A DNA stretch of 64,000 bases from the human T2T-CHM13v2.0 reference genome, Homo sapiens, in the NCBI GenBank assembly GCA_009914755.4, contig CP086569.2:10432001-10496000 (forward strand), given 5' to 3'. A program made the translations under genes and the position numbers. Position 1 is the stretch's first letter. The number at the start of each line of letters is the position of its first letter. Positions 1-64,000 of this stretch are shown piece by piece. Below the pieces are notes generated by a model. That model saw nothing but the letters and a program-made list of their open reading frames with translations. It did no database searches and was not told the DNA's origin.

Positions 1-225
1 TTGTGCTTCCCAGGTGAGGTGATGTCTCACCCTGCTTCTGCTCATGCTCGGTGCACTGCACCCACTGTGCTGCACCCTCGGTCTGACACTCTCCAGTGAG
101 ATGAACCCGGTACCTCATTGGGAAATGCAGAAATCACCCATCTTCTGTGTTGCTCATTCTGGGAGCTGTAGACTGGAGTTGCTGCTATCAGCCATCTTGG
201 CTCCAACCTCCGTTTTGCTTGTTTC
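1..225 (-). mobile_element. 5' terminus (5'UTR start) of a LINE-1 (L1PA-type) whose body lies upstream of the window
   Basis: Reverse complement of 1-225 reproduces the canonical start of the L1 5'UTR (GGAG..CCAAGATGGC.GA.AGCAGCAACTCCAGTCTACAGCTCCCAG...TTTCTGCATTTCCC..TGAGGTACCGGGTTCATCTCACTGGAGAG). It is near-identical to the 5' end of the full-length L1 at 53.2-53.3 kb. Confidence 0.75.
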
Positions 226-2069
226 TTTGTTTATGCAATCAATGTTAAATTGTCCACAGTCTAAAATAATGTATTATGTTATTTTCAAGCCTCATGATAA
301 TTTCAAATCAAAGAGTGTACCACAGATGTACAAAAAGTAAAAAGCAAGAAATTAGATTATAATTCAAGATAAATCACCTTCACTAAAAGGAAGACAGGAA
401 GAAAGGGAAGAAGGAAGAGAGGACAAAAATCAATGAGAAAAAAATAAAAAAATGGCAGGAGTAAGTTCTTATCACTGATAACATTGAATTTAAATGAACT
501 AAATACACCAGTCAAAAGAAAAATAGTGGATGAATAGATAGAGAAGCAGGACAATAATCTGTGACCTACCAAAAAAAAACACACTTTATCTATAAAGATA
601 CATTTAGACTGAAAATAGAAGGATGAAAAAAGTTATTCCATGCCAATAGAGACCAAAAAGAGCAGAACTAGCCATACTTATACCAGACAAAAATAGATTT
701 CAACAAAAGACTGTAGGAAGAAATTAAAAGGTCATTATATAATAATAAAGAGATCAATTCATCAAGAGGATATAATAATTGAAAATATATATGCACCCAA
801 CACTAAAGCACTTAGATAAATGAAGCAAATATTATAAGAGCTAAAGAAAGAGACCTCAATACAATATTGGCAGGACAATTCAACACCCCACTTTAGTCAT
901 TGGACAGACTTTCCAGACAGAAAATAAACAAAGAAACATCAGACTTAATCTGTACTATAGAACAAATGAACCTAATAGATATTTACAGAAAATTTCATCC
1001 AACAGCTGCATAATACACATTCTTCTCCTCTGCACATGGGTTATTTTCAAGGATAGACCATATGTTATGTAACAAGTATAAAAACATTCCAAAAAATTGA
1101 AGTAATATGAAGCATTTTCTTTGACTACAGGGGATAAAACTAGAAATAATTTAAAAAGGAATTTAAGAAACTATACAAACACATAGACATTAAACAATAT
1201 GCTCCTGAATGATTAGTAGGCCGATAAAAAAGTTAAAAAGAAAATAGAAAAATTTCTTGAAACAAATGATAATGGAAACATAGCATAGAAAAAGCTATGG
1301 AATATAGTAAAAGAGGTACTATTATAAAAGGAAAATTTATAACTGTGTCTACATAAAAAACAGAAAATCTTCAAATACATAACCTAACAATACATTTTAA
1401 TTAACTAGAATAAAAAGACCAAACCTAACCCAAAATTAGAAGAAAAGAAATAATAAAGATTAGAGCAGAAGTAGATAAATTTAAAATGACGAAAATAATG
1501 TAAAGAATTAATGAAAGAAAAAGTTGATTTTTTGAAAAGTAAAACAATTGACAAATATTTAAACAGGCTAACTGAAAAACAAAAAAGATACAGATTAGTA
1601 AATCAGAGGTGAAAAAGGAGACATTACAAGTAACGCTTCAGAAAAGCAAAGTTTCATTAATGAATACTCTCAGCAATTTTATGCCAACAAATTAGAAAAC
1701 CTAGAGGAAATTAATTCTTAGACAAACACAACTTACCAAGATTGAACTAGGAAAAAATCTAAAACCTGAACAGATCAATAACAATTAACAAAATTAATGC
1801 CTTAATAAAAGAGTCTGTAGGACCAGACTGAAAACTAGAGAAGGAAAGAACACTTCCAAACTCATTCTTTGAGGCTAGTATTACCCTGATATCAAAACCA
1901 GACAAAGACATATTTAAAAAAGCGAACTACAGGCCCATATCTGAGAATATTGGTGCAAAAATTTGCAAAACACCTAGCAAACTGAATTAAACAATACATA
2001 AATAAGTAATTCATAATGACCAAGTGGGATTTATCCCAGGGATGCAAGGATGGTTCAACATGCAACTCA

Positions 2070-2420
<351 letters not shown>

Positions 2421-2796
2421 GACAAAATCCATATAATCATTTCAATTATGCTAACAATTTTTGATAAAATTTAATATTCTTTAATAACAAAACACTTTGA
2501 AAACTGGGTATGGAATGAACATAACCTCAACATAATAAAAGTCATATATGACAGACCCACAGCTAGCATCACACTAAGTGGGGAAAAACTAAAAGCCTTT
2601 ACTCTAAAATCTGGAAGATGACAAGAATGTCCACTTTTACCACTGTTATTCAACATAATGCTGAAAGTCCTATCTGGAGCAATCAGACAGGAAGGAGAAA
2701 GCAATAAAATGCATCCCAGTTGGAAAAGAAGTCAAATTACCTTTTTTTTTTTGCCAATGATAAAATCTTATATTGGAAAAAGCATAAATACTCCTC

Positions 2797-5237
2797 TGAT
2801 AGGGTTTGAATGTGTGTCCCCTCCCCAAATCTCATATTTAAATGTAATTCTGAATGATGGAGATGGGCCTGGTGGAAGGTGATTTAACCATTGGGATGGA
2901 TTACTCATAAATGGCTTAGCACCATCCCATTTGGTGCTATCCTCATGATAGTGAGTGAGTTCCCATAAGAACTGCTTAGTTAAAACTGTGTAACAACTCT
3001 CCCCTCTGTTTTTTGCTCCTGCTTTTTGCCCTGTGATGTGCAAGATTCTGCTTCAACTTCTGCCATGACTGCAAAATTCCAGAGACTTCCCCAGAAACAT
3101 ATTCCAGTACTATGTCTTCTCCTCAGCCTGTAGAATCATAAGCCACTTAAACCTACTATGTAAAAAATAAATTATCTAGTCCCACTCTCATAGTGATGGA
3201 AAAATAGCTTAATACAGAAAATTGGCACCAAGGAATGGAAAATGGTTATAAGAATAACCCAAAATGTGGAATCAGCTTCGTAATTGGGTAAACAGATAGA
3301 AGTTGGAAGAGTTTGTAGGATTCAGAAGACAGAAAAATGATGGAAAGTTGAGATTTTCTTAGAGACTGGTTGAATGTCTGTGACCAAAATGTGGATAGTG
3401 GTCTGGACAGTGAATGCCGGGCTGAGGTCTCAGATGAAAACTAGAAACTTATTGGGACAGAAACAAAAGTCATGCATGTTGTCTTAGCAAAGTGGTTGGC
3501 CGAATTTCTGTCATGCCCTAGGGATATAGAAAAGTGTGAATTTGAAATTGATGATCTAGGGTTTCTGTTGGAAAAATATCTAAGCAGCAAAGCATTTGTG
3601 ATGTGGCCTGGCTGCTTCTAACAACCTATGTTCACATGTTCCAGCAAAAAAAATAAAAATAAAATAAGTAGTAACTTATACTTACAAAAGAAGCATAGTG
3701 TAAATGCTTGAAAACTTTGCAGCCTAGTCATGTGGCTGAACTCGAAAAAGCTTTTATAAGAGGAACTCAAGCAGGACATGGGTCAATCACTTGTTAGAGA
3801 TATTTGTATAACCTAAAAAAAAAGCAAGTCTTGATAGCCAAGACAATGGGAAAGAGGAATTGAAGGCATTTTAGAAATCTAAAAAGCAGCCCCCCATCAC
3901 AGGCCCTGAGGCCTGAAAGAAGAGAATAGTTTCTGGGATCAGGCCTAGGACCTGCTGCCTTGGGTAGCTTTGGAACAAGGCTCCCTACATCCTGGCCACT
4001 GCTTCAGGTCCAGGTGTAGCCCAAATTGACCCATTTAAACTCCAGTCACTGGTTCAGAAGGTGCAAGTCGTAACCTTGGTAGCTTCCATGTGGTGTTAGG
4101 CCTGTGGGTTTACAAAAGCAAGTAGTTGAGACTTGGGAGCCTCCACTATTATTTCAGAGGATGTATGAAAAAGCCAGGGTGTGAAGGCAGAAGCATGCTT
4201 CAGAGGTGGAGCCCTCATGGAGATCCTCTACTAAAACAATGGAGAAAAGAAATGTAGTGTGACAGTCCCCAGGGAGGCTCCCAACTAGGTCATGGCCTAG
4301 TAGATCTGTGAGGAGAGGATCACTGTCCTCCAGACTCCAGAATGGTAGATCTAGCTACAGCCTGCATCTTGCAGCTTGAAAAGCCAGAGGCACAGAATGC
4401 CAGCCCATGAGAGCAGCTGTGAGGGCTGAACCATGCAAAGTCACAAGGTAGAATCTTCCCAAGGCATTAGTGTTCCCTGGAAATGGGACAGAGAGTCAAA
4501 AATAAGTATTTTGGAGCCTTACAATTCAATAACTGCCCTTCTGGGTTTCAGACTTTCATGGGTCCTGTGGCCCCTTTCTTTTGGCTCATTTCTTCCTTTT
4601 AGAATAGGAGTGTTTACCCAATGCCTCTGTCTCATTTGTATCTTGGAAGAACTTAACTTGTTTTTTTATTTTACAGGCTTATAGGAGGAAGAAATTAGCT
4701 TTGTCTTAGATGAGACTTTTGACTTTTGAGTTAACGCTGAAATTAGTTAAGACATTGGGGATTATTGGGAAGTCATGATTGTATTTTGAAATATGAGAAG
4801 GATATGAGATTTGGAATGGCCAGGGGCAAAATGATACAGTTTGGATGTGTATTCCCACCAAAATCTTATATTGAAATATAATCCTCAATGTTGGAAGTGG
4901 GCCTAGAGTGGAGGTGATCGAATCATGAGGGCAAGATTTACATGAACAGTTTGGCATCACTTCCTTTGGTGCCATTCCCACAATAGTAAGTTTTCATGAG
5001 AGCTGGTTATCTACAAGTGTGTGTTGCACTTCCCCCCTGCCCTCACACTTACCATGTGATGTGCAAACCCCAGATTTATTTGTCACCTTGTCAGTTGTCA
5101 GAGGCTTCCCCAGAAGCAGAAGCCAGCACAATGCTTTCTGTACACCCTGTAGAACCATGAACTGATTAAACCTATTTTCTTTATAAATAAACCAGTCACT
5201 GATTACTTTTTATAGCAATATGAGAATGGCCTAATAC
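2797..5237 (+). mobile_element. Full-length ERVL-MaLR element (MST-type) with both LTRs (5' LTR ~2797-3190, 3' LTR ~4831-5237) and ~1.6 kb internal region, nested in the old L1
   Basis: Both ends carry MST/THE1-like LTR sequence (tgatagggtttgaatgtgtgtcccctccccaaatctcatat... and atgatacagtttggatgtgtattcccaccaaaatcttatattgaa...), each ending ...ataaat(a/t)a...ctaataca. L1 ORF2 sequence resumes on both sides. Confidence 0.75.
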
Positions 5238-5588
5238 ATCCACAAAAACTATTAGAAGTAATAACTTGAGTAAATTTGCAGAATACAAAATCAACATACA
5301 CAAATCAGTAGGATTTCTATATGTCAATACTCAACAAACTGAAAAAGAATTCAAAAATATAATACTATTTACAGTAGCCACAAATAAAACAAAATGTGTG
5401 GGAATTTACCAAATAAAAGTTCTCAACAATTAAAACTGTAAAACACTGATAAAAGAAATGAAAAAGGACCCAAAAATTGGAAAGATATTTTTATGTTCAC
5501 AGATTGGAAGAATCAGTATTTTTAAAACACCTCCATACAATCCATAGCAATCTATATATTTCATGCCATCTCTATCAAAATAACAGTC

Positions 5589-5888
5589 CAGGGACAGTGG
5601 CTCATGCCTGTAATCCCAGCACTTTGGGAGGCCAAATTTGGTGGATCATGAGGTCAGGAGTTCAAGACCAGCTTGGCCAACTTGGTGAAACCCATCTCTA
5701 CTAAAAATAGAAAAAAATTAGTCAGGCATGGTGGCGGGTACCTGTAATCCCAGCTACTCAGGAGGCTGAGGCAAAGCATCGCTTGAACCCAGGAGGTGGA
5801 GGTTGCGGTGTGCCGAGATCACATCACTACATCACTCCACTCCAGTCTAGGTGACAGAGCAAGACGCCATCTAAAAAAAAAAAAAAAA
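5589..5888 (+). mobile_element. Alu inserted in the old L1
   Basis: CCAGGGACAGTGGCTCATGCCTGTAATCCCAGCACTTTGGGAGGCC... with a poly-A tail. Confidence 0.9.
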
Positions 5889-5912
5889 GAAGAAGAAGAA
5901 GAAGAAGAAGAC
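5889..5912. repeat. (GAA)8 microsatellite on the Alu tail
   Basis: gaagaagaagaagaagaagaagaa directly after the Alu poly-A. Confidence 0.9.
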
Positions 5913-6141
5913 ATTCCTCACAGATATAGAAAAAAAAATTCTGAAATTTTTACGGAAACATCACAAAACACCATAATAGTCAAAGCTATGCTGAGTATAT
6001 AAAACAAAACTGGAGGAATTCCATTACTGGTTTTAAATTACACTACTAAGTTATAGTAATTAAAACAGCATGATACTAGCATTAAAACAGATGTAAAGAC
6101 AGATGGAATGAAGTACAGACCTTAGAAACAAACTCATACAG

Positions 6142-6565
6142 CTAAATTAATTTTCAACAAAAGTGCCAAGAACATACAATAAAAAATAAGACAGTTTTTG
6201 TAATAAATAGGGGAGGGAAAACTGGCATTCTGTGTGAGGGACAAACATTCAGACCCTCATAGCAGTGTTCTGGAATCCTATGTGAGGGACAAACATTTGG
6301 ACCACAGCAGGAGTGTTCTGGAATCCCCTGTGAGGAATAAACATTCAGACCCTCGTAGCAGTGTTCTGGAATCCTATGTCACAAACATTTAGAACCCAGC
6401 AGCAGTGTTCTGGAATCCTATGCGAGGGACAAACATTCAGAACCTCGTAGCAGTGTTCTGGAATCCTATGGGAGGGACACCTAAATTAATTTTCAACAAA
6501 AGTGCCAAGAACATACAATAAAAAATGAGACAGTTTTTGTAATAAATAGGGCTGGGAAAACTGGC
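6142..6565. repeat. Composite repeat inside L1 ORF2: an 85-bp direct duplication flanking a ~50-bp x5 minisatellite
   Basis: 6142-6226 and 6481-6565 are near-identical (ctaaattaattttcaacaaaagtgccaagaacatacaataaaaaat[a/g]agacagtttttgtaataaatagg...gaaaactggca). Between them are five ~50-bp units (...tgtgagggacaaacattcagaccctcgtagcagtgttctggaatccta...). Confidence 0.8.
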
Positions 6566-6900
6566 AAACCATAGGCAGAAGAATAAAACTAGAACCTTAT
6601 TTCTTGCCACTTACAAAAATCAAATGAAAAGGAATTAAAGACTTAAACCTAACGCCTCAAACCATCAAACTTTTACAAGAAAACATTGGGAAAACTCTTT
6701 AGGGCATTGGTTTGGGCAAAAACTCCTTAAATAATGCCCCAGAAGGACAGACAACCAAAACAAACATGGACAAATGGGATTACAGGAAGTCAGAAAGCCT
6801 TTTTAATGTGAAGGAAACAAGAAACAAAGTGAAGAGAAAATCCACAGAATGGGAGAAAGTATTTGCAAATTATCCATCTGAAAAGCAATTAATAGCTACA

Positions 6901-7230
6901 TGATATGGTTAGGATTTGTGTCCCCACCTAAATCTCATATTGCATTTTAATCCCCATATGTTGAGGGAGAGACTTGGTAGAAGGTGATTGGATCATGGGG
7001 GTGGTTTCCCCCATGCTGTTCTTCTGATAATGAGTGATTTCTTATGAGATCTGATGGTTTTATAAGGGACTTTTCCCCCTTTGCTTCACATACATGCTCT
7101 CTGGCCTGCTGTCATTTAAGAGGTGACTACTTCCCCATGTGCCATTATTGTAAGTTTCCTGAGGCCTCCCCGGCCATGTGGAAATGTGAGTCGATTAAAC
7201 CCATTTCCTTTATAAATTACCCAGTCTTGC
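6901..7230 (+). mobile_element. Solo MaLR LTR (THE1/MST-type)
   Basis: tgatatggttaggatttgtgtccccacctaaatctcatattg...gccatgtggaaatgtgagtcgattaaacccatttcctttataaattacccagtcttgc. L1 ORF2 resumes after the adjacent Alu. Confidence 0.75.
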
Positions 7231-7515
7231 CAGGTGCCGTGGCTCATGCCTGTAATCTCACAACTTTTGGAGGCTGAGGCAGGTGGATCTCGAGGTCAGG
7301 AGTTCAAGATCAGCCTGGCCAAGATGGTGAAACCCCGTCTCTACTAAAAATACAATAATTAGCCAGGCATGGTGGCAGGTGCCTGTAATCCCAGCTACTC
7401 AGGAGGCTGAGGCAGAGAATTGCTTGAATCAGGAGGTGGACGTTGCAGTGAGCCGAGATTGCACCACTGCACTTCAGCCTGGGTAAAAGATCAAGACTTC
7501 ATCTTAGTAAATAAA
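7231..7515 (+). mobile_element. Alu
   Basis: caggtgccgtggctcatgcctgtaatctcacaacttttggaggctgaggcaggtggatc... Confidence 0.9.
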
Positions 7516-9071
7516 TACGTAACACAATCTCAGGTATTTTTTTATAGGAGTGCAGAAACAGACTAATACACTACAATATATTGAGTTCAAAAAATTCCAT
7601 AGAAAAAAGTAATAACCCAAATAAAGTGTGGACAAAAAATTTAAATAGACATTTATGAAAAGAAGACATACAAATGTGAAACAGGCAAATGAAAAGGTGC
7701 TCCACATTACTGATCATCATAGAAATGCAGATCAAACCCAAAATGAGATATCATTTCACCCCAGTTAAGGTGGCTTTTATCCACAAGTCTGTGAAAAACA
7801 AATGCTGGTGAGTATGTGGAGTGAAGGGAATCCTTGTACACTGCTGTAGGGAGCACATTTAAGGACAGTTTGGATGTTACCGATATAACTAAAAATAGAG
7901 CTAGTATATGGTCCAGCAATCCCACTGCTCAGTATATGCCTACAAGAAATAAAATTGGTAAATCAAAGACCTATTGGCACTCTTATGTTTGCTACAGCAG
8001 GGTTTATAATAGCCAAGATTTGGAAGGAACCTACATGTCCATCAACAGATGACTGAATAGAGAAAGTGTGGTACATATGCACAATGGAGTACTATTCAGC
8101 TCTAAGAAAGAATGAGAGCCTGCCATTTGCATTAACATAAGTGGAACTGAAAGTATGTTAAGTGAAATGTGAGGCGGAGAAAGACAAATGTCACAAGTTC
8201 TCACTTATTTGTAGGTGCTAAAATTCAAAACAATTGGTGTCATAGGGATAGAGATTATAAGGATGGTTACGAGACTGGGAAGGGCAGGGAGGGAACAAGG
8301 GGATAGTGGGGATGCTAAATGGGTAAAAAACAATTGTTAGAAAGAAAGAATAAGACAGCATTTGATAGCACAACAGGGTGATTATAGTCAAAAATAATTT
8401 AATTCCACATTTAAAAAAACTAAAAGAGTATAATTGGATTGTTTATAACACAAGCTATAAATGCTTGAGGGAACAGATACCCCGTTTTTTATTATGTATT
8501 ACTCATTGCATGACTGCATCAAAGTATATCATGTACCCGCATAAACATATACACCAACTATGTACCCACAAAGATAAATTAAAAATTGAAATTGAAATTA
8601 AAATTAAAACCAAAGGGAGGAGAGTATAATGAGGCATGTGTGACCCATGGCTTGAACTAGCTTTTCAGGTTAATTTTGGAATGTCCCTATCCAAGAAGAG
8701 AGGTCCATTTAGTCAACAGGGGTTTAGAAATTTATTTTTAGTTTATAAATGGAAAAAAGAAGGATTTTTAATACCGAGTCATAGTTCTCAGTCAATCAAT
8801 CCCTGCAGGGAACCCTGTTCTTTACTCTGGAGATAAACACTCGTTTTCTTTTCCATGAAATAACACCACATTTCAAAATGAAGGGAAACGTCTTGAAACT
8901 AAGAGGTACAGCCTTATTAAATTTGATTTGGTGTCCATTGTAATTAATTTAATCACATGTGTTCTATAGTTTGTCCTCAGTCTTCCCCTAGTTTAGGCCC
9001 ATGATCTGTTAAATTTGCTCAGCTCCCTGCTCAACAGCAGGAAATCAGAATTATTTAAAAACCTCATTGTG

Positions 9072-9420
9072 GCTAGGAGTGGTGGCTCATGCCTGTAATC
9101 CCAGCAATTTGGGAGGCCAAGGTGGACAAATCGCTTGTTGTCAGGGGTTTGAGACCAGCCTGGCCAACAGAGTGAATCCCCATCTCTACTAAGGATACAA
9201 ATATTAGCTGGGTGTGGTGATTCATGTCTGTAATCCCAGCTACTTGGGAGACTGAGGCAGGAGAATTGCTTGAACCCGGGAGGTGCAGGTTTCAGTGAAC
9301 CAAGATGGTGCACTGCACTCCAGCCTGGGCAACAGAGCAAGACTCTGTCTCAAAATAATAATAATAATAATTAATAATAATAATAATAATAAAATAAGTA
9401 AAAATAAAAATCTCATTGTG
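9072..9420 (+). mobile_element. Alu with (AAT)n / A-rich tail
   Basis: ggctaggagtggtggctcatgcctgtaatcccagcaatttgggaggccaaggtgg... and the tail aataataataataattaataataataataataataaaataag. Confidence 0.9.
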
Positions 9421-11517
9421 TTTCAAACCAAATTTCTTTTCAATACCAACTGTACCAACTTGCATATTAACTACAATCATTTTGTTTACTTTATATCCAA
9501 TCTTGAGAAATCTTTGAGGACTAATTTCACTCTTTTCTGCCATTTTGCTAAACGTACCAAATGCCATCAAACAAAACGCACAAAATTCCTGAGAAATACA
9601 TTTTCTCCCTGAGGAGTAGACTTGCTGTGTTAGAGGAACTCATGGTTACTTAGCTTCTAGTTTAATAAACATGACTAGAATATTCTATCTTAATATGAGT
9701 AGCTAGGTACTCATAAGACATCCAGAAGGTTAATGTTCATGGTCTGAAAATAGTCACAATTGTTAACTGGCCACAAATTACAATTGCAGAATATTTGTGG
9801 TCATACAAGACATCTTCCACCAAGCCTGAAAAATGTATAAATGTCCTAGGAGTGCAGCATTTTTTTGTAAGGATATTATTAATGAGCTAGCTTAGGTCAA
9901 TGGGTTAATGGTTATTGTTAAAACCACTAGTCCAGACTTTAGTGACTACATCTGCACCTTCCAAGTTTAATTATAACTCTTTCTGTTTATAGTTACTTAT
10001 AAGTAGAGACACTAACAAAAGACAATGCGTTCCTGCTCTTGTTTTCTGAGGAAGTCCAACTCTGTAATGGAGTAATTTCTAATAAATTTGCTTCTTTCAC
10101 TGTGCTCTCTGACTCACCTCAAATTTTTTCCTGCAGAAGACCTAAGAATACTACTTTGTGGTCTATATCAGGACCCTCTTTTCCAGTGATATCTTTCAAC
10201 AACACCATGAACGGACACAATCCACACGGAATCAATCAGCTGACACCTGGCAAGTGGTCTGTTTTTTAGAGTTGTGAAGCCATTCTGGTGGGCAAGAATG
10301 ATTATCCACTATTATCATACTCAGATTAGAGGCCAAGCCCACAGGGTTAGAGGCCCTGGGGAATATTGAGAAGAATGGATTTGGCTAAACAAGATGTTTG
10401 CCACTTTCTCTTTTTGGACTGTCCACCTTGTGCTCTCTGTCCCTCACCTGAGTGCTCTACATCTTGTCACCTTTCTGCTCACCGCCTCTGCTTTGTAGTA
10501 GCCTGGAGGCTGCCCCAGGACAGAGGCCCCAAATAGTTTAGCTTTTACTTTCCTCAGCTATCCTCTGACTCTTAACTGACTGCTAGTTTAATTTGCCACT
10601 GGTCCAAGTGACACTGAAAAAAAGAATTGTCTTGGAACCCAGTATTTTTGTACCTTAATTATTCGAAAAGATCAGCAGTAACCTCACCATCATTATGACT
10701 AGAAATTGAAATATGGTATTTAAGAGCTCTACATGATAAGATCAGATATGCCTGTTTAGTGACAGCCTCTTATATGACAACCCTCTGCAAACAATTACCC
10801 TCTAGATGGAGAACATGAGACTTTTTCTTAACAGTTTTCTCTCATTTCTTAGCCATAATGCCATCTTTGATGAGCTGGTTTAGGGCAGCTGGACCCTACT
10901 TTCTAAACCCAGCATATCACTTTTTTCCTGAGTTTTGTCAGTTTTGTCATAGCAGTGTGAAAATGGAGTAATACATTACAATATACAAATTACAGCCTTC
11001 CCATTTCCCCTGTTTGATCTGACTCCTATTTTGCAGCTTAATTTGTTTTATAGAAGAGAAACTAAGAGGGAGGAAATACATTATATACAGGCTTCTCTGA
11101 TGCTTGGTCAGGATAAAAAATTAAAATGGGCTTCTATATGTTTGATGGAGGAAAAGATAAAATAGGGATGGCACGTTATTGATTACCGTTTCAAAGCAAG
11201 TGCCTCTTAATATTGGGCTTTTCTTAGCTGGGGCTGAACTCCCCCTGCCAGTCCAAGCACCCCATAAGAACACAGTCAGATTCCTTCCAGTTCTAGTGAG
11301 GTGTGCAACATGTTATAAATTTCTTCTAGTTTTCCTGGGTTATCTAGTTTCTGGTCATCTTCTTCTCCCTGCCCTTTGAGTCCTGTCTTACATACATACC
11401 CCACTCTCGAAACACCCGATCTTCACCAGAACAACATGCAGTGGGACCCCTTATCAGCTGACAAAGTTGAATGTTTGCCCTCTCTGGGAAGAGAGAGATG
11501 ATAATAGGGACACTATA

Positions 11518-12419
11518 TTGAAGGGGTGGCCTGTCTCTCCACACCTGTGGGCATTTCTCATCAGGTGGAATGAGAGACTTGTGAAAAGAGACGCAGAGAC
11601 AAAGTATAGAGAAAAAGTGGGCCCAGGATACCAGCGCTCAGCATACGGAGGACCTGCGTTGGCACCAGTCTCTGAGTTTCCTTAGTATTTATTGATCATT
11701 ATCGGGCATTTCTCAGAGAGGGTGATGTGGCAGGACAATAGGGTAATAGTGGAGAGAGGGTCAGCAGGAAAACGTGAGCAAATGCCTCTGCATCATGAAC
11801 AAGGTAAAGAAAAAAGTACTGTGCTTTTGATGTGTATATACATAAACAACTCAATGCCTTAAACAGCAGTATTGCCTCCAGCATGTCTCACCTCCAGCCC
11901 TAAGACAGTTTTCCCCTATCTCAGTAGATGGAATATACAATCGGGTTTTACACTGAGATATTCCATTGCCCAGGGACGAGCAGGAGACAGATGGCTTTGT
12001 CTTATCTCAACTGTAAAGAGGCCTTCCTCTTTTACTAAAACTCCTCAGCACAGACCGTTTACAGGTGTCAGGCTGGCAGATGGTCAGTTCCTTCCCTTCC
12101 CATGAGGCCATATTTCAGACTATCACATGGGGAGAAACCTTGGACAATACCCGGCTTTCCTAGGCAGAGGTCTCTGTGGCCTTCCGCAGTGTTTTGTGTC
12201 CCTGTGTACTTGAGAGTAGGGGGTGGTGATGACTTTTAACAAGCATGCTGCCTTCAAGCATTTGTTTAGCAAAGCACATCCTGCATAGCCCTAAATCCAT
12301 TAAACCTTGAGTCAACATAGCACATGTTGCTGTGAGCACAGAACAGAATGGAGTGTCTTATAGCTACTTCTTTCTACATAGACACAGTAACAGTCTGATC
12401 TCTCTTTCTTTTCCCCACA
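11518..12419 (-). mobile_element. Solo HERV-K (HML-2 family) LTR5-type LTR with 6-bp target-site duplication CTATAT
   Basis: The reverse complement starts tgtgggaaaagaaagagagatcagactgttactgtgtctatgtagaaagaagtag... and ends ...cccacaggtgtggagagacaggccacccc, collinear with LTR5. It is flanked by ctatat (11512-11517) and ctatat (12420-12425). CpG sites are largely decayed to TG/CA. Confidence 0.8.
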
Positions 12420-15158
12420 CTATATATGTATATGTACACTTTTCTACATCTGAATTAGCCATATGCAAGGAAAAACTAAAACAGTTTTCAGAGATTCCAG
12501 GAAAATTCACAGACAAATTTAAAAGGCTAACCTTGATGTATGATCTGACCAGGCAGGATTTGCATATATTTATGTTTACCTGCTGCATGATAGAAGAGCA
12601 GTGCATTATGGGAGTGGCTAGAGCACATGCTAATAGGGTGGCAGCCTGCAACCAGAGGCATGGCACCTATCAAGTAGGAGGCTCAGCAGTGCCTGACTAG
12701 GACCCAAAAGAGGACTAGAATCTAGACAAATAAATTAGGAAGAAAGTGGGATATATAGAGAAAAATTATGATCGTTTGACTCCGTGAAGGAATTTTAAAA
12801 AAGTGTGATACAGCTTTTTAATTTTTATAAAGTCTGGAAAATTACTCAGGAAAAAGATGAAAACCTAGCCTTATTACAAGGGTGGATAATTTAGACCTTG
12901 AGGAAATACACTAACACTGACCCTGACTCCAAAAAGGGACAGGCATTGCTAGGAGCTTAATTTATAGTGGCGGTCCCCTGATATATGCAGGAAGCTGCCA
13001 AAAGCAGTCTTAGGCTTCCAGATTCCCATGGATCAGACTTTAGACTTGGATTTTGCAGTTTTCCATCACAGGGATTGGGCAGACAAAACATAAAATAAAG
13101 AAAATCTTCCAAGAGTCCCAGCTTCTAGCTGCAGCCTTGTGCTCTCCACCACTTCAGAGGCATCCCCTTAACCCCTGGCCCTCACAGAGGAAGTGAGAAG
13201 GTGAAAGTCCCAGTTTGTGCCTCTGGGCCACCGTACCTTGGATGTAAATCAATGTGCCTTCTGTAGGAAGGTCAGCCACTGCCAAAGGAAATGCACTGTG
13301 CTTCCAAGGGAGCCATCATCAGAGCCCAGCAGACTCAAAAGTGGCAGGGCCTGACACTTCCTACCTCCACTCCCATTGGACTATTAGCTACGGAGAAATG
13401 GAGGAGCCTCAGGTGACTCTTGAAGTAGAAGGTAGGAGTATTAACTGCTTATTAGGTGTGGGAGCATATTACTCTGTCCTGATTCAATACAATGGGCTAC
13501 TGTCTTCTCATGATGGACAAGCCCCAAAACACTCCTTTTTGTATCTTCTAAGTTGTCCTCCAGAGCCTCTAGGTTTCTCACCTGCCTTTTTAGTAATTGT
13601 CCGATTGCCTGACCTCTTACTGGGGAGAGGTTTATTGACTCAGGAGACAAAGTCATGGTCACCTTCACAGATCATGAAGCATAGAAAGTGTTACTTTTGT
13701 TCCTGACCCCTCAGGGGAAAAAAGAAGTTAAGAATGAGCTGTCACATTTACCACCTGAGGTGTTGTCTCAAGTAAATCTTGAGGTTTGGGCCACACAGGC
13801 TCTGGGAAACGCACTAAACACCTCCCCCATTCAAATCCAACTTCAGCCTAGTGCTCCTCGACCTCAGAAGAGACAATACAGTTTAAGGCAAGAAGCATGG
13901 GGGAAATTCAACCCCTTATTGCCAAATTCTTGCCATATGAGTTATTAAGGCCATGTGAGTCTCCTTACAATACTCGCATGTTACCAGATAAAAAGCCTAA
14001 TGGCACGTACAGATTTGTCAGAACCCTTAGAGCATTAAGAAATGCAGTTGTCTCCATACACCTCATTGTCCGCAATACTTACCAAGTCCCAGGTGATGCA
14101 AGCTAGTTTACATTCTTAAATCTGAAAGATGCACTTTTCTGGATCTCAATGCATCCAGATTCATAATATGTTTGCCTTTGAATGGACTGATCCAGATATT
14201 CATTCAGCCTCAAAACTAACCTGGACAGTCATCTCTGAAGGGTTCTGGGATAGCCCCCACTTATTGGGAAATGCTCTAGTTAAGGACTTAAGAAATCTGC
14301 AATTGGAAAAGGACAAAATTATTCAGTATGTAGGTGACTTGCTCATTGCTAGCCCAACTAAAGAAGACTTATAATAATAATGTTAAGTTGGGAAATTTCC
14401 TGGGAACTTGCAGATATATTGCATCACCATACAGGGCTCAGATTTTGACCGAAAGACTTAAATATTTGGAATCTGTCTTAACCTCTGGAACTGATCAACA
14501 TCCCTAGAAGATAAAAAAGTTATTTTAGTCACCCAAGGGTCCCTGTCCAAAAAATGACTGTGGGCTTTTTTAGATGGCTGGGTACTGTTGCTTATGGGTG
14601 CCCAGATTTGGGCATATAGCCAAGCCTTTATATGATACACTAAAGGGAAAGATTTAGAGCTCCTAGAATGTAATGACAACTGCAAGCAAACCTTCAATAC
14701 TCTCAAGGAGAAATTGGGCTCTGCTGCAGCCGTGGGAGTCCCCAAGTTGGATGAACTATTTTTTCTTTATGTGACCAAAAAGCAAAGCACAGGCCTTGGG
14801 TAATCTTGTCCCAAAACTGGGGGACATTCCAAGGCCAGTAGCCTAATTTTCTAAGCAGGCAGACCAGGTGGCCTCAGGGTGGCCTTTGTGTCTTAGAGAT
14901 ATTGCTGCTACCACTTTTCTAGCAGGCAAAGCTAATAAACTAACATTAGAACAGCACCTACAGGTTTTTGACCCCACATCAAGGGAAGGTAATCCTAGAA
15001 GCTAAAGAGCAGCAATGGATAATAGGAGAACATTTATGAAAGTATCAGGCTTTATTGCTAGACACTCCAGACATAACCCTTAAAGGCTGCCAAACCATAA
15101 ACCCAGCTACTTATCTGCCAGTGTCCTCAGGAGCTTCTAGCCTTTCTGACATACAGGT

Positions 15159-15806
<648 letters not shown>

Positions 15807-17439
15807 CAGGTTATGAGACAAATTTATTCTAGCAGGCCAGACTTAAGAGAGATGAGCCCTTTGACCATCCTAAGGAAGAGTGGTTAACAGATGTAAATTG
15901 TTTTATGCATCAGGAAAACGGGAGGGGTAGATATGCTATTAGTAGTCAGCTCAAGAGAATCAAGGCACAAGTCTTGCTGGTCTCGAACTCAGCTCGAAAA
16001 GCTGAGTTAATTGAAATTACTCAGCCCCTGTATTTGGGAAAGATTTAAAAGTTAACATTTACACTGATTCCAAGTATGACTTTTTAGTGCTTCATGATTA
16101 TGCTGCAATTTGGAATGGGTAGGGGCTCCTGACCCCCAAGGGCTTTTCCCTACAACATCATTCAGATTTTGAGCTTGTTAGAATGCTGCTTTGCTGCCAA
16201 AAAGTGACTATAATTAATTGCAGAGGACATCAAAAGAGAGACTGACCATATAAAAGGAAATGCCCTTGTAGATGAAGCAGCCAAGGCCCCTGCACTGAAA
16301 GGGTCAATGAAGCTTATGGGCGTGCTGGCAAGCATACATAGAACTGAGCCAGAACACTCTGAAGAAGAAGAAAAATGGGCCAGGGATTTCATTTCAGTCC
16401 AGGGCCCCTGTGGCTGGCTGAATGATAGTAATAAATTACAAATTCCAAGTACCAATTGTAGGAATATAATTCAGCACTTTCATGATTCTTTTCACCCTAG
16501 AAGGGATTCTTGGTTTCTGTCAATATCTCATTTGTTTATAGGGGTAAATCTTTTCAAGACACCAAAACAGGTGACTCAGCCCTGTGAGCTCTGTGCCTGA
16601 CATGACCCAAATGGCCAGCAATTTTCTCCTTCTCCAGGTAAACCTGTCCAAAATTGAGAAACCTATCCAGGTGAGAACTGGCAACTCTAATTTACTTAGA
16701 TACCTTTCTGCAGGAGATTCAAATATTTGCTAACGCTTACTGATAACTTCACTGGTTAGATCGAGACATTCCCCACCCCATCTGAAAAATGTTTACCAGA
16801 AGAAATAACTCCTCAGTTTGGGTAATCTAAAAGCCTGCAAAGTGGCAATGGCCCATCTTTCACAGCTGGTGTATCCCAACACCTATCCTCAGCTTTAAGA
16901 ATCCAATATTACCTTTACTCTGTGTGCAGACTGCAGTCCTCTGGAAAGGTGAAAGGGCTAATCCTACTCTAAAGAAGACTCTAGCTAAATCAGATGCCTG
17001 ACTATCTCTAACACCCATAGCTTACTGTGGGTTTGAACTGCTCCAAAGTAAAACTTATAATTAAATCCTGTTGAGTTAACATTTGGAAGACCTTTCCTAA
17101 GCACAGGTCTCCTAATAGATGAAAAGACTCAACAATTACAAAAATATGTCATCAATCTAGGACAGGTGCAAAGGCACTTTGTGAATATGGAAACAAGAGT
17201 CTTCCCCTACCACATGGGAGGAAAATTCAGTTTCAGCTCAGCTAGGGATTTAGTCTTACTAAAGATGTGGGAGGAAGTTTTCCAGTTGACCAGCTTTCCC
17301 CAACTTGGAAAGGACCACAGCAAGGACATCGGAGCTCTCCAACAGACGTTCAACGCCAAGGGATTAACAAATGGGTACACCTGTGTGGAAGTAAAGCTGT
17401 TGCTTATTCTGGGAGCCGAATCTGAGGCTGACGGATGTG

Positions 17440-17539
17440 GGTGCGGGGCTATTTCAGCGTTGGTGGAGGGCGGGCTGGGTAGCTGCCCATCTGCTCCTCC
17501 TTCTCACGTTTCTCCTGCCGCTCTAATCCCGCCTTGGCC
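17440..17539 (+). promoter_or_regulatory. CpG-retaining 5'UTR / proximal promoter region of the beta-tubulin-like exon
   Basis: GC-rich with many intact CpGs (gacggatgtgggtgcggggctatttcagcgttggtggagggcgggctgggtagctgcccatctgctcc...ccgctctaatcccgccttggcc) immediately 5' of the ATG. No canonical TATAAA. Confidence 0.35.
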
Positions 17540-17596
17540 ATGAAGGAAATCGTGCTCACGCAGGCCGGGCAGTGCGGGAACCAGATTGGCGCCAAG
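17540..17596 (+). pseudogene. Beta-tubulin exon 1 (TUBB8/TUBB4Q subfamily-like) with intact GT splice donor; isolated gene fragment
   Basis: ATGAAGGAAATCGTGCTCACGCAGGCCGGGCAGTGCGGGAACCAGATTGGCGCCAAG|gt encodes MKEIVLTQAGQCGNQIGAK. The beta-tubulin N-terminus is MREIV(H/L)(I/T)Q(A/I)GQCGNQIGAK, and the LTQ variant is characteristic of TUBB8/TUBB4Q. Exon 1 ends at codon 19 as in TUBB genes. No exon-4-like ORF occurs anywhere in the window. Confidence 0.8.
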
Positions 17597-17707
17597 GTTG
17601 TATTTGACTCCCTAAAATTTAAAATTTTGTATGAGAGAAAAATACCTCAAAGTCAAAAGTCAACAGACTGGGGAAATAGATCTGCAACATACATGACAGA
17701 CAAAAAG

Positions 17708-17775
17708 CTAATTTGGGATATATATATACACATATATATACACACACACATATATATACACACACATATACATAC

Positions 17776-17810
<35 letters not shown>

Positions 17811-17830
17811 GAGATAGATAGATATATGTA
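17708..17830. repeat. Compound (TA)n/(CA)n/(TACA)n microsatellite
   Basis: atatatatacacatatatatacacacacacatatatatacacacacatatacatacatacatataaatatatatac...; followed by poly-T at 17838-17862. Confidence 0.85.
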
Positions 17831-19179
17831 AATATCCATTTTTTTTGTTTTTTTTTTTTTTGGTGAACAAGTGAAAGGAAGTTTATTGTGTTTGGTACAT
17901 ATATCTGTTTCTGTTTTCCATACAAGCACATCAACCACAAGACTTACAGAGCACAATGGAATAATAATCACAAAATATTTAAAGATATAAAAAGACCTAA
18001 CAATTCCAATCATAAGCAAGTCCCTCATACAGGACATAAACCACAAAAGCAACAAGACATGTACGGGAAAAGTGCTTCTTAAGATCATTTTATTATCATG
18101 TATAAACTCTTTCTGATTTCAATATAAGTTTAAGAACTCTTAAATCGACGAAGGAAAGAACTAAATTTGTAAGTTATAATTTATAAAGATTATCAGGGAC
18201 AATGCTAAGAAAAAATAGAAAAGAATGAATTTGCATACATATTCATGAATTCTTACACAGTTGTCTTCTTTAACAATGGAGCAATGAAAATACAATCGGA
18301 ATAACTGGTGCTTTTTGAAAAGCTGATTGTAAATGGTCAACTGCACATTTGAATCAATTACTATGATACATGGCAAATAATAGAGAGCCTCCAAAATGTG
18401 TGAGGCATATTTATTTCTTTTGATTTTTTCATTTATGAACATGAATGCTTATTTTACTTATAATCTTCTGATTGGATTGATCAAGAAAGACATTAAACTT
18501 GGTTGAAGAAGGTAGTCAAGAGTCTGCACAACTGGTCTTTCTTAGAGCAAAGTTACTCAGGAATAGTTTCTGAGTTCCCTCTCCTGGGCTCATAATTAGT
18601 GGCAGCAGAGAGGGAAGAACAATCTAGAAGCCAGCAGTATCAGAATGAGAGTAAGAGCACCCTAGCTCGCTCACAAACACTCCAAAAGCTAAGACTGCCC
18701 TCCTGACCATGAGAATATATCTGCTTCCTGTGATAAAATACCAAAAATCTCAGTTTCTCTCTGCCATTGTTACTTGTAATAAACTGCATCCCACGGACCC
18801 AGTTTAGCCCCCTGATCAAAAGCATGGCTACAGACTAATTCAGTGAATGGGCCCATGAGTTCTTGTAACATACCTGAACATTCAGACATATTGTTTCCAT
18901 TTTTGCATTGTCTGAAATCTTCTGTCAGTGTAGCAAGTGTACCTTAACTGCTAAATAGCTTACCCCACTTAGAAAAATAACTAAGGGCATGGAACTCCCA
19001 ACATTCAATAAATTCTGATAGCTGTGAATGCTGTTTTCACCTTCTAATCACCAGTACAAAAAAATTCCACACTCTAGACTTAAATCTTACATCAACTGTC
19101 CTTCAGAAAATTATTTAATCCTTCTGGGACTCTAATTTCTGATCTTTTTTTAAAATTTATTTTTTTATTTTCTTTTTTT

Positions 19180-21432
<2,253 letters not shown>

Positions 21433-23450
21433 TAACACCATTTAAAAAAAATACCGTCCTTTCCCCATTGAACAGTGTTGACGCCCTTGTTAAAAATCAT
21501 GACCATGTTTTTTGGTTCTTTATTTCTATTGCATTGGTCTTTGTGTCTGTCTCTATGCTGCTACAGCATTGTTTTGCATACTGAAGTTTGAAACCAGAAG
21601 ATGTTACTCTTCTAACTTTGTCAGTTTTTAAGATTGATTTGGCTGCTTGGGGTTTTTTGAGATTTCAACTGAATTTTAGAATAGGTTTTTCTATTTTTGC
21701 AAATATTGGAATTTTTATAGTGATTTTACTGAATCTGTAGATGACTATAGATAACAATGGCCCCTTGACAAGGTTTTGTCTTCCAGTCCATAAACACTTG
21801 ATGTCTTTTCATTTATTTGTGTCATCTTTAATACTTTCATGCCATGTTTATAGTTTTTGCTGTACAGGTTTTTCATTTCCTTGGTTAACTGGGTTTCTAC
21901 GTATTTTATTCTTTTGATGTTATCATACATGATACTGTTGCCTTGATTTCTTCTTCAGATAGTTTATTGTTATTGTAGAAATACAACTGATTTTTGTGTA
22001 TTGTTTTCTATCCTCCAGCTTTGCTGAATTTTATTTATTGCGTCTGAGAGTTTATCTCACGGAAACTAAAAGATTTTTAATATATAAGGTTATGTCATCT
22101 TCAAACAGATATTAAATAGAAGTAGTAAAAGCAGGCATCCTTGTTTTTGCTCTTAGGGTAAAAGCTTTCAGTCTTTCACCATGTTAGCTGTGTTTCTTTG
22201 TTTTGTTTTGTTTTTTGTACAGCATTATGTAAAGTGTTTTCTTTCTTTTTATAGCTTATTAAGTATATTTTATCATGAATGTGCATTAAATTTTGACAAA
22301 TGCTTCTTTTTCTTTGCTTAAGATGATCACATGCGGGTTTTTTCCTTATGTTAATGCGATATTACACTGATTTTCATGTATTGGAACATACTTTCATTTC
22401 AGGAGTCAATTATACTCATTCATAGTGTATAATCCGTTTAATGTACTGCTAAGTTTGAGTTGCTGGTATTTTGTTGAGGATTTTTGCATCAGCATTTATA
22501 AGGGATGTTTGTTTGTAGTTTTCTTATGGTGCCTTTTTCTGTCTTGGTGCCAGGGTAATACTGGACTCACAGAATAAGTTAGAAAAAATTACCTCCTCTT
22601 CAACGTTTGAAAAAGTTTGAGAAAAAGTGGTGTTAATTCTGTTTTAAACATTGGGTAGAATTTAACAGTGAAGCCATCTTGTCCAAGCTTTTCTTTGTTG
22701 CTGAGTTTTTGATTACTGATGTAATCTTCCTGCTGAATCTCCTTGCTGAATAGGTTTATTCAACTTTTCTGATTCAGTCTTAGTAGGTTTTTTTTTCCTA
22801 GGAATTTGTTCATTTTATTTAGGCTATTCAATTTTTTAGTGTATAGTTCCTTATGTTACTCTCCTACACCCCTTTTTTACTCCAAAAATTTGTTAGTAAT
22901 ATACCCATTTTATTTTTGAGTTTAGTAATTTGAATATTCCCTTTCTTTCTTAGTCAATCTAGATAAAATTTTGTCACTTTTGATATTTTTCAGAGAACAA
23001 ACTAGGTTGTGTTGATTTTTGATATGGTTTTTCTATTCTCTATTTCACTTATTTCCACTGCAAATTTTATCTTTTTTTTAATTTTTGCTAGTTTTAGTTG
23101 TCCCTCTTTAATAGTCCCTCTTTTTCTCTCTGTTTTTAGTTCCTTAGGAGTAAAGTTGTTGATTTGGTATCTTATTTTTTATAATCATTTATAGCTATAA
23201 ATTTTTCCCTTATGGTACCGTTTTTGATGTATCTCCTAACTTTTGGTATTTCATGTTTTTAATTTGTCCCCATATATTTGCTCTTGTGATTTCTTCTTTT
23301 TCCATCCTTGAGAGTTTCATACCTATATTTTTAGATATAAAATGTGTAACCTACAAAATTTTCTTGATTTGTTTGTTTTATTTGTTGTAAGTTTTTATTT
23401 CAGAATTAAATATGTGTATCAACATTTGTTATGTTCTCATAAACTTTGAA
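21433..23450 (-). mobile_element. Older L1 (L1PB/L1MA-like) ORF2 fragment
   Basis: Reverse-strand sequence such as ...tcagcatttataagggatgtttgtttgtagttttcttatggtgcctttttctgtcttggtgccagggtaatactggactcacagaataagt... is collinear with L1 ORF2 but much more diverged than the L1PA copies. Confidence 0.6.
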
Positions 23451-24555
23451 ATACATGGAGATTCCTGGTCCACATATGTAAGTCTCTATATGAATATTAT
23501 TTTGAAGCATTTAACCTTCTATTTTAATATTTCAAAGGTCTAGATGAAATTGAGACTTTGGTTTCTGAGATGAAATAATGCTAGGTGACTGAGAAATGCT
23601 TAAAAATTTGCCAAAACTTAAAATTAAGTTAAAGTTTACCTTCAAGATTCAACCTGAATAAGTCGCCCTGTATTGCTGGTAATAAAGAATAAGTCTTTAA
23701 TGATATAAAAGGAAACTTCAGATAATTTTTCCCCAGTTGACATATAAATTAAAAGATATAAAAAATTTTTATGGCCTTATGCATTTTTTACTTTAGAATT
23801 CCAAATTTTTCTCGTTAAAATTTTTCCCAACAGATTCCTGTGTATTTGAAAGACAAATAATTTTTTAGTTGAAATGCTTAAGCAGTTAAATAAGGCCATG
23901 AAAATTTCTTGAACTTGTGGGAATCCATGAGAAAACCTGACATTATGTTCTATTCTCTTGGAAGGTAGAATTATCGTTTGACTTCTGTTTTGCTGACAAG
24001 AAATGTCCTGAGCAAGGCTACCTGGGAAAATGACCTCACACATGGAAAACGTTGGAGCCCATCTGTTTCCAATGTGCTGTTTTCCGAAAATTAGGGAAGT
24101 TCAGTTTTCCCTTTGACACTCTCTCTTACTACCAATCCCAATGCCAGGGCTGTCCTGCTTCTACAAGTGACAATGACAAATATGGGCCTGAAGAAAGATG
24201 AGCTGATGGCATTCCCAGCTTATTACCTCTCCTTGGGGTCCTTATCTCACATACATGAATTCAACTCATAAACTCAGCTGGGTGAGGATCTGTTATTCAG
24301 CTACATAAGAAGTGATTGCTTAAGACTCGGGTGTGTGGTGAAATGAGGCAGAATTTTCTCAATGGAATGTTGGGAGAATTTTCTCATTATTACCATCTTA
24401 CTATCACTAAATCATAGCTAAAATGAAGACATTGTTCAAGAAGAAATAGAAATGTAACCTTATGAGGACATAAATTTAGAGATTTGTGGAGAGCTCTTCA
24501 TAATTTTATGGTGTTGTCTTTGAGCTGGGATTATAGTTGACATTTCATTATAATA

Positions 24556-29100
<4,545 letters not shown>

Positions 29101-30215
29101 AACTAAAGTATGATTTCTTAATACTTGAGATGTTTTAAATACATAACAATAATGATATTTATCACAAATATATTTTGTCTCAATGTGATATACTAAATGC
29201 TAAAAAGTCAATTCTTTTTGGTTACCACAAAACAATCTGGAAATGTAACGTCTGACATTTATAAAATTTTTGTAGAGTTAATAGAACTTTACTTGAAGGG
29301 AGGCTGTCAATATGCATCATGACTTCAAGCACTGCCAGTGAAGTTGTGGAGTTTGAAATGGTACTCACATTTGTTACTGGGATTATAAATTAGTACAAAC
29401 TATATCAATTGTGATTAAACAATATATACCAAAATTATAAATGGAAATAGTCTCTGATTCAGCAATTTCATTTCCAGAAATTTGCCATACAGACATACTT
29501 ATGATGCCTGGAATTATGTATGAATGGGAGAAAGTATTATACCACCTTTTTAATTAACAAAAGTCTAGAAATCACCTTAATGTTTATGAATCACATTAAT
29601 GATTATCATCTTACTGTTTATGAAATTATGGTTATTCATATGATAGACTACTATGCAGCTATTTAAAAAAATAAATTTTAAAGGGATGCTCAAAAATGAT
29701 GTCCAAGATATGTTACAAAGGAAAAAAACCTGGGTGGAGAGCCACATGTCTGATATGCCTCTATTCCTATAAAATCAGAGTGTATATAAATGCATAGAGT
29801 ATCTCTATTAACTGGTAACTGTTACAAAATTCAAAGTTAATGCAGGCAAGGCCTTTCTTTTTTAATGCTAAAACTCCAAGGAACTGCACAACATTTGAGG
29901 ATTTCCAACACATGCCAATCTACCTTTGAACCTACAGATTTTAGGAAATGAAGCTCTTGAAAAATCAATCATTAATATTCCTAGCTACAGTTGTTTGGGA
30001 CATAATTAGAATGATCCATTCTTTGAAAGTCTGTAAAATTTGCTTATACAACCATCGGGCATAGTCCTTCCTTTGTGAAAGATTTTATTTTACTAGAGAT
30101 TTTATGTCCTTCAAGTTATAGTACTTCTTAGGTTTTCTATTTCTTCTTGATTCTTGAGTCAATTTTGGTACCACTTAGTACCCCACAGGGTTCTTGTGCT
30201 CAGAACACATCAGTC

Positions 30216-30540
30216 AAAGAAAGAGAGAAGAAAGGAAGGCAGGAAGGAGGGAGGAAGAAAGGAAGGAAGGGGACAAAGAAAGAGAGAAGGAAGGAAAGAA
30301 TGGGATAAGGAAGGATGGAGGGAAAGATGGGGAGAGAGAGAAAGAAAGAAGGGAGGAGGGAGAGAAAGAGGGAAAGAGAAAGAAGGAAAGAAAACAAGGA
30401 AGCAGGGAGGGAGAGAAAGAAGAAAGTAGAGGAAGGAAGGAAGAAAGTAAGGAAAGAGGGAGGGAAGGAAGGGAGAGAGAGAGGAAAGGAGGGAAAGAAA
30501 GAGAGAAAGGTGAAAGGTGGGGATGGGAAGACAAGAGGAG
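30216..30540 (+). repeat. ~325-bp homopurine (GGAA/GAAA/GGGA-rich) low-complexity tract
   Basis: aaagaaagagagaagaaaggaaggcaggaaggagggaggaagaaaggaaggaagg... has almost no pyrimidines on the plus strand. It gives rise to the spurious Arg/Glu/Lys-rich ORFs 30154-30604. Confidence 0.9.
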
Positions 30541-30789
30541 CCAGCCACAGGCTACATCCTGTTTGTTCACTCTTTTAGTTGACCCAGGCAGTTCTGCCTT
30601 TTAAATATTCCACCTTCTACCATGAGTTACACTGCTCAATATTCATTCCTCAGAGCATTCAAAAGTCTATGTGTGCCCTGCCATGATGGAGCATGGCTTC
30701 AGCTCCCAAACACAACTCTCAGCCAAAATATTCATGACTGGTCCCTCCCATATACTCACCAATACCCCATGTATGGTCTTCATGTGTCC

Positions 30790-31185
30790 CCCAGAGCTCA
30801 AGTGTTGGAAACTTAATCCTCTATGTGACAGTGTTGAGATGTGGGCCTAATAAGAGTGATTGGGTTATGAGATTCTGCCCCAATGCATGGATTAATGTTA
30901 GTATCTCAGGAAGAGGTTAGTTATCTGGGGGGTGGGTTAGTTATCTTGGGAGTGCGCTTGTATTAAAAGCAAGTTCAGCCCCTTTTGCTCTCTTTCTTTC
31001 TCAAAGTCTTGCTTTGCTGCCTTCAGCCATGAGATGACACAGCAAGAAGGCCTTCACCAGATGCAGACGCCCTCATCCTTGGACTTCCTCACCTCCAGAA
31101 CACTAAGAAATAAATTTCTTTTCTTTATAGATTCCCTAGTCTATGGTATTTTGTTATAGTAGTACAAAATGGGTTAAGAAGTCCC
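30790..31185 (+). mobile_element. Old MaLR-type LTR (MST/MLT-like)
   Basis: ccagagctcaagtgttggaaacttaatcc...gtgttgagatgtgggcctaataagagtgattgggttatgag...ccatgagatgacacagcaagaaggcc...ccagaacactaagaaataaatttcttttctttatagattccctagtctatggtattttgttatagtag has the typical MaLR LTR architecture. Confidence 0.55.
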
Positions 31186-31454
31186 ATTAAGTGGAGAGTG
31201 CTGATCCACAGGGTTGAGATCATTGACTTAGGGCTTGGAGTCTTATACAACATCCCTATGGGAGTTGGCCTCCATATTCCCTAACTTCCACGAATCTCAA
31301 ATGGTGATCTCAGACCAAAATATAGCCCAGATATTTTGCATTTGGCAATATTGCCCACTTTTCTACAACTTTATCATGGCAGCTTTGATGTGTTCACTTC
31401 TACAATCCCTGAAAGGATATGAGTTCAAGATCCTGCAAGGTTACAATCCAAGGA

Positions 31455-31640
31455 TAGAAGAGCCTAGACAAGATTCCCATCAACTGGGTGATCAGTGCAG
31501 AGATACGTCACAAATCCTCAGTAGGCAAAGCCTAGACAAGAGTTACATCACCAGGGGGTTCAATGCAGAGATATGTTACAAAGCCCCCATAGGCAGAGCC
31601 TAGACAAGAGTTACATCACCTGGGTGACAGGCAAACAACA
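31455..31640. repeat. Tandem repeat, ~63-bp unit x about 3
   Basis: Units cctagacaagattcccatcaactgggtgatcagtgcagagatacgtcacaaatcctcagtaggcaaag / cctagacaagagttacatcaccagggggttcaatgcagagatatgttacaaagcccccataggcagag / cctagacaagagttacatcacctgggtgacagg. Confidence 0.8.
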
Positions 31641-31689
31641 ATGAAAACTTATTTTCATCCCCACTTCAGTCTTTGAGGTTAGACAGACC

Positions 31690-31830
31690 AGGATTCAAAT
31701 CCAAGCTCCATCTCTGGCTGTGCGAGCTTGCTCAAGCTGCTAACCTCTCTGAGATTTGACTCTTCATTTGTGAAATGAGGATAAAGACCCTTCTCTCAGG
31801 GGCTGTGCCAAGGATGAAATGAGTCATGCA
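31690..31830 (+). mobile_element. MIR-like SINE fragment
   Basis: caggattcaaatccaagctccatctctggctgtgcgagcttgctcaagctgctaacctctctgagatttgactcttcatttgtgaaatgaggataa resembles the MIR core. Confidence 0.5.
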
Positions 31831-31847
31831 TTGGTCAGGACAGGTGA

Positions 31848-32225
<378 letters not shown>

Positions 32226-32442
32226 TTCTGAATTGATTTCACATCCATCACGGGTGAACAAGGGTCTCTGGTGGTCGTAGTCATTCAGAGCCTCAAACAG
32301 ATAGACCCTTATCCCAGAAGATGCTCCCACAGTTCCAGAAACAGAGCAAATAAAACGTAATCAGCCATGAGCCACTTCTTAAATCCCCTGCCCGGAAGGG
32401 ATGCACATTTCTTCTGTCACAGCTGTTGCCCAAAATGTCTCA

Positions 32443-32740
32443 GGCTGCCGCGCACAGTGGCTCACATCTGTAATCTCAGCATTTTGGGAGGCAGAGGCAG
32501 GCAGATCACCTGAGGTCAGGAGTTCCAGACCAGTCTGACCAACATGGAGAAACCCTATCTCTACTCATAATATGAAAATTTGCCGGTCGTGGTGGCGGGT
32601 GCCTGTTAGCCCCAGCTAGTCTGGAAGCTGAGGCAGGAGAATCACTTGGATCCAGGAGGTGGAGATTGCAATGAGTTGAGAACAGGCCACTGCATCCCAG
32701 TCTGAGTGAAAGAGTGAGACTTCATCTCAAAAAAAAAAGT
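32443..32740 (+). mobile_element. Alu with target-site duplication GTCTCAGGC
   Basis: gtctcaggc precedes the Alu (32435-32443) and follows its poly-A (32740-32748). Confidence 0.9.
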
Positions 32741-33349
32741 CTCAGGCTATGTCTGAACTAGGAGGGTAGAAAGATTAGTCATTTTGGTTACCACAAACCA
32801 TCAAAACAAAGGTGCAGATCATTGATGTAAAATTACAGTTAGTTCCTTCCGACTCCTTTTCAGCTTCTCTTCATTGCTATGAGCCAGCATCTCCAGTGTC
32901 AGTTTTCAGTCTGTTGCCTCCAAGCTCCTAGTGTACCTTTCAATATGTGCACTGTGATAAACTGGGAAACACTGTTCAATATACCTTCTGGAAGTAAACA
33001 TTCTGCAGGCATCTAGGTAGAGGATGGAGAGACTCCAGGAGACAGGAGCTCTCTGGCTGGGCCTTGATCATGTTCAATCCCCAACCTCAGACCTAGGCGT
33101 GGTCCCTCAGCCACCTTATAGCCTTGGCTTGCAACATCTCTACATGGAAACCAAAACGCAGCAGGGCCCATGTGATCTGAAGGTTCCTGAAAAGTTTCCC
33201 AGAACCCCTCTTGTACCCCTTGTGCAACCCGCACACGGTGACTTGTATTCTAGAGGGTCCGCACAGAGCGGCCATTCCTTCTGCCAGAACCTGCACTCAC
33301 GCATTCTGGAGGCTTCCTGCACTACAAAGGCAGCCAGACACCCACCATG

Positions 33350-33610
33350 CATCCCTGCACCAGTGGCCCACGGCTAGCTCCCTCATCTGCACTCCAGCGG
33401 CTCATGGCCAGCTCCCTCACCTGCACCAGTGGCTCTTGGCCGGCTCCCTCCCCTGCACACCAGCGGCTCACGGCCGGCTCCCTCCCCTGCACACCAGTGG
33501 CTCATGGCTCACTCCCTCCCTTGCAAACCAGCAGCTCACGGCCTGCTCCCTCCCCTGCATTCCAGCAGCTCATGACCAGCTCCCTCACCTGCACTCCAGT
33601 GGGTGGCCCA
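33350..33610. repeat. Minisatellite, ~40-bp unit x ~6.5
   Basis: Units such as ccagcggctcacggccggctccctcccctgcaca / ccagtggctcatggctcactccctcccttgcaaa repeated in tandem. They give the repetitive spurious ORFs 33211-33636 and 33347-33748. Confidence 0.85.
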
Positions 33611-35298
33611 GTGCTTGTGCAAAAGCTGCTGACTAGCTCCAGCCTGCCCAAATCCACAAACGTCTCTTATGTGGTGGTTGAACCACATTTTATGACATCT
33701 GAACACCTTTCAAATCTGTGCTTCCTTGGGTACCTCTCTTTCCAATAGGGCACCAGGCAGAGTTGCTTTATGTCTTACAGTGACTCTTTTATCATAGTTG
33801 CAATCCTTTATACTACACTTCCCCGTTAGACCCACTATGTGGTTTCTATCTCTTGATGGGACCCAGGCTGCTACACAACCTAACCCATGAACATTGCACT
33901 TCATTAATTCCTCACCATTGGCCCAAGATCATGCTCCATCACCTGTCTCTGCCTTCTGACTTTCTTTCCTTAAGTGAAACCCCTAAACGTCCTCTTTGTG
34001 CCCAAAGCTTACCTGCTCTTCCTTCCCTATATTCTTGGCCAGACACAAAAATCTGATGCTCTGGCAAATGCAGAAATGGGGAGAAGGCAGGGGAATCATT
34101 TCTCCTCCCTTAGGTAAGCACTGAGGGTTATGTCATTCCATTGTGTGAGGAATAAAAAAATGAGGCATAGAGAGCTGCCATGATTTGCCTGGACCAATGA
34201 AGCTTTCATGGCAGAGGTGGAACAAATGTTTAGGTGTCCTGAATGTCAGTCCAGCTCATATGTCTTCAGAACGTGCTGTGGAGGGAGACACCGGGGGATC
34301 CCACTCATGCTGAGCACTCAGGGGTACCCAGGTGCTGAGAGTGGGGACGTGACAGGCTGAGTTGACTCAGTCCAGTCCTCCTACACCAAATAATGATGGA
34401 AACCCTCACATAATAGAAGTGAAGAGAGGGAACGAAGCCAGGAACTATTAAGAGGCTGATGCCTAGGAGGCCTGGGCAGAATGACAGGGAGATTAGAGCA
34501 GAACAGAGGCCGTAGATGGGGACAAGGGGAAGGAAGTGGCCTCAGTGGCCAGATGGCACCTGTCCACTGCACAGAGGCTGGAGCCTTGAGTTCCATCTAG
34601 TCCTTGTCAACTACAATCATTCTGCCCTATGGCTCAATGAGTCCTGGAGAAAATGTGTTTTCTGCAGGCTGCGGAGGTGAGAATAAAACAATTCAGCCGT
34701 AAGAAGTTGAAAGTCCCGGAAATCATAGCAGGTGGAGATGGGATTCCTACTTAAACTTCCTGCCCTTGACTTCTGGTTTGGCCATGTGTCTCACTTTGGC
34801 CAATGAATGTGGTAAACTGCCCATTCTGAGCCTGGGTGGTAGGATAAGAGACCTTCACATTTCCCTTTGTTCTTTGTACTCCTGCCATTGCCATGAGAAG
34901 AAGGCACCCTGGCAGGCCCCAACCCGAGGAGGATCAGAGACACTTGGAGCATATCCAGCTCAGCCACCACAGTTTGAGCTTAAACCTCCCAAGCAACTCA
35001 TGCCCATGAGTGAGAAATGGTGGCCTATGGTAGTAGGCCTCTGAGGTGTGGGGTTACTAGTTACAAAGCAAGAGTTAACTAACAGAGATTTCTACCTCAC
35101 ATCCCTATGAATCAAAGGACAAAGGAAATGAAACAAAATGTGAAAAGCAGATTTCCAATTTTTAGAAGAAAACAGAGGACAGATTTTATGACACTAAGCA
35201 GAGAAAAACTTTTTTTAATATGACACAAAACACAGACACCATAAAAGAAACTACTGACAAAAAAGGCGATGAATAAAGTTAAAAGACAAAGACAGTGC

Positions 35299-35657
35299 AT
35301 GATAAGGTTTGGCTGCATGTCCCCACCCAAATCTCATCTTGAATTGTCCTCCCATAATTCTCCTGTGTTGTGGGTGGGACCTGGTGGGAGACAATTGGAA
35401 TCATGGGGGCAGTTCCCCCATACTGTTCTCCTGGTAGTGAATAAGTCTCACGAGTTCTGACGGTTTTATCAGGGGATTCCACTTTTGCATCGTCCTCATT
35501 TTTCTCTGGCCACTGCCATGAAAGAAGTATCTTTCAACTCCCACCATGTTTCTGAGGCCTCTTCAGTCACGTGGAACTGTAAGTCCAATTAAACCTCTTT
35601 TTCTTCCCAGTCTGGGATATGTCTTTATCGGCAGTGTGAAAATGGACTAATAGAGTG
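35299..35657 (+). mobile_element. Solo THE1-type MaLR LTR
   Basis: tgataaggtttggctgcatgtccccacccaaatctcatcttgaattgtcctcccataattctcctgtgttgtgggtgggacctggtgggag...aatggactaatagagtgca. Confidence 0.8.
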
Positions 35658-35732
35658 CACCAGTAGGGAAAACATATTTGTAAGGTATTTGGCCAAAAAA
35701 GCCTTGATATCCAGATCATTAAAATCAAAATT

Positions 35733-36020
35733 GGCCAGACGTGGTGGCTCATGCCTGTAATCCCAGCACTTTGGGAAGATGAGATGGGTGGATCACCTGA
35801 GGTCGGGAGTTCGAGACCAGTCTGACCAACATGGAGAAACCCCGTCTCTACTAAAAATACAAAATTAGCTGGGAGTGATGGCACTTACTCATAATCCCAG
35901 CTACTCAGGAGGCTGAGGCAGGAGAATCACTTGAACCCAGGAGGTAGAAGTTGCAGTGAGCCATGATCATGCCATTGAACTCCCACCTAGGCAATAAGTG
36001 CAAAACTCCATCTAAAAAAA
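35733..36020 (+). mobile_element. Alu
   Basis: ggccagacgtggtggctcatgcctgtaatcccagcactttgggaag... Confidence 0.9.
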
Positions 36021-37999
36021 AATATATCACTTACAAGTCAGCAAGGAGAAACCAAAGACCCAACAGACATATGGGACAGGAGCAATTCACAGAGGAGGAG
36101 ACCCGAAGGGCTGGGAAACACAAGGCACGCATTCAGCTGCCCAGCAGAATCCAGGAACAATATCAGAAAGTGCGATAAAAAATATTGATGAAGATGAGTG
36201 AAGACAGATGAGCGCACTGCTGGCGAGGGGCATAGTGAGGTCTCCAGCCCCAAGGTCATCTGGCTGTGCTTCCTAGGAAGGAAGTGCTGACAACAAACCT
36301 GTCCCAAGACCCCAAGCTTCACCAGGCTATGTGCAGGCCTTGGACCAGAACATCAGCATCACCTTGGGGTGGGGGTTGCAGGGGGGGTCGCCCATCCTCT
36401 GGTCACCAGAAATGCAGAATTCTAGATTCATCTGGAAGATATTGTTGAAGGGAAAAGCAACTTTCAGGAGAGTAAGTATGGACAGCTATTTGTATAAAAT
36501 TGCAAAACCAGGCCAAAGAACACTATCCATTCTTCATGGACATGCACACTAGGTATTAAACATGGATGGGAAGACACACATTGACTTCACAATAGTGGGG
36601 AGGGAGGCGGTAACTGGACTAGAAAAGGGACATATAATTCGAGCGTCAGGATGAACACTATGGCTGAATCCATAGTTTTCTTCCCTTAAACTCTGGAGAA
36701 AAGTCATCCAAAAGCTACCACGTTTGAATTTTAACTGGGAGGTACATGAAATTTTGATATCATTATCCTCTACATAGTCCTGTGTGTTTGTAATATTGAG
36801 GCATATTTTTTAAACACTTGACACAGCATGAAAGGAAGCTTGCCTACACGGTAACAATGGTTATCTTTAGGTAGCAGAATTCAAGACTGCTTCTTTTTCT
36901 TTATTTTTCCTACTTGTATATTATCTCTATTTCCCTGTGTGAGGATTTATGACTGTTGTGATGAAAAGGCTAGTATTCTAACTCCCTGCATCATAAGCAC
37001 ACACCGTGCCCTGGCTGGCATGATGGGGAGGAGAGAGCGTGTCTGTTCACCTGGCCAGCCCTAGGCAACTCTGCAGAGAAAGATACAGGCACTTCCCCTC
37101 TGCAGCCAAAGAGTTAAGAAGCCTTGATGTGAAACAAATCATTCCAGGGGAGATAAATCCCGGCCTTATCTAATTCTGTATCCTGAGGCTGATTAATTTA
37201 AACTCAAAAATAAAATAAACATCATCCTTAAATAGGGATTAAATACTCAGCGGAGTCCTTAATTAAACAAACTGACATACATTTTATGGTATGGATTCAG
37301 GGGGCCCGGGGTGGGATGAGGGATATCTGTGGGGATGCTTGCTGAGCTAAGGAGAGAAAATCGCCAGTGCTCCTGGATTCCGGAGTGCATTCACCTTTAG
37401 CTCCTTGTCTGGATACCCGCAGAAAACCAAAGAGCCATCCTGTGGCAGGATCTTCATACAGGAGGTGGGCTTGTGCCCGTGTCCCTGCGGGAGAAGGGAT
37501 TAGTGGAGGGAGTGGGTGAAGAGTTTGGAGAAAGCCCCTGATGTTCTTAGAAAACAGTAGGAAAGAGATTCCCTTGCCTGGGCATTGTTCCCAAATAGGA
37601 GACAAGAGCATGAACTAAAAACAGAGACTCTCAGCTCCCTCCATGGTCCCTGAGCTCAGAAGGGAACCCAGGGAAGTGGGGCAAGTAAAAAATTGAGTGG
37701 GCTATCTAACATGTGCCTGGAGGGACCCACGAACCTGAGTCAGGCATGAGAGTGGGCAGCTGGTGGATTCTTCCAGACCTGCAGCACAAAGTCAGGCAGA
37801 CGTCCCAAGAGCAAGCCACTTCTGCAGAGGCCTCTACTGCATCCCTGCCTCATGGGCACAATGTCACAGAACAGAATTACATCATGTGGGAGACCATATG
37901 CAGTGTAAGTGTCATAATGGAGCTGGACCCAGAAGATCCCAGACCCAGGTACAGCTATGTCTCTGCTATAGTCAATGTTTGTATGCCCCTAAAATCTGT

Positions 38000-38330
38000 G
38001 TGTTGAAACCTAACTCCTGATAGGTTAGGATTGAATTAGAAGACAAAGACTTTAGGAAGTGATTTCATCACGAAAGCAAAGACCCCATGAATGGGATAAG
38101 TGGCCTTGTAAAAGGGAGCCAAGGGAGCTTGTTCTCCTTCCACCATGTGAGGACCCATCTAGGAGGTGCCCTCTATAAAGAGCAGGCCCTCAACAGACAC
38201 CCAATCTGCCACTACCTTGACCTCCCATTTGCCAGCATCCAGACCTATGAGGTATAAGTTTCTGTTGCTTATAAGCCCCCTAGGCTAAAGTATTTTGTTA
38301 CAGCAGCCCAAATGGAATAAGAGCCTCTGA
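38000..38330 (+). mobile_element. Old MaLR-type LTR (MST/MLT-like)
   Basis: tgtgttgaaacctaactcctgataggttaggattg...ccaccatgtgaggacccatctaggaggtgccc...ccagcatccagacctatgaggtataagtttctgttgcttataagccccctaggctaaagtattttgttacagcagcc. Confidence 0.55.
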
Positions 38331-39352
38331 CCATCTTGAGCAACTCACTTATCTGCTGAACTCTCCACAGATTTAACTGTGATGAAATCCCTCAACAGAT
38401 GTATATTGAACACCTACTGAGTATAAGAACACACTGTGTTGTTGGATAGGATTTAAAGCAAGTCACAGTTCCCCAGGGGAAGGCACTGCCATAGCTGAAG
38501 AGCAAACCCAAGTTGCTGTGGCAAATGGGGGAAAGGGTGGGTGTCAGAGAAGAAGAGAACATGCTAGAGTCCATGTCTGCAGCAATACTGGAACGTCCAA
38601 TAGATGTTTCCCAAAGTGGTGACTTCTCATCCTACAAAAACTCATAGTTGTCCCTGTGTAAAGTCTTCCCAGAAGTGCAGGGCAGCAGAGAATATGCAGA
38701 TCAGAAAAGAGAAGAGGACAGAGAGCACATTCTTGGCATCAGCAGCCACTGACTTCTTGAAGGAAGAAAAGCATTTCTCCTGGATCCCTGGGTAGCAGAT
38801 AAACATACAGAAATAGATTTGTTGGCTATTTGATTCATGGACTCTGAACATTTGCAGACCGGGAGGCTGAGAATCTTCTCCAACCAGATGATGTGGGGCA
38901 TGGAAGTACAGAAAGGGATCAAAGTAGGAGGAAAACAGAGTAATGAGAAGGGAGCTCTCAGCATGACCAACACAGAGACGTGGGTCTCTGCTACCAACGA
39001 TAAGAGCTAATGTATAATGATTGCAGGTTTGCAAATAGCAGGCTTTCCATATCACATATGGCAAGCTCTGATGACAAGCCTGTGTGACAGGTATTGTTGT
39101 CAGAGGCAGAAAGTTGCTACATAATCACACGCAACTGGTGGAATGCCAGAGAGTTTGGTTTTAATTGGTCTTCTTTCTGTTTGTTTTCTATTTGTCCCAT
39201 CTGTATTTCGTTCTCCTTTTCCTCTTTCTCTGACTTCTTTTGAATTTGTTGAGTATTTTTATTTCATTTAATCTTCTTTGTTGGTCTTTTACATATAACT
39301 ATTTTTGCTTGGTTTGGTTTTGAGTTTTAATCATTGCTCTATGGTTTGTGGT

Positions 39353-39735
39353 ATATCACATGGTTTGGATCTGTGTCCCTACCCAAATCTCATGTGGAAA
39401 TGTAATCCTCAATGCCAAACGTGGGGCCTGGAGGGAGGTGATTGGAGCATAGAGCCAGTTTCTCATGGTTTAACACCATCCCCGCTTGGTACTATATAGC
39501 GAGTGTGTTCTCACAAGATCTGGTTGTTTAACAGTGTGTGGCACCTCTCCCTCACTCTCTTCCTCCTGCTCCAGTCACATAAGATATGCCTGCTTCCCTT
39601 TTGCCTTCCGTCATGATTGTAAGCTCCCTGAAGGCCTCCCAAGAAGCTGAGCAGATGACAGAATCATGCTTCCTGTACAGCCTGCAGAACTGTGAGCCAA
39701 TTAAAGCTCTTTTCTTCATAAATTACCCAGTCTCA
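39353..39735 (+). mobile_element. MSTA-type MaLR LTR, 3' end cut by the Alu and L1 insertions
   Basis: tatcacatggtttggatctgtgtccctacccaaatctcatgtggaaatgtaatcctcaatgccaaacgtggggcctggagggaggtgattgg...cctgcagaactgtgagccaattaaagctcttttcttcataaattacccagtctca. Confidence 0.75.
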
Positions 39736-40035
39736 TTTTCTTTTTTTGAGACATAGTCTCATCCTGTCGCCCAGGCTGCAGTGCAGTGGTGTGATCTCGG
39801 CTCACTGCAACTTCCGCCTCCCTGGTTCAAGTGATTCTGCTGTCTCAGCCTCCTGAGTAGCTAAGCTGGGAATACAGGCATATGCCACAAAGCCCACCTA
39901 ATTTTTTTTGTATTTTTAGTAGAGACAGGGTTTCACCTTGTTGGCCAGGATGATCTCAATCTCTTGAACTCGTAATCCACCCATCTCAGCCTCCCAAAGT
40001 GCTGGGATTACAGGCGTGAGCCACCATGCCCAGCC
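39736..40035 (-). mobile_element. Alu with target-site duplication CCAGTCTCA
   Basis: Poly-T then tttgagacatagtctcatcctgtcgcccaggctgcagtgcagtgg...gcgtgagccaccatgcccagcc. The motif ccagtctca occurs on both sides. Confidence 0.9.
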
Positions 40036-40049
40036 CCAGTCTCAGATAT

Positions 40050-40935
40050 TTCCTTTTTTTTTAATTTATTTATTATTATTTTTTAAATTATTATTATTTT
40101 GCCTTAAGTTTTAGGGTACATGTGCACAACGTTCAGGTTTGTTATATATGTATACATGTGTCATGCTGGTGTGCTGCACCCATTAACTCGTCATTTAACA
40201 TTAGGTATATTCTTAATGCTATCCCTCCCCCCTCCCTCCACCCCACAACAATCCCTGGTGTGTGATGTTCCCCTTCCTGTATCCATGTCTTCTCATTGTT
40301 CAATTCCCACCTATGAATGAGAACATGTGGTGTTTTGTTTTTTGTCCTTCAATAGTTTGCTGAGAATGATGGTTTCCAGTTTCATCCATGTCTCTACAAA
40401 GGACATGAACTCATCATTTTTTATGGCTGCATAGTATTCCATGGTGTATATGTGCCACATTTTCTTAATCTCATCTATCATTGTTGGACATCTTTGTTGG
40501 TTCCAAGTCTTTGCTATCGTGAATAGTGCAGCAATAAACATATGTGTGCATGTGTCTTTATAGCAGCATTATTTATAATTGTTTGGGTATATACCCAGTA
40601 ATGGGATGGCTGGGTCAAATGGTATTTCTAGTTCTAGATCCCTGAGGGATTGTCACACCGACTTCCACAGTGGTTGAACTAGATTACAGTCCCACCAACA
40701 ATCTAAAAGTGTTCCTGTTTCCCCACATCCTCTCCAGCACCTGTTTTTTCCTCACTTTTTAATGATCACCATTCTAACTGGTGTGAGATGGTATCTCATT
40801 GTGGTTTTGATTTGGATTCCTCTGATGGCCAGTGATGATATTGTGGTTTTGATTTGCATTTCTCTGATGGCCAGTGATTAGGACCATTTTCTCATGTGTT
40901 TTTTGGCTGCATAAATGTCTTCTTTTGAGAAGTGT
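40050..40935 (-). mobile_element. 5'-truncated L1PA 3' fragment (~0.9 kb)
   Basis: A T-rich tail then ttgccttaagttttagggtacatgtgcacaacgttcaggtttgttatatatg... is the reverse complement of the L1PA 3' end. It ends abruptly at ~40935 and contains a ~27-bp internal tandem duplication at ~40815-40880. Confidence 0.85.
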
Positions 40936-41029
40936 CAGACATTTCTTTAGAGCAGTGCAAGAACAGAATAATACAGTATATGTATTTAACTTAGCCTTGG
41001 CTGCTATCAACATTATGCCACTTCACAGA

Positions 41030-41118
41030 AGCAGGATCTGAGGCTCAAGTTATCATCCTGCCTTGGCCTTCCAAAGTGCTGGGATAACAGGCATGTGCCA
41101 CCATGCCTGGCCTTGCAT
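41030..41118 (-). mobile_element. Partial Alu (left-arm fragment)
   Basis: tgaggctcaagttatcatcctgccttggccttccaaagtgctgggataacaggcatgtgccaccatgcctggcc. Confidence 0.8.
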
Positions 41119-41138
41119 TGTTTCTAACCAGATGTCTG

Positions 41139-41452
<314 letters not shown>

Positions 41453-43100
41453 ATCTCGGTTTCTTTCTGTATAATGTCCTTTTCCCTTTGGTAACATTTC
41501 CGATTTTCTCTTTGTCACTGGTTTGGGGCAATTTGATTATGATGTGCTTCAGTGTGTCATCCTCATGTCTCTTGTGATAGGGGTTCATTGGTTCTTAGAT
41601 CTCTGGGTTTACAGTTTTTCTCAAATTTAAATTTTTTCAGCCACAGTTTTTTCAAATATTTTTTCTTCTACTCCTCCCCACCTTCTTCAGGAACTCCAAT
41701 TACACATATATTAGTCCTGTTGGTGCTGATTTTCTGTTAAATTTTTTCCATTATTTTCTCCATGTTCCATTTTCGATAGTTTCTACTGCTACAACTTCCA
41801 GTTGACTAATCCTTTTTTGTACAATATCTATTCTATTTTAAACACCATTTAGTATATTTTTCATCTCAGACATTTTATTTTTCATCTCTAGAAGTTCCAG
41901 CTGGGTATTCCATGTCTCCACTTCCATGTTCTACCTTACCTTTACCTTCTTCTTGTGGAATGTTATCATTACAATAACTGTTTTAATATCATTGCCTACT
42001 AATTCCATCTTATTTGCCATTTCTGTATCTATTGATCAAGTTTTCTTCTCATTATTGAGACATTTCCTTTTTCTTCACATACCTGGTAATTTTCAGCCAG
42101 ATGGCAGACAACATGAAATTTATCTTATTGTGTGTTGGATATTGTTGGGTTCCTATAAATATTATTGAGCTATGTTCTAAGATGCAGTTAAATTATCTGG
42201 AAAGATTTTGGTTCTTTGAGGGTTTTCTTTGAGGTCTTGTTAAGTAGGACCTTAGCAGCCTCGGCCTAGATCTAATCTTCCACACTACTGAGGCAATTCT
42301 TTTCTGAGTGTTCCATCCAATGGTCTGGGAAGTATAAGGTTTGTCCACTGATGCTGGTCGGAACACCAAATATGCCTGGTTCTGTGGGAGGTTCAAGCAT
42401 TCTTCTTTCTGTTTCCTTCAGGTATTTTCCCTCCCCAGACTTGTAGTTTTCACACATATATGTGCTAATCAGTATTTAGCTGAAGACTCTGGAGGTTTTT
42501 GTTTTGTGACTTTGTCCTTTTCATGCCCTGAATACTCTGCCCTGCAGAGTTTATCTGAGCTTCTTTAGTCTCCCTGGACTCCCAGCTTCATCTCCTCAAT
42601 TCAGGACCATCACCAGGCTCAGTCTGGGTTGGCCCTCCTTGAGCTGTGGCCTAGAAATGGTTTGACTTCTGGTCACCGCACCTGGGCAGTCCAGAGTCAC
42701 AAGAAACCCTAGGCCATGTGGCAGAATGCCCACTGTCCCCACTTCACCACACTGTACTCTCTCCATCCAGTGCTAGCTTTAGCCACGCTGTCTCACAGTC
42801 CAGAATGCTAGCCAGAGATCAAGCTTTCTGCAGTGCCTTGGCTGGGGCCCACAGATAAGGATGGCCAAGCAGTGCTCCCAGAAGCCAGCAGATGACATCA
42901 ATGAGTTTTACATCCTCCAGGCACTGAGAATCTCTGAACACCAGAAGTGTCCTCTGTTGCCAGAGCTGAACTCTCAAATGAAGACTCCAGAAGGCCCTGA
43001 AATGTGTGCAGCCTCCCATCATTGCCTGTCTGTGGCCAAAAGGACACAGACTCTTTCCATGGCTGGTGAGATATCTAGCACACTGGGGGCACTGGAAAGC
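41453..43100 (-). mobile_element. Older L1 5' region (ORF1 upstream / 5'UTR-like)
   Basis: Collinear in structure with the ORF1-5'UTR region of the full-length L1 at 51.7-53.0 kb (for example ...ggccctccttgagctgtggcctagaaatggtttgacttctggtcaccgcacctgggcag versus ...ggcaggcctccttgagctgtggtgggctccagccagtttgagcttctgggcag) but diverged. Assignment is tentative. Confidence 0.45.
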
Positions 43101-45586
43101 CCCTTTTCAACTTTAGGCCTTAGCTGTGCTCTCCATTGACCTCAGGCCAGACACTGCACATTATGGGGGACACCGCTGGGTGCTGGGATGAGAATGGCAG
43201 TTGGCATGTGAGCTAGGATTGAGAGCCCACCACTCTCTTCCCCAGCCAGGCGGTGGGCAGTTACCATCTCTGGCTTCTGTGACCTTACCAGCCTCCTCTG
43301 CTACAATTGCATTTCTGGCAGGCAGTGGATCAGAGAAGCACTGGCAGTTGAGGACGATGTGGAGAACCACTACTGGCCAAGCATTCCCAACCTGACAGCA
43401 GAACAGAAGTACAGCAGTGCTGAGGTGAACTTGACGGAGAACTTTGAGACCATGAAGGCAACCATCACTTCCAACTCATCACAACCTGCATCTCCCACAG
43501 ATTTATTATAGAAGAACTCAACCATCTCTGTGTCAACAAGAAATGGTCCTCACTCTACACCATCACCCTTGGATTTCGATCATGGGGCTGTTCTGTCTTT
43601 AGTATGGAACTGAAAACTTTAATTTCCACAAAAATGTAAGGTTTTGGGCTACAGCCTTACTAAAACAAACAAATATGAGCATAATGGTCTACAGATGGAA
43701 TATCTGGGGCTCTAGACAAACTGCTACTTGAAAGTATAATCACTCTCTTTTTGTTTGTTTCTTTACCCTGGTAGGACAATGTCAGAAATTTCCTTGGTCA
43801 TACAGAATATAAAACATAGTTTCAACAAAAGCAGAATTAAAGCTACAAACTATTTTTGGTGTATTTGCTTAAGTATAAGATAGCTGATTGGGGCTTTATC
43901 TCATAACGTTAGTTTGCTTAGTTTTCATTAAGTTTGTTAAACTTAAATTGTGAATAAATATATGGCTGATTCATATTGTAATTAACCTGCACATTGACAT
44001 AAGCTGTACATTAAAAGTTGCTGCAGGCTGTCATCCAAAATAAAACTTATGTAAAACCAAAAATTCTATAAACCAATGTCAAGGAATGTAACCTAAAATA
44101 AAAATACAGTTAACATGGAATTGCAAAACTAGAATGGGTGAAATATTTACCCATACAATCTTGTTTGGAACATTGATATAACACTAGAAAAGAATTTTTC
44201 TAAATAACTACAATGTTCAACTCTGACTGTGCATCTGTGAAGACCAGGCATTTTGAATCATTGCTCTGTGGTGTGTGGCAGTACAATTTTACAGAAATGC
44301 ACTACAATAATTAATAAAATTCTCTAATGGGAAGATTTTAATGAATAAGTATTTACACTATAAATATTTATAATATTGGTGCTATTATTTCACAAAATAA
44401 AAAAGCTGTGTTACAGCCTTTAAAAGCAAATAATAGCCTTGCATTTCTAAATAAAGAAAAAATATAAATTTTATGAAATACGGTTAAGAGTAATTGAAAA
44501 AATAAAAATTGGGGCATAAATTATATTATAGTTTGGATAGAGGTTGAAAAAAGTGGACGAAAATTTTAATGAGCCCTTTTTGCCTGCACTAAACTTAATC
44601 TTATAGGTAAATATTATAATACATATAGGGTACCTACTAGCTGTCTAATTTACTTTTTACACAATGTATAAATCCTAGCCTATTGGTCTTAATATTTGAA
44701 CCTAAAATAACACACAAACATACAAGAGAACAAAACAAGGAAGAAGTGTATGGAGACAGTGTCATTATCAAGGTGGTGGAATAGGGGGTCCCTACTTTTG
44801 TATTCCCCTGCAGCAATAAAAACTAGTCATCCATCCATCAACCAAAGTAACTTTATGAAAGATCCAGGCAAAGTGGCTCATGATAGTAATCTCCTCCATT
44901 CAGGAGCCTGAGGCGGGAGGACTGCCAGCCCAGGAGTTCAAGAACAGCCTGGGCAATATAGGGAGCTTTGGGATACAGGGCATTATGAAACCTTGCTAAA
45001 ACCCAAAATCGAGGAGAGTCATTTTGAGAAGGCAGGGCCTTTGGTTAACAAGGTGTCATATTATCCAAAGCAATCTCTCAGTTAACTCAAATCCCTATCA
45101 AAATCCCTGTCCCACTTTTTATGGTAATAGAAAATGTAAGTCTGCAACGTAGGCCGAATGGCCAAACCAATCATGCGGAATAAGAAAAAAGCTGGGGACA
45201 TCATACTCGTGACTCACAGGAAACAGTTCAAAAGTCACTGTTTGTAGATAACCTGGGGAAAACCTGCTAGGTACTCAGTGGGAGCCACACTCACCCACAC
45301 ATCTGTCATTAGGCCCAACATATAGCAGAACCTGCCCTAGTACCTGTCCCACAAAACAAAGCCCTGAGGACAATCCAGCCTGCCCCAAAACATGACAGAA
45401 CTCACAACCACACGTGCTCCTGGTAACAAGCCCACTAAAGGTAAAACCCACTTCAGATTCGGCAGCCACCTTGTGATGCAGCTACAAGCCTTTTTACTGC
45501 AAACCCAGTAAAGATCTCATCAGCCTTGAGACCCAACAGATGAAGATCTTTACCTACTAAAATGAGTTTATAAAAATGAACAGAGG

Positions 45587-45897
45587 TGGCTGGGCACGAT
45601 GGCTCACACCTGTAATCCCAGCACTTTGGGGGCCGAGGTGGGTGGATCAGGAGATCAGCAGTTCAAGACCAGCCTGGCCAAGATGGTGAAACACTCTCTT
45701 TACTAAAAATACAAAAATTAGCCGGACATGGTGGTTGGCACCTGTAATCCCAGCTACTCGGCATGCTGAGGGAGAGACTTGCTTGAATCTAGGAGGTGGA
45801 GGTTGCAGTGAGCCAAGATTGTGCCACAGCACTCCAGCCTGGGTGACAGAGCGAGACTCCATCTCAAAAACAAAACAACAACAACAACAAAAAATGA
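45587..45897 (+). mobile_element. Alu
   Basis: ggctgggcacgatggctcacacctgtaatcccagcactttggggg... with a (CAA)n/A-rich tail. Confidence 0.9.
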
Positions 45898-45899
45898 AA

Positions 45900-47189
45900 C
45901 GAGCTGTTTGCTCCTCCAAATGCGCAAACACCAATGCAAGTCTATATTATGCCCATTCTAACGGTTCTATTTTAACATAGAACTGGAAGTCCTACATAGA
46001 ATAATTAAGTCATACATCAAATAATTAAGCAAGAAAAACTAAAAGATTCAAATTGAAAAGAAGAAATAACGTCAGTTTGTAGATGACATAATGTTACATA
46101 TAAAAAACATAAATAGTACATTTAAATAATACATTTAATGCATCTATATATAAATAGTGCATCTAATAAATGCACTCAGTAAAGAAGTAGAATATACAAT
46201 TAGCATACAGATATCAGTTTTGTTTCCATATGCTAGCAAAAAACCAGTAAAAAAGAAAAAACAATCTCATTTACAATAGCAATGAAATAATAGATTTCTT
46301 AGCAATAAATTGAACCAATGTGGTGAAAGATCTTTACGATAAAAAATAAAATATATTGATGAAAAAAATTAAAGAAGATACAAATAAATGTAAATATATT
46401 ACATGTTTATGGATTAGAAGAATATTGTCTAAGTGCCATATTATCCAAAGCAATCTGTAGATTAATTTGACTTCCTATCAAAATTCCTGTGTTACTTTTT
46501 ACAGTAATAGAAAATAAAGTCTGCAATGTATAGAAAACTATAAGAAATATTGAATGGCCAAAGCAATCATGAGGAATAAAACGAAATCTGGGGACATTAT
46601 ACTTTATTATTTAAAACTACATTTCAAGACTACAGTAAACATAATAGAATAGAATGTTTATAGGAACCAACACAAAAACCAATGGAACAGAATACAGAGC
46701 CCAGAAGTAAATCTATGCATCTAGAGTTAATCTTTGACAAGGGCACTATGAATACGCAATACAAAAAGTGTAGCCTTTTCAATAGTTAGTGATGGGAAAA
46801 CTGGATACTCACAAGCACAATAATAAAACTTGATCATATTTCTTACATAAGACACAAAAATTGATGTAAAATAAAGACTTAAATTTAATACATAAATCCT
46901 TAAAAGAAAATCTTTAAAAAAGCATATGAAAAGCCTTCATGATACTGGCCTTGGCAGTGTTTTTTAAATATGATATCCAAAGTATAGCAATAAAACCAGA
47001 CACAAAGATGTAGTGTATTAAACTATTGTGCACAGCAAAAAATAAGAAAACATTTAAGATGGGAAAACACTTGCAAACCATATATGATAAGAGGTTAGTA
47101 TTCAAAATATAGCAGAAACTCATAAAAATCAGAAGCTAAACAATAATAATTATAATACCCAACTAAAAAGTAGGCAAAAGACTAAACTT
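45900..47189 (+). mobile_element. Ancient L1M ORF2 fragment, upstream half of an old L1 split by the L1PA insertion; a second related fragment lies at 45040-45250
   Basis: L1M-type ORF2 sequence (for example ...ccatattatccaaagcaatctgtagattaatttgacttcctatcaaaattcctgtgttactttttacagtaatagaaaataaagtctgcaa...). The same segment recurs at 45050-45215. Confidence 0.6.
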
Positions 47190-53337
<6,148 letters not shown>

Positions 53338-53339
53338 CG

Positions 53340-54200
53340 AAGAGTAAATATTTTTTACAAACATATTCAAATGGCCAACAGGTGTGTAGAAAGATGCTAA
53401 ACATTACCATTCATGAGAAAATAGCAAATCAAAAGATACCACTTTACAGCAGTTGGAATGGCGAATATCAAAAAAAAGAAACATGACAAGTGTTAATAAG
53501 GATGTGACAAACTATTTCTGTACAGTCTTAATGAGTTGCAAACTGGAAGAGTCATTGTGAAAATTAGTATGCAGGGTATTTTAAAAAATAGAAGTATCGT
53601 ACAATCCTGAAATTCCACTTCTGTCTATAAACAAAATAAAATCAGCATCTCAAAAATTATCTGCACCCTTGTATCCAATGCAGCATTATTCACAACGGTC
53701 AAGGGTATTTTTTTTTAAACAACTTATCTGTAGCTGCTGAATGGATAAGGAAAATGTGGTATAGACAACTGAATATTATTCACCCATAAAAAAAGAATGA
53801 AATTCTGCTATTTCAACAACATGAAGGACCTGGGTACATTATGCTGTGCAAAATAAGCCAGGCACAGAAAGACAAACATTGTATGTTCTCACTTAAATGG
53901 AGAATTTAAAAATCCTGAACTCATGGAAGCAGAGAGTACAATGGTAATGACAAGGCCTGGAGGTAGAAAAAATGATAAGGTGTTCAGAGTACAAACTTTC
54001 AGTTACAAGATAAATAAGTTTTGGGTGTCTAATGTATAGCTTTAAGATGTAGTTAATAACAGTGTTTTGTATGCTTAAAATTTGCTACTACATTAGGAGA
54101 CCTCAAATGTTCTCACTACAAAAAACATAACCATGTAAGGTGACATAAATATACATCAACTTAATTGTATTAAACATTTTACAATATATATACCTATCAA
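53340..54200 (+). mobile_element. Ancient L1M 3' end (downstream half of the old L1 split by the L1PA)
   Basis: L1M-type ORF2 C-terminus and 3'UTR (...caggtgtgtagaaagatgctaaacattaccattcatgagaaaatagcaaatcaaa...tggataaggaaaatgtggtatagacaactgaatattattcacccataaaaaaagaatgaaattctgctatttcaacaacatg...). Confidence 0.65.
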
Positions 54201-54352
54201 ACTTTTATAATATACACAATACATAATTATGCAATTTTTATTGGTCAAAAAATTAATGTTATGTACACATGCATATATTCACATAAGTGTGTATATACAC
54301 AGATATAAAACATATACATATATATCAATTACATATGTTGTTATGTATATAC

Positions 54353-54412
54353 TTGTGTGTGTGTGTGTGTGTGCGTGTGTGTGTGTGTGTATATATATAT
54401 AAATGACAAAAT
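54353..54412. repeat. (GT)n/(TA)n microsatellite
   Basis: gtgtgtgtgtgtgtgtgtgcgtgtgtgtgtgtgtgtatatatatat. Confidence 0.9.
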
Positions 54413-55524
54413 CCTAGTAGGCTTCAAACTAAACAAGAGAAAATTATAAAATAATTATTAAAAATCAAGAAAAAAATGGGTATTTAATACATGCTCAGCA
54501 ATATTCTAAGTTCTTCAATGGCAAAGTACATGTTTTAAATGTAGAAAGTAGATACATTATACCATATTACAGTTTAGGAATTATGGCACAGAGTGTTTAC
54601 AGTATTAGCCTCAATACATACCAAAAACGTAAAATTTTGAAATAAAATAACATTTGGTTTTCTTTTATGGGGCAGAGGCTTAGTGTTCTGATTAAATTAT
54701 TGAGTATGAATTTCTGTAGAATCATATTTGAAACCTTCACAGGATATGAAATTATAAAGCAGAAAACATAGGACATCTGGATGTGGTGTTTCTGGGATTT
54801 CTAAACCTAATCCCAATATCTCCACTACTCTCACACATTTTAGACAAGACTCAAAATGGAAATTAGAAAATGTTTAACAGAGTTCCTTAAAAATCACAGA
54901 CAGCCCCATGTCCTCAAAAGCAATAAAAGAGCAAGAAGTCAGGTCCTCCAGTCCCTTGTAAGCCATGCAAAGGACTTTGATTTTCTTTGTAACCTAGAAG
55001 AACGACCGTTGAAGGGGAAGTCCAGTCCTAGAAAATTGAAGAGCATGGGGCAGAAGATGTCTGTCTCTAATGAAAGCAAGAGAAAGAAATCAGGGCTTCT
55101 TAGAAAAGATTTCCACTGGAGCATAGCTTCGCAAACCACACTTTTTAAGATCTGGCTTTCTCCTTGACCTTTGGTCACCTCATCTGTGTCATCTGCCTTA
55201 TTCACTCCCACCTATTTGGATATTTGGCTACTATCTCCGGTCTCCTCACACTCTGGGGCTTTTTCTTTTACTCAACGTAGGTGATCAGGTTTAGCTTAGA
55301 GAACAGCCAAGGACTCTGTGTTAGAAAAAGTAATATGACTTATGCTGTGATTTTCCAATTAATACTTAGTACTGTGCTCAGTGGAAAAAAACAGAACATT
55401 ATAAAATAGTCTAAAAATGTAATATCAAATACTATTTCCTCACAGAAACGTTATGATATTTAAAAACTTTTCTAAATTTGTGGGTCCTTAGCTCCACGAC
55501 CCAGTGCTGCTGAATCAAAACTTG

Positions 55525-55650
55525 GTGGTGGTTGGCTGTGCATGGTGACTCACACCGCTGATCACAGCACTTTGGGAGGCCAAGGCAGGCAAATCACTTA
55601 AGCCCAGGAGTTTGAGGCCAGCCTGGGCAACATGGTGAGACCTAGTCTAC
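55525..55650 (+). mobile_element. Partial Alu / FLAM-like monomer
   Basis: ggtggctgtgcatggtgactcacaccgctgatcacagcactttgggaggccaaggcaggcaaatcacttaagcccaggagtttgaggccagcctgggcaacatggtgagacc. Confidence 0.6.
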
Positions 55651-55809
55651 TGGCTGAGGGTGGGGAGGAGGGGGAAAGTTGGTGGTAATGGGAGGTGGTA
55701 ATGCGATTATAAGGTGTGGGCAACCATATTTTGTGCCTCTAAATTTGTGGAGTTACCACTAATCTAAAATTAAGGATACAGATCAGCTGAAGAAAGAAAA
55801 AGATTAATG

Positions 55810-57290
55810 TCGAGATAAAACTTCCTTGTGGGGGTCCGCAGCTGCAATACCACCAGGCGGCAGCATCCCACCTCTTTCACCCGGCTGCAGCCCCACCAGG
55901 AGCCGGGCTCCAGTCGGGGCGCTGCGGCAGGTACTAGACCCGGAAGGCGAAGGCGCGGATTTCCTGCCCTCCGGGGTGTCTTCCTGCTCCGAGGACCCCA
56001 GGCAATTCAATTCATTCATCAAGCTCCGCCTCATCTGTCCAAGCTGGGGCAGCATGTCCCACAGTCGCCAGCCAAGGCCTCTGCTCCAGAACCCATGGGC
56101 TGCTTTCCTGAGGGGAAGGACATTGTCTTCACCAGCCACAAAAAAATCCGTTCCTTTGCACCCTGTTTCCCATTGCCACCGACTTCGTGTAAACTCTAGT
56201 CCGGAGGACACGAGAGAGACACAGGCCTGGCCCCATGGACATGCTCAGTGCCACGGCTTCCAGCAGTTGGACGGGTGAACTCTACAAATCTCGGGGCCCA
56301 TCGCACCAAGGAGACAGAAAGAAGCAAACAAAGGAAGGACCCTATGAAATGCACCCCCAAAGCAACCAACCAATCCAAGAAAAAAAAAAACACCTCTCAG
56401 GGATCCGTTGGTTTTCCCACGTGGGCGGCCCTGATCCCCTGTTCTAGCCTGGCCCAAGCACCCTCCACCTCACCCCGGCCTGCTCAAAGTGTCCTGTCCA
56501 CTTCAGCAGAACCTCCCTCTCCAAGTCTCTGTCTCCCTCGCTCTACAACTCCCTCACCCTCTCCCTTTCTCTACTTCCTCCTTCAGCTTCGGCTCTCTCC
56601 CCCTCCACCTTTCTCTCTCTCCCCCCATTTCTATCTCTCCATCCCGGTCTCCCTAGCTCTCTTTCAAGCTGTGTCTGTGTCTTTTTTCTGTATGTCCTTA
56701 TGTCTGTGTCAGTGTGTCCATGTGTCTGTGTGTGTTTGTGTGTCCGTGTGTGTGTGTCTGAGTGTCCGTCCGTGTGTGTCCGTGTGTGTGCGTGTGTGCC
56801 TGTGCACGTGCACCCGTGTGTATCTGTGTGTGTGTCGAGGTGGGTTTGCTCGTGGTGGTGGTGTGCTGTGTCTGGGTGTCCGTCAGCCCCTCTTTCCCAG
56901 GATCAGGCTGCCGGGGCTCTAGTGCCAGCGTGGTGCAAAGCAGGGCCTTCCTGTCCCATTGGCCACGGGTGGGTCCTCATCAGGAGAAGCGATGATGGTG
57001 TGGGCATTGTGAGAAAAAGAGCCCGCGGGGCTGGGCTGGCTGTTTGCCCCTAGGCAGCCCTGGCAGCTCTGGGTGTGTGGGGCAAGAGGGGGCCTTGCAG
57101 GAGGGGTGGCGAGGGATCCAAAACAATTTTTCCATGGCAAGGCGGAGGACCAGAGGGGATCCCAGTACTGTGGGCCCCGCACCCTGATGCCTCCGAGCAC
57201 ACCCTGTCCTGAGCCGGCCAGATGTGTTGGAAGCTCAGGAGCTCGCGAGCTGGGGGAAGGCCTGGAGTGTCAGCGAAAGGGAGACCGCCT
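55810..57290. other. GC-rich, CpG-dense block with a CT-rich tract (56461-56680) and imperfect GT/GTGTCC repeats (56690-56880); possibly part of the adjoining D4Z4-like segment
   Basis: High CpG density (for example ccaccaggcggcagcatcc...cagtcggggcgctgcggcaggtactagacccggaaggcgaaggcgcggatttcc), unlike the CpG-depleted repeats elsewhere. The ORFs 55826-56278, 56248-56922 and 56700-57053 here are low-complexity (Cys/Val from GT repeats). Confidence 0.5.
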
Positions 57291-57874
57291 GGTGGGCCTG
57301 GACCCTGGGCAGGGGACTGAGGCATCATGTCCTGATGACGGATTCCTGTTTCCTGCAACATGGGGAGTCTCCAAAATGGCCTGTTTTGAAACTGGAAAGG
57401 AGACCGAAGACACGATGCTGCTTTTCCACGATTCGCTAGAGGTAACAGTCAACATGGTTACACTTTCGGGGGCCAGAGACACGTGAGCAACAGGCCCCCT
57501 TGCAGAGGGCAAAGGAACATGGAATCCGGAATCATTGTTCACTCGGCTTGAGTGTGACTCCTGTGTGGATGGGAGTATCTGCCTCGCGATCTGTTGCAGG
57601 CTCAGCGTGGGGATATGTCATCTGTGAACCATGTGGATGAAAAACGGACAACCATTCGAGTCTTGGCTCTGCTCTTTGGGGAATTCGCTCATTCCTTGGG
57701 AGGTGGAATTCATCTGAATCGCTCCCTGATGAACTAACCTAGGCTGGCAATCCCGAGGGCCGGTAAGCGCACCGCCAGCCGACACGGCCGTGGGCCCAGC
57801 ACTCAGCCTGCACTGGGCACCCAACATTTTCCCGGATTTCGAGGTCCTGCTGGTCCTGGAGGCAGAAGACCACT

Positions 57875-58152
57875 TTTCTCTTTGCCTTCCTTTCTCTGTT
57901 TCTTGCTCCTTTTCTCCTTCTGTCCCTCCTTCCCTCTGTTCTTCCTTCTTTCCCTCTCTCCCTCCCTGTCTCCCTCCCTCCCTCTGTTCTTCTCTCCTTC
58001 CCTCTCTCCCTCCATCCATACCTCCCTTTCTCCCTCCTTCCCTCCCTCCCTTCCTCCCTTCCAAGGTCCTCCTTTCATCCGTCCTTTCCTCCCTCTGTCC
58101 CTCTCTCTCACTTTGTCTCCGTTCCTTTCCCCATCTCTGCCTGGCTTTCCTC
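57875..58152 (+). repeat. ~280-bp polypyrimidine (CT-rich; GGAA/GGGA-rich on minus) tract
   Basis: cacttttctctttgccttcctttctctgtttcttgctccttttctccttctgtccctccttccctctgttcttcc... Translated as Pro/Ser/Leu-rich or Arg/Glu/Gly-rich spurious ORFs (57618-58250, 57790-58227, 57882-58160). Confidence 0.9.
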
Positions 58153-58705
58153 CAACCTAGAAAGGTCAGAACCACGGTTTGCACGAGATCTCGGGGTCTA
58201 CATTTAGTTGCCGGGCACTCCACGTGATGCCAAGGAGGATGGCGGCGCACGGGTGGGCACGGGAGGGTGGAGCGGGGAGGTAGTGGAGTTGAGCTGCGGA
58301 AAGGAGAAGAGGCCTGGCCACTGCCCAGGCCAGTGTTTCCTGGGGTGGAGGTCTCACCCTACATCACTGAAGAACGCGGGGGCGGGGGGGTGTAAGCCGT
58401 GTGGGAGCAGGGGAAGTGATGAGAGTCCTGCCTGGGCTGGTCCCAAACCCTAGCCGGCCGCCCGCGGACCCACGCATGAGCAGCAGACAGCCCATCTCTG
58501 AGTACCTGGGCTGGCTCTGAAATCCTTGGGATGCTCAGCAAAGAATGACAGACCTCCTTTCTGTGGAGTCTCTCGCCGGACCTGGACTCAGGGATCCTAG
58601 ACAAGTCAGCTGGAAGGGAAGACACAGGTTTCCATACCGAGCCAGAGGTTCACCGCGAAAGAGGGAGCCACCGCCCTGCCCCCACCAGGTCCCAACCCTG
58701 CGTCC

Positions 58706-59763
58706 TAAAGCTCCTCCAGCTGAGCTCAGTGTTCTTCTAGGCTGAGGAGTGGTTCCAGAAAAGCGGGCTTTTCCAAGTCCTTCAACTCCCCCAGTAGCTC
58801 CGTTGCTAGGAAAGGTTGTGCCTTTTGCTGAAATTCTGGGGTCGACAGAAGCTCATCTAACAGGGTGTATGCGAGTACAGATGAAGACTCCAGCTCCTGG
58901 AGCTGTTGGGAGGGTGCCTGGATGGCTTACATCTGCTCCTGACACGCAGAGGCCTCCATGGGCGCGAGCTGCGGAGGTAGATGTGCCTCGGATTCATGTT
59001 CCCACGTGCCCTGGTGACCTGTGGACCCTGGCCGCAGACCCAGTACGGACTCATGTGGGACATGTGAGGCGCAAGCACACCTTGCCCCTGTGACTCAGCC
59101 TGAGTGGCTCAAGTTGTCCCACTGAGTACGCACCCAGAAGGCTGCCATGCTGCTGGTCCTGGTCCCTCTGCCATCTGTTTGACTCAGCCTGAGAGGCCCA
59201 AGCTGTCCCATTGAGCACCCACCCAGAAAGCCACCGTACTACGGGTCCTGGACCTCCTGCCATCTGTTCGGATGCGGAGGTCACCCAGGTGACTGAGGGT
59301 AGGACAGTGCCACTTCCGAAGGAGCCAGGGCAGCAAACCCAAAATCCCCATGTGCCACGGCAAGTTGGGAGATTCCTTCTGCCTGCAAAGCCTGGCTGGG
59401 CTGCAGCAGAGGGGTGACCTTTGCTGTCTGGCTCACGAAAGCCCCCTGTTCCCCACTCCCTGGCGTGGGTGAAGGCGACCAAGGAGGGAGGGTGACACCC
59501 CCGGTGGGCCACGTTGCACAGGCCGTGTGCGTGTGCAGGTTCCCTGCCACCCTGGCATGGATACCTGGACCTTCGATTATGACATGAAATCTGAATCCTG
59601 GACTCCAAAATGCCGGTCTCTCTGTCCAGTTCGGGTACAGGTTCTGCTCAAAGCATGCTGGCAGGACATCTTTTTCATTCAGGTTACAAATGAGTCTCCT
59701 TCGCCATCCTTGTCCTCAGGCTTCTGCGGGGAATGGGCTGTCAGAAGGTGTCGGGAGAGCCAT
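58706..59763 (-). pseudogene. DUX4-family double-homeobox pseudogene (D4Z4-like unit ORF)
   Basis: The minus-strand ATG at plus 59761-59763 starts MALPTPSDSPFPAEA*, against DUX4 MALPTPSDSTLPAEAR. The stop is a CGG to TGA change at plus 59716-59718. The coding sequence then jumps from the homeobox-1 start (...CFEQNLYP) to the homeobox-2 end ([21 protein letters not shown], against [23 protein letters not shown]), a ~225-bp deletion. The C-terminal region [53 protein letters not shown] matches DUX4 [53 protein letters not shown]. The terminal ...LEEL-stop context is conserved (stop at plus 58706-58708). Frameshifts are present (ORFs 59051-59608 and 59281-59550 are different frames of it). Confidence 0.85.
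59089..59265. repeat. ~88-bp tandem duplication (x2) inside the DUX4-like pseudogene
   Basis: tgactcagcctgagtggctcaagttgtcccactgagtacgcacccagaaggctgccatgctgctggtcctggtccctctgccatctgtt followed by tgactcagcctgagaggcccaagctgtcccattgagcacccacccagaaagccaccgtactacgggtcctggacctcctgccatctgtt. Confidence 0.75.
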
Positions 59764-59891
59764 CGCGAGGGCACCTGGCCAGAATTTCACAGACAGACAT
59801 GGGCAGAGAGAGGCCGGCGGCTCCCGTGTGCCTCAATTGGCCTCTGTGCTTCACGCAGGTCCAGTCAGGAGTCCGACCCCGCCAGTGGCCC

Positions 59892-59896
59892 TTATA
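59892..59896 (-). promoter_or_regulatory. TATAA-like box at the position of the DUX4 TACAA box (~130 bp upstream of the pseudogene ATG)
   Basis: Minus strand tctttataagggccactggcgg aligns with D4Z4 ...TACAAGGGCGGCTGG... upstream of DUX4. Confidence 0.45.
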
Positions 59897-61028
59897 AAGA
59901 CCCACCAGCTTCACCCCCTCAAGAATATGCATGAGCACCCAAGGGCCCTGGGTAATGGCCCTCTGAAGGGTCCAGAAACCACAGACACAGGGCCTTGTGT
60001 GGTAGGTGAAGGTGGGGCCAGATCATCTGGGAAAGGAGGGCTTCTGGGGCTGTCTCCCTGAGTTCTCCAGAATTCTACGGAAACTGGAAGTTTCTCTGTG
60101 GGCTCACACACGATTTCAGGGAGAAACCACCCTGGAAGGGTGTAGTGTGGAACTGAACCTCCATGATAGTCTTGAGTTTTCCAGGCCCTCTCCGTGAAGG
60201 CGGCAATGCCTGTGGGTGTCGCTGTTGCCGTGATAGTCTCACACACGCAGGTGTGTGGATCTCATTCATTTTCTTTTTTTATTTTAACTTTTTATTTCTA
60301 CCTCTTAAAGTCAATGATAAAGTCACAGCTACTTACAGCCATCTAAGAAAGTGGCCTTACTCATGCTCATTCACTCGTTCTGTGGCCTATCAAGAGTCAC
60401 ACGTAACAATGGTTTTCCTTTTTTAAAAAAACCAAATACTTTATACAGTGAACTATAGAAAAAAACAATTCTAAATATACTTTAAAAATTCTAGAGAGTT
60501 AAGGTAACCTCATTTTTTAAAATACTGAAAATGTAAAGGGTCCATATAAAGAGTTGTATTAAGTACATACTTCCTATTTTAATAATTCACTTGCTGTGTT
60601 CTTAAAATCTCTATGAGAGAAGCAGATATTTTATTCATGTCTTTTGGCAAGAGATTCAAAAGCAAAAGTAGAAGGGCTGTAAAATTTCATAAAATTTGTG
60701 GGATTTTTAAAAGCTAAATTATTCAATATTTTGTATGGTTATCACACTCATATATCGCCTGGAATATATATACAGCAACCCAACAACAGTGATTGCAACA
60801 AAAGTAAGATAAATAGGTCTACAAAGCATTTGATTTCCTTATTAGATAAATGAAGTTTTCATAGAGGAAGTGCAAATTCAGATCAGGTTACATAAGCTTA
60901 ACAATTATTCAAACCTTATATAAAATTAAATCTAACCCTCACCACTACAAATCTGTAAGGAATCACTGTCAGGAATCTACAGGACTTGGCTCATATTTAC
61001 ATTGGACACACACTTAGAAATTTCATAA

Positions 61029-61322
61029 ATGATGAGATGCAGGCCAAGGGTATTCCTCAAAGGGCTCCACCCAAAAGGAAAAGAAAGAGAGTTAAACAGA
61101 GAATTACCACACGTATTTGTGGGTAATCAGCTTATTCCTCAGCCTCTAGACAGTGAGGAGGATGAAAAAATGGAAGAAGATAGTAAAGAAGAGGAAGAAA
61201 AAGATCACAGTGAAGCGATGAAGCCAGAGGAGCCACCTCAAAATTTACTGAGAGAAAAAATCATGAAACTGCCCCTCCCTGAATCTTTAAAAGCTTACTT
61301 GACATATTTTAGAGACAAATAA
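61029..61322 (+). CDS. Candidate protein-coding terminal exon or gene fragment of unassigned identity (acidic C-terminal region; basic NLS-like stretch in the adjacent upstream frame)
   Basis: The 97-aa ORF ends ...FVGNQLIPQPLDSEEDEKMEEDSKEEEEKDHSEAMKPEEPPQNLLREKIMKLPLPESLKAYLTYFRDK*. The frame just upstream reads AKGIPQRAPPKRKRKRVKQRITTRI. An AATAAA lies ~150 bp downstream (~61473). The ORF is not repeat-derived and not low-complexity throughout. No match recalled with certainty. Confidence 0.3.
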   Translation: MMRCRPRVFLKGLHPKGKERELNRELPHVFVGNQLIPQPLDSEEDEKMEEDSKEEEEKDHSEAMKPEEPPQNLLREKIMKLPLPESLKAYLTYFRDK

Positions 61323-61664
61323 CTTAGATCAAGAAGAAAGAATGACTACTGATAATTCCTTTAGTCTTGAAAATGTAGCATTTGTTAGGAATTAAAAGAA
61401 TTATTTATTTCATCAGAGCAAATTATAGTGGAAAAACTATCACTTGTTACTGTCAGTAACATAAATGATGTATTGAGTGAATAAAAGAATCCCTTTTATA
61501 AAATCTATTTTTCTTTATATCTTGGAAAATTGTTGTTTCACCTCAGAGTGATTTCAAAGTGGAATGTAACAGTAGTGAAGACTTGTGTGCTATAAATCCT
61601 TTTGTGATTCCTTATGGATCTCGTTCATTTTCATGTAGAAAACAAAGGCGAAACTACAGAGAAA

Positions 61665-63160
61665 AGAAACGCCTGGTGCATCACGGCCTGACGATGGATT
61701 CCTGTTTCCTGCAATATGGGGAGTCTCCACTTATGGCCTGTTTCCCAACAGGAAACTGGAAAGGAAAGTGAAGACACGGTGCTGCTTTTCCACGCTTCTC
61801 TGGAGGTTTCTGTGTCCCCACAGAGCTCGGGAAACAAACAATCAACATGGTCACGCTTTGGGGGCCAGAGACGCATGAGCAACAGGCCCCCTTGCAGAAG
61901 GCAAAGGAATGTGGAACCCAAAACCACGCTTCAGTCGGCCAGAATGTGACTCCTATGTGGACGGGACTATCCACCTCGCGATCCGTTGCAGGCTCAACGT
62001 GGGGCTATCTCATCTGTGAACCATGTGGATGAAAAATGGACAATCACCCGAGTCTCGGCTCATTGCTCTCTGGGCAATTCCCTCATTCCTTGGGAGAGGA
62101 AATTCTTCTGAATCGCTCCCGGATGAAGTAACCCAGGCTGGCGATCCAGAGGGCCAGTGAGAGCCCCACAGGCCGACGCGGCTGTGGGCCGAGCACTTAG
62201 CCTGCACTGGGCACCCAACATTTTCCGGAGTGCGAGATCCTGCTGGTCCTGGAGGCAGAAGACTGCTTTTCTCTCTGCCTTCCTCTCTCTGTTTCTTGCT
62301 CCCTCCCTCCCTCTTTCCCTCCGTCCCTCCCTCAGTTCCTCCCTTCCTCCCTTCCTCCCTCCCTCCGTCCCTGTCTCCTTCCTTCTATCCCTCCATCCTT
62401 TCCAAGGTCCCTCGGTCCATCCGTTCTTTCCTCCCTCCATCGCTCCCTCTCTCTCTGTCTCCGTTCATCTCTCCATCTCTGCGTGAATTCTCTCCCGCAT
62501 AGAAAGGGCAGCACCCCGGCTTGGGCGGGGTCTCTGGTCTGCATTTAGCTGTCAGGCGCTCCACGGTGATGCCGAGGAAGCTAGCGGGGCAAGGGTAGGC
62601 TAGTGACGGTGGGGAGGGGAGGCAGAGGTTTCGAGACACGGAAGGAAGAGCAGGCCTGGCGTCTGCCCGTGCCAGTGTTTCCCGGGATGGAGGTCTCCGC
62701 CCGCCCCACTGAAGAACGAGGTGGGGGGCAAGAGGGAAGGGATGAGAGCTCTACCTAGGCTAGTTAGAAAACCTAGGCTGCTGCCTGCTAACCCGCGCAT
62801 GAGCAGTAGACAGTCCGCCTCCCAGTACCTGGACAGGCCCTGGGATCCCCGGGATGCTCAGAAAAGAATGACAGCCTGCCTCTGAGTGGAGTCCCTCATG
62901 GGACCTGGAACTCAGGGACCCTAGGCAGGTCAGCTGGAAGGGAAGACACGCCTCTCCATATCGAGTGAGAGGTTCACCGCAAAAGAGAGGCCTTCGCACT
63001 GCCCCTACCCCGCCCCAACCCCGCGTCCTAAAGCTCCTCCAGCACAGCCAAGTGTTCTTCCTGGCTGAGGAATGGTTCTAGCGGAGTGGGCTCTTCCACG
63101 TCCTTCAGCTCCCCCAGTGGCGCCGGATCTGGGAAAGGTTGTGCTGCTTTGCCCCAGCCA
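61665..63160 (-). repeat. Second, partial D4Z4-like unit (3' flank plus last ~115 bp of a DUX4-like ORF), direct duplicate of 57290-58812
   Basis: Collinear with 57290-58812 over ~1.5 kb, including the polypyrimidine tract, the KpnI-site homolog (~62824-62829) and the conserved stop-codon context cgtcctaaagctcctccag (stop at plus 63028-63030). Confidence 0.8.
62266..62495 (+). repeat. Polypyrimidine (CT-rich) tract, duplicate of 57875-58152
   Basis: gactgcttttctctctgccttcctctctctgtttcttgctccctccctccctctttccctccgtccctccctcag... is the source of spurious ORFs 62060-62440, 62157-62486 and 62230-62502. Confidence 0.9.
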
Positions 63161-63165
63161 CTTTG

Positions 63166-64000
63166 ACCCAACGTGGAGCTCACAAAAACATGTGTTGTAT
63201 GAAATCAAGGTTTAAGGGATCTAGGGCTGTGCAGGATATGCCTTGTTAACAAAATGTTTACAAGCAGTGTACTTGGTAAAAGTCATTGCCATTCTCTAGT
63301 CTCAACAAACGAGGGGCACAATGCACTGCAGAAAGCCGCAGGGACCTCTGCCCTTGAAAGCAGGGTATTGTCTAAGTTTTCTCCCCATGTGATAGTCTGA
63401 AATATGACCTCGTGGGATGAGAAAGACCTGACTGTCCCCCAGCCCGACACCCGTAAAGGGTCTGTGCTGAGGTGGATTAGTAAAAGAGGAAAGCCTCTTG
63501 CAGTTGAGATAGAGGAAGGCCACTGTCTCTTCGCTGCCCCTGGGAATTGAATGTCTCAGTATAAAACCCGATTGTACATTTGTTCAATTCTGAGATAGGA
63601 GAAACACTGCCCTATTGTGGGAGGTGAGACATGTTTGCAGTAATGCTGGTTTGTTATTCTTTATTCCACTGAGATGTTTGGGTGGAAAGAAACATAAATC
63701 TGGCTTACATGCACGTCCAGTCATAGTACCTTCCCTTGAACTTAATTATGACATAGATTTTTTTGCTCCTGTGTTTTTTGCTGACCTTCTCCTTATTATC
63801 ACCCTGCTCTCCTACTACATTCCCTTTTGCTGAAATAATAAAAATAATAACCAATAAAAACTGAGGGATCTCAGAGGCCGGCGCTGGTTCAGGTCCTTGG
63901 TGTATGCTGAGTGCCAGTCCCCTGGGCCTACTGTTGTTTCTCTATACTTTTTCTCTGTGTCTTAATTCTTTTCTCAGTCTCTCATCCCACCTGACTAGAA
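63166..64000 (+). mobile_element. HERV-K LTR5-type LTR, 5'-truncated (~115 bp missing), running off the window end; truncates the second D4Z4-like unit
   Basis: cccaacgtggagctcacaaaaacatgtgttgtatgaaatcaaggtttaagggatctagggctgtgcaggatatgcc...cactgcagaaagccgcagggacctctgccc...ccccatgtgatagtctgaaatatgacctcgtgggatgagaaagacctgactgtcccccagcccgacacccgtaaagggtctgtgctgagg...ctgagggatctcagaggccggcgctggttcaggtcc...ctctcatcccacctgactagaa is collinear with the LTR5 consensus. It retains more CpGs than the 11.5-kb copy. Confidence 0.8.

What the first reader, a model, noticed from the sequence alone, without database searches (positions are those of the whole stretch)
17166..17600. Beta-tubulin exon 1 with intact donor fused directly to ERV integrase C-terminal sequence; CpGs retained
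- The class I ERV internal region ends at about 17400 with a recognisable integrase C-terminus (WKGPQQGHRSSPTDVQRQGINKWVHL... for WKGPYTV..IHASHVK).
- With no LTR and no env, the sequence continues into a CpG-retaining GC-rich stretch and then ATG-AAG-GAA-ATC-GTG-CTC-ACG-CAG-GCC-GGG-CAG-TGC-GGG-AAC-CAG-ATT-GGC-GCC-AAG|GT. This is a TUBB8/TUBB4Q-type exon 1 with the exon-intron boundary at the family-typical position.
- No exon 2-4 equivalents are evident. No roughly 350-aa tubulin ORF appears on either strand, and the following 1.6 kb is AT-rich, then an L1PA.
- One possibility is that the TUBB8-subfamily promoter region natively derives from, or abuts, an ancient ERV. The other is that this is a patchwork junction of a segmental duplication.
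- Intact CpGs in 17440-17600, contrasting with CpG-decayed surrounding repeats, suggest either recent origin or an unmethylated CpG-island-like state.
Basis: partly seen in the sequence, partly recalled or inferred. Interest (0 to 1): 0.7.

Follow-up and report, generated by a model that had tools for sequence, protein, structure and literature searches.

The report
Gutted copy of TUBB8 tubulin duplicon
This is the leftover promoter and first exon of an old duplicate of the primate egg-cell tubulin gene TUBB8; a 6.5-kb deletion removed the rest of the gene, and the retroviral sequence beside it sits next to every TUBB8-type gene examined, so the locus is an ordinary dead gene fragment.

Summary
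Window 17540-17596 encodes MKEIVLTQAGQCGNQIGAK, a TUBB8-type beta-tubulin exon 1 followed by GT. About 135 bp upstream, a decayed gamma-type ERV pol ends in its integrase C-terminal domain (17291-17398). No other tubulin exon exists in the 64 kb.

It is not a private patchwork. Window 2415-25494 is colinear, at 88-92% identity, with a chimpanzee locus carrying a full four-exon TUBB8-like gene. Chimpanzee, macaque and capuchin gene-bearing loci all share the same ERV/tubulin junction (17399-17406), so it predates the New World/Old World monkey split.

Homology to the rodent TUBB4B locus starts at window 17407 in all four sequences and covers the CCAAT box, TATA box, 5'UTR and exon 1. The junction is therefore the 5' breakpoint of the duplication that created TUBB8 from TUBB4B. 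The core promoter is tubulin-derived, not ERV-derived.

In the window, homology stops 4 nt into intron 1 and resumes 6.5 kb (chimpanzee) or 7.6 kb (macaque) downstream, with TG microhomology at the join. That is a simple deletion.

The CpG patch is an eroding promoter island. It lost 6 of 14 conserved CpGs, and its CCAAT box is mutated. The copy diverged about when hominoids and Old World monkeys split, so it is not recent.

The parts
12419..17398 (+). Decayed gamma-type (class I) ERV internal region, gag-pro-pol, interrupted by an Alu at 15368-15643. It is truncated about 30 codons before the end of pol and has no env or 3' LTR.
   Evidence: Pfam RVT_1, RNase_H, Integrase_H2C2, rve and MLVIN_C on stitched frames. 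RT best matches are XMRV/MoMLV RT at E about 1e-36. No LTR pair and no env TM were found.
17291..17398 (+). Integrase C-terminal (SH3-like) domain remnant, ...WKGPQQGHRSSPTDVQRQGINKWVHLCGSKA. It is the last ERV-derived sequence.
   Evidence: MLVIN_C profile positions 18-53 of 56, E=0.0087, below Pfam's cut-off. The same peptide lies upstream of the chimpanzee and capuchin TUBB8-like genes and appears in the chimpanzee model P0110.
17399..17406 (+). ERV/tubulin junction, the 5' breakpoint of the founding TUBB4B-to-TUBB8 duplication.
   Evidence: It is bracketed by the end of the MLVIN_C match (17398) and the start of homology to vole TUBB4B (17407 = L004 5964). That start is the same L004 position for L001 (9868), L002 (9869) and L003 (9868).
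17407..17539 (+). TUBB4B-derived core promoter and 5'UTR remnant. The CCAAT box is mutated to CGAAT (17417-21, within GAGCCGAATC at 17413-22). It also holds a TATA-like CTATTTCAG (17449-57) and a GC box GGGCGGG (17468-74). This is the CpG-rich patch.
   Evidence: Alignment with vole TUBB4B (GAGCCCAATCC...GTATATAAG) and three TUBB8 loci.
17540..17596 (+). TUBB8-type beta-tubulin exon 1 (19 codons, open).
17597..17600 (+). First 4 nt of intron 1 (GTTG), ending at the deletion junction. TG microhomology is shared with the distal side.
   Evidence: Alignments A1 and A2. Chimpanzee proximal side reads CAAGGTTG|GCAGCC. Chimpanzee distal side reads ACTGATG|CATTTGACTC. The window reads CAAGGTTG|TATTTGACTC.
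17601..17755 (+). Distal side of the deletion. This unique old LINE-like segment lies about 4.4 kb 3' of the TUBB8-like stop codon in chimpanzee and about 5.5 kb 3' of it in macaque. It runs into a (TA/CA)n microsatellite.
   Evidence: It is 88.6-89% identical to L001 16600-16739 and 87-88% identical to L002 17665-17820. It is single-copy in each locus and has no other copy in the window.
2415..25494 (+). Extent of colinearity with the 22-kb chimpanzee TUBB8-like locus, that is, the duplicon copy to which the finding belongs. This is a minimum extent, limited by the size of the fetched locus.
   Evidence: window 2415-10574, 14882-17600, 17599-17738 and 21418-25494 match L001 1-7348, 7349-10061, 16600-16739 and 18002-22163.

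Best explanation
The feature is the 5' stump of one paralogous copy of the TUBB8 (class VIII beta-tubulin) segmental duplicon. The proposed history has five steps.

1. A gamma-type ERV was already present at the target site.
2. Before the platyrrhine/catarrhine split, a roughly 4.5-kb piece of the TUBB4B locus was copied next to it. The piece ran from 133 bp upstream of the ATG to about 2.4 kb past the stop codon and included remnants of the 3' neighbour FAM166A. It joined the ERV just after the integrase C-terminal domain and created the TUBB8 ancestor.
3. The composite (ERV + TUBB8 + flanks, at least 23 kb) was dispersed to several chromosome ends at about the time hominoids and Old World monkeys split.
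4. In the copy seen here, a single end-joining deletion with 2-bp microhomology removed about 6.5 kb, from intron 1 position +5 to 4.4 kb beyond the gene. Only the core promoter, 5'UTR and exon 1 (about 195 bp of tubulin-derived DNA) remain.
5. The stump has since decayed. The CCAAT box is mutated, 6 of 14 conserved CpGs are lost, and the extended splice donor is altered. A retrocopy, an L1 and an LTR12 have inserted nearby.

It most likely has no function. Steps 2-4 are inferred from sequence comparison, and the colinearity and shared junctions are shown directly. Lack of function is an inference.
For: - Colinearity: the window is colinear with the chimpanzee locus L001 on both sides of the gap. 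It is colinear with macaque L002 on both sides and with capuchin L003 upstream.
- Shared junction: the ERV/tubulin junction is identical in four sequences from three primate lineages.
- TUBB4B parentage: homology to the vole TUBB4B locus (flanked by SLC34A3-type and CMI2B-like genes) starts at the same base in all four sequences. In the gene-bearing loci it runs to L004 about 10316, through FAM166A-like exon remnants.
- Missing segment: the deleted segment is absent from the whole window.
- Distal segment: the distal 140-bp segment is unique and at paralogue-level identity.
- Age: non-CpG K2P to the chimpanzee copy is 0.066 and to the macaque copy 0.086. The three catarrhine copies form an unresolved trichotomy, with 9:9:7 shared derived sites.
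- Decay: the CCAAT change and the CpG losses are shown.
- Known family: the family is known to be subtelomerically dispersed at 91-95% identity (PMC2323237, block 8 'TUBB4q'). L001 and L002 lie 0.4 and 0.1 Mb from the ends of their chromosome records.
Against: - The genomic address and species of the window are unknown. I could not check the orthologous site in other primates, so the deletion is polarised only by parsimony.
- Downstream of the 140-bp segment the window and L001 differ again: window 17739-21417 against L001 16740-18001. More than one rearrangement therefore occurred there.
- The human TUBB8 locus itself could not be fetched.
- The CpG-loss contrast (6/14 against 2/10 and 1/9) rests on small numbers.
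- No expression or methylation data were available, so residual promoter activity is not excluded.
Confidence: 0.88

Rival explanations
1. The copy was born truncated. Position 17600 is a breakpoint where two separately transposed duplicon pieces were joined (a patchwork junction), not a later deletion.
For: Subtelomeric and pericentromeric duplications are mosaics (PMC2323237). There is a second discontinuity at 17739-21417.
Against: Both sides of the junction lie in the same order and orientation as in the chimpanzee and macaque loci. The far side is only 140 bp before the next discontinuity, and further colinear sequence resumes at 21418. A single 6.5-kb deletion explains this with one event, and the junction has typical end-joining microhomology.
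Confidence: 0.07
2. The ERV pol/integrase sequence was exapted as the promoter or proximal regulatory region of the TUBB8 family, and the stump here is a retained ERV-driven promoter.
For: Everything upstream of -133 in every TUBB8-type locus examined is ERV. TUBB8 expression is oocyte-restricted, unlike most beta-tubulins (PMC10598138). Parent promoter sequence upstream of the CCAAT box was lost at the birth of the gene.
Against: - The CCAAT box, TATA box and GC box are inside the TUBB4B-derived block.
- Macaque deleted the 100 bp of ERV adjoining the junction and has an Alu about 160 bp upstream of it, next to an intact ORF.
- The proximal ERV is no better conserved than distal ERV between copies and is CpG-depleted (o/e 0.14-0.30).
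- It is internal pol sequence, not an LTR.
- The open literature searched does not describe such a role.
Confidence: 0.12
3. The orphan promoter plus exon 1 is still active. It would be a germline-unmethylated CpG islet that starts a non-coding or chimeric transcript, spliced from the retained GT.
For: The ATG, the 19-codon ORF and the GT are intact. The patch just meets the minimal CpG-island criteria (200 bp, GC 0.605, o/e 0.72). The TATA-like and GC boxes are retained.
Against: - CCAAT is mutated to CGAAT.
- Donor positions +5 and +6 were changed from GC to TA by the deletion.
- More conserved CpGs were lost than in intact copies, mostly as TG/CA.
- The patch is not better conserved than the flanking ERV (0.88 against 0.91-0.97 identity to L001).
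- The only read-through ORF is 81-83 aa of microsatellite-encoded junk and is not on record in any assembly gene call.
Confidence: 0.08
4. Chance resemblance of a short GC-rich ORF to tubulin.
For: Only 19 codons are involved.
Against: Homology at 88-92% DNA identity extends over more than 20 kb to loci that carry full tubulin genes. tblastn gives E=2.9e-5.
Confidence: 0

Closest known systems
TUBB8 (class VIII beta-tubulin) and its dispersed subtelomeric paralogues and pseudogenes (TUBB8P series, TUBB7P/TUBB4Q; van Geel et al. 2000, cited in PMC12376486; 'block 8' of PMC2323237)
   Same: The exon 1 has the family LTQ signature and the exon 1/intron 1 boundary falls after codon 19. The CCAAT/TATA core promoter and the ERV integrase flank are the same. 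There is at least 23 kb of colinear duplicon sequence at 88-92% identity, which fits the 91-95% reported for the family.
   Different: It lacks intron 1 through exon 4 and 4.4 kb of 3' flank. The CCAAT box is mutated. It carries private LTR12, retrocopy and L1 insertions. With only 57 coding nt left, it may not be annotated as a TUBB8 pseudogene. I could not check this.
TUBB4B (class IVb beta-tubulin, beside FAM166A/CIMIP2A), the inferred parent of TUBB8
   Same: Homology covers 17407-17598: the CCAAT box, TATA box, 5'UTR and exon 1. In intact TUBB8 loci it also covers the whole gene and about 2 kb of 3' flank.
   Different: Sequence upstream of -133 is replaced by ERV pol. The protein signature is VLTQ instead of VHLQ. 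In the window everything after intron 1 position +4 is gone.
Gamma-type (class I) endogenous retrovirus internal regions
   Same: The pol domain order is RT, RNase H, integrase (zinc finger, core, MLV-type C-terminal domain). The RT is closest to MLV/XMRV.
   Different: It has many stops and frameshifts and Alu and LTR12 insertions. No env or 3' LTR is present. The family name is undetermined because no Dfam/Repbase was available.
Duplicated (non-processed) pseudogene fragments in primate segmental duplications
   Same: It arose by DNA-level duplication, retains promoter and intron sequence, and was disabled by a deletion.
   Different: Nothing unusual. The breakpoint only 4 nt past the exon boundary is a coincidence that makes it look like a cleanly excised exon.

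Membership tests
TUBB8-family duplicon (beta-tubulin class VIII gene or pseudogene) | Exon 1 encoding M-R/K-E-I-V-L-T-Q-x-G-Q-C-G-N-Q-I-G-A-K, with the intron after codon 19 | tested here: met
   17540-17596 plus GT. It is 18/19 identical to the commonest primate TUBB8 N-terminus.
TUBB8-family duplicon (beta-tubulin class VIII gene or pseudogene) | Flanking non-coding sequence colinear with other family loci | tested here: met
   Window 2415-25494 against chimpanzee L001 at 87-95% per segment. Macaque L002 and capuchin L003 are also colinear.
TUBB8-family duplicon (beta-tubulin class VIII gene or pseudogene) | Exons 2-4 (tubulin GTPase and C-terminal domains) present | tested here: not met
   There is no tblastn or blastn match in the 64 kb. 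It is therefore a gene fragment, not a gene or a full-length pseudogene.
Gamma-type (class I) ERV provirus | pol with MLV-like RT, RNase H and integrase | tested here: met
   Pfam RVT_1, RNase_H, Integrase_H2C2, rve and MLVIN_C. Apart from RNase_H these fall below Pfam's curated cut-offs because of decay. RT against XMRV/MLV gives E about 1e-36 to 1e-37.
Gamma-type (class I) ERV provirus | Paired LTRs and env | tested here: not met
   There are no direct repeat pairs other than Alu/L1 in window 1-30000. The provirus is 3'-truncated at the junction.
CpG island | At least 200 bp, GC at least 0.5, CpG o/e at least 0.6 (Gardiner-Garden and Frommer criteria, from established knowledge) | tested here: met
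   17400-17599: 200 bp, GC 0.605, o/e 0.72. It only just qualifies, since adjacent 200-bp windows fail.
CpG island | Unmethylated in the germ line | not testable with these tools
   No methylation data were available. Indirectly, 6 of 14 CpGs conserved in two intact paralogues are lost here, 4 of them as TG/CA.
Processed pseudogene (retrocopy) of a tubulin mRNA | Intronless, with a poly(A) tail and no promoter sequence | tested here: not met
   Promoter (CCAAT/TATA) and intron 1 nucleotides are retained and no poly(A) follows the exon.

The most novel reading that the evidence does not exclude
The founding junction, which cut the TUBB4B promoter at -133 and replaced everything upstream with ERV pol sequence, may be what rewired a ubiquitously expressed tubulin into the oocyte-restricted TUBB8. 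The exon-1-only stump here would then be a still-active, germline-hypomethylated orphan TSS of that type, producing an unannotated transcript.
Probability: 0.08. Interest if true: 0.55.

Novelty: new member of a known kind. Interest (0 to 1): 0.22.

Why it matters
- The locus itself matters little. It is a dead fragment of a known, widely dispersed primate tubulin pseudogene family. It could be mistaken for an exon-capture or ERV-fusion event, and it can attract mis-mapped TUBB8 exon 1 or promoter reads in infertility sequencing.
- The comparison has a modestly useful by-product. It supports a concrete origin for TUBB8, a gene mutated in human oocyte maturation arrest: a roughly 4.5-kb DNA-level copy of TUBB4B that kept only 133 bp of sequence upstream of the ATG, abutting a truncated ERV pol since before the New World/Old World monkey split.
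- I found no description of this origin in the searchable literature, but it could readily be seen in a genome browser.

Tried and rejected
- Pfam on raw DNA references failed because of stop codons. I used stitched frames with X for stops instead.
- Two siamang TUBB8 isoforms (P0043, P0099) are not on record as genes.
I reached TUBB4B through a vole model, P0091.
- The human TUBB8 locus could not be fetched.
- A look-up of the junction-spanning 81-aa ORF, meant to find other assemblies with the same deletion, found nothing.
- Search for a 3' LTR and for env TM was negative. I therefore dropped the idea that the tubulin block was inserted inside an otherwise complete provirus.
- Pfam on the decayed chimpanzee FAM166A-like remnants gave no hit, while the vole exons hit CMI2B-like. 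The link rests on 66-79% DNA homology.
- Literature searches for TUBB8 with ERV, promoter, origin or exon 1 found no description of the junction. The one paper linking ERV1 and TUBB8 reports only a genome-wide expression correlation (PMC8450412). Feng et al. 2016 is not held.
- I considered a processed pseudogene, chance similarity and a copy born truncated, and rejected them (see rivals and membership test).
- The ERV family name and the chromosomal address of the window could not be determined with these tools.
Full report
**Observation**

The sequence at 17540-17596 reads ATG AAG GAA ATC GTG CTC ACG CAG GCC GGG CAG TGC GGG AAC CAG ATT GGC GCC AAG, followed by GT. A whole beta-tubulin protein, searched by tblastn against both strands of the 64-kb window, matches only here (MKEIVLTQAGQCGNQIGAK, 16/19 identical to TUBB, E=2.9e-5). 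All other hits are noise at E of 1 or more. Most primate TUBB8 proteins fetched from the protein collection begin MREIVLTQAGQCGNQIGAK, so the window differs at one residue.

Upstream lies a decayed retroviral pol. Pfam finds RVT_1, RNase_H, Integrase_H2C2 (16442-16606), rve (16667-16915) and, weakly, the MLV-type integrase C-terminal domain (17291-17398). The RT is far closer to XMRV/MoMLV RT (E about 1e-36 to 1e-37) than to HIV-2, foamy virus or Ty3 RT (E 1e-5 to 1e-7). It is therefore a class I, gamma-type element.

The 200 bp at 17400-17599 have 13 CpGs, GC 0.605 and o/e 0.72. The ERV flank has o/e 0.14. The next 1.5 kb is AT-rich and is followed by an L1 3' end.

**What the locus is**

I fetched three loci that carry full four-exon TUBB8-like genes:
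- L001: chimpanzee T2T assembly, 0.4 Mb from the end of a 153.9-Mb record.
- L002: Macaca nemestrina, 0.1 Mb from the end of a 192-Mb record.
- L003: the capuchin Sapajus apella.

The window is colinear with the entire 22-kb chimpanzee locus. The matching blocks are:
- 2415-10574 to L001 1-7348.
- 14882-17600 to L001 7349-10061 (91.8% identity).
- 17599-17738 to L001 16600-16739 (88.6%).
- 21418-25494 to L001 18002-22163.

Macaque and capuchin show the same upstream colinearity, ending at the same base, 17600. The finding therefore sits inside one paralogous copy of the TUBB8 duplicon. This is the family described as dispersed subtelomeric copies at 91-95% identity (PMC2323237; van Geel et al. 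2000 as cited in PMC12376486).

**The ERV/tubulin junction is ancestral**

The sequence ...GTGGAAGTAAAGCTGTTGCTTA|TTCTGGGAGCC... is shared by the window, chimpanzee and capuchin. Macaque has the same right-hand side but has lost the adjoining 100 bp of ERV and gained an Alu about 160 bp upstream. A UniRef gene model from another chimpanzee paralogue (P0110) starts QRQGIHRWIHLCGNK|FWEVISD. The integrase tail was misread there as a first coding exon, which shows independently that the remnant lies upstream of a further copy. The junction therefore predates the platyrrhine/catarrhine split.

**What the junction is**

TUBB8's protein resembles TUBB4B (C-terminus ...EEEVA; this rests on my own knowledge). 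I therefore fetched a TUBB4B locus, bank vole L004, flanked by a Na/Pi cotransporter gene and a CMI2B-like gene. Sensitive blastn shows homology beginning at exactly the same vole base, L004 5964, for the window (17407), L001 (9868), L002 (9869) and L003 (9868).

The alignment shows that the shared block opens with TTCTGGGAGCCCAATC, the CCAAT box. It continues through the TATA box, which reads GTATATAAG in vole, CTATTTAAG in capuchin and CTATTTCAG in the window. It then runs through the 5'UTR and exon 1.

In the gene-bearing loci the TUBB4B homology continues through the gene to about 2.4 kb past the stop codon (L001 about 14630, L004 about 10316). It crosses decayed remnants of the 3' neighbour's exons. 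The vole exons hit Pfam CMI2B-like, while the chimpanzee remnants are recognisable only at DNA and peptide level.

Positions 17399-17406 are therefore the 5' breakpoint of the DNA-level duplication that made TUBB8 from TUBB4B. The core promoter is tubulin-derived, and everything upstream of -133 is ERV pol. No env or 3' LTR is found downstream, so the provirus is simply truncated there.

**Why exon 1 stands alone**

In the window, homology to the gene-bearing loci ends 4 nt into intron 1. It resumes at a unique 140-157-bp old LINE-like segment. In chimpanzee this segment lies 6.5 kb further on (L001 16600). In macaque it lies 7.6 kb further on (L002 17665). The segment is single-copy in each locus and has no other copy in the window. 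The missing interval has no match anywhere in the window.

The three sequences at the breakpoints are:
- Chimpanzee proximal: CAAGGTTG|GCAGCC.
- Chimpanzee distal: ACTGATG|CATTTGACTC.
- Window: CAAGGTTG|TATTTGACTC.

The shared TG is 2-bp microhomology typical of end joining. One deletion therefore removed intron 1 to exon 4, the rest of the TUBB4B-derived block and about 2 kb beyond it. That the cut falls 4 nt after the exon boundary is a coincidence. It leaves the GT but changes donor positions +5 and +6 from GC to TA.

Further downstream the copy has diverged again. Window 17739-21417, which holds a microsatellite, a minus-strand retrocopy and L1 sequence, stands in place of L001 16740-18001. 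The region has thus seen more than one event.

**Age and state of the stump**

Over 1687 ungapped non-CpG columns, K2P distances are:

| Pair | K2P |
|---|---|
| Window - chimpanzee copy | 0.066 |
| Window - macaque copy | 0.086 |
| Chimpanzee - macaque | 0.063 |
| Catarrhine copies - capuchin | 0.12-0.15 |

Shared derived sites among the three catarrhine copies split 9:9:7. The copy therefore separated at about the time hominoids and Old World monkeys split, and 'recent origin' is excluded.

The CpG patch is the remnant of the promoter island. The same 200 bp have 17 CpGs (o/e 0.78-0.81) in the chimpanzee and macaque gene-bearing copies and 5 in capuchin. Of 14 CpGs shared by chimpanzee and macaque, the window keeps 8 and has lost 6, four of them as TG or CA. 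By the reciprocal rule chimpanzee lost 2 of 10 and macaque 1 of 9. These numbers are small, so the contrast is only suggestive.

One of the window's 'retained' CpGs (17417-18) is new. It was created by the C-to-G change that destroys the CCAAT box. The patch is not better conserved than the ERV flank (0.88 against 0.91-0.97 identity to L001 in 150-column windows).

I therefore read the stump as a non-functional, slowly eroding relic. Residual promoter activity cannot be excluded without expression or methylation data.

**Does the ERV act as promoter?**

Three lines of evidence argue against it:
- The recognisable core elements are TUBB4B-derived.
- Macaque has lost the proximal 100 bp of ERV beside an intact ORF.
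- The ERV flank is CpG-poor and not specially conserved.

It remains possible that truncating the parental promoter at -133 contributed to TUBB8's oocyte-restricted expression (expression as described in PMC10598138). That is an untested idea. Literature searches found no description of this junction or of the TUBB4B origin.

**Verdict**

The feature is an additional, heavily truncated member of a known pseudogene family, so interest is low. The only mildly new element is the reconstruction of how TUBB8 arose.

**Limits**

The species and address of the window, the name of the ERV family and the human TUBB8 flank could not be obtained with the available tools.

Noticed in passing
window 11519-12418: About 900 bp of antisense solo LTR that looks like LTR12 (HERV9 LTR), recognised by eye from memory of the consensus. 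It is inserted in the leader/gag part of the older ERV. It is absent at the corresponding place in the macaque locus (window 10384-11518 and 12419-14005 abut in L002).
   Followed up: partly
window 17838-19140 (minus strand): A T-run at 17838-17862 is followed by the reverse complement of AATAAA about 20 nt inside. This is the poly(A) end of a minus-strand retrocopy about 1.3 kb long, inserted in the (TA/CA)n microsatellite. It has no ORF and looks like 3'UTR only. The parent gene was not identified, and the sequence is absent from the chimpanzee and macaque loci.
   Followed up: partly
window 19147-21445: A young-looking L1 3' end in minus orientation (poly(A) seen as a T-run at about 19147-19186) is followed by a plus-strand L1 ORF2 fragment (ORF 20831-21445). 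The latter continues into sequence shared with the chimpanzee locus from 21418. This may be an inverted or composite L1 that replaced about 1.3 kb present in L001.
   Followed up: no
L001 13410-14630; L002 13379-14549; L003 12847-14553: The 3' flank of TUBB8-like genes is homologous (66-79%) to the vole TUBB4B 3' flank, including decayed exons of the CMI2B-like (FAM166A/CIMIP2A) neighbour. TUBB8 therefore arose from a roughly 4.5-kb genomic copy of TUBB4B plus part of its neighbour.
   Followed up: yes
protein P0110 (chimpanzee UniRef A0A2I3TVP1): This database gene model of a chimpanzee TUBB8 paralogue starts with QRQGIHRWIHLCGNK, the ERV integrase tail, spliced to tubulin exon 2. It is an annotation artefact caused by the ERV flank.
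   Followed up: partly
window 10575-14881 against L001 7348/7349: The chimpanzee copy lacks 4.3 kb of the ERV (leader, gag, pro and the start of pol) that the window and macaque retain. This is an independent internal deletion in that paralogue.
   Followed up: no
window 6222-6479 and 33358-33599: There is a 48-bp tandem repeat (5.5 copies) inside the shared duplicon. There is also a 34-bp GC-rich minisatellite (7.2 copies) in a GC-rich stretch outside the region compared.
   Followed up: no
L002 9394-9701 and the gap matching window 17300-17398: The macaque TUBB8-like locus has an Alu about 160 bp upstream of the ERV/tubulin junction. It also has a 100-bp deletion of the integrase tail immediately next to the junction. 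The predicted ORF is still intact, so the proximal ERV appears dispensable.
   Followed up: partly
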